Source of the DNA: Eledone cirrhosa
Lineage: Eukaryota
Direction: 5' to 3'
NCBI GenBank assembly: GCA_964016885.1
Contig: OZ024743.1
Location: 217,868,001-217,932,000 of the forward strand
Length of the DNA stretch: 64,000 bases
A model generated the notes under the pieces. That model had not been told where the DNA came from. It did no database searches and worked only from the letters and a program-made list of their open reading frames with translations. The stretch's first letter is position 1, and the number at the start of each line of letters is the position of its first letter. Position numbers and translations under genes: made by a program. This document shows, one piece after another, positions 1 through 64,000 of the stretch.

Positions 1-123
1 TTTCTTGGTGATAGAGGTCATCACCACCCTATTCCACTTGGCCTGTGTGTGGCCATAGATGAGTCATCGAGAAGTAGTCGCTAAGATCAAGACATTTTCA
101 TCAAAGCAGATATTATTTTACTT

Positions 124-152
124 ACCCAGGCAACGCTGGGTACTGCTGCTAA
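124..152 (+). mobile_element. Helitron-like 3' terminus
   Basis: Short GC hairpin ACCCAGGCAACGCTGGGT followed 7 nt later by CTAA then T; matches the hairpin + CTRR|T end of Helitrons. No 5' end identified. Confidence 0.4.
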
Positions 153-162
153 TATATATATA

Positions 163-353
163 AATATTTATTAAAATAGCAGATTAAAGTTTAAGCAAAG
201 AATCGCTGCTTTCACCCTTAACTTCAGAAGATCCTGTTAAGGGTGAAAGCAGCGATTCTTTGCTTAAACTTTAATCTGGTGATTTAATAAATATTTGCTC
301 TACGGTTCTTATATATTTGATTCATTTATCCTTATCGAGCCTTATTATTATTA

Positions 354-357
<4 letters not shown>
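163..357. mobile_element. Fold-back PLE pseudo-LTR fragment with partial hammerhead at the inversion centre
   Basis: Arms ~165-222 and ~236-296 are reverse complements. The centre reads cagaaga-tcct/aggg-GAAA-gca...tgc-TT. A one-sided tail runs to (TA)n. Confidence 0.55.
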
Positions 358-428
<71 letters not shown>

Positions 429-469
429 ATTATATACAATTATATATTGGTTCCTTACCACAATTCCTT

Positions 470-523
<54 letters not shown>

Positions 524-524
<1 letters not shown>

Positions 525-739
525 GGACTATCCCGTCGATATCCGAAGTATGAGTGTCCAGCAAAAGTTAAATATGAGATAGTGAACTGATTGAAATACC
601 CACACAAAGTTTTGTTTTAAGTGGGGAAGGCTTATGTAGGAGCAACCATACTTTTAGGAACTGACGACACATATCTTCGGTACAAATGCTTGCCACCGAA
701 AATACACGACAGCCCTCAGCTTTAAGAAGAAAAAAAATG

Positions 740-771
<32 letters not shown>

Positions 772-960
772 CTATTTGGATGGCCGTTGATTCTGGTGAA
801 TTCCTCGGCCTTTTGCCGGGCCTTGTATTTCATCCTGCCGGGTGTCCAAATATCACCCTCCTCTTCAAGCAAGCTTGGTGGGGTCGTCGGTTTAGTCGCC
901 GACGACTCGACCATGAGATAGATTGTACTGGGTTACATTATACCAGTAGCACTCGAGAGC
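524..960 (-). mobile_element. RTE-LINE-derived short non-autonomous element (diverged relative of 22467-23070), split by (TA)n
   Basis: 775-955 aligns by eye with 22883-23062; 524-735 resembles a LINE 3' end. Confidence 0.5.
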
Positions 961-963
961 GGC

Positions 964-1001
<38 letters not shown>

Positions 1002-1111
1002 TTAGTTAAGCTAAACAAGACCACAAATCTCACAAGGAAGACATTATTAAAAGATTGTCAACATATTTTAGTTTGATGTAAGGAATGTAGAGAATAATAA
1101 TAATAATATTA

Positions 1112-1303
1112 ATAATAATTGTTTCTACTTTAGGCACAAGGCCAGCAATTACCCAGTGCATTACTGGTACTTTATTTTATCGACCCCGTAAGGGTGAAAG
1201 GCAAAGTCAACCCCGGCGGGATTTGAACTCAGATCGTAAAGGGACGTAACTATGCTGGAAAGCATGGCGTCCGACCCTCTACCGATACTGCCAATCCACC
1301 GCC
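1112..1303 (-). mobile_element. tRNA-derived octopus-type SINE
   Basis: Minus strand: GGCGGTGGATTGGCAGTATCGG (A box), GAGTTCAAATCC (B box), core GCCTTTCA...GGGTCGATAAAATAAAGTACCAG, tail TAGAAACAATTATT. Five copies in the window. Confidence 0.85.
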
Positions 1304-1852
1304 CATCTCATCGGAACTTCAAAGGAATATAAATTAAAATAATGAGATAATGTTACATAATATTAATGTTACATAACTCTATCACGACCTCTACCGATTA
1401 ACGATAGAACGGAGGTAACTATTAGCTGTCAACATCGAAGGGCTAATTGCTTCGCAAATAGAATTTTTGACCCAACTTAGTCATGTAGCCCCATCTTTAC
1501 TTGTAGCTAATAAGTTAAATTGCTATGAACAACTCGATAATTATAAGTTACCTCCCCTACATTGTCTCTTAATAAAAAATTTTAAAATTACCACTTAACT
1601 ATAAACACCCAGAATTTCTAATCTCTCGAGAAGTTACTTCCCCTGAAAACACCCTCTAATTAGTAAGGTAAATATGCCCTTTGGCAGCCATTTTGTTACC
1701 CAAAGGCAGATCTCAACAATGCAGCCTCGACAGATGAATACTGCTTGATTATGGCTGACAACTGATGCGACCAAGACACCATAGTAAAAACCAATATATG
1801 GAACATTATATTATGTAACATTATCTCATTATTTTAATGTTTTTCCTTTGAA

Positions 1853-1972
1853 GTTCCGATTAGCCACTCTGTCTCTTAAATTTGTTAATTATTTTCAACT
1901 GAACCAGATCAATTATGATATATAGTCATCTGATCCAGAAATATTATATGGAGTAGCGAAACAATTGTAAAC
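1853..1972 (+). ncRNA. Type I hammerhead-like motif, degenerate, long loop II
   Basis: gtt-CCGATTA-gccactc...gagtagc-GAAA-CAATTG-TA-aac. The inverted arm at 1308-1314 reads CCGATGA. Confidence 0.5.
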
Positions 1973-2271
1973 GGACATTATTATTATTAATATTATTATT
2001 ATTATTCTCTACATTCCTTACATCAAACTAAAATATGTTGACAATCTTTTAATAATGTCTTCCTTGTGAGATTTGTGGTCTTGTTTTGCTTAACTAATGA
2101 ATATTTCCAGCTCTGCGCACCTAACTTCTGCATGAACCCAGCCACTGCATATTGCACATTGAGCACATGCCTTTACGCTTTGGCTTCTAACTAATTCACC
2201 AATCTCTCCTCTCCTATCTCCATTTCTCTCTTTAAAATTGGTTACTCTTGAACTGTGTGTATATATATATA

Positions 2272-5125
<2,854 letters not shown>

Positions 5126-5280
5126 TCAGGTTATCAATAATGTAGTGATAATATATCGTCACGTTAGAGATGAACAGCGTTCGTGTAGGTTTGCTCAACG
5201 AGTATAAATTATATTCCGGAGAAAATGTAGAAAACATGAATATAAAATGAAAGTGCTTTTTTTTTAAAGGAATTTATTAG

Positions 5281-5399
5281 GTATTGACATAGGTTTCTGT
5301 AACAGATGGAATACCTATGTATCGCTGCTTGCGTAATCATATAATGTGAGCAAGTATTCGATAGCAAATGTATAATCAGTTGTCACTTCTTCAGAGATA
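5281..5399 (-). ncRNA. Type I hammerhead (pLTR), long loop II
   Basis: CTGAAGA-agtgaca...tgttaca-GAAA-CCTATG-TC. The inverted copy at 6521-6638 (+) has GAAA-CATATG-GC. Stem I is imperfect. Confidence 0.6.
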
Positions 5400-5904
5400 T
5401 TGGATAAATTGGAAAAAATCAGAAAAATTGAAATATTTATATTAGTTGTAATAAAGGAAGAAGAGAGGGGATAGTATATGACAGATGGCAATTCAATTTA
5501 CTGGTAAACAAGTATATAAAGGGTTTCTAATGAGAATACAATGAGTGTATGGTTTATTTTATCTTAATAAGAATTTTTGGGAGTGCCTATTTTAATCTAT
5601 ACTTGACCAATTGAACAATGGACAGGGCTGGTCGTTTGGTGTAGTAGTATTTATTATAAAGTGTCAATTAAGGAAGAGGGAGATTTTCACTGCTACTGAA
5701 TAACAACAATGCTGGTAGCCTGCTGGTATATGCATTAGGGAATTAAATTAAGAAATCTCATTTTATCTATAGCAGTTTATATTAAATGGTAAAGAATAGA
5801 AGAGTTGATATAATTAAGACTAATAGAGAATGTTAATATGTATTTTGACAATCAAAGGAGATGGAGACAGGCGTTCAATCCTGGTAGTGTTTGTAATATG
5901 AAAA

Positions 5905-6400
5905 TGTAGATTTTAAGCGATGGTTACAGTATAACGATCGCTCTATTCTGTTATTTAATAAAATATTTTTTGATTTCATAATACAAAATAATTCCATATT
6001 ACACAATTTACAAAATTCTTGCCCGTGGGAATATATGGAGGGGCATCGCTATTATATCCCATTTTAGGTTAAATTGTTGGTTATTTTCGCGCAGCTGCCA
6101 AGCCTTGTCTGCGAGTGTTGTTACATAACGCTGGTTTTCATGTTTTATCGAGTAACGATGTCTATAAAGGCGAGATTTGAAGGAGGTGGCTGTAGAACCC
6201 ACATAGTACCACTTCTGGCTATCCGATTCGATAGTACATTTGTATATGATGTTGCGTTCAAGACACTGATTGTTCAACGGACACATTCCTGGTTGGACAC
6301 AGTTACAGTTATAATTTTGCGTTGTTGTATTGGCATGGATGGGTTGATGAGGTTGCTTAGGCAGGACGGGGTGTTTTTTGTTGTTTTGTGATGCTATAGC
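5905..6400 (-). pseudogene. PLE GIY-YIG endonuclease C-terminal fragment (frameshifted)
   Basis: CNCVQPGMCPLNNQC...IIYKCTI...YVGSTATSFKSRLYRH in ORF 6008-6436. Confidence 0.85.
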
Positions 6401-6683
6401 TTTATATACTTGTTTACCATTAACTTGAATTGCCATCTGTCATATATTATCCCCTCTCTTCTCCTTTATTACAACTAATATAAATACTTCAATTTTTCTG
6501 ATTTTTTCCAATTTATCCAATATCTCTGAAGAAGTGACAACTGATTATACATTTGCTATCGAATACTTGCTAACATTATATGATTACGCAAGCAGCGATA
6601 CATAGGTATTCCGTCTGTTACAGAAACATATGGCAATACCTAATAAATTCCTTTTAAAAAAAAAGCACTTTCATTTTATATTC

Positions 6684-6759
<76 letters not shown>

Positions 6760-7807
6760 TTATGCGAGTGAATAATAATAACGGTTGCAAGCAAGCAGCC
6801 TCAATATGCAATATTTTGAAGATGACTAACTCCATCCTTTTGTTCCAGTAGTTGTAGAAAGAAAAAGCAATCTGCAATTGTTTCGACGTTATTGCCCCTT
6901 ATCAAGATTGTGTATATCTCTCCTTTCTGGAACTGTTGAGAATATCTAGTATTCTCCAATGTATACGTAAAATCGCTCGGTATGTGAATTAGGCTAATCA
7001 GTCGATGTATACTTTAAAGAATACCATATATTCTCAACAGTTCCTGGGTGCTTATATCGCACAGATCAACTAGGTTTATCATGGTCGCAATATATATGGT
7101 CTTTGAATACATATGTCCTTAGAATTATCCGATTAGATTATTCATTTCACGAATTAAACATCAGATAAGGCTAGGTCTATACAATTGTGTCTAAACTGAA
7201 AATCAATAACGGAAATTATAATATATTATAATGTAATTGAAATCTGAGTCATGAACTGAGTACAATGAATCATTATCACAACAGCACAGCTCCTATCTTC
7301 TGACGACTGCAGGAGTAATATTTGTTATACATACATATAATAGTTTCTGCTAATAATGTAAACAGATGCAACATATGTAGGTTAGTAAGGGAACACGAAA
7401 CTTCTTTTTATCGTTGCACCCCATGTCATTTGGTTTCATATTTTATTGTGATGACGAGAAAATTACTAATCTACTTGATTAAAATATAAGCATGTATGAA
7501 TTGTATGGTAAGAAATTACGCTGAATTTCCCACACGTATTGGGAAAATAAGAGGCCAAATCAACGTCAGGTAGATTTGTTGAATTTGCATGTCTTAATGT
7601 GAGGAGTAGAGCCTGCAACCAAGAACTCTTCAGTTTTACCGAAACTATTCACTTTAAAATGATTGAAGTTCGGCTATACGATTTACAGGTTGAGGATAGC
7701 AGAAACAGCATCATGGCGGTTCTTGATATCTGTCATAGTATGCTGAAGAAAGAGAAATAACCACGAAAAGTATCTAACTCAGAATGCTACCGTAGTTATT
7801 CTGCCAA

Positions 7808-7997
7808 AATAATTGTTTCTACTTTTGGCACAAGGCCAGCAATTACGCAGTACATTACTGGTACTTTATTTTATCGACCCCGTAAGGATGAAAGGCAAAG
7901 TTAACCTCGACGGGATTTGAACTCAAACCGTAAAGGGACGTAAGTATGCTAAAAAGCATGGCGTCCAACCCTCTACTGATACTGCCAATTCACCCCC
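7808..7997 (-). mobile_element. tRNA-derived SINE with target-site duplication
   Basis: Same family as 1112-1303; ttattctgccaaaataat is repeated on both sides. Confidence 0.88.
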
Positions 7998-8173
7998 CTT
8001 ATTCTGCCAAAATAATGACCATTGCGTTCATCCCATCATTTTCAGCAAACGTTTCAACCAATTAACTTTTATTAACACATACAATTCTTAGTATAGAGCG
8101 ATCTCAGGGGTAGTGGAATATAGGCTGCAAGATTTGTGTATGTGTTCGAGAATTCATAGACACACACAGACAT

Positions 8174-8364
8174 AATAATTATTTCTACTTTTGGCACAAG
8201 GCCAGCAATTATTCAGTACATTACTGGTACTTTATTTTATCGACCCCGTAAGGATGAAAGGCAAAGTTAACCTCGGCGGGATTTGAACTCAATCTGTAAA
8301 GGGACGTAACTCTATGCTGGAAAGCATGGCGTCCGACCCTCTACCGATACTGCCAATCCACCGC
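8174..8364 (-). mobile_element. tRNA-derived SINE
   Basis: Same family as 1112-1303. Confidence 0.85.
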
Positions 8365-8486
8365 AGGTGTGTGGTTGTCTACGCGTACGCAGTTTTCAAT
8401 CTGCATACTTTTTTTATACACACAAATACAGGCACACACATGCACACTGCCACACTTATATATACACGCACACATACACACATATT

Positions 8487-8559
<73 letters not shown>

Positions 8560-9010
8560 TTATATGTAATGAGTATTTAACGATTTTATAATTTTATCTC
8601 GTTCAAACAGTTAAATACGACTGATGAAAGAGGGCTAAGTTTCCATCGCTCCAGCACGCATTCTTCCGCACCGTGTAAAGTTTTCAATGGTTGCAATATC
8701 CAGATCTTGCAACCTAATGTATCGCAAAACATGTCATTTGTATGAATATTAATAAATACTAAACTAGATTAGCTCACTTGCACGAGATTAAACACTTTTC
8801 CTTATTGCTTCCTGAGGATATTTTAATTGCATGTGTGTGTGTGTGAGAGTATGTATGTTTGTGTGTGTGTATAGAAAGTACGCAGTTTGAAAATAGTGGA
8901 AACAATAAAAGTACATATGTGATGTTAACAGTCTTACACGCTTGCGAATCCGCACACACCTATACATACACACATACATGTTACGTGTAAGAATTTTGAT
9001 GAACACCATG

Positions 9011-9113
<103 letters not shown>

Positions 9114-9425
9114 AGGGGAGAGAGAGAGAGAGAGACAGACAGATATGTATATATACATATATATATTGAAAACAAACAAGGTTTCACAATAAGGTGTTTA
9201 AAGGTAATACATATTTACGACCAATTCACACATGGTTGGCTCAGGATCTCTATCAATGCTATAGACACGACGCCAGCCCGATCTGCTCTCCAAACTTGTT
9301 AATCAAGCAAAGCCGATTTTGGCTTTGGAGAAGGTTGTTTCTGACAGGACTCGCTGGAAGACATGTTTGAGGACTCCATAACACACACACACACACACAC
9401 GTACATACACACACATATATATATA

Positions 9426-9492
<67 letters not shown>

Positions 9493-11314
9493 GAGCCTGC
9501 TTACAATTCCTTCTAGATCCTCTTACTTTATTTTCTATCACATATTCGTTGTTCCTACTGTTTTCATGCTACTTTATTTTACGTTTTCTTCCTTGCTTCT
9601 ACTATTTCTGAAGCTTCTAGTATCGGTTTAGAAATATTTGCAGACATGGATGAAAGTTTTGCATTTTCTCTGACAGCTGACTAATCAGAATGTATAACTA
9701 AAATGCAAAACGGATGTTCTTTCCAATATCTCTTTACATGCTGCTTTCTGCCAGTATTGGTCGTTATTGACAGCTTCCATACGCCACCTGATCACATAAC
9801 AGATAGCTAAGATGGATACTCACTTGGCAACGTCTGAAGCAGCAAGAAAACTAAACTGCTTTCATAGGTTACTGATGATGTTTGTGATTGTAGATGTGGT
9901 TGAGGTGGTGTTTGCAAGAACTGGTAGTATTTGATTTTTTCTTTGTTTTTGATTTTTTATTGTTGTTGCTGTTTGTTTTCTTTAGCTAGTGATAGCAATT
10001 CTGGTATGGTGATGGTGGGTACTGTTTCGGAAGTTTGAACAGATTAAGTTATGCACGCTTTGGGGAATATTCTGGCTAACTACCAACGAAAAATAGTAAC
10101 CACAGAGGAAAACTACTCGAGTAAGGATTTATAAAGCGAGCATGTCCGCTGTAATAAGAAAGGTGGGGTTTTGAGATGTGTTGAGGCAGGGTCCAGGAAT
10201 GATGAGTCGAATTACACTGACGTGAATAGTAGCGTAACTCATATGTGAATCGTAGTCCATTGATTGTTATTATGAGTAATGGTATTATTTGTAATATTGT
10301 TAGTGGTGGTGGTAGTGGCGGTAGTGGTAGTGGTGGTGGTGGTGGTGCCTTTCTTATTGCTGTTGATAATATTATCATGTGGATTGTTTATTAACTCTAT
10401 TTGTGTAATTTGTTTTTATCTTCTTTTATTTCCAGTTGGTATAGCTGTTGCTTCATCTTGCTTATCGTCTCAAGAGAATAGCAAAGGAACTGGTCGGACT
10501 TTACTTCTTATGTTTCTGTATCATCTATGTTCACATTCACTGCACAAGATAGAAGCCTTGCAACAACTTGTTAACGTAGCCTACATTAAAGGGAAAATAC
10601 CACTACCATCATTACTATCACTACCAACACAATCAGCACGTTCACCCTCATCCGCAACAACAACAACAGCAGCAATGATATCAAAATAAATAACTAAATA
10701 TAGTAAAGTATAATAAATGCATAATATAACCATGTATAATAAAAGAAATCGTAAAAGCGGATTAGAGTGACACTGGCATTCGAAACAGCATTTTTTATCT
10801 GTTGCGTCCGATAAGACATTCAAACAATGAAGCAAATGAAATATGACGTGTTTCATACGAGAAGATCGGTTTTTCTTTTGATTTCTATATACAATCTACA
10901 TCTCCTAATTGACGATGCTGAGAAGAGAAAGAAGAAAACACAACTACATGATAATATGGTTAACCACTACAGTTTGGATATGGGTTAATTTACTTCGATC
11001 TTATACTATATTCGATATTCCTATAAGAAATGTTATGTATTTACTTGAGTTAGCATAGATATATAATCAGAATGAAAGGATTTAGTGGGGTTTTTTTCTA
11101 AATTCTCGGCCACCAACATCTTGCTAGAGTATTTGCTTTTTACTAAAGTAGCTACTCTTGGGTAACATTGATCAAGAAGAATTCGAGATAAAGAAATATT
11201 CTCTTCTGAGTGAAATATATATATGTATACAGTATATATATTTGTATATATAAATACACACAGACACACACACACACACACACACACGTACACACACATA
11301 CACATACACACATA

Positions 11315-11366
<52 letters not shown>

Positions 11367-12097
11367 CAGGTTTGTCCCAAAAATGTATACTCATATTTAT
11401 TAGAATACTGTTGAAATGTGTATGCATTTTTGTGGGACATACTATATATATATATAGTGTGTGTGTGTGTATGTATGTGTGTGTTTGTGTGTGTGCGCGC
11501 GTATGAGAGCGTGTTTGTGGAGAGAGACATAGAGAGAGGCAGGCACGAACAGAGAAAGGATAGTGTAGAGATAAGGAAGGAGAATTAATAATGAATAAAA
11601 CAGAATTAAAAAGGAAAAGAAAATAGCATTTAAAGAAGGAAAACAGGATGAATTAGAAAGAAAACACGGTAAGTAGAAGGAAGAAGTAACATTGCCAAGT
11701 AAGTACAGCTATAACTACAAGATAAAGAACTCTAGAGTTTTGAGGTGACGACAGCTGTAATAAAACGAAAGCAAAATCAAGACAACTTCAGAGGTTAATG
11801 TAGTTAATATCAATTATTCGGCGACCATTTTAGACGAGATAAGATTATCAATATTACATGAACCATTGTTCTAAAGAAAACAAACTTAGAGAGATGTGTT
11901 AGATAATTGGATACGCAAGAAAATAAAGGCTGGAAAAAGGCCATTGGTGTATTTATTATCTCTTTCATTATCTCATTTGCACTCAAACCTTTTGCTAGCT
12001 CTGTCTCATATTTTCTCATTCTCTCATTCAGTCTCTAACTTTCTCTCTCTCGCTCTCCGCGACTTTCTTTATATACTTACATCCATGTATACACACA

Positions 12098-12206
<109 letters not shown>

Positions 12207-12350
12207 TGATAAAATAGAGAGAGGGAGAGAGAGAGAGAAAGAGAGAGAGAGAAAAAAAGAAAGAAAGAGAGAGAGAGAGAAACAAAAATATAATAGAGCA
12301 TAGGAGAAAATACGAAAAGAGAATATAGAAATCTCATATATATATATATT

Positions 12351-12428
<78 letters not shown>

Positions 12429-12461
12429 GTATTTTCTCCTATGCTCTATTATATTTTTGTT

Positions 12462-12496
<35 letters not shown>

Positions 12497-12550
12497 CTCT
12501 CTCTCTCTTTCTCTCTCTCTCTCCCTCTCTCTATTTTATCAATATATATA

Positions 12551-12583
<33 letters not shown>

Positions 12584-12701
12584 GTCTCTTTTCGCTTCCA
12601 TTTTGTTTCTTATTCATATTTTACTCCTACCTTTCATGATTTATCAATCTATGTCCTTTACTCTTTTTGTCTACTTCTTTCTTTTCAAACACATCGACAC
12701 A

Positions 12702-12741
<40 letters not shown>

Positions 12742-12887
12742 TAAATATATATATATGCGTGTATATGTATGTGTAAATATATATAAATCTATATATACAT
12801 ATATATATAAATATATATATATACATATATATAAAATATATATATATATATATGCATATATATATAATGTATATATATATATGTATC

Positions 12888-12925
<38 letters not shown>

Positions 12926-13789
12926 CATATATAATGGTCGCCCGTTTCCATTGTTGAATATATAATATTGATAGATTAGTAAATAGATATGTGTACGTGA
13001 ATATAAAAATAACTAAATAAGTAGATGATTCAATTAAGAGATAAGCCACAAGGATTGTCTAGAAACACGAATCAATATCAAAAGAGAATCAAAACCATTA
13101 TTTTCCTTCTGTTTTATTGAAATTATATTTGTGTCATTATTCTTTTCATAGTCTAGACCAAACATTGATCAAACTATATGAAAGGTGTTCTTAGAACTCA
13201 AAGAATTTATTCTAGAACTTCCTTGGGAATTTCTTTATCCTTTTGCTTATCCCTTATTTGTCATTGTTTGTTTATAAGTTTTCAAATTTATCAACGTTTT
13301 GGGCTTTGTTAATATTGTTGTTTGGGGTTTTATTGTTTTGGTTGTTGTTGTTTTTGTGGCCATTAGTACTGTTTGTTTCAGCGATATATATTTTATATAA
13401 TGAGTGTAATTTTGTTCTCTATCTTTTTATCAATTTCTTTCTTATTTCTTGAAGCCACTCATTATTTACTATCTTAGACTTGATATATTTCTAGATTTTC
13501 TTCTAGCCATATCCTTGTGTATTTTATTTGCAAAAATATCATGTTACAACATTAAAGACAATTTAGGGTAACTATTTATTATGACCATTATATTCTCTTT
13601 GATTTAGCCGATATTTCTTACATATTGTGAACTTAGAATGTTCTTTACCATGTCTACATTGCCATTTTTTTATATTCCTCTCGCCCCCACACACAAAATC
13701 TCGCTTTACATATATACTCTAAAGAAATTTTTTCTCTCTCTCTCACTCTTTCTCTCCCTCTCTATATATATTTAATCATATGTATAATC

Positions 13790-13823
<34 letters not shown>

Positions 13824-14189
13824 ATAAATATATACATACATGTGTGTGTGTGAGAGAGAGAGAGAGAAAGACTGTGCGTGTATGCGTGTACGTGTATGTA
13901 TATATGTATCTGTTTCTGTATGAAAGAGCGTGGAGTGTCAGGTACTTTGATTTGAAATATATATTTATATATATACTTCATAGGGATGATTTATGATTAT
14001 TCGTTAAATAGTTATAAAATGTAAATAATGTTGGTAGATTGAAAGGAAACATATTTCACCTGTTGATACTTGTGTAACTCACCACATGTATTTCTAGAGG
14101 TTTTTAATATAAAAACAGTCGAATACTGTCTGTTCTTGATCTTGCGTATGAGACTACAATCATATAACGTCTCCCTGGCGCTGCAACCA

Positions 14190-15500
14190 CGGGTTGGGAA
14201 TATGGGAAGTGTATATATATACGTATATGTTCAGCATTCTCCCATATCGAGCCACACTGGCAAGCTCCTAGTGTATGTGCATTCCGCAGAGTTGGGTGGC
14301 TGGAACTTGTGCGTAGACCATTCAAGGACACACTTCCATCTGAGAGACGTTACTTCCTCGGTGTTGAATTGTATTCAGGTTATCATTCATTTGGGCAGTT
14401 TGAGATAGTTGTTGTAGGCTAGCTCTCCACGGCTGTAGCATGTTGAAATCTGAGTCTCACAGATTTGGTGCGAGACGAAAGAAAGTTCGGCATGACATCA
14501 ACCGATGTTTCTCCAAGAGCTGAGATTCCTCAACCATATCATGGAGTTGATGACTTGGGTCTATTGAGGCCTTGGTGACCAGCCTGTGTACGTGTGATAC
14601 GTTTACGAAAGGTATCAGGAGTAATGTGTGAGAGCACAGCTAGATACTCAGTTGGGTTAGGACGGGTACATCTGGCAATGAGCCTTAAAATGTCGTTCAG
14701 GGTTGTGGTTATATTCTTGGTCGTCCACAGCACTGGAGACCAAGGTAAGAGCACTATTACATAGGCTGGGTCTGCCATAACCGCATGATGAGACTACCAA
14801 GTGGCGTAGAATGTTCTTCCTAGTAGACAACAAGTCAGATGTCGGTTCAGTTTCACTCTGAGATACGTCAGTGTGGCGTTATATGGGAGGGGCCGTCGAG
14901 GTTAATGTTGAGCTTGTGATTGATCCTCATTGGTATTCAGGTGGAATGTAGTTGTAGTCATCGTTGCCATGCTCAGCTTCGATTTCCAGATCTTGGAATA
15001 TTTTACCAGTTAAGTCATGTCGGCTGTAAATACACTCTCTACGTTAGTCCAGATTCCATCGGAGTGCAAAAGGGCGAGGTCATCTGCATAGCCATATTGT
15101 CGTGATGTCGTTTGGGGTATTTCAGTAATGTACAGGCTGAAACCTATGAGGGAGGGATTACTACCAGGATATGAGGGATTCCATCACAAAAGCGTCGCTG
15201 TCTGTTGGTTAGGATGTAGCCTGATATACCGCACCATGTGACGGCCAAGAATTGTTCTTAATAACATCAATGTCAGGCCCTGGTTCCTTACAACGTCAAT
15301 GTCTGTGTTGGTGGCAAATAAGACAGCACACGTCTTGTAGTTCTTCTCGAAGCTCTCCTCAATGTCTTTAATCGGTTTGACAATCTGTTGCACTGGTTTC
15401 CGGCTCCAGCGAAATCTCGCTTACTCATCTAACGGTTGTGGGTCGACTTTGAGTTGTTGTCCGGCTAGATGTCCCTCCATGAGTTTGAAGGTGACATACA
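14190..15500 (-). pseudogene. Decayed non-LTR retrotransposon RT (Ingi/Vingi- or I-group-like)
   Basis: Minus strand GYADDLA near 15075-15093; IEESFEKNYKTCAVLF...QGLTLMLL; C-terminal CQCG...EH; many stops and frameshifts. Confidence 0.65.
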
Positions 15501-16076
15501 GAATCATCTATACTGGAGTATATCTACATACAGTCTGTTAATTTTCTGGTGAAGAAAATCTTATACCCACTGAGTGGTTTGGCTGTTTTCAAGTAACTTA
15601 GTTTTAATTTACGTACAGTTATATAAACATTTTCTACTTCTATCCATTCATTGGTATATCTGTATGATATAGTTCTATGTTAAAATAGTGCTTGTATGAT
15701 ATTCCATTCAATGCTTCCTTCTAAGATAGAATTGCCGGTTTGATTGCTCATGACTGTCTTCGAGTCTCTTTGATAAAATTATAATCGAAATGCCATTAAC
15801 AGTGACATCACGTTTCCAAACATTTAGAACAATTATCTTTACTTTATATCCCATATTTAATAAATGCTTGTGTCACTATATGCTTCGCATTTCGAAATTC
15901 TATTTATTGGCATATTTTCATAAATATCCATCTCATTACTAAACACTTCCAGGCATACATAGAACATACGCAATTCTGTTTGAAATTTAAACTACTACTC
16001 AGATTAACGAATATTTGCATCACCAAATCAGGTGTTATATATGCCTGTTCGTGTACATATATGCTTATATATATAC

Positions 16077-16133
<57 letters not shown>

Positions 16134-16174
16134 GTACAGTATATATATAAGCATATATATATATATATATATAT

Positions 16175-16374
16175 AACGAAGGAAGTGTGGTAAGGAACCA
16201 GATGAACCATAACGCACCAGAGTACTCAATACTTAGGGTAGTAGAGTGGGTAATAGGAAAATGTTTAACCTCGACGGCAAAGCTCAAGCCGTTTCGACGG
16301 CTATTTCTGGACTGAAAGAGTTCAGAAATAGCCGTTGAAACGGCTTGAACTCTACCGTCGGGGTTAAACATTTT

Positions 16375-16377
<3 letters not shown>
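16175..16377. mobile_element. Fold-back pLTR fragment (family also at 30628-32120, 53251-53441, 59361-59558)
   Basis: Hairpin 16254-16377 built from two hammerhead 3' halves (GAAA-CGGCT...CCG-TC-ggggt), plus an ~80-nt tail; lies between (TA)n tracts. Confidence 0.8.
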
Positions 16378-16423
<46 letters not shown>

Positions 16424-16447
16424 ATTTATATATATATATATATATAT

Positions 16448-19205
16448 TTAGATACAATTATCCCACAATTAAGAAAACACGTTAACTTACCACTCTGGGA
16501 AAACACATCTCAAGTAATTAACTGGTTTACTAATATTAGAAATAAATCATCTGCTTCATTTCTACAATTTGATATAGATGCTTATTATTCCTCTATATCA
16601 CCCATACTCCTGAACAAAGCCTTGATATTTGCCAAAAATAGATCAGACTTAACTATGGATGACATTAATATTATCACGTACGCTAGACAAATACTACTGG
16701 AGTTTCAGAAGGAATACTGGACCAGAAATACATATAATAATCTCGTCGACATAACTATGGGCTCTAGTGATTCCGCCCAAATTACCGATCTTGTTGGCCT
16801 CTTTCTTCTATTTAACATTAATTCATTTTTTCCCCCACCTTAAAAGTGGTTTATATCGTGATGACTGTCTTCTTCTTTCCACTAATCTTAGCCTATCAGA
16901 AATTGAAAGAAATAAAAAACTTATTAGAACTTTCCTCAAAGACTATTACAATCCCACTATTACATTTGAAAACACCAGTAAAATAGTCAATTTCCTAGAT
17001 ATAACTTTAGACCTATCTACCAACCTTACCATAAACCTAACCAAAACTTACATTACATACACTCACAATCCAATCACCCTAGATCTATCCTTAAAAAACC
17101 TAGCATATAACATCTCACTGAGAATCTCTAACCTTTCCTCTAACCAGGATGTATTCGATAAAAACGCGCCCTTTTATAACGAAGCTTTAGCTAGAAGCGG
17201 CCACAAAAACAAATTACTCTACATACCTTGCACCAATAATACTTCAAACATACAACCCAATATTACCAACAAACACCAAATGAAAAACCCACACCTAAAT
17301 GTCACTCATACTACACCTAAAAATACCAACCTAAAACTTAATTTCGCTAACTCTTCTCACATAAAATATAATGACTTTCAAAAAACCATTCATCATAATA
17401 CTCCAATATATGTTAACAACATTACTAACAAAATTCCTAGTAATCAGACTAAAACACCTAAATCAGTTAATCTAACTAAACCTATATATAATAAAGTCAC
17501 TAATAGTAACTCTCTTAGTAAACATTCTGATACAACGTATAAAAATAAAAAACAATATCGAAACCGTAATAGACGAGTTACTTGGTATAATGCTCCATTT
17601 AATCTACAAATTAAAGACAATATCCCTAAAAACTTCTTTGCTATCCTAGAGAAAAACTCCCACCAAACCATAAATACCATCAAATTTTAAATAGATCAAC
17701 TGTCAAATTTTCCTACTCCACTACCAAAAATATACAACAGAATATAAGTGCGTACAACGCATATAAGTTTTTAAAAACCACAAATATACCACCAACACAT
17801 CAAACCAACCATAATGCTAAAATAAACCTCAACAAACCACCATCTCCTTCACCTATAACAAGTCGAGTAAACTCCACACCAAATTTGACTAACTCCCCTG
17901 ATATAATATTCACGAATGGTTGTAACTGTAGAATCAAAAGAAATTGCCCATTAAAAGGGAAATTGTCTTATTAATAACATAGTCTATAAATGTAAAATTA
18001 GCACTAAGGACTCCACTTATTCATATATAGGAGCTACGTCTAATCAATTTAAAGTAAGATTTAAAACATAGTTTTTAAAATGCCGCATTAGCTAATACAA
18101 CACCCTTGGCTGAAACAATTAATAATTATAGAAAGAAGAATATCGATTACAACCTGACCCCGAGCGTGCTCAAAAGGGCCACCCCTTATCGAATTAGTAG
18201 ATACGAGTGTAGGTTATGCTCCCAGGAACTTTTTGAAATCATGAAATCTAAGGATATCCTATTAAATAAGCGACAGGAATTAATTATATCTTGCAATCAT
18301 AGAATTAGAAGAACCTTCAAATATTATAAACCTAATTAATATACACCTTACTCTTATATTTTACAAATTATTATAATTGGGTTTTTTAATTTAGTTAACC
18401 TATAATTAGTATTTTACTACAGAGAACTTCATAATTTTATTTCCCTCTTACAGCTCTCTTTTCCTAAAATACCTATAAGTATACCTATGAATGAATTTAA
18501 TTTCCTGTTATGTATCTAGATTCCTTGTAGTTTAAATAAGATTGGTATTTCTCACTACTACCCTTACCCCAAAATTTTACTTTCCTTTGTTTTTAACAAC
18601 ACTCTTTAATAACGTCTAATTCTTATTTATCACATTCATATTAATTAATGTAACTTTATCCCTATAACTATACCTATCAATTAATTTAATTTCTTGTTAT
18701 AGATCTAGATTCCTTGTGGTTTAAATAAGATTGGTATTTCTCACTAATACTCTTACCATAAAATTTTATTTTCCTTCGTTTTTAACATTATTCTTTAATA
18801 ACATCAAATTTTCGTGTTCCTTTCACTATCTTCTTGGCTTGACCTCTTTTCATCCCTAAAGTATTCTTTTCATTCAAAACATAAGTCTTCACTCCTCTAC
18901 CCCGAAATTAAATTTCTACTACTGTTATTCTATCAACTTGACCTCGAACTACTTTTCTATTGGTCAATTCAAAAGCTATTCCCAAACATACCTTTTATAT
19001 TAAATGTTTGTTGGTTTTTTTCAATAAACACATCTCATCATTTCTGAGGACGGCATGTATATGTGAAGGTATGTATATTTCCTCTGATAAATTGTAATAT
19101 TTTTCCATAGATCTATTTGATATACATCCCAGAAACGATCGTAAAATGATGAATTTTTTTAATATAAGGAACTTGTTCTTTGTTTTTATTTCATTGTTTT
19201 TATTA

Positions 19206-19208
<3 letters not shown>
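16448..19208 (+). mobile_element. 5'-truncated, frameshifted Penelope-like element (RT, N-rich linker, GIY-YIG, pLTR); Naiad-like by motifs
   Basis: FDIDAYYSSI, ITMGSSDSAQITDLVG, GLYRDD, VTWYNAPF, GCNCRIKRNCPL, IVYKC..SYIGATS, CRLC...CNH. Bounded by (TA)n. Clade assignment is an inference. Confidence 0.9.
19035..19152 (+). ncRNA. Type I hammerhead ribozyme in PLE pLTR
   Basis: Stem I tcatcattt/aaatgatga (9 bp), CTGAGGA, long stem-loop II (atgtatat/atatacat), GAAA-CGATCG-TA. Confidence 0.85.
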
Positions 19209-19254
<46 letters not shown>

Positions 19255-19259
<5 letters not shown>

Positions 19260-20602
19260 GGTATGTATTGCTAATAAGTGTTTTTCTGGAGGTACCTGGT
19301 CTTTCTTCTATCTTAATATTGAGTTTATGTTTATCTAGGGCCCTTCTAAATTTGTAAGCTAATTCACCTCTAGGGGTTGTATCGATGAACATTACACTCT
19401 GGCATTTATTGCTATCATACCGTGAGTTTATTCTATTAGCCTTATTCCTAGTTCTTTCTATGCTATTCCACAATTTGCTCCTGTACAAGGGGCAGGTCCC
19501 ATTTGTGTCATTATTTACCATGGTAAATAATGCAAATTTTGGAATAGAATAGAAAGAACTAGGAATAAGGCTAATAGAATAAACTCATTGTATGATAGCA
19601 ATAAATACCAGAGTGTAATGTTCATCAATACAACCCCTAGAGGTGAATTAGCTTACAAATTTAGAAGGGGCCTAGATAAACATAAACTCAATATTAAGAT
19701 AGTAGAAAGACCAGGTACCTCCATAAAAATACTTATTAGCAAGACATACCCTTTTCAAAGACCTCCCTGTTTAGATAAGAAATGTATAATCTGTAAATTA
19801 AGCCCCCATATTAAATGTAAAACTAGAAATGTAGTATATAGCATAAGATGTACTGAAGGACAATGTAGAGATAAAAATATAGTGTACATAGGTGAGACAG
19901 CTCGTAGTATAGGGGAACGGATAAATGAAGACTAGCGAGACCTTCAAGATAGTAAAGAATCATCTGTACTCTACCAACATGCTAAAATAGAAAATAAGGG
20001 TAAATTAGAGAACATAGGAATAAAAATAGAATCTACACACAGAAAAGACGCAATGTTTAGACAAATCACAGAAGCAATAAACATAAATGCATTCCAACCA
20101 AAATTAAATAGAAAACATGAATGGAACAGCAACATCACAACTTACAATTAAGGACAAAATGAAAACACACACGCACATAGAACAAACAACCAACCAGTAA
20201 CATGCAAATAAACAAATAAATAAACAAATATAAACACACCCGGACACTCGGATGTAACACATGCGCAAACTAAGCACACAACACACACACAAAAACAAGA
20301 TGGCGTCGGACAGAACAAAGGAGAGGCACGAAAACAAAGAAAAGAATCTCCAGTAACTGAAGAGGTCGCAGAATGTGTCACCAAAGAACTTTGACAATAT
20401 ATAAACAATCATCCGGTTGTGGAACCAACCAAACAACCGGAAATTTATAAATTCCTAAATTTATAAATTTATTATAATGAATTGAAGTGAAAGCAACTGG
20501 TGCGTGTGTTTCGTATTGGCAACATGACCCTCCCAACTATAAGAATATCGGTTTCAACACACGATTTCAGATAAAGAATCTTGCTAAACAAATTCAGAAA
20601 CG

Positions 20603-20605
<3 letters not shown>
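19255..20605 (+). mobile_element. PLE 3' fragment (GIY-YIG) with 5' inversion
   Basis: ORF 19588-19935 CLDKKCIIC...VVYSIRC...YIGETARSIGER; 19255-19520 is an inverted copy of ~19520-19750. A decayed HHR near 20357-20395 and the 3' tail are related to 56801-57075. Confidence 0.85.
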
Positions 20606-20646
<41 letters not shown>

Positions 20647-20650
20647 ATAC

Positions 20651-20681
<31 letters not shown>

Positions 20682-20707
20682 CATGTGTGTGTGTGTGCAT
20701 GTATGTG

Positions 20708-20746
<39 letters not shown>

Positions 20747-20757
20747 TTACATATATG

Positions 20758-20792
<35 letters not shown>

Positions 20793-20995
20793 GTATGTAC
20801 ACGTACATACATATATGTATACAGACGTACAGTAGTATGTATATATATATATACATACACGACACATACATATATGTACGCATGGATTCACCGAACATTT
20901 ATTATAATGCTCGGTGTGTTTGTAAACAAACATCCCGTATTAAGCCGTAGTGTCCAGCAACCATCGTTGCTCGTTTATTCAACACTGACAAAGGA

Positions 20996-21038
20996 ACGAT
21001 GTACTAGTTTCAAGCTTATTAGCTATCGTCAGCAACGT
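20996..21038 (-). ncRNA. Minimal type I hammerhead
   Basis: acgttg-CTGACGA-tagct aata agctt-GAAA-CTAG-TA-catcgt. Confidence 0.8.
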
Positions 21039-21652
21039 ATACCTTCCTGCCAGATTTTTGAACGTATATACTTACCTTATGCATATTAACGGCTGAGTAG
21101 CCCAATTTGTATATCGAGTGGGTTAATCGGCCGGGTGCACGGAAAACGATAAACGGAAAAAATGAAACGAAATTTCATTTCCCACTCTTAGTACGGCTGT
21201 TACTTAAATATAAGTATGTACACGTACATACATATATGTATACAGACGTACAGTAGTATGTATATATATATACATACACGCACATATATATATATATGTA
21301 CGTATGGATTCACCGAACATTTATTATAATACTCGTTGTGTTTGTAAACAAACATCCCGCATTAAGCCGTAGTGTTGAACAAACGAGCAGCGATGGTTGC
21401 TGGACATGTGTGCCTCTATGTATATATATAGACATACTACTGTATGTCTGTATACATATATGTATGTACGTGTACATACTTATTTAAGTAACAGCCGTAC
21501 TAAGAGTGGGAAATGAAATTTCGTTTCATTTTTTCCGATTATCGTTTTCCGTGCACCCGGCCGATTAACCCACTCGATATGCAAATTGGGCTACTCAGCC
21601 GTTAATATGCATAAGGTAAGTATATACGTTCAACAATCTGGCAGGAAGGTAT

Positions 21653-21695
21653 ATGTTGCTGACGATAGCTAATAAGCTTGAAGCTAGTACAACGT
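21653..21695 (+). ncRNA. Minimal type I hammerhead, GAAA mutated to GAAG
   Basis: atgttg-CTGACGA-...-GAAG-CTAG-TA-caacgt. Confidence 0.65.
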
Positions 21696-21996
21696 CCTTT
21701 GTCAGTGTTGAACAAACAAGCAACGCTGGTTGCTGGACACTAAGCTTAATACGGGATGTTTGTTTACAAACACACCGAGCATTATAATAAATGTTCGGTG
21801 AATCCATACGTACATATATATATGTGTGCGTGTATGTATATATATATACATACTACTGTACGTCTGTATACATATATGTATGTACATGTACATACTTATA
21901 TTTAAGTAACAGCCGTACTAAGAGTGGGAAATGAAATTTCGTTTCATTTTTTCCGTTTATCGATTTCGGTGCACCCGGCCGATTAACCCACTCGAT

Positions 21997-22044
21997 ATGC
22001 AAATTGGGCTACTCAGCCGTTAATATGCATAAGGTAAGTATATA
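21997..22044 (+). promoter_or_regulatory. Putative snRNA-type promoter: octamer, PSE-like box, TATA
   Basis: ATGCAAAT 21997-22004, tcagccgttaatatgcat from 22013, TATATA 22039-22044; the same spacing occurs in other families. Confidence 0.5.
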
Positions 22045-22070
22045 CGTTCAACAATCTGGCAGGAAGGTAT

Positions 22071-22113
22071 ACGTTGCTGACGATAGCTAATAAGCTTGAA
22101 ACTAGTACAGCGT
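22071..22113 (+). ncRNA. Minimal type I hammerhead
   Basis: acgttg-CTGACGA-tagct aata agctt-GAAA-CTAG-TA-cagcgt. Confidence 0.85.
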
Positions 22114-22466
22114 TCCTTTGTCAGTGTTGAACAAACGAGCACGAATGGTTGCTGGACACTACGGCTTAATACGGGATGCTTGTTTACAAACACACCGAGC
22201 ATTATAATAAATGTTCGGTGAATCCATACGTACATATATATGTGCGTGCGTGTATGTATATATATATATACATACAACTGTACGTCTGTATACATATATG
22301 TATGTACGTGTACATACTTATTTTTAAGTAACAGCCGTACTAAGAGTGGGAAATGAAATTTCGTTTCATTTTTTCCGTTTATATATATATAAATTAATAT
22401 ATAAACACATTATGCATACATACATACATACATACATACATACATACATACATACATACATACATA

Positions 22467-23070
22467 CATGGTGGCTGCCAACTCGTTTTCGAGTACGGCC
22501 ACTACTTTATATCCATGTAGGAGAACTCCTACCGATGCGCTGAACGAATGTGACTTTAGTCCAGCCAGCGACTTGAAAACTCTGGTACAAACACTCCACT
22601 TGTGACAATTATTGACACATAGTGCTAGGCCCATGGTACCATGTGACGACAAGTTCAGAGAGATCTCCAGATATAAAGCAATGCCTGTGCCGTGAAGCTT
22701 TTATAGTGAGCAAAGGCACTGCACAAAGCCAGTCCCACTCTCTTAACCAAGATGATATTTACCAAAAAGAAGAACAAGTCAACATCATTGGATACCATCA
22801 GAGTTGCAGGTGTTATATCAGAGTTTTCCTTCCCCTAGAATTCTGCGTTGACAAAGGCTAAGGCGTCATCTCTTCCGGTTATTTTGGATGGCCATTGACT
22901 CTTAAGAGCTCCTTTGCCCTTTGACAGGTCTTGTTTTTAGTCCTGCAGGATGTCCAAAGTCACCCTCCTCACCAAGAAACCTTGGTGGGGTTGCCAGTTT
23001 AGTCGCCAACGACCCGACCATGGGACAGGTTGTACTGGAATACATGTTACCAGTAGCACTAAGTGGTGAC
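22467..23070 (-). mobile_element. RTE-type bipartite non-autonomous element with (ATGT)n tail
   Basis: Structured 5' part, then a 3' ORF remnant with a C2H2-like motif (VCTRVFKSLAGLKSH), ending in (ATGT)n. Truncated copy at 23091-23343, full copy at 44046-44634. Confidence 0.65.
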
Positions 23071-23090
23071 CTGACATACATACATACATA

Positions 23091-23343
23091 CATGGTGGCT
23101 GCCAACTCGTTTTCGAGTACGGCCACTACTTTATATCCATGTAGGAGAACCCCTACCGATGCGCTGAACGTGTGTGACTTTTTAGTCCAGCCAGCGACTT
23201 GAAAACTCTGGTACAAACACTACACTTGTGATAATCATTGACACATAGTGCTGGTCCCATGTGACGACAAGTGCAGAGAGATCTCCAGATATAAAGCAAT
23301 GCCTGTGCCATGAAGCTTTTTTAGTGAGCAAAGGCAGTGCACA
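23091..23343 (-). mobile_element. 5'-truncated copy of the RTE-derived element
   Basis: Near-identical to 22467-22725; flanked by (CATA)n. Confidence 0.65.
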
Positions 23344-23677
23344 CATACATACATACATACATACATACATACATACATACATACATACATACATACATAC
23401 ATACATACATACATACATACATACATACATACATACATACAAATAATTTATATGAAGCAGCTGAAGAGGTTGCTCATGATTGCAATTCATACCGGTTTCA
23501 TCTGGCGAATAATGAGAATTATAATAACGACTACTTTTAAAATTATTGGCCTATAGAATTGCTGGAGCGACGGTTTGTGTGGGAGAATGCCATATAAAGG
23601 AGTGAATAAAGAGAGGGGGAGGATTGAAGTAGTTTACTATGACATGAAATATGACAGTTCAGGATATAAATGATGAT

Positions 23678-23791
23678 TAAAATTAGATATGAAATAAAAT
23701 AAAATAATATAAAATTAGATATGAAATAAAATAAAATAATATAAAATTAGATATGAAATAAAATAAAATAATGTAAAATTAGATATGAAAT
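23678..23791. repeat. 32-bp AT-rich minisatellite (~3.5 copies)
   Basis: aaattagatatgaaat recurs at 23680, 23712, 23744 and 23776. Confidence 0.9.
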
Positions 23792-24894
23792 GAATAAAAC
23801 AAAGAATTAAAATTAAATAGAATCAGTTATTGGAAAATAAGATAAAATGAACAGAATTATATGAGGGATGCATAACACTGATACATAAATTACAGAAATA
23901 TACAAATATAGAATGTGCTTCTTTGAATTTTAAGGAAAGCCGCAGGGGAAGTTTCAATTGCCTGAATTATAGTATGAACAACTGTTAGTTTGTCTTTGAT
24001 TTATTATTAAATGTTTTATAAATTTGATGTTTCATTTGTTAAACATTTAAGTTTAGTTCGATTATACGACGAAGGATATTTAAAATGAGGCATTCTTTCA
24101 ATATGGTCAAGTGTAATGTGTTGGTAATGAAATTAACGATTTAAATTAAAAGCTTGGAAATTCGAACTTGAACATCAAAAATTAAAAATTTGGCAACGCG
24201 TTCGAATTCTGACTCAGTATTTCAAAAGAATCAATCATACTAGGGTGTATATATTTTTTGATGGTGATATATACCATAAAATAAATTTGAAAATTCAATT
24301 TTAAAAAATAATCAAATTTCAAGTAAATTTGCAGTAGAAACATTAAAATTAAGATTAAGGATCTCTTTAGGATACATCAATATTGTTACCAAATTGGTTC
24401 ATGATATGCCTTCGGAATTCTGATGTAAAATTTCAAAATAGATTAATATATTATACATAGTAAAATCAAGGAATGCTACGTTTGATAGAGGGTTTAATTT
24501 ATTAAGTTCACTTATAAATCAGGTAGATTGGAAAATGTCAACTCCAGTTAACAGAAATGTGCCTGGTTGTTGGCTATTTAGGTATATTTTCCTTGATGGT
24601 AGTGTGCGGTTTTTGAAGCGTTAACGGTTCCACTATCTTAAACCTTAAGTTCGGCTGGTATATTACATTCTTCGGCATTAATAGAGTGCAAGGTTTAAAA
24701 GATATGTTTGTAGTTGTTAGTAAGTTCGTCATGGCAGATTTTGTAATATTTTGTTTGTTGCGTCCATATAACACAATTATTATTATGGCCTTTATATATG
24801 TATATATTCGGACGTAACAAACAAAATATTACATAGGAGACAGTTGTAGTTTCCTTGAAGCATTGTGTATGGTGTAAAGAAATGTGAAGTTTGA

Positions 24895-25410
24895 AGGCCA
24901 TAACAATGCATTTAGGTCACACATCATGTCTGAATGTAATGCCAGGCATTGGTTCGCACGCTTCGGTGATTAGTGCCTTGAAAATTGACCTCACACAGAA
25001 CATTCATCCGATTTCAATAACGAGCAAATGCGTAAGCTGATGGTGGTCGACCTCCACCAGATATCCCGTCACCTCTCCGAAGTGCTTGGAGCACCGAGAA
25101 AAACCATCCTCAATCCCTTGCCTGCAATAGAGAAAGGGTCCCAGCTTTACCAATGGGTGCTCCACAATCTGACTGACCGTAATTGTGAATGTTGGTCTGC
25201 AGTTGCAACATCTCTGCTCACCTACAATCGCTGAACCAACTGGTTACGTTCGAATGTCAGTGATCATGAAAAATGATGTCACCTTATTAGTGTCAAGCAC
25301 AAGTGATCACGGGTAGATGAAGAGAGTACACCACAACGGCAAGCAAAGGCTGGCCTCTACCATCGTAATACTCTACTGACCGTCTGGTATGACTGGAAAT
25401 GTGCAATCCA
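24895..25410 (+). pseudogene. Decayed mariner transposase
   Basis: QWVLHNLT (mariner WVPHEL motif), followed after a stop by NVSDHEK* (TGDEKW-like). Confidence 0.7.
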
Positions 25411-25551
25411 CTACAGGCTTCTTCCACTGAACACCAGCATAACCTCTGATGTCTAATCCTAAACACTTTATTAGAGATTAGAGGTGACATACACACAGAT
25501 GTGCCCACACCACGGTCCTGTTCGATTTCTTCCTGAGGCGTAGGGGGAGTC

Positions 25552-26634
<1,083 letters not shown>

Positions 26635-26673
26635 CATGTAAATATATATATATTCATATAAATATATATATTC

Positions 26674-26749
<76 letters not shown>

Positions 26750-26751
<2 letters not shown>

Positions 26752-27951
26752 TATAAAGTATGTCCATAGAATCATTTGATAATATATATACACCATTTCA
26801 TCTCCCAATTAGCATAATTAACCACACAAAAAATCAATTAGACAAGGCTATAAGATTAAAAGTTACCTATGAAGAAATAGTAGATAAATAAACAACAGCA
26901 ATCTCTTCGCGACCAACCGCCATAGAATATTTACCCAACATTTCAACAGCACGTGGAAATCGATTAAATAAAGCGTCAACCATACACAATTAGGTATAAA
27001 ATTAAAGTTAGAAGAAATGCATATACACATACCAGGATTTCGTTTCTACCCTAGGGTTTCGTCGCATTTGGAAATATCCTATTAAGGATAAAATCTCGAG
27101 CTTCGAACTCATCAGGAAACAAAATCGTTTGGACAAAGGATTTTCTTAAGTGATCTCCACCAGAAACGAATTCAAAATGGCTAATAACTGTGACGTGGCA
27201 GTGGTCAAGTCAGAAAGAATGTGATTGGTTGCTTACGGCGAGTGGGCTGGTTGCTAGAATGCGCAGCCCAATATTGCCCAAATTGTATCTCAACCTTATT
27301 GGAGATTATTAAATATAAAGATTTACATATACACAAACTAGACAAAGTCACGGTTATATATGTTTTGGCAACCGTTCACGATGTGGCTCAATGATGAATT
27401 AATAAATTAAATAATCAGAGCAATATACTATAAAGTATGTCCATAGAATCATTTGATAATATATATACACCATTTCCTCTCCCAATTAGCATAATTAACC
27501 ACACACAAAATCAATTAGACCAGGCTATAAGATTAAAAGGCACCTATGAAGAAATAGTAGATATAAATAAACGACAGCAATCTCTTCGCGACCAACAGCC
27601 ATAGAATATTTACCCAACATTACATCTGCAAGTGGAAATGGATTAAATATACCATCAACCATACACAATTAGGTTTAAAATTAAAGTTAGAAGAAATGCA
27701 TATATATACACATACCATGATTGTGTTTCTACTCTAGGGTTTCGTTCGCATTTGGAAATATCCTATTAAGGATAAAATCTCGAGTTCGAACTCATCGGGA
27801 AACAAACTCGTTTGGACAAAGGATTTTCTTAAGTGATCTCCGCCAGAAACGAATTCAAAATGGCTAATAACTGTGACGTGGCAGTGGTCAAGTCAGAAAG
27901 AATGTGGTTGGTTGCTTACGGGGAGTGGGCTGGTTGCTAGAAAACGCAGCC
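26750..27951 (-). mobile_element. Non-coding partial tandem (~680-bp unit) with two hammerheads
   Basis: 26750-27270 is repeated at 27427-27951; bounded by (TA)n. Confidence 0.8.
27036..27126 (-). ncRNA. Type I hammerhead
   Basis: gattttgtttc-CTGATGA-gttcg...cgac-GAAA-CCCTAGGG-TA-gaaacgaaatc. The second copy at 27725-27803 has CCGATGA. Confidence 0.85.
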
Positions 27952-28027
27952 ATATATATATATATATATATATATATAGGACCTCTTAAACCACCTCCCC
28001 AAACATGTCAACAACGACACTATTATT

Positions 28028-29416
28028 GTGTCTTTCGATGTAGTGAATCTCTATACAACGATCCCACACCAATACGGACTAGAAGCAATAGGATTCTGGC
28101 TAGAGAAATATCCCAATGAGATACCTGACAGAATAGAAAAAAGCTTCATCACCGAGGGATTAAAATTCACCCTACAGAACAACTTTTTTGATTTCGATGG
28201 CAATACTTACAAGCAAATATCGGGGACTGCGATAGGCACAAATGCCGCTCCAACTTATGCCAACTTAGTCATGGCATACTTAGAAGTCCAGATATATGAA
28301 CAGTCCAAATCAAAATACGGATTGAACTTCCACAAATATTTATCAGAGAATTGGAAACGCTACTTGGATGATTGCCTCATTCTTTGGTCCCACACACTCG
28401 ACCAACTGAAGGATTTCAAAAACTTAATAAACGGCATCAATAACCACATCCAATTCACAATGGAATACAGCCAAGATCAACTCCCATTACTGGACATCTT
28501 AATCACAAAAAAAGTCACAAATATCGAAACTGACATACACTACAAACCAACAGATTCCAAACAATATCTGCTATTCACCTCCAACCATCCAAAGCACACG
28601 AAGACGAACATTCCTTTTAACCTAGCAAGAAGAATTTGCACAATTGTCTCCAGTTATGAAACGCGAAATAAAAGACTTCAAGAATTAAAGGAAATTCTAC
28701 TTGAGAGAGAGTACCCACTATTACTAATAAATAATGGAATAGAAAGGGCTAAAGCAATAGGCATTGATGAATTACGGAAACAGAAACAAATTCAAGGTAC
28801 GTCCAATATTCTATCATATATCTCAACACACAACCCAAGAAATGCGGAAGCTTACAACACTATTCACAATAACATCCCACTACTAAAACAAAACCCAAGA
28901 ATGAAAAAAGCTCTTGAAACACACAAAATAATCAAAAGCAAAAGACAACCAAAATCACTGAAAACATTACTCACCAATGCCAAATTACCTACCACAAACC
29001 CACAACCAAGTATCAAAAAATGTGGTCGCTCTAATTGTGGAACCTGCACTCACCTCATTGGAGGCAACACGTATACATTTAAATCAGGACAAAATTTTAC
29101 TGTAAAAAATCACTTCACTTGCTCATCAAAAAATCTGATTTATGCCATTAAATGTAAAGGATGCAATGAAGATTATATAGGACAAACTAAACTCCCACTC
29201 AGAAACAGAATGACAGTTCATCGCCAACAATTACGAGATCCAACCACGAGACAGATACCACTAAGTGCACATCTAGACATTTGCGCAAGTAATAAGACAC
29301 CCAAATTCCAAGTCTTCCCATTTTACCTTTGCGCTAACAATACAACAGAACAAATGCGAATAAATAAGGAAAATATGTTTATTCAAAAATATAGACCAAC
29401 ATTAAATAAGGTTTAA
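28028..29416 (+). CDS. PLE reverse transcriptase + Zn knuckle + GIY-YIG endonuclease (N-terminally truncated)
   Basis: FDVVNLYTTIP, GTAIGTNAAPTYANL, RYLDD, KPTDSKQYL, CGRSNCGTC, LIYAIKC...YIGQT...R...H, terminal LN. Confidence 0.92.
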   Translation: MSFDVVNLYTTIPHQYGLEAIGFWLEKYPNEIPDRIEKSFITEGLKFTLQNNFFDFDGNTYKQISGTAIGTNAAPTYANLVMAYLEVQIYEQSKSKYGLNFHKYLSENWKRYLDDCLILWSHTLDQLKDFKNLINGINNHIQFTMEYSQDQLPLLDILITKKVTNIETDIHYKPTDSKQYLLFTSNHPKHTKTNIPFNLARRICTIVSSYETRNKRLQELKEILLEREYPLLLINNGIERAKAIGIDELRKQKQIQGTSNILSYISTHNPRNAEAYNTIHNNIPLLKQNPRMKKALETHKIIKSKRQPKSLKTLLTNAKLPTTNPQPSIKKCGRSNCGTCTHLIGGNTYTFKSGQNFTVKNHFTCSSKNLIYAIKCKGCNEDYIGQTKLPLRNRMTVHRQQLRDPTTRQIPLSAHLDICASNKTPKFQVFPFYLCANNTTEQMRINKENMFIQKYRPTLNKV

Positions 29417-29620
29417 TATACATTATGTCAACAATATGACATACACACACACACATAACACCTTCTACTTTAGAAAATAAAAACCCGAACTAAATAAACC
29501 TTAAACATACGTTTGCACTGGCAATACAACAGCAAACACGAAAAAGTCAGGAAAACATGTTCATTCAAAAATATTCCTACTAAAGGAATCAGTTTCCTAC
29601 ACACACACATACACACACAC

Positions 29621-29689
<69 letters not shown>

Positions 29690-29945
29690 TCTTCATCTTA
29701 ACATGCTAACCATACTCCCACACACATAACACCCATACGCACACATAACAACCCCCACACCTACAACACCCTCCCCATTTCTACTAATAGAACCACTTTC
29801 CTACACACATATATATATACACACACACAAAATATATATTCTCTCTATCTAACATACTCGCACACACACACATAACACCCATATACACACACACACAACT
29901 CCCTCCCCCATCTCTACTAATAGAATCATCTTCCAATACACACAT

Positions 29946-29978
<33 letters not shown>

Positions 29979-30494
29979 AGCACACAAATAAACACATATC
30001 TTCAGTCTCAATAGAAAATCTGAACTCTGACACCTGAACTCTGACAGCTGGCCATATTCACTGAACCAGAACATTTCTCCCAATCCCTTTTCCCTTGACC
30101 ACTATCTCTCCATTGTCATAACATTCACTATAAAGACTACAGAATAGTTTTCCAAATAAGGGCGCAAAAATGTAATGAAAACTTGTTCACGTGACAGCCA
30201 AATTTCATTTATAACCAACGAAAAAAAAGCCTTCGTGAGCCTCATTTTTTCAAGTAAAAAGAAATTCAAACACTCATATATGAAAAAACAACCTGTGACA
30301 ACCCCCCCCCCCCCTCTCTTATTTGAAGAACTATTGTAACGCGAACTGGCGCGAAATTTATTATAATTATTGACAAACCAATCAAATTACTTCTCGAAAA
30401 ACCTGGTTTTTGAGCCACTTTTTCCATATAAAACAAGTAACATTTAGAGACCAACCAGATGTGAGAAAAACCACAGACCCTCCATCTCAACTCA

Positions 30495-30532
30495 CCTTTT
30501 GAAAAGCAGAAGAACTGCGAAACCGGTAAAGG
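30495..30532 (+). ncRNA. Minimal type I hammerhead, U3:A8 core
   Basis: cctt-TTGAAAA-gcag aagaa ctgc-GAAA-CCGG-TA-aagg, followed by AATAAA. Confidence 0.85.
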
Positions 30533-30627
30533 AACCAAATAAATGTATATATTTTTTTTTTAAAAATAAGACTTCAGTTGCATTTTCGATTTCATCCCTT
30601 TTTCTTTATATATATATATATATATAT

Positions 30628-31579
30628 AACGAAGGAAATGTGGTAAGGAACCAGGTGGACCATAACGCACCAAAGTACTCAATACTTAGGGTAGTAGAGT
30701 GGGTAATAGGAGTGGGTAATATAAAAAGCGGAGTCAGCCAAATCTATCGTAGAATAGGGAAGGGGGGGTGCTGAAGCTACAAGGGACCGAGGGGCTACCT
30801 CGGGTGGGCGAGAAAAATACGACGACAAAGAAAGAGAACTGGGGTAGAAAGACTAGGGAGGGATGGGGGGAAGGAGGAAATATAGAGGAAGCGATAAAAA
30901 ATGTAAAAGAAGATCTTACGTCTCCATTGGCAAGCAGGGGTTACCCCTTACAAAATAGGCAAGTGGGGTCGTCGTCTTTTTCTCGCCCACCCGAGGTAGC
31001 CCCTCGGTCCCTTGTAGCTTCAGATCCACCACCCCCCTCCCCTATTCTACGATAGATTTGGCTGACTCCGCTTTTTATAGCAGAGGTGTTAGACTTCGGA
31101 TACTTGCCCCCTTCTCCGACCGCTGTCCCTTTTTCCCGTGCCTTCTATATTTCTTAGTGGCATCTTTGCTTTAATTTCTCGTTTATTCAGTATTTCTTTC
31201 TTCTTTTTCCCTTTTTTTTGGGGGGGGGGGGGGTGTTTCTGTATTAATTCTCCGTTCTTTACTTTTACTTCGTACGATCTTTCATGTAGCTTGTATAAGA
31301 TTTTCTGTTTCGTGGCGCCCCTTAGAGTTAGCACGAGTATTTTTTTTTTTTTTTACGGGACCCTGAATTATATTCTCGTACTAGTTAACTTTCTTGCTCT
31401 GGGTGGTTGCTGGCCCTGTGATTGGGGTAGAAACCTTTATTATTTAGTGGTAGTCTCTTTAGTATTTTGGCCCCCCTTTGTTGACCCGTCACCGTACGAT
31501 ACACGCACTTATACCTCGTATAAGGGTCCCTTTATTTCCGTCCCACCTAGTTTATTTTTATTTAATTTTTATTCTTCAT

Positions 31580-31610
<31 letters not shown>

Positions 31611-32120
31611 ATTCTTTTTTTTTTTTAATTTATTTATCTATTCTTTTATTCACTTATTTGTTTATTTATTTATTTATGTATTTTTTTAGCCTAGCAATAG
31701 CGAGAGACTTAAGTCTTAGTAACCAGACTTTGCTTTTTTTTTTTCTCTCTCTCTCAGTACTTTTTATAGTTTTACCCTTCTTTGTTTTACTTACCGTTTC
31801 GACTTCCTCCCCCTCCCCAGTATCTTCTTTGACCTCACACCCAGCTGTAGCCGGCACTACCAACGCATGAATGGGTCTACTCCACCCCCTCTCCCTTTTT
31901 CTCCTACCGGCAGGTTCAGCTACCCCTTCCCCCACCAATTTGCCATCACAGATTTACTACTAACTTGTGATGTGACCAATCCTGGTGATTATCTCTTTGA
32001 CCATATATGGAATTACCCCTTGATAAGCTCGGCTATTTAAATACCTGAATAAATTTTCTTTCAGTCCAGAATTAGCCGTCGAAACGGCTTGAGCTCAGCC
32101 GTCGGGGTCTTACTTGTTCC
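30628..32120 (+). mobile_element. Non-coding PLE-derived element with inverted tail and internal GC-rich inverted repeat
   Basis: 30628-30712 matches the inverted family tail; inverted repeat 30720-30826/30968-31079; pLTR end with HHR at 32015-32108. Confidence 0.7.
32015..32108 (+). ncRNA. Type I hammerhead, U3:A8 core, full stem III
   Basis: acccc-TTGATAA-gctcggcta...tagccgtc-GAAA-cggct tgagctc agccg-TC-ggggt. Confidence 0.8.
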
Positions 32121-32142
32121 TATATATATATATATATATATA

Positions 32143-32585
32143 GTTAAAAGAATAGAGGTGTAACACACAAGTTATTATATATTGGTAAACGGAATAGAAA
32201 ATGCTGACAAATTGTTCACAGTTGAAAAATGGTTTAATTAGGAATAAAAGAGTATTAGTGATTGTATGGGTTAGTATTCAGTTGTGGTTTTAAGTTTTTA
32301 AGTTTTTACCGGTTGCGCATTTCTAAATGCTTTTCAAAAATAACTTTGAGATAGAGTGTCCGTGCTGTTTGCTCTGATCTGGCAAATCACAGATCAGAGC
32401 AAACAGCACGGACACTCTATCTCAAAATTATTTTTGAAAAGCATTTAGAAATGCGCAACCGGTAAAAACTTAAAAACTTAAAACCACAACTGAATACTAA
32501 CCCATACAATCACTAATACTCTTTTATTCCTAATTAAACTATTTTTCAACTGTGAACAATTTGTCAGCATTTTCTATTCCGTTTA

Positions 32586-32590
<5 letters not shown>
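32143..32590. mobile_element. Near-perfect ~200-bp fold-back pLTR with hammerhead-like motif in each arm
   Basis: Arms 32178-32380 and 32390-32592. Motif at 32431-32467: TTGAAAA-gcatt/aatgc-GCAA-CCGG-TA (GAAA is GCAA in both arms). Confidence 0.75.
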
Positions 32591-32623
<33 letters not shown>

Positions 32624-32987
32624 TATATATATATTCATATATGTACGTGTGAGTATGTATGCATGTGGCTGTATATATATATATGTGTTTGGGTGCATGT
32701 CTGTGTGCGCGGTGATTGGTTACTACCCATATTTGGGAGTGGAGGTGTATATCGTATGGGAAGCAATCAGGTGAGATTTTGGTTTTGTTTGATTAACATG
32801 TCTGATGAATAAGGAGTCGGGTCTATAGCATTTACATGTATCCTGAGTCACCCATGTGCAAAATGGCCGTAAAGGTGTATAATCAATAAAGGGGCTTAAC
32901 GTGAAACCATGCCTTCTTTTAATATATACACACTGCCATAGCATAGCATGATGATCTTTGTACCTTAGTAAATCTACTGAACCATTT

Positions 32988-33090
<103 letters not shown>

Positions 33091-34361
33091 ATGTCTATGG
33101 GTGTATGTGTACGTTTGTGTGTACAGGGATGTATTATTATTTACCAATGTATTTAGGTGAAGAATATCAGCATCGGCGGAAAGACAATAAAATGTTGGTG
33201 CTAACCCAAATCCTTTGCAATAATTGTTTTACTCCTGGTTGCAGACACTCTTTTGTTTCTCTGACTTCCATAAACACAGTTAACAAATGAATGGCAGACA
33301 TGTCAATTCCCTCTGTCTGACGGGAAGATCTCCCACCCACTTTGGAGTAAGTAGATGTCTCCTCTTGGGTAAATGACTATAGCTTTCATTATGTAAAAAT
33401 CTCCTTATTTTGCCTCATTTCTCCCTGTTTTGGGGTACTTTTTTTCAATTGTACTCCCGTTTGGATTTTTAGTGGTTGGCAGATCTGGAATGGTGTAGTA
33501 GAAATCTGAAAGACATCAACAAAAGCAATACAATCCAATAAGATTTAAATGAAATACATCCACTAGCGTAAGTGGAATTTGCGGTGATTTATACGTTCTG
33601 CTTGATAACAATTGCCTTGAACTTATAAAGTGGAGCATGGAACGATGGCAGATATTTTCAAGAGTAAATATTCTTGTTAGATGTGAGTTAGTTAACTGCT
33701 GTCTTGTTTTGTTTGTAATTAAGTCAACATATCAATTGTTTTCTTCAAATGCATGCTTCCAACGTTTTATTAGTTATTTTACACTTTACGCGTTTCTCGC
33801 CCACTGACATCATGTCAGAAACAATATCCTTCAACGAGCAGTAATGTATATATAAACATGTAAAAAACGTTTTAAAACTTTCCATTGTTTAATATTGTAT
33901 TTAAATTTTTTGTATCCTTGTCGAATAGTATTTAAACAAAATACATTATTTTCTATCTAAATTTCAATTCAATTGTTCAAATACTTTATATTTTCTAGTA
34001 GAGAAAATAACAAGATCCAGAAATATAAATACAAATGAAGCATGTGGACGCTAGTAATAAAAACCAAGGTATCTAGTAGGATCAAGTTCTCATTGAAAAG
34101 CCAATACTGCCAGCAACAATACATTTCTCAATTATGCAAATGCCAAAAATATATGATATAACTGCTGTTATCACTAGTGACACTTTCACCGGCACTTCTA
34201 CCCACGCAACTATTATATATTTATATATGCAGGAGAATTCTATACAATTAAGGAACGAAGAAGGATCACAATTATACTAAGATATACATTACATCAAGTG
34301 GTGAATGTGTTTTATGTTATCCAGTGGTGACTTTTACGATATTGACCTGTTCTTCCTTTGT

Positions 34362-34560
34362 TCACCGTTGTTCAAAAAGTAGGAATGGTCCGGTGCAAGG
34401 ACTTTCTTTGCTTAAAAAAGTTTCAAATATATGTATGACCCGATCTAAACGACTCTTTCGTTTGTTGCGTGAGCATGGCTTTCCTTTTTTTTCTTTCGCT
34501 GCAGCATATGCAGAAAGGAATCTTCTCATTAGCAGGTCGAAAAATTCATGTTCGTGCCAC
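34362..34560 (-). other. Possible host exon or pseudo-exon, RGS-domain-like
   Basis: AG acceptor at 34562-34561, then open frame WHEHEFFDLLMRRFL...RLDRVIHIFETFLSKESPC, reminiscent of RGS helices. No flanking exons confirmed. Confidence 0.25.
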
Positions 34561-34623
34561 CTGTATATGACAAGTTGGTCAAGGAATAGTAATTCCCGAA
34601 GCTGAGAAGCGAATATTATATAA

Positions 34624-34796
34624 GGGTGGTGGATTGGCAGTATCAGTAGAAGGTCGGACGCCATGGTTTACAGAGAGAGTTACGGCCTTTTATAATCTGA
34701 ATTCAAATGCCGTCGAGGTTAACTTTGCCTTTCATCCTTACGGGTCGATGAAATAAAGTACCAGTAATACATTGTGCCAAATGTAGAAACAATTAT
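34624..34796 (+). mobile_element. tRNA-derived SINE (internally deleted)
   Basis: ggtggtggattggcagtatcag...aattcaaatgcc...gtcgatgaaataaagtaccag...tagaaacaattat. Confidence 0.8.
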
Positions 34797-34803
34797 ATAT
34801 ATT

Positions 34804-34836
<33 letters not shown>

Positions 34837-34843
34837 ATTTGTA

Positions 34844-34998
<155 letters not shown>

Positions 34999-35083
34999 TA
35001 TATACATATATATATATATGTGTGTGTGTATGTGTGTGTATGTGTGTGTATGTGTGTGTATGTGTGTGTATGTGTGTGTGTGT

Positions 35084-35120
<37 letters not shown>

Positions 35121-35739
35121 TGTATGTGTCTGTGTGTGTATGTATATATATATATATATACACACAATTCAAGTGATGAACCAAAGCCCTGATGGTGTTC
35201 AAATCATTTATACGTTTCTACGATTGTTCCGATTTATTGAAATGCACATGTAATCAAATATAACAATTTGCCAATTACTTTATTAATAAATTATATCGAC
35301 AAACATGGTATAAATGATTTGAACTCAATCAAGCCTTTGGTTCAATACCTGAACTGACTAATTATGCTCTGTGAGTTTCTCTCTTTAGCTACATACCTTA
35401 GACACAATGGATTGTACCTCGGATCATGTGACTAGCTGAATATTAATGAGACTAACACATTGAGCTTTAATGCACTTGATGATAAATGAGTGATGTATCA
35501 ACTTATATATGATCTCCTACATATATATAACTTTCATATTTGGTTGTCTAGAAGACGGGAAGTGCTTGTATGTACTTTATATATATATCACCCCTAACAT
35601 ACATTCCAATATATTTATATAAAAATGCGACAAGGAGATTATTCATTTTGTCAAGCCTCATTCTAGAAATATCAGCTAAATCTTCTTCCCACCTTCCCAT
35701 TTCAAAACGTGTCAATTTGACAATGTAGTCATGGATATA

Positions 35740-36507
35740 TATATATATACATACACACAGAGGTATCCACTGTAAGTTGTGGGGTCTATTCTGTATGAAG
35801 AACTCAATGTAATCCATATGTTGAAAATGTTGTAGGTTAAGATAAATCTCAGAAAATAGTAAAACATTAAAAGGAAAACAGAGTCATGATATAAGTTAAA
35901 ACAATGAAATAAAAAATCAAGTCATTGGAGATATATTCACTGCTTTACGATCGTTTCTCGATGGTGATAATACATTGTATCTATACTCAATTATTGATCT
36001 ATTTACAAACTATCAGATAGAGAGAATATTTACTTACATGCATATTACCAGCTGTTTTCAAAAGCAATAATAATTTTATTCAATAATGATTTTATTCAGA
36101 ATTAGTATCATGTCCATATTTGGAGGTATGAAAAGTAATACACTTTAGTTGAGGTCATGACCCTTTGAACCATTCCTTTCAAAGGGCCATGACCTCAACT
36201 AAAGTGTATTACTTTTTATCTTAACACCATATGAAAAAAACAATTTGATTCGTTAGTTCTTCAACTACCTCCAAATATGGACATGATACTAATTCTGAAT
36301 AAAATCATTATTGAATAAAATTATTATTGCTTTTGAAAACAGCTGGTGATATGCATGTAAGTAAATATTCTCTCTATCTGATAGTTTGTAAACTTACATA
36401 GATCAATAACTGAGTATAGATACAATGTATTATCACCATGTAGAAACGATCGTAAAGCAGTGAAGTATATCTCTAATGACTTGATTTTTTATTTCATTGT
36501 TTTAACT

Positions 36508-36510
<3 letters not shown>
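35740..36510. mobile_element. Solo inverted pLTR pair of the PLE at 43073-52650
   Basis: Matches 47625-48120 and 52170-52650. HHRs at 35939-36068 (-) and 36326-36461 (+): attgctt-TTGAAAA...GAAA-CGATCG-TA-aagcagt. Confidence 0.85.
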
Positions 36511-36596
<86 letters not shown>

Positions 36597-37238
36597 TTAT
36601 GTATGGCACCATCGTTCAGTATGTAGATAGTGTAACTGTAACATTAGAACCCCTTTCAGAAATTCTTACTTAAACATCTCTCTGCATATTATTTACTCAC
36701 TTCAATCTATATTTTTTTACTCACCTCAATCCAGATTCTCACTTGAAAAATCTTTAATTGTTTAATTTCTAATTGTTAATTTTTTAATTTATAATTTCTG
36801 ATACTTGATTTAGGATTTTCGATTTTAAATTGTAATTTTTAGTTCTAATTTCACTTATAACTTCCAATATGAAACTATGATACAGGCTTGAATGGCGTCA
36901 TTGTCTGGCTGAGAGAGGGAACTGACTAAGCGAATTTCGTTTAAATCTGCGGTAGCTAATGGTCAACTTCCCCCTGGACCTGCGCCTGCGCAGACCAGTG
37001 GGGTGAATTGGTACTCACAGGGGAACGGATGAAAAACCCAAAAGCACATACTTCGTCCGTTCCCATGTCGATTCAATTCGGATTGCTTCGGAAACATAAC
37101 CTTATTATGTAACAAGCTGTCTGGCGATGTCGCGAAACTGGCGCACAGAACAGTGTAGCCACTTTCACCATTGAAATATATATCACAGCATTATTATTAA
37201 AGGACTTGAACATCTGAAACTACTTCGCTTTTCCTTAT

Positions 37239-37363
<125 letters not shown>

Positions 37364-40300
37364 AATGTTCATGATCGCAGATCTGCTCCATTAGGAGTGA
37401 TGTGAGCCACAATTGAATGCATCCTCAAGCCACTATCACAGTGTATCTACTAAGCACATAAATAACTATATACGAATTACTAAACCTTTGTACCTGTAAC
37501 TTTCTGGCATCTGTAAATAAGTTAGTATTGCAAACACATACATATACATCCCATCTTCTAGACAACCAAATCTGAAAGTTAATCCAATTTTGTTCTCAAT
37601 ATAATCACTATTACCAAAATAATATTTTGGAAACACATGAGTATGTTCATTATTCTTATTTCTTTCTAAAAATAATGTCTGGTCAATGAAATTACAGAAT
37701 CAAGGTAATTCTCTAATTGTTACGCAACATGCAACACGTATTTTCTTTTTCTATCTAACATTTCTCATTATTATATTTATATTTATTTTCTCAACGGCTT
37801 ACATTAAGATAATTGTTAATTCTATATCATTGTTAATTTGTTTGTATTTATATAATCGAAGAATATTTCTCTATTGAAATCACTATTGCTGTTTTTTTAA
37901 TCATTATTATATTTGCCTTTCCTTGTACTAATTACTATTGTCATTGTTGTTTTAAATGCTGTTGTTTATTTTGCTGCGGCTTATGTTTCCTATTTATTTG
38001 GGAAAATGCTGTTTTGTTTCATTTTACTGAACATTGCTTATAATTCTGAAAGAGAGATTAGAGCTAAGCATTATAAAACATTCGCACTCGTACACATTCG
38101 AAGCATTACTTAAAAAGAGAACGTTTGTTGTTGTTATGTTTAATTAGCTCATCTTTTTTCACATTAACTATGAGTAATATGCAATTATATTAAAAAGACT
38201 TGATTATAAATAGGAGTCTCACCAATGTTTTATTTCCAGAACCACTGGGCAATTTCTTTTACCAAACGGAGAAAAACTCGTATAGATCCCATGGACATCG
38301 CTTAATAGAATATTTAAACATATTTCTGGGATACAATTACATAAATATAACAAAGAATTTAATATTTAGTCAAACATGTAAGAAAAGAAAGTCACATTGG
38401 AAAGAGCTATACAGGTTTAAATGAGAGAAAAGGGAAGGAAAGGGCAAATATTTTATCATAAAAGTACAGATACACACATAGATGTAGTAATAGTCTATCT
38501 CACAACTTACAATATGAAGAAATACAAATAGGAATGATGTTAATAGTATATTCAAAGTTTAACTACACAGGGTAGTGTCAGCTCAGAAATATATGATTCA
38601 TAACATTTGCTGAATAATCTACTCATAAGTTTAGAATAATACGCTTTTACATAGTCTTTAGCTTTAAACCAACATAACTCAAATCTACTGAACAAATCAA
38701 CCAATGGATCAGAACATTGAATACAGTTTTCTTAAAGGGAGAATTTACTACCACTAATAAATAAATGTTTCTGGACAAAGGTATATTTCACTGCAACACC
38801 AATCGGTGGTCTGAGATAGGATAAATACAGAGATCTTGTCAGAAATGTGTCTAAATGCAATAGCATTGAAAAGCGATGTTGGGATAATCACAGATAATAT
38901 GGGAATCCTGTCACAAAAATTCGGCTTCTACGTAATTTTCTTTTCTGTAGCTACTCGACCCACGTATTTTCTCTAATTTATCTCAATTCTTTTTCGTTTA
39001 TCCAACTGTTCTCATTCTTTCTCTACTTCGTCTTTTGTGTGTATCATTTCCGATGTCACCATCTGACTTCTTTTTTTACCTCTTTTGATTTTCCTCCATC
39101 ATTTCTTTAGCTGTATTTCGTGAGCTCTCTCGCCATCTAACTTCTCCTTATATTTTATTAACATTCTCTTCACTGCTGTCACTCTCCTCCCATAAAGTAT
39201 TCATTCAGCTTCCAAATACTAATGTTACGTAACATCGGAATCTCATTATAATCATAGATTCCAATCGAATTTCTTTCTTTATACAATAATGAATGAATAT
39301 AACAGAAGGGATACAACATGGTCTTGTAAATCGCTCGAAATACCAACGAAGTCTCTATACAATTATACCTTATTATGTTAATAATTGAACGTCAGATATA
39401 ACAATGTATTCTTAGTTACACTATGATACTAAAGAAACGCTGGAATACTTTTGCTCATAGTTCTACTCGATCAAAGAAGATGTATGACTAAAGAACAAAC
39501 AATAATGCCAGCAATGAATAATGGAAATTCTACGCAGTACCCTACCCTGTTAGAATAACAAACACAATTATCCCTACATCACACACTATGTTCATAATAT
39601 TCAGGGGTGATGATGTGGGAGATAAATAAACGGAATAAAACAGGCACGATTTCGACTTAAAGTTTGCTGGATCAGACCCAAACACTTAAAGTTGTTCATA
39701 TTTCCCTTAATTCATTCACGAGGAAAATAATTTGTTAATGTGTATGTAGTGTGTGTGGGGTGAGCCTATGCCTATAGTGACTAAGGATAGCAGCATGAAT
39801 CAACTAATGAAAGATCGTGATCTTTCGAACGTCCACCCTGTTTAGCTGAATTGTAAAACTCACGCGGGCATTGCCACGTCATCCCACCGAATAACATGTT
39901 TTCGATCGTAGAAAATAGAAGGAGCTTGAGACCCAGGATGACAGGCATTTTCACCGCTACAATTTCGATGACAAACCATGTATCAAAACAGCAAATAACA
40001 CATTGGATAAGGTAACGTCCTGGTGTAAAGGCGGAATGGTCATGGGTAGAACGACTTTCATTAAACGTGTTTTCAATCTTAAATGACCTGGATGTTTAGC
40101 AGCAACAGTATGAAAAATGAACTACTATGGGAACCTCTATTTAGTCACACATTTCGTTAGAAAGAGCAGCCAGATTTCACTGAAAATATACACTTGTTTC
40201 ATATATAACTGACATTATGTAGATGGAAAGTGCAGACGTCGGTTAGGTGGATATTTGTATGTGTTAGAATCATCGAGGGAAGAGCAGTAAATGTGAGATA

Positions 40301-40876
40301 TTTCTGAGTGATCGAGATTGGCTGGAGTGATGGAGAAAGTCATATAAAGACCATTTCAATTACTCGAATGTTGCAACAAATTGGGTTCCGCTTAAGGCAC
40401 TCAAGATATAGGAGGTAGCTTTAATCCGGGTGACGAATTAAGTATATCAACCAAGGGGTTTAGAACGTTCTAACAATGCTGGCATTCCACCTCCCGGGAC
40501 TGATGCTCCCTTAGGTTAGTGATTCCAAAACGATAGCAGGCAAACTATCTTCAGCGGGATTTGAACTTCATTTGTTTATAAATAGTACATATAAATAACG
40601 TATCTTATGAGACAGAATCGATTATCTTCGTGAGAAAAATACTTTTCATTAGTTTAATTTTTATAATGCTTTTTATTCTATTTTCATTTTTTTATATATA
40701 TTTTGTTACTTCTGCCATTGTACAGCGAATATTCAATAGCGCTTACATTCATTCAAGTTTTTTCGATAATACAAGGCTACTACCATGCCTCTTTTACTTC
40801 GTCTGTACTTAACTTTAATAACGGTTCTCTGGTATTTGAGATAATGAACAATGTATTCAATAATATAGAATTTGAA

Positions 40877-40908
<32 letters not shown>

Positions 40909-40957
40909 TTATACATGTATATATATATGTATATATATCTATATATCTATATATATA

Positions 40958-41073
<116 letters not shown>

Positions 41074-41644
41074 TATACACACAGACTGACAGTTCTAGTC
41101 ATATAGAAACCATTCCTATATTTTATATATATATATATTGTCCTACAACAATATTCGTTTTGAAGTCCGGAACAATAGAATATGTTATAGGAATGGGATG
41201 GTCTCAACTAAAATTATATAAAGTTAGCTCACTGCTGAATATTTATTGAACTAACCCCTGAAGGAGTGAAATTAAAAGAATGTACAAGATTTGATCTCAG
41301 ATCGTAAAAATATATCACTGCAAAACTCAAGAAACTACATTTTCGCCAGTCTACAAATTCCAAACATGACATTGGTTGTTGTTGTTATCCAGTGCTAACT
41401 CAAATGTCATTGAGATCTTTTGATCTGTCGGCATCCGTCACCATGATCATCTCATCTTTTATATTTTCAGGTATGGTGATTCTGCTGACGAACTGCATAA
41501 TGTTGGCTCTTCTAATCTAATGATTGAAATCCAACTTGCATGCAGTGAAACAGCTGTAGTGATTAAGCTACACACACAAACATACACTCTTACATACACA
41601 AACACGAACGCACACACATATGTACACACACAGAGATAGGTATG

Positions 41645-41679
<35 letters not shown>

Positions 41680-41680
<1 letters not shown>

Positions 41681-42563
41681 AAATTGAGGTTGGTAATGGC
41701 ACATGGAATATATAAGAGACAGAATACTTTTTTGTGAAAAAACATATAATTTTATAAGGTAAGGAAATAATAAAGGGTATAAAAAATGACCGGTTTCGAT
41801 GGGTCTGCAAAAGCCATCTTTTCAAATGTTGATTAATATTAAGAAAAATTAATAATAAGAAGAGTTAAAATTTGAGATTTGAAAATTCAAGTATAAAATT
41901 CATTGTGGGATTTCACAGTATTTTTCATCTTGGTAGCAGCTCGTTTAGCAGCTCGTTGACTGCTGGGTGCCTTTCTGGTAGTGAATGTGTGTGTATGTGT
42001 ATGTATATGTATATGTATGTATGTGTGGATGAAGGTATGTGTGTATATATAGGTGTAAGTGCACTAAATCCCTTTCTATCAATCTCCCCTCTCCTACCTA
42101 CCACAGGAAGATATATGTATGTATATTGCTTCTACCCCCTCACTGACCAGCAGCTGGCCATCTGGCCATTGCTAAATTTGACCTTTATAAAATAACCCAC
42201 ACCCCCAAATAACTTCTCATTCACTACCAGAAAGGCACCCAGCAGTCAACGAGCTTCTAAACGAGCTGCTACCAAGATGAAAAATACTGTGAAATCCCAC
42301 AATGAATTTTATACTTGAATTTTCAAATCTCAAATTTTAAATCTTCTTATTATTAATTTTTCTTAATATTAATCAACATTTGAAAAGATGGCTTTTGCAG
42401 ACCCATCGAAACCGGTCATTTTTTTATACCCTTTATTATTTCCTTACCTTATAAAATTATATGTTTTTTCACAAAAAAGTATTCTGTCTCTTATATATTC
42501 CATGTGCCATTACCAACCTCAATTTTCTCTATAACCTTCGTTTGTGTAGTAAATTACACTTTT
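41680..42563. mobile_element. Fold-back pLTR, ~310-bp arms, with U3:A8 hammerheads
   Basis: 41680-41987 is the reverse complement of 42218-42530. TTGAAAA-gatgg/ccatc-GAAA-CCGG-TC at 42380-42417 (+) and ~41788-41826 (-). Stem I is weak; ~30-nt tail. Confidence 0.8.
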
Positions 42564-42581
42564 CATATATATATATATATA

Positions 42582-43072
42582 TAAAAACAAATAACGAAAC
42601 GAAATTAAATTTCGTTTCGTTTGTAACTCACTTTTGTATGACTGACGCTTAAACAATTAAGTTAAAAATGTACATCCACATATGTATACTGAAATACTAG
42701 TATGCATATGAATACACACACGTGTACATATGTAGATGTACCGAGTTTTTCACTGGACACTTTACTGTGAGTGTTCAGCTATTCTGTATGTAAACACACA
42801 GACAAACCGGTTTTTAGAGTCATACTGGTTTTCGAGGAAACACCTTTCCTCTATTCTCCAAAAAGCCAGACAGGAACATTGGACTAGTTTCGATGTTGTT
42901 ACATCTCATCAGCAATATTTACCTATCCACCGGCCTTTCTAGAGAATCGTAAAAGCACATATCGTTATATGCTTTTTCTATGAAAATTAGTAGTGGGCAG
43001 ACTAATTTGCATAGAGCGTGAGTACGTACCGGTTCAGCGGAGACGATAAAAACGTTATTTGTTTTTATCGTC
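42582..43072 (-). mobile_element. Diverged relative of the 418-bp HHR repeat
   Basis: Shares the octamer (43005-43012), HHR with CTAG stem III, gaaattt...cgtttc end and overall layout. Confidence 0.65.
42875..42919 (-). ncRNA. Minimal type I hammerhead
   Basis: aatattg-CTGATGA-gatgt aaca acatc-GAAA-CTAG-TC-caatgtt. Confidence 0.88.
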
Positions 43073-43774
43073 TTGAGGTCATTACCCATTGAATGGAATG
43101 GTTGAAGGGTGTTAACAGGGTGTTACTAGTAGATTTGGCATAAAAATCCATTAACAGGAAAGGGATTGATAGTTGAATGTATCTGGTATAGTGTATTTAA
43201 AAGGAATGTCAAAATAAATGGTGATTAGTGTTGTATTGAGTTTTAAGGTGAATATAAATTAAGGTTATGGCTAGAAAAGATAGTATATTAAAAGATGAAA
43301 ATGATAATAAGATAATGAAATACAGTAATACGATAATATACAACTTAACCAACACAATATAGTACTGTGTGTTAAATTGCATTTAATATAATATAGCATA
43401 TGATACGCTCTAAAATACTATCAAGTATGTTTATGCATAAATAATCAAACTCAGATAAATATGTTGGCATAGTTAAAACACATAAATTTCATAGATTACA
43501 AAGTGCATATACCCACACTATATATAGAGAGAGGTACAGTTAAATTGATATCCAACCAAAAATATACATACGCACAAATAGATGGAAATGAAAATACACA
43601 TTTACACGCATGCATATAATGATATACATACATATCCGTACATATCTATATCCACACATACACATCTATGCCGACATATATACATATATATATACACACA
43701 CACTCAAACATACATACATATATATAAATATATATATATATACACACACATACACATATATACATACACACACG

Positions 43775-43858
<84 letters not shown>

Positions 43859-43865
43859 CATATAC

Positions 43866-43936
<71 letters not shown>

Positions 43937-46900
43937 CACACACACACACATACACATATATATATATATACATGTGTGAGTATCTGTACACTACTCATAC
44001 ATGTGCACATACTCACACATAAACACTCGTACACCTATACTCACACATGGTGGATGCCAACTCGCTTTTGAGTACGGCCACTACTTTATATCCATGTAGG
44101 AGAACCCTACCGATGCGCTGAACGAATGTGACATTTTAGTCCAGCCAGCGACTTGAAAAATCTGGTACAGACACTACACTTGTGACAATTATTGACACAT
44201 AGTGCTGGGCCCATGGTACCATGTGACGACAAGTGCAGAGAGATCTCCAGATATAAAGCAATGCCTGTGCTGTGAAGCTTTTATAGTGAGCAAAGGCACT
44301 GCACCAAGCCAGTCCCACTCTCTTAACCAAGATGATATTTACCAAAAAGAGGAACAAGTCAACATCATTGGATACCATCAGGGTTGCAGGTGTTACATCA
44401 GAGTTTTCCTTCTCCTAGAATTCTGCCTTGACAAAGGCTAAGGAGTCATCTCTCTCGGTGATTTTGGATGGCCATTGACTCTTAAGAGCTCATTTGCCCT
44501 TTGACAGGTTTTGTTTTTAGTCCTGCAGGATGTCCAGTCACCCTCCTCACCAAGAAACCTTGGTGGGGTTGCCAGTTTAGTCGCCAACGACCCGACAATG
44601 AGACAGGTTGTACTGGGATACATGTTACCAGTACTCACACATACACACATACAAACACTCACATATATATATACATATATATATATACACATATGTATAT
44701 ATATACATATATACACATACACACATACACACATATACAAGCATACATATATATACACATATACACATACATAAATACATATACACACATATACATATAT
44801 ATACATACACACACATAAATATATTTCCATATCATACATAGATATATATTTACTCATGCAATTACGGCTGATTGTGTATCTTGTTGCCTTTAGTCATTAA
44901 CGCATAAATCTAAGGAAGCTAATACATTAAAAGGCAAAAGATAAGCATGAATGCATATAATTAGGGGAAAGAGGTACTAATAAGTGTTACTCTATATGGA
45001 ATTATAGTGAGTTGCTATTTAGAATATTTAATTAGGTTTATAGTATTTAATTAGATTTATAGTATTTAAATGTTTCGTATACAGTGATTACAAATCCTGT
45101 CTTTTATTTAATAAATCGTCCTTAGATTTAGTTATTTCCAAGATCTCCCCTGAACATAATCTGCATTCCCTACTGTTCCCAAGATATGGAGTTCTTTGTA
45201 GAAATCTATTTTTTCCTTTTTATAATTATTTGCCGCTTCAGCTAAAGATGTGGTGTTTATTATTGTTGAAACTACTAGAGTGTGCGTAAAATATTTTCTT
45301 AAATGTATTTGATGTAGATCCTAAATATGTTTTGTTGAAGTCTGTAGTAGACACAGTGCATTTATATATTACATTATTAATCAAACAGTTTCCATTTAAG
45401 GGGCAAATGCTTCTATTTCTTCAATTACAGCCATACGTAAGATGGTTATTGGAGGTGCCTGTATTATTCTCATTAATCCTTGAACTATTTCTATTGTAAT
45501 TAATGATAGCAGGAGAATAAAGGTTGCTTTGTGGATGGTTTGGTGCTAGGGTTGTATTGTGATTTTGTGTTCTGTTGTTTTTGTGTGGGTGATTTAGTTT
45601 GTTGTGTTTTCTAGGTTGAAGGATTGTATTATTTGCCTTTTTAAAAGGTGCAGTCCTATTTAAATTATGTTCCGGTGGTGTAGTCATATTTTTTTAAAGT
45701 TTATAAATGTTGTAGTTGCTTATTTTTTGTTTGAGATTGCTTGATGTAGAGTATGAGAATTTTACAGTATATTTGTTAAATATTTGGTGGCATCTGTGGT
45801 TTGGTGGAAAATGTTTATATAGAATTTCAAAGAATTTTTAGGGATTTGTCCAATAGTTTGCAGGTTGAAGGGGGGTGTTGTGCCATGTTATGTTTCTTTT
45901 GCGGTTTTTAGTTAAATTCTTATTGTCACTTATATTATTATGTTGTGTTCTAGAAGAATTCCTATGGTTAGTGTCCTTATTTGTGGAATTTGGTAAATTA
46001 TCGTGGTTGTATTTAGTGTTATTTTGGGCTAGATTATGAGATTTTGAATGCTTGATATTCATACGTGGGTTGATAATATTGGTCATAGATCGTGTATTAA
46101 TAGTTGTTGTGATTTTTCGGTTGTCTGGTGTAATAGGAATAACCACTTTAGGTATTTGTTTCAATGGTGTTTTTTGTTGTTTGTAGTTTTTGTTAGGTTT
46201 TATGTTTTGGTCCATTGTAGTGTTGGGGATACATGAGATTGTTTCTTTATATCCACTTCTAGTTAAGGCCACGTTGTAGAAGGGTGCATTATTATAAAAT
46301 GTACACAATGTAGATTCTGGTTAGGTTTGTGGTAAGGTTCATAAGTATTCGTAGAGAGGTCTAAGGTAACGTCAAGAAAATTAGTTACTTTTGAAGTGTT
46401 TTCAAAAGTGATGCTAAGGCTGTAATAGTCCCCGAGGAATCCTCCAATTTGTTTTTTGTTCTTCTCTATATTGGAATTGCTAAGATTGTTAGATAACAAT
46501 AGACAATCATCCCGACAAAGACCACCCCTGAGGTGGGGAAAAGAGTCATGAATGATATAGATAAGAAATAGTTCAACGAGGTCTGTAACTTGAGCAGAAT
46601 CCATGGATCCCATCGTAATATCGAAAGAGTTGTTATATGTGTTTCTTGTCCAGTATTCTCCCTGGAAGTCTAGCAAGGTTTTTCTAGCGTGAGTTTTGAT
46701 GTTGATTTCCTCAGTAGATAAATCCTATCCTTTTCTGGCAAAGATCAGTCCCCTGCCTAAAAGAATTGGAGGAATCGAAGAATAGCAAGAATCGATGTCG
46801 AACCGAATGAACGAAGCTGAGTTTCCACTCCCAATGCCAGTAAACCATTCAACAACTTGGGAAGTGTTATCCCATAGTGAATGTGTTACAGACTTTCTAA

Positions 46901-48720
46901 TTTGCGGAATGACACGGTCAAAAATCTTTGCTGACATTGCCGATATCAGATCCAGATGGGCACATCAGTCTAACAGATGGTTTCGAGCCAAAGTCAGACC
47001 CATGGTCTTTCAGGTTGAAGTGCGGGCTTTTAGGCGTGAAAGGCTCAGTCCTATCTTCAATCTGGAGCTTTCTTCCTATATCACATGACACGTCGCTCAG
47101 GGATGCCAGTGCGGTGGTATTTGCTTTTCTATAGTTCTTTTCAAGTTCTTTATACACGAACTGGCCATACCTACCGATATCCATATGGTACAAGTTACCA
47201 GTCTTGTCAGAACGGACATGGACCCCGCCTGAACCTTTCAGTTGCAGAAGGGCAGAATCTAATCCCCCTTGGAACCCCGACCTGCGCCCCCCAACCCCAT
47301 GTTTTCAATCACGTTCAGTAGGGCGCTCTCACAATTTTCCAGTTGAACATTATGAGGAGGACCTTTGCATGTCCTGAATCCATAGCGGCACCTCACCCCA
47401 TCCGCATCAGCTCCGTTATCAAAATGGTAGGCCCTCCATCTCACCCCCCTAACAAATTGGTTAGTTTTTGTATGAGTAAGATTAGATATTCATCTTTAGG
47501 TGGAATTGGAATATTCTTCAACGAAGTACCCAAATATTGTTTTTTCATTGTGATACAAGAATTAGATGAAAAAGAGCTCAACTAAATATTATAATCAATT
47601 ATGAAAAATATATTGAAGGAGCAAAATGCACAGAGGTATCCTCAGTAAGTTGTGGGGTCGATTCTGCATGAAGAACTCGATGTAATCCATATGTTGAAAA
47701 TGTAGGTTAAGATAAATCTCGGAAAACAATAAAACATTAAAAGGAAAACAGAGTCATGATATAAGTTAAAACAATGAAATAAAAAATCAAGTCATTAGAG
47801 ATATACTTCACTGCTTTACGATCGTTTCTAGATGATGATAATACATTGTAGCTATACTCAGTAATTGATCTGTGTAAGGTTAGTTACAAACTATCAGATA
47901 AAGAGAATATTTACTTACATGCATATCACCAGCTATTTTCAAAAGCAATAATAATTGTATTCAATAATGATTTTATTCAGAATTAGTAGTATGTTAGTAT
48001 CATGTCCTTATTTGGGGTTAGTTGAAGAACTAACGAATCAAATTGTTTGTTTCATATGGTGTTAAGATGAAAAATAATATACTTTAGTTGAGGTCATGAC
48101 CCTTTGAAAGGAATGGTTGAAGGGTGATTTGGCATAAAAATCTATTAGGAGGAAAGGGATTGTCAAACTGATAGTTGAATGTATCTGGTATAGTGAATTT
48201 AAAAGGAATGTCAAAATAAATGGTGATTAGTGTTGTATTGAGTTTTAAGGTGAATACAAATTAAGGTTATGGCTAGGAAAGATAGTATATTAAAAGATGA
48301 AAATGATAATAAGATAATGAAATACAGTAATGCGATAATATACAACTTAACCAACACAATATAGTACCGTGTGGTAAATTGCATTTAGTATAATATAGCA
48401 TATGATACGCTCTAAAATACTATCAAGTATGATTATGGATAAATAATCAAACTCAGATAAATTCATGTTGGCATAGTTAAAACACATAAAATTCATATAT
48501 TACAAAGTGCATATACTCACACTATATATAGAGAGAGGTAGAGTTAAATTGATATCCAACCAAAAATATACATACGCACAAATAGATGCAAATCTAAATA
48601 CACATTTACACGCATGCATATAATGATATACATACATATCCGTACATATCTATATCCACACATACACATCTATACCCACATATATACATATATACACACA
48701 CACACTCATACATACATATG
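43073..48720 (-). mobile_element. Near full-length defective Penelope-like element (Naiad-like) with upstream pLTR
   Basis: pLTR ~48720-47625 with HHR at 47810-47949. ORF starts at 47548 (MKKQYLGTSLKNIPIPP...RWRAYHF), then RT motifs and GIY-YIG to ~45050. The 3' region is interrupted by the element at 44046-44634. Confidence 0.9.
44046..44634 (-). mobile_element. RTE-derived bipartite element nested in the PLE 3' region
   Basis: Near-identical to 22467-23060; actcacacat occurs on both sides. Confidence 0.7.
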
Positions 48721-48729
48721 TATATAAAT

Positions 48730-49070
48730 AAACCCTAAACAAACCCCTCTTAAAGGGAGACTACTCTTTTTCCACCTAATTTTAATTCTTTGATATTAGA
48801 GTTAGAACAGATACTCTATACTATTTCCGGTCAGAATGGCTTGGCTAGAGATTTAAGACGCTGGTTTGAGACCTTTATTTCCCTCCGAAGAAGAGATATT
48901 ATCTCGAAAATTAAGGACATTTAAATAAATTCAAGGTGAAAGACGAATTCTTTTACTATTGCATTCCTTTTTTCTATGTCCATACCTGCATTGTTTTGGC
49001 CTTATTACACATATTCAAACGTTTATACCTCATTACACAATGCTTCAAGTGAACTATAACCTCCTCCAAA
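48730..49070 (+). mobile_element. pLTR-like fragment with minimal hammerhead-like motif (CCGAAGA)
   Basis: cct-CCGAAGA-agagat att atctc-GAAA-AT-TA-agg at ~48882-48916, then AATAAA. Confidence 0.45.
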
Positions 49071-49119
49071 TATATATATATACACACACACATATATATA
49101 CATATACACATATGCATAC

Positions 49120-52650
<3,531 letters not shown>

Positions 52651-52671
52651 TATATATATATATATAATACA

Positions 52672-52763
<92 letters not shown>

Positions 52764-52871
52764 TATTTATATGTATGCGTGTGTGTTACGAAGAGATTGT
52801 CTTGGTCAAAACAGGAGTAAGCAGGAGAAAGCTCTCAACAAACTTAGTTTGTAGTTACGATGTAGATTAAG

Positions 52872-52929
<58 letters not shown>

Positions 52930-52981
52930 GTAATAATAATAATATTATTATTACACACACACGCACACACACACACACATG

Positions 52982-53094
<113 letters not shown>

Positions 53095-53205
53095 GAGAGA
53101 GAGAGGTAGAATACTGGAAGGTAATATCCATAGTGGTAGAGCACAACAGTTAGTTCACTATACCGAGAACAATTGCTTCACCTTAAGCGGATCTTCATAT
53201 ATGTA

Positions 53206-53250
<45 letters not shown>

Positions 53251-53253
<3 letters not shown>

Positions 53254-53441
53254 AACGAGTAGGACCCCGACGGCTGAAATCAAGCCGTTTCGACGGCTAA
53301 TTCTCGACAGTATTAGCCGTCGAAACGGTTTGACCTCAGCCGTCGGGGTCCTACTCGTTCCTATTATCCACTCTACTACCCTAAGTATTGAGTACTTTGG
53401 TGCGTTATGGTCCACCTGGTTCCTTACCACATTTCCTTCGT
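53251..53441. mobile_element. Fold-back pLTR fragment (16175 family)
   Basis: Hairpin 53251-53362 of two HHR 3' halves plus family tail; bounded by (TA)n. Confidence 0.8.
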
Positions 53442-53624
53442 TATATATTTATATATATATACGTTTATATGTGTATATATATACACACATATAAACGTAT
53501 ATATAAATCTATATATATACATTTACATGCATACATATACGCGCACTCCCTTATATATATATATATATAAATGGCTTCTACAGGATCATAAATGTTTCAT
53601 TTGGGAGAAATCATCAAGAAAACT

Positions 53625-53686
<62 letters not shown>

Positions 53687-53700
53687 TATATATAGATAGA

Positions 53701-53735
<35 letters not shown>

Positions 53736-53737
53736 GT

Positions 53738-53784
<47 letters not shown>

Positions 53785-53787
<3 letters not shown>

Positions 53788-54065
53788 TACATGAATCAAA
53801 GTTCTGTTTAAATGATTTATTTGCTTACAATTGTTTCTTCTAAGCAAATAGAAACAATTGTAAGGAAATAGATGATTTAAAGAGAACTTTGATTCATGTA
53901 ATTTCTATATAACTGCTCTGTAAAACAAATAATGTTGTTACATTGAGCTATTTATCTTACTGGTAATAAGGTAGTAATAAATTACTGTCTTTCACTATTT
54001 AGGGTTGAAAATATATATAACTTAAAAAGTTTTAGTATATACATAACCATAAATAGTATCCTTAA

Positions 54066-54068
<3 letters not shown>
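53785..54068. mobile_element. Fold-back pLTR fragment with HHR 3' half
   Basis: Inverted repeat 53785-53838/53851-53904 containing GAAACAATTGTA in each arm. Confidence 0.6.
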
Positions 54069-54101
<33 letters not shown>

Positions 54102-54514
54102 AGTGAATGTGAAAGACGAAAGGTTATTAGTGAATGTCTCTGGATTTCGTAAAATACATATGTTTTATTGGAGAAGGTAAGGTATTTTGTCCGCAAAAAA
54201 AATGCACTGCATTGTTTCCACTTATGTATTTTTTGAAAATGTTATTTATTCATTATAAAAATTGAATAATGATAGAATTCTATATGTAGGTGGTCCCCCT
54301 TCTTTCCTGGCAACTAAAATCTGCCACCCTATATGTATGTATATATATATATATATTTTTTTATAGAGGTGACACACGAGTTGTGATATATTAGTCATAT
54401 GACTCCAGTTCCTCAGTGAATTAACAACCCAACAAGGAACTGGGCATATCAGAGTATTGACAATATTATACACCTAAACAACATATGTACTTGTCTATAC
54501 CATACTAATTCAAA

Positions 54515-54567
54515 CTGCCTGAAGAGGTCATAGCCAAAGATGGCTGTCACTGAAATATATATAGCAG
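54515..54567 (+). ncRNA. Type I hammerhead in pLTR-like repeat ~54365-54716
   Basis: ctgc-CTGAAGA-...tagcca aaga tggctg...-GAAA-TATATA-TA-gcag; same family as 60033-60495. Confidence 0.75.
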
Positions 54568-54749
54568 CAATAAACGAAGCTAAATTTTAATCATTTGACT
54601 TTTATTTAACTTTATTTTACACTACTCCGGAGTAACCAAACCAACCTGCGCACTTCGTCGAGTGCTCCAGCCTGCATACTGAGGTGTTGGTATACAACCA
54701 ACATAAACTCAAAATCTATATATATATATATGTGTGTGTAAGTATGTAT

Positions 54750-55270
54750 GTATGTAAACGTACATACATATATGTATACAGACGTACAGTAGTATGTACA
54801 TATATACATACATGCACACATATATATATGAACGTATCGGTTTACGTGGTTGTCTAAAGACTGTACGGCGTAATCCGGGCAGTTTGTTTACAAACAAACA
54901 AACCGAGCATTATAATAAATGTTCGGTAAACCGATACGTGCATATATATATATGTGAGCATGTATGTATATATATACATACTACTGTATGTCTGTATACG
55001 TATATTTATGTACGTATACATACATACTTACATTTAAGTAAGTGCCGTACTAAGAGTGAGAAATGAAATTTCGTTTCATTCTATTCCATTTATCGTTTTC
55101 GGTGCGCCCAGCCGACTGAACTCACTCGATATGCAAATTAGGCTGCTCAACCGTTAATATGCATAAGGAAAGTATATACTCTCAGACGTTCAACCATCTG
55201 ACAGGAAGGTATAAGATGCTGACGATAGCTAATAAGCTTGAAACTAGTACATCGCTGAAACTAGTACATA
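54750..55270. mobile_element. 418-bp family member with inversion
   Basis: Aligns to the 21760-22110 region; octamer 55131-55138, TATA 55173-55178, HHR 55215-55253 with stem I gatg/catc. Confidence 0.8.
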
Positions 55271-55372
55271 GCATATATTTTCACTAGCTCTGACAGTTTG
55301 TTCACCTGCCAAACTGTCAGAGCTAGTGAAAATATATGCTATTTTCAAAAATACACAGTGACTGATCGGCAT

Positions 55373-55469
55373 GATTTGCATATTAGCAGACTGGCTGATC
55401 AGTCAGATCTGCATATTAGTAGATACACTGATCAGCCAGATTTGCATATCAGCAGACTTGCCGGTCAGT
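55373..55469. repeat. 33-bp tandem (3 copies) carrying octamer motifs
   Basis: gatttgcatat / gatctgcatat / gatttgcatat at 55373, 55406 and 55439. Confidence 0.75.
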
Positions 55470-55577
55470 TTTCTGTATACGAGCGATAAATGGCCGGCTT
55501 TGCAAATTCAAATAAAAAAGAAAATTTCGCTCTACATGGCTGAATACAATAAATGTAATCTGAGTGTTTCGAATATT

Positions 55578-55770
55578 AATAATTGTTTCTACGTTAGGCA
55601 CAAGGCCACCAATTACCCAGTGTATTACTGGTACTTTATTTTATCGACCCTGTAAGGATGAAAGGCAAAGTTAACCTCGGCGGGATTTGAACTCAGACCA
55701 TAAAGGGCCGTAACTCTTTGCTGCAAAGCATAGCGTCAGACCCTCTACCGATACTGCCAATCCCCCACCG
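55578..55770 (-). mobile_element. tRNA-derived SINE
   Basis: Same family as 1112-1303; aatattaataat on both sides. Confidence 0.85.
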
Positions 55771-55967
55771 TTTAATATTAATAATAACATTCGATTCGTT
55801 TGTAATTTTGCAAACAAGCCTCAATTTTATAGCCAGGTCAGAATAATGAACACTTCATTCTTGCTCTTATGTTGGCATTCTCCTGACATGGATACTATAA
55901 AATTGAGGCTTGTTTGCAAAATTGCAAGCGAATCGAATGTTAGTATTAATATTCGAATAGCTCAGAT

Positions 55968-56046
<79 letters not shown>

Positions 56047-56404
56047 ATATATAAAGCCAATCATTGTAAGTTTGAATCTAACTGACATGCAAAAACATAT
56101 ATATATGAATAATGTAAGCACAAAACATAATAGATTCAAATATCATAGAGAGAAAGCGAGAGAAAGAGAGAGAGGGGGTGAGAAACAAGGTGCAACAGAA
56201 ATGAAACATGGATTACAGGTTAAAATATAGTATAAATAGATGAGAAACAAAACGAGGATGTAGTTCTGGAACACCCAAATGATTTATAAGTTGACCTTAA
56301 GTAGGAGCAATAACATTAAGAAAGACATGAACGACACCACATGATTTTGTTTTGAAAACTTTGAAAGTAGCTTTATAAGTATGAATTTTCATAAGATGTT
56401 TGTA

Positions 56405-56495
56405 GCTGTCTCAATGGCCTAACGTTAGGTACTAGAGATGGTGGAGATCCTGGCCTGGGGTTCAATCCACGTCAAGAGGTAAATGTAACCTTTTT
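56405..56495 (+). ncRNA. tRNA-like Pol III unit
   Basis: TGGCCTAACGT (A-box-like), GGTTCAATCC (B box, 56459-56468), T5 at 56491-56495. Confidence 0.4.
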
Positions 56496-56519
56496 CAGTT
56501 TTTATTTTACATCCCAGAG

Positions 56520-56624
56520 AAAAAAGTGAAAAGGCTTTCCGGGAACCCTACTCCCGACCAGGATCGAACTTCAGATCAGGATCACCACTGACCATGATTA
56601 ATCCAACTAGGCCGCCGAGACAGA
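56520..56624 (-). ncRNA. tRNA-like Pol III unit, diverged inverted paralogue of 56405-56495
   Basis: CGGCCTAGTTGG (A box), AGTTCGATCC (B box), T4 and T6 runs. Confidence 0.45.
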
Positions 56625-56800
56625 TATGATTGTATAATGAAAATTACTAATTATAAACCTACTTTCAAAATCAAAGTTAAAAAGATAGGGTGTCACATTC
56701 ATGGCTTTCCTATAACTATTATTCATATTTAGGGTCAACTTGTCAATCGCCTGTTGTATTGTATATCTACGCCATATAATACAACAGGAGGAAACATAAT

Positions 56801-56850
56801 AGTACCACTGATGATGTTGCAGATGTGCAACGAAAGAACTTTGATAGACT
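56801..56850 (+). ncRNA. Minimal hammerhead-like motif
   Basis: CTGATGA-tgttgca gatg tgcaac-GAAA-GAAC-TT; imperfect stem I. Confidence 0.55.
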
Positions 56851-58452
56851 ATATATATCTATTTATTTATATCTGTATTTTTAACCGTTGGTCAATCAAT
56901 GATAAACGTTGATTGCCAAATAAATCAACTATGGAGATATAAAAGATACAGAAGCGTAAACCAACCAAACAGTGTGTGTGTTCTGTTATTATTTCTGGTA
57001 ATATTATTACAACAATATGACCCCCCCAAGTATAACAATATTTGTTTCAACACACGATTTCATATCAAAACAAATATATATATATATATACATATATCTA
57101 TAGATATAGATATATATAAATTTACATTGCATATGAAAATATAGCTATATACGTTCAATAACTCAAACATTTACTCATATTCTAGTTTACTTATACTGTC
57201 CGTCAATATAAAGGTGGAATTCGTCCATCTAATTACTGACACTTTGTAACAATAGTAAACATATTTATTCTCTTAGTAGATTTGTTGTTAGCGTGGCATT
57301 TTCCAGTTTCATATTCTGATACTACTGACCTTCATCACTTGCCTCTTCAGTCACCCCACAAATAATATTTCTCAAATTTACAGTTGAGACGTACTGTAAT
57401 ACAAAATAATGTCTGTCTTGATATTAATTGGATAGTCTGTCAATACAATATACTTCCGGTATATGAATAAGAGCAAATAAGTTAATTTCCTCTTTCGTTA
57501 GTAGGGCATTCTGCGTAAAACCTAACATTAATAAAACTTGTTGTTTCGCACACGTTGATGGAACTTGCTATTGTTTCTACTCGTAATAAGTTTTCGTTAT
57601 AAGATATATTTGAATCTACACATATATCTTATTAAGTAATAAAAACACCAAAATTGTTAAATACATTCAAACATATTTGCATATATTCATACCTAAACCT
57701 ACCATCTTGTAGATTTACGATTGCAACAATTTTATATTAAAATATATGGAATTGGACAAGTTCATGGTTCACATATATCCGTGTGATTCTGTTTAGTGCT
57801 AGAAATATATGGATGATTTTCTATAAAGTGGCCTTAGAATGCAGAAATTGAAACATATGAAGAAAAAGAAAGAAATATTCCATGGTTTATCGTAATAAGC
57901 TTTTGTTTTTTCTTGCTATTAAATACATATTTATTAACGTTTATTTTTTATCCTTCTTATATCAAACACCTGCAGATAGTAAGGATTGATTAAATGGTGA
58001 ACTCATTCAAATGGGCTAAACACAAATGTAGAATAATTTTCATGAAGATGAATGATTTTTTTTTTTTTGTTTTGATCATTGCCTTTTTTTATTTATCATC
58101 ATTGCTTTGTTGTTGTTTGCTTTTTATGTATATATGTATGTGTTAGTGGATGTTTCTTTGGTTTGTTTACATATACGAGTGTAAAACGGTAGTATAGAGG
58201 CTGGAATATATAATTTTTTCTCGAAAATTGTTTGCAAGAAGCAAAGGAAAAACTAAATGCATTGAAAACAGTTACATGAATATATTTTCTAATTTCCGAT
58301 GCAGCTGGCGGATTCTCGAGAAAGATGAAAAGGGCGTTTTTAACAGTCCATCTGCAAGGATCTCAGAATTATTTGGACGACGTATTTTCATTCTTTCCAT
58401 GATCATGATACTATACAGATTAAAATCAACTGGTATTCACACACGCGCAGAA

Positions 58453-58496
<44 letters not shown>

Positions 58497-58642
58497 AATA
58501 GGATTTCGCTTTAAGCATAGCTTTATACAATATGTATAAATATTTCGAATCTCCAAAGAAATACGGTTTTAAGAAGCCGTAGCTATGCAACCACCGGGGG
58601 GCTAACGCCCTCTGGTGATGTCCAGCAGAAGCAAGGGGGAAA

Positions 58643-58686
58643 ACCGTCTATGCATTTCAGGTTTAACTGACCTTCGTCAGGACGGT
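58643..58686 (-). ncRNA. Minimal type I hammerhead
   Basis: Reverse complement of 59028-59071. Confidence 0.88.
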
Positions 58687-58934
58687 CCCTCCCACCGCTT
58701 GCGACTGCTGGACTAGAAGGCCAGTTAAGCCTGAAATGCATAGACGGTTGTCCCCCTTGCTTCTGCTGGACATCACCACAGGGCGTTAGCTCCCCGGTGT
58801 TTGCATAGCTACGGCTTCCTAAAACCGTATTTCTTTGGAGATACGAAATATTTATACATATTGTATAAAGCTATGCTTGAAGCGAAATCCTATTTCTTTT
58901 TTATTATAAGTTGAGCCAACTTATGCAGCTTGAT

Positions 58935-58984
58935 ATGCAAATGAGATTAATCACCTCATTTACACAGACGAGAAAACTATATAT
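58935..58984 (+). promoter_or_regulatory. Putative snRNA-type promoter: octamer, TCACC PSE-like box, TATA
   Basis: ATGCAAAT 58935-58942, TCACC 58951, TATATAT 58978-58984. Confidence 0.5.
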
Positions 58985-59027
58985 TCTCGCCTGTCTTCTA
59001 GTCCAGCAGTCGCAAGCGGTGGTAGGG

Positions 59028-59071
59028 ACCGTCCTGACGAAGGTCAGTTAAACCTGAAATGCATAGACGGT
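59028..59071 (+). ncRNA. Minimal type I hammerhead
   Basis: accgtc-CTGACGA-aggt cagttaa acct-GAAA-TGCA-TA-gacggt. Confidence 0.9.
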
Positions 59072-59176
59072 TGTCCCCCTTGCTTCTGCTGGACATCACC
59101 AGAGGGTGTTAGCCCCCCGGTGTTTGCATAGCTACGGCTTCCTAAAACGGTATTTCTTTGGAGATACGAAATATTT

Positions 59177-59243
<67 letters not shown>

Positions 59244-59302
59244 CGAGAAAGTATTCAGGACCCTGACGCTGAGCTCCGGTCCTTAGGACAGCTAGATCCG
59301 AA

Positions 59303-59360
<58 letters not shown>

Positions 59361-59363
<3 letters not shown>

Positions 59364-59556
59364 AGAATGTTCAAAACCCCGACGGCAGAGCTCACGCCGT
59401 TTCGACGGCTATTTCTGGACTCAGAAATAACCGTCAAAAAGGCGTGAGCTCTGCCGTTAGGGTCTTGAACATTCTCATATTACCCACTCCACTACCCTCA
59501 GTATTGAGTACTCTGGTGCATTATGATCCATCTGGTTCCTTACTATACTTCCTTCG

Positions 59557-59558
<2 letters not shown>
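59361..59558. mobile_element. Fold-back pLTR fragment (16175 family)
   Basis: Hairpin 59361-59477 plus family tail. Confidence 0.78.
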
Positions 59559-59633
<75 letters not shown>

Positions 59634-60032
59634 GAGATTATATTTAAATTGTTGGGATTCAACAAGCTTAACAATTTTATGACTGATATAAAGCACTCAG
59701 CAAGTTCAAGCATAGCTTTATACAATATGTATAAATATTTCGTATCTCCAAAGAAATACGGTTTTAGGCAGCCGTAGCTATGCAAACACCGGGGAGCTAA
59801 CGCCCTCAGGTGATGTCCAGCAGAAGCAAGGGGGACTATCCAGGAAGCTCCAACCGTTAAGGTTGTCCTTTTTTCCGGGTATGTCATTTATTTATAAACC
59901 AAATCTGTATTTTATCTGATTAAAGCGCACCATATTTTAGCTTGGTTGCCCTTGAAATATGTATAATAAAATAAATATGGTTTTATTAATATAGTTTCCA
60001 TTTATTAATATATTGTATATATATATATATAT

Positions 60033-60491
60033 AAAATAATTAAGTCAAATAGGTAAAATTTGGCTTCGTTTCTTATAAATTATAGATATACTGCTATATA
60101 TATTTCGGTGACAGCCATCATTGGCTGTGACGTCTTCAGGCAGTCCGAATTTGTGTGGTAGAGACAGGTACACATGTTGTTTAAGTCTGTTTTACTCCGT
60201 CAATACTCCGATATGTCCAGCTACTGGTTGCCTTGTTATTTCTCAGAGAAATAACACAATGCGGACTGCCTCTACCACACCAATTCGGACTGCCTGAAGA
60301 CGTCACAGCTAATGATGGCTGTCACCGAAATATATATAGCAGTATATCTAAAATTTATAATAAACGAAGCCAAATTTTACCTATTTGACTTAATTATTTT
60401 ACATTACTCCGGAGTAAAAAGACCAACCTGCGTACTTCATCGAGTGCTCCAATCTGCATACTGATGTGTCGGTAAACAACCAACATATACT

Positions 60492-60495
<4 letters not shown>
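60033..60495. mobile_element. Fold-back pLTR with two hammerheads
   Basis: HHRs at 60090-60144 (-) and 60289-60343 (+): actgc-CTGAAGA...GAAA-TATATA-TA-gcagt. Confidence 0.82.
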
Positions 60496-60543
<48 letters not shown>

Positions 60544-60546
<3 letters not shown>

Positions 60547-62773
60547 GTATAATAAACAATACAATATAATTACCTCATTACCAGAGGTTTCCCAAATAAG
60601 ACGAATACGAAAAACACGTCCTCATTCGTTCGTCGGACAAGGTAATATAAAACATAGTGAAATATTTGGAAAGTCTCCTCAAGAAATGCAAAAAATATAT
60701 AAATAAAAGTAATGCAAGAGATATATAAAAAAAATATAAAAAAATATAAGGAAATATAGTTAGGTATGTGTATATGTATGTATATACACTCACAAATGTA
60801 CATATGTGTGTATGTACAAATGCATGTGTATGGTGAAAATGTGTGCGTAAGTACATATATGAGGGCAAGTATATTTGTGTATATGTGACCACAAATACGG
60901 ATATAATATGAGTTGAAAAAGAAAATGATAATATAGTTGACACGCCTCCAGTATTAAATACACATACGAGTATGAAAGCACGCGTATAAACACACACACA
61001 CTTGCGGTCACTTATATGCGGAAGATAAAGAGTGAAGGAAGTGTAATAGTAAAAAGAAGTGTCATTCTCGATATATGTATAAAAATGAAACAGTATATGA
61101 GAATTAAAAACACTAGAGAAAAAAATTAACACCAGAGAAAAACAAACAAACATAGGTACATGCAAACTCTGCATAAGTGAAAAATATTGCATTTTACAAA
61201 ACTTAAATCACCAAAAACCTGCCTAAATACAAAAACAGAAATTTTCACCAGTTGCCCACACATGAAATCACACTTGCTTTCCAGCTCATATAAACTTAAC
61301 TCACTTTCAGATACTTATCCTCTATAAGCTTTTATTCTTCACTTTCCTTAAATTATTCTCTTTACAGACTTCTCTTTCTGATTTACTTTCATTTTTAACT
61401 TTATTTTTAATTTTATTTTTATTTTTACTTCACATCCACCAGTAACCCCCCACCCCCTACTCTTCGATTCACTTACCTAATATCTTCACATTCCACATTT
61501 TACTTCCCCATTTTCTTTCACTACCTGATTTTACTAGTCACTTGCGTTTTCCACAACAGATATATTCTGTTGTTTCGCAGCCGATTTTATATTTGTACTT
61601 ATTTATTCATAAGGCTGCTTTATACTCTGTATCTATGTGCCTGAGTGTGCTTATGTGCGTATACGTTCTGTATATGTATACGAGCGCCTCCGTATGTGCG
61701 CGTGCGTACGTGTATATATATGTGTGTGTATGTGTGTTTTTATATCTATGTTTTTACATCGATGTTTTTTACATTCTTATTTTCACGTGTGTGTGTAAGC
61801 GGGTGAATGTACGTGAATGTGTATGTATGTGTGTATATATGTATATTTATGTATGGGTGTGTATGTGTATGTGTATATATATATATATATAGTCGCGTAC
61901 GTACGTGTGATTAGATATACATGGGGCGATATATATATATATATACGTGCCTCGTGTGTATGTATGTACGCATGCATGCGCTTTTGTCTGTACGTATTTG
62001 TGTGTATAAATATTTTTTTATAGATATATGTTTTTTATAGATATCTGTGTATGTACGTGCGTACCTATGTTTGTTTTCTTTTCTCTAGTGTTAATTGATT
62101 ACTTTCTCTTTCATTTAAACATTTTTTTCATTCTCATATACTGTTTCATTTTTATACATATATCGAGAATGACACTTCTTTTTACTATTACACTCCCTTC
62201 CCTCTTTATCTTCCGCATATAAGTGACCGCGAGTGTGTGTGTGTTTATACGCGTGCTTTCATACTCGTATGTGTATTTAATACCTATATCTGGAGGCGTG
62301 TCAACTATATTATCATTTTCTTTTTCAACTCATATTATATCCGTATTTGTGGTCACATATACACAAATATACTTGCCCTCATATATGTACTTACGCACAC
62401 ATTTTCACCATACACATGCATTTGTACATACACACATATGTACATTTGTGAGTGTATATACATACATATACATATACCTAAATATTTTTCCTTATATTTT
62501 TTATATATTTTTTTATATATCTCTTGCATTACTTTTATTTATATATTTTTTGCATTTCTTGAGGAGACTTTCCAAATATTTCATTATGTTTTATATTACC
62601 TTGTCCGACGGACGAATGAGGACGTTTTTTTCGTATTCGTCTTATTCGGGAAACCTCTGGTAATGAGGTAATTATATTTTTTGTTTATTATACATTAAAT
62701 TTTGCTCTGGTGCTTACATAGAGCACTCTTCACTCCTATGACTTTTTCAATTTTCAACGGAAACGTCAGTACT

Positions 62774-62775
<2 letters not shown>
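60544..62775. mobile_element. Large fold-back PLE 3' region, ~620-bp arms, with hammerheads
   Basis: 60544-61160 is the reverse complement of 62060-62697. HHR 60570-60645 (-): ttaccttgt-CCGACGA...GAAA-CCTCTGG-TA-atgaggtaa; copy at 62596-62671 (+). Confidence 0.8.
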
Positions 62776-62816
<41 letters not shown>

Positions 62817-63749
62817 GATAATTATTTTTATTCGACATTCGAAGCTTCGGGGTTTTTCATCATAAGATATATATATATCATCCAAAGTGTCTCAATTGGT
62901 GAAACCGAGAATTGACTAGAGGCTCCCTGTATGTGGTACCGAGGTTCACGAGAGAATGCACTTTGAAAGCCTCAAATCTATTGTTCTAAAAACAGGCTGA
63001 GATGGAGTGGTCACATGGTGCGATTTGATAATAATACTAATGAAATTATTGTGTACAGTGCTCAGATGGACTACAACTCATCAAAGGTGCATGTATAGTG
63101 CATAGAATAATGTACAAATGTCAGGGAAGTGAATAGTGTATGAGTCATTATATACATGTGTGCGTGTGTATGGAGGGGGAGTATTAGGTGTAGTGTTGGC
63201 GAATCTCGGGAAGCATTGAGGTTTTAAAGGATGATGATGATGGCCTATTTCCCAAGTGTGCAGACCTGAGCTAGGAACATATATAAGGACTGTATTAAAT
63301 AGTTACTTTTAAGAGCTAACATCAATACTACAACATTGGAAACTGAGGCCTTTAACAGAATTAAGTGGTGAACGATGGTTTATCAAGGAAATATTATTTT
63401 CGTGATATCTCGGCTACAACACGAGAAATTTAATACGGACATCAGAAAGGGTCTTGCTTCCAAATTACCAGAACAAACTGGTGATTATTATTGGTAAACA
63501 TTCGAATTCTGTATCAGATTCTGTTACAGCAAGGCTGGTAAGAATGTTATATTCGCAGTCATGAATATAGAGCTCCTGCCGATTACCAAATTGACATGGC
63601 CTTAAATATAACATACAGAAACTGTGGCAAAGAATGCAAGTCTGTTTACGCCCTAAGAAGGGACATCAAAGTGCATAATGAGCCTCAGGCGTCCGATAAC
63701 TTTGTAATGAGAGCTCTGCAGGCCTGCCAACTCACGCCAAAACACTGTA

Positions 63750-64000
63750 TGGGATCAAATTGTATGTGAAACACAACAAATTTGTGGGACTGAAACATTT
63801 AATTCTTTAAAGCAAGCTTATGGAGATACCTCTCTATCGATATGCAAGGATTTAAAGTTCCACAAAGATTTTAAAGGGGGCGGAATAAATGTTGATGATG
63901 AACCTCGTCAGAAAAGTCTCATCAATAAATGAAAATAATGAATATTTTTTTCCATTAGGCACTGAACGCACTCAGACAGCAGTTTGTATTAGAGAATTTC
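63750..64000 (+). pseudogene. Decayed mariner transposase N-terminal HTH
   Basis: TETFNSLKQAYGDTSLS...HKDFKG...VDDEPR with frameshifts. Confidence 0.65.

What the first reader, a model, noticed from the sequence alone, without database searches (positions are those of the whole stretch)
46270..47460. Sense-strand A-to-G hypermutated PLE: apparent ADAR-edited RNA retrotransposed into the genome
Seen: against the related PLE at 16448 and conserved PLE motifs, the deviations I checked in this RT are mostly explained by A>G on the coding strand. FTNIRNK (aat att aga aat aaa) becomes FTGIGSG (ggc att ggg agt gga). YY>CY, Q>R, NK>GR and LKSGLYRDD>LRGGLCRDD follow the same pattern. KDHK.NF becomes KDHGSDFG, and RLI.P.KS becomes RLMCPSGS. 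Asp/Glu codons (A after G) are spared and the A-rich linker downstream is untouched. Known: ADAR hyperedits long dsRNA, disfavours a 5' G, is read as A>G by RT, and is exceptionally active in coleoid cephalopods. Inference: a germline record of ADAR acting on, and inactivating, a PLE transcript before insertion.
Basis: partly seen in the sequence, partly recalled or inferred. Interest (0 to 1): 0.9.

Follow-up and report, generated by a model that had tools for sequence, protein, structure and literature searches.

The report
ADAR-edited Penelope RNA fossilised in genome
One copy of a Penelope-like jumping gene has about a quarter of the A's in a 1-kb stretch changed to G on its coding strand only, most likely because the RNA-editing enzyme ADAR edited its RNA before it was copied into the genome, and three other places in this genome carry the same scar.

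Summary
Confirmed. Against the column majority of 51 other family loci, the minus-strand Penelope-like element (PLE, Hydra-like) carries 103 A>G at 383 A's in 47460-46430, versus 6/274 T>C, 1/326 upstream and 7/626 downstream. A's after G are depleted (7/66 vs 85/280). Sequencing-run contigs carry the G's unchanged at single-copy depth. The inverted arm at 49222-52653 shares 12 of 13 rare A>G in its overlap. Genome screens found three more edited loci. One, on C8, is a 4.8-kb copy of an unedited locus on C14: 19 A>G and 1 other change across both arms of a 140-bp hairpin, all on one strand, and 0 A>G at 902 flanking A's. That is what an RNA hairpin edited by ADAR and then reverse-transcribed should look like. 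For the window copy itself the pairing partner and source locus were not found, and 'inactivation by ADAR' is not shown. Edited copies are rare (at least 3 loci per about 2,240 tail arms). Known from retroviral proviruses; not found reported for germline PLEs in six literature searches.

The parts
46432..47453 (-). A>G hypermutated tract in the N-terminal region and RT of copy A; sharp 5' edge at 47453, fading 3'; a few further shared A>G down to 46064
44850..47625 (-). Copy A body: ORF (RT, linker, C-terminal endonuclease region) and 3' UTR of a Hydra-like PLE; broken by 1-2 nt deletions near 47464, 47287 and 46926, a stop near 46726 and a 91-nt deletion at 46298-46303
47626..48730 (-). Upstream pseudo-LTR (tail unit) of copy A, unedited (1 A>G of 271 A in 48500-47626)
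43073..43848 (-). Remnant of copy A's 3' tail unit, cut at 43073 by a younger repeat
49222..52653 (+). Copy B: inverted, 5'-truncated arm of the same insertion (head-to-head with A); carries the same sense-strand A>G edits in its overlap with the tract and lacks A's 91-nt deletion
48735..49070 (+). Unrelated young high-copy repeat inserted at the A/B junction
16448..17800 (+). Distant PLE (about 70% identical) used as outgroup; has A at 26 of 30 edited columns

Best explanation
The window copy is a Hydra-like Penelope element whose coding strand carries a 1-kb burst of A-to-G changes, most likely written when ADAR deaminated adenosines in a double-stranded stretch of its RNA and a PLE reverse transcriptase then copied inosine as G into the germline genome. 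Steps: (1) shown: this family inserts as head-to-head inverted arms, so read-through RNA can fold into long hairpins; (2) inferred for this copy, shown in pattern for the C8/C14 pair: ADAR hyper-edits only the paired stem; (3) inferred: the edited RNA is reverse-transcribed, likely in trans by protein from an intact copy, because 60 of 315 codons were recoded and its source had already drifted from the family; (4) shown by shared edits: the inverted arm B comes from the same edited template as A, most simply during integration; (5) shown: both arms then aged by about 1.6% each.
For: Spectrum and strand: 103/383 A>G vs 6/274 T>C, background elsewhere. Neighbour bias: 5' A 51/140, U 23/69, C 11/71, G 7/66, chi2 p=7.6e-5; pooled in the three other events G 4/29 vs non-G 50/128, p=0.009; 5' G depletion is the shared ADAR preference across metazoans (PMC5625713, passages). 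No codon bias: 77 non-synonymous to 19 synonymous sites vs 271 to 87 possible. Real DNA: contigs of runs X1-X3 cover 46697-47031 and 47042-47512 with 0-1 differences at depth 7-12, while family pieces run at hundreds. Recurrence: L073 7/29 A, L074 31/92 A with 22 of 23 edits shared by its inverted arm, L078. Parent/daughter pair: C8:29302402-29297629 copies C14:12822109-12817236; hairpin 19 A>G of 141 A plus 1 other change, 17/88 in the stem vs 2/53 outside, 0/15 after G; non-microsatellite flanks 0 A>G at 902 A; the edited strand is the one ending at a retroelement 3' tail. The genome encodes adenosine-deaminase domains at four places, one with intact ADAR-type catalytic motifs (motif identity from recall).
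Against: For copy A the complementary strand is not in hand: arm B overlaps only the fading end of the tract and carries the same edits, and no unedited source locus sharing A/B's rare markers was found. The 3' neighbour shows no significant preference (G 15/39 vs 77/304, p=0.09). Runs X1-X3 are one sample of unrecorded library type, possibly the one assembled; the only other individual laid (X4, RAD-seq) covers the tract at depth 1 over 47340-47453. The C8, L073 and L074 loci were not checked in reads. No enzyme assay or RNA data.
Confidence: 0.9

Rival explanations
1. Reverse-transcriptase error burst: the PLE RT inserted dC opposite A during a passing dNTP imbalance, giving sense-strand A>G without any editing enzyme.
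For: Gives the same strand and substitution type; the tract in A fades gradually in one direction (rho 0.25, p=9e-7); A's pairing partner was not found.
Against: In the C8 retrocopy the changes sit in the hairpin stem only (17/88 vs 2/53; 0/902 in flanks copied by the same RT pass); 5' G depletion in all four events; A's tract stops sharply at 47453 (0/55, then 1/271 upstream).
Confidence: 0.04
2. ADAR edited a transcript of this very locus and the cDNA overwrote the locus by recombination (gene conversion), instead of a new insertion.
For: A and B form a head-to-head pair that could fold if transcribed; no separate source locus was found.
Against: Most edits lie outside the A/B overlap; B carries the same sense A>G, not the T>C expected of the partner strand; the C8/C14 pair shows a new insertion with the parent left unedited.
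Confidence: 0.03
3. A DNA-level adenine deaminase acted on single-stranded plus-strand DNA during integration, or a repeat-directed process like the TpA hypermutation noted in algae.
For: 5' T is a favoured context (23/69 in A; 14/33 in the C8 stem).
Against: One strand only (T>C at background); 5' A is edited as often as 5' T in copy A (51/140); 51 ORF-bearing loci and 38 other mini-hairpin loci plus the C14 parent are untouched; changes lie in the paired stem, not the loop.
Confidence: 0.02
4. Assembly artefact (edited cDNA or polishing error), or reversed polarity (G ancestral).
For: Runs X1-X3 may be the assembled sample and have no library record.
Against: Three runs give identical contigs at single-copy depth; two arms that differ at 55 other sites share the edits; the outgroup has A at 26/30 columns.
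Confidence: 0.01

Closest known systems
A-to-G hyperediting captured in avian retrovirus DNA (Rous-associated virus, avian leukosis virus; Felder 1994, Hajjar and Linial 1995, seen only through passages of the review PMC12925331)
   Same: ADAR-type A>G clusters, in one case inside an inverted repeat, fixed into DNA by reverse transcription
   Different: Here the element is a Penelope-like retrotransposon, the copies lie in the reference genome of an invertebrate and have aged there, the event recurs, and one parent locus survives unedited
APOBEC 'DNA editing' of LTR retrotransposons in vertebrate genomes (Knisbacher and Levanon, PMC4866542, passages)
   Same: Strand-biased hypermutated retroelement copies fixed in the germline
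   Different: That is G>A from cytidine deamination of cDNA, in LTR elements, reported as depleted in 19 invertebrate genomes; this is A>G, stem-limited, in a PLE
ADAR hyper-editing of repeat RNAs across Metazoa, including Penelope in lizard (PMC5625713) and repeats in squid (PMC9068888), passages
   Same: Repeat-derived double-stranded RNA as substrate; 5' G depletion; Penelope RNA is a known target
   Different: Those are RNA-level edits against an unedited genome; here the edits are in the DNA
Hydra clade of C-terminal-endonuclease Penelope-like elements (Craig et al., PMC8557442, section 11 read whole)
   Same: DKT motif, CxCX5C linker, CxxC and CxH around the conserved E and N, insertion at (TA)n, pseudo-LTRs with inverted 5'-truncated arms
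   Different: RWR in place of RWK; no hammerhead found by Rfam in the element; no tree built

Membership tests
ADAR hyper-editing footprint | Dense cluster of one change, A>G, on one strand | tested here: met
   103/383 A>G vs 6/274 T>C, 3/134 G>A, 5/210 C>T
ADAR hyper-editing footprint | Depletion of G at the 5' neighbour | tested here: met
   7/66 vs 85/280, p=0.001; other events 4/29 vs 50/128, p=0.009
ADAR hyper-editing footprint | 3' neighbour preference (G in amniotes, A in the invertebrate group per PMC5625713) | tested here: inconclusive
   A 40/140, C 13/65, G 15/39, T 24/99; chi2 p=0.19
ADAR hyper-editing footprint | Edits confined to double-stranded RNA (window copy) | tested here: inconclusive
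   Sharp 5' edge, but no partner strand or source locus found
ADAR hyper-editing footprint | Edits confined to double-stranded RNA (C8 copy of the same family) | tested here: met
   Both arms edited on one strand; 17/88 in stem, 2/53 outside, 0/902 in flanks
ADAR hyper-editing footprint | Host encodes ADAR | tested here: met
   PF02137 matches at four places; one read with catalytic motifs intact; dsRNA-binding domains not checked
ADAR hyper-editing footprint | Enzyme dependence; inosine in the RNA | not testable with these tools
   No RNA reads laid; needs experiment
Hydra-clade PLE | DKT in place of DKG | tested here: met
   Present in copy A and in L046
Hydra-clade PLE | N-terminal RWK motif | tested here: inconclusive
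   RWR in L046 and in copy A
Hydra-clade PLE | CxCX5C linker; C-terminal endonuclease with CxxC and CxH around E and N | tested here: met
   Read in copy B frame 50488-50946; Pfam GIY-YIG and RVT models did not ring on these fragments
Hydra-clade PLE | Insertion into (TA)n; pseudo-LTRs with inverted truncated arms | tested here: met
   3' ends at positions equivalent to 47759 or 47626 abut (TA)n; head-to-head arms in many loci
Hydra-clade PLE | Canonical hammerhead ribozyme in the pseudo-LTR | tested here: inconclusive
   Rfam scan of 42000-54000 found none inside the element; variant hammerheads can be missed
Hydra-clade PLE | Phylogenetic placement of the RT | not tested
   No reference set in hand
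APOBEC-edited retroelement | G>A on the sense strand | tested here: not met
   G>A 3/134; polarity fixed by outgroup

The most novel reading that the evidence does not exclude
ADAR editing is a recurring, heritable mutagen of this (likely octopus) genome: Penelope hairpins inside element and host read-through RNAs are hyper-edited in germ cells and written back into DNA, and the molecule-specific edit patterns act as barcodes showing that Penelope's inverted 5' arm is copied from the same RNA or cDNA molecule during integration.
Probability: 0.6. Interest if true: 0.85.

Novelty: new variant of a known kind. Interest (0 to 1): 0.74.

Why it matters
A 2016 review states that a role for ADAR editing in mutating retrotransposons 'has not yet been determined' (PMC4982230, passage), and a cephalopod genome paper calls transposon defence a possible but unexplored ADAR function (PMC9068888, passage). 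Fixed edited copies give a DNA record that ADAR meets retroelement RNA in germ cells, and let one count how often. They also give a natural barcode for the unsolved PLE integration mechanism: in two loci both inverted arms carry one edit pattern. The low frequency seen (at least 3 loci per about 2,240 tail arms, plus this one) says edited RNA seldom gets through or is seldom made; it does not show that ADAR is a major defence.

Tried and rejected
Comparison with the 16448 PLE alone: no A>G excess over T>C (52 vs 54); replaced by family columns. Search for an unedited source of A/B: none among 40 scored of 1,988 candidates; a two-marker exact pattern hit only A and B; A's 3' flank is a younger repeat, not a transduced tag. 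Editing-biased patterns in the ORF: 0 hits in two 3' regions, only A itself in the RT region; antisense tail pattern 0 hits. The T>C pattern gave 0 hits at 2 mismatches and 3 at 3 mismatches: the L078 partner arm, and L081 (7/187 T>C, scattered) and L082 (8/385), which I do not call edited. Apparent clusters in L051, L018 and L067 were microsatellite misalignments, L024 and L068 subfamily differences. The paired hits are independent mini-hairpins, not one edited family: 38 of 38 other than the C8 copy and its parent were unedited (8 opposite-strand duplicates dropped). Whether the A/B source was an active lineage is open: shared non-A>G changes 13 non-synonymous to 10 synonymous, p=0.05 against neutral. 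Pfam did not recognise the RT or endonuclease fragments. Hajjar and Linial 1995 is not held. Run X4's depth of 1 over 114 nt of the tract is too thin to count as proof of a second carrier.

Full report
Setting. The window is C4:217,868,001-217,932,000 of a 3.0-Gb genome in 1,796 contigs. Chromosome-scale contigs number up to at least C28, which fits an octopus (N=30 per a passage of PMC9068888); the host was not identified, so 'coleoid' is inference.

Anatomy. The finding lies in a minus-strand element, copy A: pseudo-LTR 48730-47626, ORF and UTR to 44850, microsatellites, and a 3' tail remnant 43848-43073 cut by a younger repeat. Head-to-head with it, past a 336-bp unrelated repeat and (TA)n, lies an inverted 5'-truncated arm, copy B, 49222-52653. 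Many other loci of the family show the same head-to-head layout and end on (TA)n. Motifs (DKT, RWR, CxCX5C, CxxC and CxH in the endonuclease) match the Hydra clade as described in section 11 of PMC8557442. No hammerhead was found in the element, Pfam did not ring and no tree was built, so I file it as Hydra-like.

Observation. A search with the finding returned 40 scored places of 1,460 candidates; 29 other loci were aligned. Against their column majority, copy A has 98 A>G at 371 A in 47460-46430 and 5 T>C at 262 T (p=1.9e-19), 0/93 upstream and 5/545 downstream. Adding 22 further loci (7 duplicates merged) gives 103/383 vs 6/274, with 1/271 in the pseudo-LTR and 7/626 downstream. None of the 51 loci has such a tract, and at the edited columns they show G in 59 of 3,378 cells. 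Editing by 5' neighbour: A 51/140, T 23/69, C 11/71, G 7/66; the 3' neighbour is not significant. The tract begins abruptly at 47453, peaks at 24/41 and fades 3'. It recodes 60 of 315 codons, in the proportion expected without selection (77:19 vs 271:87); the catalytic DD is kept.

Is it real DNA? Three runs of one sample hold 97-99% of the tract's words. Their contigs match 46697-47031 and 47042-47512 with 0-1 differences at depth 7-12, against hundreds for family pieces. Their library type is not on record and they may be the assembled sample. A RAD-seq run of another individual covers 47340-47453 at depth 1, which is suggestive only.

Copy B. In 1,726 shared columns A and B share 12 of 13 rare A>G and 34 other derived changes; 28 are private to A and 27 to B. 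B shows no T>C excess, so it is not the partner strand; it is a second copy of the edited template. Inverted arms at other loci also share rare markers. No unedited source carrying A/B's markers was found.

Recurrence. Editing-biased patterns found nothing else in three ORF regions but three loci in the tail, where 2,243 arms match within 2 mismatches. L073 has 7 A>G at 29 A. L074 has 31 at 92 A, and its inverted arm shares 22 of 23, the same pattern as A/B. L078 differs: one arm has 7/40 A>G and the other 11/54 T>C in element sense, so all changes are A>G on one continuous strand, only where the arms overlap. Two other pattern hits were background. The screen was partial; the count is a lower bound.

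Parent and daughter. A search with L078's junction found the same junction and flanks at C14:12.82 Mb, unedited; 38 other mini-hairpin loci were unedited. The C8 locus copies 4.8 kb of the C14 locus and ends at an (ATG)n-tailed retroelement 3' end followed by partial tandem repeats separated by (TA)n. The parent hairpin folds into a stem of about 140 bp; the daughter differs by 19 A>G and 1 G>A there (17/88 in the stem, 2/53 outside, 0/15 after G) and by 0 A>G at 902 A in 2,585 nt of non-microsatellite flank (9 other changes). Microsatellite parts were left out as unalignable. The edited strand is the one that ends at the retroelement tail, as an RNA template would. This is the strongest evidence for the mechanism, though it concerns a sister locus, not copy A.

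Mechanism. Shown: family-typical inverted arms; one-strand, 5'-G-avoiding A>G tracts; stem confinement and an unedited parent at one locus; shared edits between arms at two loci; ADAR-type deaminase genes in the genome. Inferred: that ADAR made the changes, that copy A's RNA paired with an inverted arm beginning near 47455, and that protein from another copy mobilised it.

Known and new. A-to-G hyperediting fixed in avian retroviral DNA is reported (passages of PMC12925331; the primary paper was not held). Germline hypermutated retroelements are known for APOBEC G>A in vertebrate LTR elements and were depleted in invertebrates (passages of PMC4866542 and PMC2873906). Penelope RNA is a known ADAR target in lizard (passages of PMC5625713). 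A review calls ADAR's mutational role on retrotransposons undetermined (passage of PMC4982230). Six full-text searches (listings only) showed no report of ADAR-edited PLE or other non-LTR copies fixed in a germline; the library lacks most subscription papers and I read no supplements, so absence is not established. Earlier unchecked notes of this scan describe similar L1 and LINE cases in other genomes, so the phenomenon is probably not special to this animal.

Verdict. Real, well supported, and recurrent: a new variant of a known kind. Confidence in ADAR editing followed by retrotransposition 0.9; interest 0.74.

Noticed in passing
window 48735-49070: Young high-copy repeat (40 scored places 94-100% identical, 2,490 candidates) whose right end abuts (TA)n; it sits at the A/B junction and may be the tail of another PLE family.
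   Followed up: partly
window about 42590-43053: Very young (97-99%) element that forms tandem and inverted arrays with a 465-bp period elsewhere in the genome and has a weak hammerhead HH9 match at 42860-42930; looks like a retrozyme-type non-autonomous PLE.
   Followed up: partly
window 27980-29416: 478-aa open frame with RVT_1 and GIY-YIG matches, a PLE of a different clade.
   Followed up: no
G000 C8:29302402-29295900 (L133, L134): 4.8-kb retrocopy of host DNA from C14 ending at an (ATG)n-tailed repeat, followed by two partial tandem repeats of its 3' end separated by (TA)n; which element's machinery inserted it is open.
   Followed up: partly
L085-L131: Many independent mini-hairpin insertions have head-to-head junctions in a narrow zone equivalent to 47890-47960, one arm ending at 47759 and the other at 47626, which suggests a preferred fold-back or template-switch point.
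   Followed up: no
window 41676-41987 and 42218-42530: 99% identical 313-bp inverted pair of another repeat.
   Followed up: no
L074:1044-1364: 321-bp near-perfect palindrome (MITE-like) beside the edited PLE hairpin.
   Followed up: no

Follow-up and report, generated by a model that had tools for sequence, protein, structure and literature searches.

The closest described systems are the metazoan non-LTR retrozymes (Cervera and de la Pena, 2020, PMC7229834; Li, Clavereau and Pollet, 2026, 10.64898/2026.07.22.740005). In the accessible text of these papers they are repeats of 150–450 bp with less than 50% GC and no ORF, which carry a type I hammerhead ribozyme (HHR) with a short palindromic helix III, have a strongly self-paired monomer and co-occur with Penelope-like elements (PLEs). 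The octopod repeat described here resembles them in all of these respects. A short palindromic helix III is reported to lead to hammerhead cleavage as a dimer (PMC4209133), and in Xenopus one of the nine retrozyme dimers tested was reported to cleave, in a study that also links retrozymes to the terminal repeats of PLEs (10.64898/2026.07.22.740005). Retrozymes are described as seeming to lack promoters and as relying on read-through (2020 review, PMC7761336), and the accessible text of PMC7229834 and 10.64898/2026.07.22.740005 describes no promoter and mentions octopods in neither case. The octopod repeats differ in having a fixed octamer–TATA module before the HHR, seen in three families; their circular RNAs are predicted.

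A precedent for a hammerhead repeat with a promoter is newt satellite 2, whose promoter is a Pol II promoter of the snRNA type (Coats, Zhang and Epstein, 1994, cited in PMC2220036). Like the octopod unit, it is a hammerhead repeat of about 330 bp with an internal promoter. The newt promoter consists of an octamer and a PSE and is TATA-less, whereas the octopod unit has a TATA box, occurs in a mollusc, and has a box of which only YCA is common across families. The schistosome Sm-alpha repeat likewise carries both a hammerhead and an internal promoter, the latter reported to be a Pol III promoter (PMC2220036). It differs in being tRNA-related and SINE-like (PMC2770079); an Rfam search of the 323-bp octopod element reported no tRNA-like part.

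PLE insertions are described as partial tandems with an adjoining inverted, 5′-truncated copy, a tail of 30–40 bp at one end and a bias towards microsatellites (10.1101/2021.04.23.441226), and the tail formed in vitro corresponds to the gap between two internal sites from which the reverse transcriptase (RT) starts when the target is AT-rich (PMC11167929). The octopod repeats share with PLEs and their pseudo-LTRs this insertion anatomy, the AT-rich or microsatellite targets and the HHR within the repeat (also PMC4209133). They differ in having no ORF, in their canonical short-helix-II HHR, where PLEs have a minimal HHR with a long helix II, and in tail length (about 45 bp in the 323-bp family, and about 55 bp in a second, 418-bp family). 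A literature search, with most subscription papers outside its reach, found no octamer–TATA module in retrozymes, and the string ATGCAAAT was absent from the papers listed, 40 of 332 matches. The accessible text of a paper on octopus repeats (PMC13282606) does not mention ribozymes or promoters.

Anatomy and ends of the insertions

The window, by which we mean the whole 64-kb stretch of DNA analysed, has a GC content of 0.33 and is rich in (TA)n tracts and inverted repeats. The insertion at locus A, which belongs to the 323-bp family (family A), lies between two such tracts. The left (TA)n microsatellite (58454..58490), judged from sequence and junction to be the likely target, is followed by an inverted, 5′-truncated copy on the minus strand (58491..58719), which starts at TATA+17 (the equivalent of 58995), has an intact HHR core at 58680 and a tail of about 45 bp, and ends in T4 followed by (TA)n. 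It is joined to a direct partial tandem of 1.45 units on the plus strand (58716..59184), which starts within the first HHR (TATA+61) and reaches the right microsatellite (59181..59240) without a tail. The four nucleotides 58716–58719 are common to both parts. The tail (58860..58904, plus strand) consists of a stem-loop and a T-tract, with copy ends at 58898–58904, and is present on one insertion end only, the 3′ end of the inverted copy being about 45 bp longer than that of the direct part. A third, truncated fragment of the family (59705..59836, minus strand) covers TATA+95 to +226, so that the three copies in the window begin at TATA+17, +61 and +95. The direct part has only one complete HHR, and locus A would therefore be unable to make a monomer unaided.

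Copies of family A are arranged head to tail, without ORF or LTR, and continue across the T-tract into the promoter segment. The repeat length given in the original prediction, 323 bp, was confirmed by the 59182→58860 joint, found in three of four sequencing runs, and in run X1 4388 contigs were placed on the unit at a threshold of at least 82% identity, which favours similar copies. On these sequence features, the 323-bp unit is classed as a high-copy non-LTR retrozyme of an octopod-like genome.

The ends of the copies behave differently on the two sides. Among the 12 of 353 loose read ends listed, 3′ ends stack behind 58904 and 58898 (29 and 4 contigs in X1; 246 and 96 reads in X7). The seven strand-switch joints found among the 15 of 26 listed are all at different positions, with one contig each. 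In family A, the 3′ ends are fixed and the 5′ ends are scattered, which argues that the inverted copy is not the footprint of a transcript. The original prediction had placed this copy between a point just below the TATA box and the T-run and had equated it with the predicted transcript. Its extent is right (58719→58491, equivalent to 58995), but its 5′ end lies 13 nt upstream of a start at TATA+30, and the other 5′ ends and joints scatter; this is one half of the outcome, copy ends random with respect to TATA and T6, that the original prediction named as refuting it.

The same anatomy, with an inverted 5′-truncated copy, a partial tandem, a tail on one end and an AT-rich target, is found in the 418-bp family (family B; 20784..22382, inverted plus tandem, no single orientation), with octamers at 21579, 21997 and, with one mismatch and on the minus strand, 21112. 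Both ends of this locus lie in (TA)n, the tail is on the side opposite to that in A, and the right end is 8 nt past the T6. Family B includes a dimer with two HHRs. Families A and B and a third family, C, all terminate at TTAT, which could base-pair with a (TA)n target once this has been nicked.

A Penelope-like element of the kind expected to mobilise such repeats is present in the window as a 5′-truncated ORF with RT and GIY-YIG domains (27980..29416, plus strand; Pfam match). Among named sequences, its nearest relatives are from Octopus bimaculoides, at 75% over 65% of the query, and from Argonauta hians, which points to an octopod-like host. It is a candidate by type and not as the specific partner: no sequence common to the 323-bp family and a PLE was found by self-BLAST of the window or in the flanks examined. 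Penelope-like RT/GIY-YIG fragments are also seen at 16349–18344, 46263–47304, 49226–50946, 6008–6439 and 19256–19935, some of the fragments as inverted pairs; only 27980–29416 matched Pfam. Directly upstream of that ORF are two tandem copies of about 530 bp (26746–27957, 93% identity), in which the scan found no hammerhead; (TA)n lies between them and the ORF. Two further repeats were noted. One, dispersed and of about 300 bp, has an internal palindrome of about 125 bp and (TA)n flanks (16057–16431, 53197–53568, 59326–59633, 30607–30712 and 32063–32142). The other, of about 190 bp and presumably SINE-like, has five copies with 78–94% identity (1110–1304, 7808–7998, 8172–8364, 34620–34808 and 55574–55772).

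Hammerhead ribozymes and the octamer–TATA module

The family A ribozyme (59028..59071, plus strand, core at 59034) is of type I with a short palindromic helix III, and cleavage is predicted between 59065 and 59066. The original prediction called it a textbook HHR. Rfam found no hammerhead at the gathering score and none among 52 matches at E ≤ 10, and the copy at locus A favours another hairpin (−12.1 versus −9.2 kcal/mol). The matches to miRNA families were below the gathering score and were rejected as being due to the inverted repeat. The core is nevertheless as described, and stem II covaries: both partners of the pair 59044/59052 are altered in some 99% of the X1 depth, and the same change is seen in the X5 and X6 contigs, the single contigs of read organisms B and C. 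Loose read ends also include relatives of family A with a wholly altered stem II. With the common stem II allele, which occurs in the window from 58716 on, helices I and II do form in the predicted fold of the circular unit. Judged by core sequence and covariation the family A ribozyme is real, and its cleavage is predicted.

The pattern scan was also run on control sequences. In prokaryotic genomes, one of 120 pattern matches listed had even a loose hammerhead fold, compared with two of five in the window using the control filter, and five of five with a filter allowing a U-U mismatch; in viral contigs there were no matches. Such a mismatch is present at the base of helix II in the family B hammerheads (21659–21690), and is reported also for axolotl HHR_Amex2 (PMC7229834).

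RNA folding extends beyond the ribozyme. The monomer is strongly self-paired, with a z score of −5.96 when linear and, against mononucleotide shuffles, of −5.3 to −6.8 when circular. One arm of a long 9-bp stem lies at 59001..59009 (plus strand), with its partner at 59086–59094. Seven of these nine nucleotides are upstream of the predicted start, so that the stem could form only in read-through or circular RNA. The promoter segment itself also folds into RNA hairpins, in which the end of the octamer pairs with 58955–58961.

The module upstream of the ribozyme consists, on the plus strand, of the octamer ATGCAAAT (58935..58942), a gap of 8 nt (GAGATTAA), a PSE-like TCACC box (58951..58955) and the TATA box TATATATT (58978..58985), which begins 27 nt after the start of the TCACC box. 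A T6 is located at 58897..58902. All of these positions agree with the original prediction. A start is predicted within 59006..59011, at A59008 (TATA+30), in a YAG context that we take to resemble the initiator consensus. A YAG at TATA+29 or +30 is found in families A and C, in a diverged 418-type copy (B′) and in element D (described below), and is missing from three B copies including a short B variant.

The remaining elements that carry the module are B′ (54744..55262, plus strand; octamer at 55131, HHR core at 55219), family C (42581..43052, minus strand, about 470 bp; octamer at 43012, HHR core at 42912) and element D (55262..55500, or 55262–55560 in a wider delimitation, minus strand). 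C is homologous to B over its whole length (z 17–20) and has at its beginning a short inverted copy of the C tail. D has three 33-bp repeats, each consisting of an octamer or near-octamer, N8 and TCAG, followed by CATATAT and a hairpin; D is inserted head to head directly after the B′ ribozyme, and a tail like that of family A stands upstream of it. No HHR was seen in D, and it has no significant alignment to A, B or C. Downstream of the ribozyme, local alignment of A gives z 2.7 against the 418-bp family (10 of 1000 shuffles) and z 3.8 against C (2 of 1000 shuffles), in both cases mostly in the 3′ tail, and A and the 418-bp family have three further 9-mers in common. The original statement that these two families are unrelated, with no other similarity, was too strong, the similarity of A to B and C being weak. 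The elements therefore represent about three lineages, as far as can be judged from their sequences: A, the homologous B/B′/C, and D. As A is perhaps distantly related to B and C, the common module may reflect inherited constraint rather than convergence.

The spacing of the module is well conserved. YATATA follows the octamer end at 35 nt in A and D, at 34 nt in B and B′ and at 33 nt in C, and the box-to-TATA distance is 26–29 nt. The geometry originally said to be the same in A and the 418-bp family is so to within 1 nt (27 versus 26 nt from box to TATA), and the common architecture recurs in two more elements, C and D. Octamer-N32-36-YATATA matches six times in the window compared with 0.13 expected (100 shuffles), and octamer-N8-YCA seven times compared with 0.21, both patterns having been drawn up post hoc from these elements, with about three independent lineages behind the matches; a further pattern count gave 5 against 0. 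All seven octamers that have the N8-YCA sit in elements A–D, and none of the eight other octamers in the window is followed by it. Among short-helix-III hammerheads from the window scan, five of six have an exact octamer 80–100 nt upstream, the sixth being cut off 40 nt upstream of its core; one further copy has an octamer with one mismatch. The background chance is about 0.02 for an octamer within 160 nt, and about 0.04 for YATATA at 32–36 nt. When seven copies are aligned from promoter to HHR (62% mean identity), the invariant columns concentrate in the octamer, CA and ATA. The motifs of family E, which are hammerhead-like but have a long helix II (60029–60495 and 54409–54756, with cores at 60139 on the minus strand and at 60294 and 54519 on the plus strand), were left out of the octamer count as a different type. 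They form an inverted arrangement that ends in (TA)n, have no octamer upstream, and resemble the minimal hammerheads of PLEs.

The reads indicate that this spacing is stable among genomic copies, as the original prediction required. None of the 40 family A variants listed, out of 98, falls in 58934–58969 or 58978–58988. The sole indel listed in the octamer–TATA spacer has a depth of 22.7 out of 115,952 in X1 and occurs in 72 of 209 reads in X7, where a cluster of 93 reads behind 58971 has a spacer apparently about 8 nt shorter. A contig from read organism C covers 58869–59019 without gaps. The recurrence of octamer, N8, YCA and TATA in several elements, at six matches against 0.13, makes a promoter likely, and we consider it probable that the predicted octamer–TATA module works as one.

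Choice of polymerase and rival explanations

The original prediction interpreted the module as U6-type Pol III logic, with a PSE, a TATA box and termination at T6. The octopod unit does have the elements of a U6-type promoter in the same order (octamer, TCACC-like box, TATA, downstream T-tract). It differs in that the octamer abuts the box rather than being at −170 to −250, in that the terminator is apparently not conserved, and in that the promoter itself has to be transcribed. For comparison, U6 loci of eukaryotes were collected from metagenomes: of 68 pattern matches seven had a U6 box, and six were confirmed by Rfam. Four of the six have TATA at −30/−31 and a TCACC-like box at −66, that is, 35–36 nt apart. 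The distance from PSE to TATA is reported as 35 nt in S. japonicum U6 (PMC5460494), and the human PSE is placed at −65 to −48 (PMC9652321). The octopod box is thus 8–9 nt closer to TATA than in the U6 loci (26–29 versus 35–36 nt), and at this distance the TCACC box would not be a PSE in the standard register unless octopods differ. The literature search found no description of a mollusc snRNA promoter. None of the seven U6 loci has an exact octamer at the distance seen in A. Octamer-like words 7–9 nt before TCACC in the loci L128, L138 and L161 were not counted, having been selected by the search pattern, and a likeness between the S. japonicum PSE and the octamer region was rejected on its distance to TATA (35 versus 43 nt). 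In L128 (U6 start near 1220) the 5′ part of U6 and an intact promoter are followed, after the ACAGAGA region, by unrelated sequence, and it is possibly a U6 chimera or a truncated retrocopy. L144 and L187 have a U6 gene without an upstream TATA within a dense tRNA cluster (nine and seven tRNA matches).

If the unit were a U6-type (type 3) Pol III gene from octamer, PSE and TATA to T6, whose discrete TATA-to-T6 transcript is copied, copies should end at the T-tract, as they do, and ends after two, four or six T do look like Pol III ends. Compact octamer–PSE–TATA promoters are also known, as in H1 (PMC11340601), and neither A nor B21579 (the B copy with its octamer at 21579) has a run of T4 or longer between start and T-tract, which by our estimate is not significant for that length. 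Against this stand the box-to-TATA spacing, the scattered 5′ ends and the state of the T-tract. At the position of T6, T4CT is found in 23,704 of 42,663 depth in X1 (56%), so that T4 is kept and T6 is the minority allele; the end of the B copy lies 8 nt beyond T6; in B′ the longest T-run is shorter than T5; and C and B21997 have an internal T5. A transcript stopped at the T-tract would moreover lack the promoter of about 105 bp and be unable to regenerate it, yet the copies contain it, so that read-through is needed under either polymerase. Read-through is supported by the T4CT allele, the B end past T6, the stem bases upstream of the start and the z score of the circular fold. The U6/Pol III reading is weaker than the promoter reading, and we regard a discrete U6-type transcription unit as unlikely. 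A related idea, in our view rather improbable, is that octopods have a compact SNAPc promoter, with the octamer abutting the PSE and a PSE–TATA distance about one helical turn shorter, which was captured by several retrozyme lineages and by D; an external promoter would then have become mobile via read-through and hammerhead cutting into circular RNA.

The module might also not be a promoter, its motifs being kept for reasons at the RNA level (folding of the circle, or binding of Penelope or host proteins) or as the remains of one ancestral terminal repeat, with RNA supplied by host read-through. This would agree with the reported apparent lack of promoters in retrozymes (PMC7761336), with the hairpins formed by the promoter segment, and with the homology of B and C and the weak similarity of A to both. 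However, ATGCAAAT and its distance to TATA are constant although the surrounding folds of A and B differ, D has octamer-N8-TCAG three times ahead of TATA, like an enhancer array, and a YAG at TATA+29/30 is common to A, B′, C and D; we consider this explanation fairly unlikely. Chance resemblance is very improbable. TATA-like words are common in an AT-rich genome full of TA repeats (4% background), and the patterns were picked after the elements had been seen, but the shuffle counts, the octamers before five of six hammerheads and the low rate of hammerhead folds in the prokaryotic control all speak against it.

A predicted route of replication

On balance, the 323-bp unit is likely to be a non-LTR retrozyme that is non-autonomous and depends on Penelope, with its own promoter, read-through transcription, hammerhead-excised monomers and insertion by Penelope. 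The promoter would be internal and consist of the octamer (a POU/Oct site), a YCA box beyond a gap of 8 nt and a TATA box 33–35 nt after the octamer. Oct- and TBP-dependent transcription would start near 59008, about 30 nt after TATA, and the RNA from one unit would cross the T-tract into the next. An octamer 30–45 nt before TATA is also a classic layout of Pol II promoters such as those of immunoglobulin and histone H2B genes. Within this model, we give read-through by Pol II a small advantage over leaky Pol III.

A pair of hammerheads, probably working as a dimer, would release a 323-nt monomer in which the promoter sequence is included, and the paired monomer ends could be circularised by a host ligase (PMC7229834). 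A Penelope RT/GIY-YIG protein, as putative partner, would nick (TA)n tracts. The cDNA would begin at two internal tail sites about 45 nt apart, and would then be truncated or switch template at variable 5′ points, giving insertions with an inverted copy and a partial tandem. The common replication strategy that was originally proposed for the two families is supported to this extent, and looks like Penelope-type mobilisation.

The retrozyme class is already known, and newt satellite 2 is a precedent for a hammerhead repeat bearing a promoter. The octamer–TATA module in three hammerhead families specifies which bases to mutate and where a start is predicted, and if active, the promoter, of about 80 bp, would be a possible tool for cephalopod transgenesis. 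The insertion anatomy gives direct support at the level of the locus for mobilisation by Penelope, for which the evidence in the accessible literature has hitherto come from co-occurrence and phylogeny (PMC7229834; 10.64898/2026.07.22.740005). What is new here is the suggestion, from sequence, that an octopod has promoter-bearing, Penelope-mobilised retrozymes. This bears on the source of the high RNA levels of animal retrozymes, which the 2020 review, in its accessible text, assumed to be passive, promoterless read-through (PMC7761336), and for which these families may instead carry a promoter of their own.
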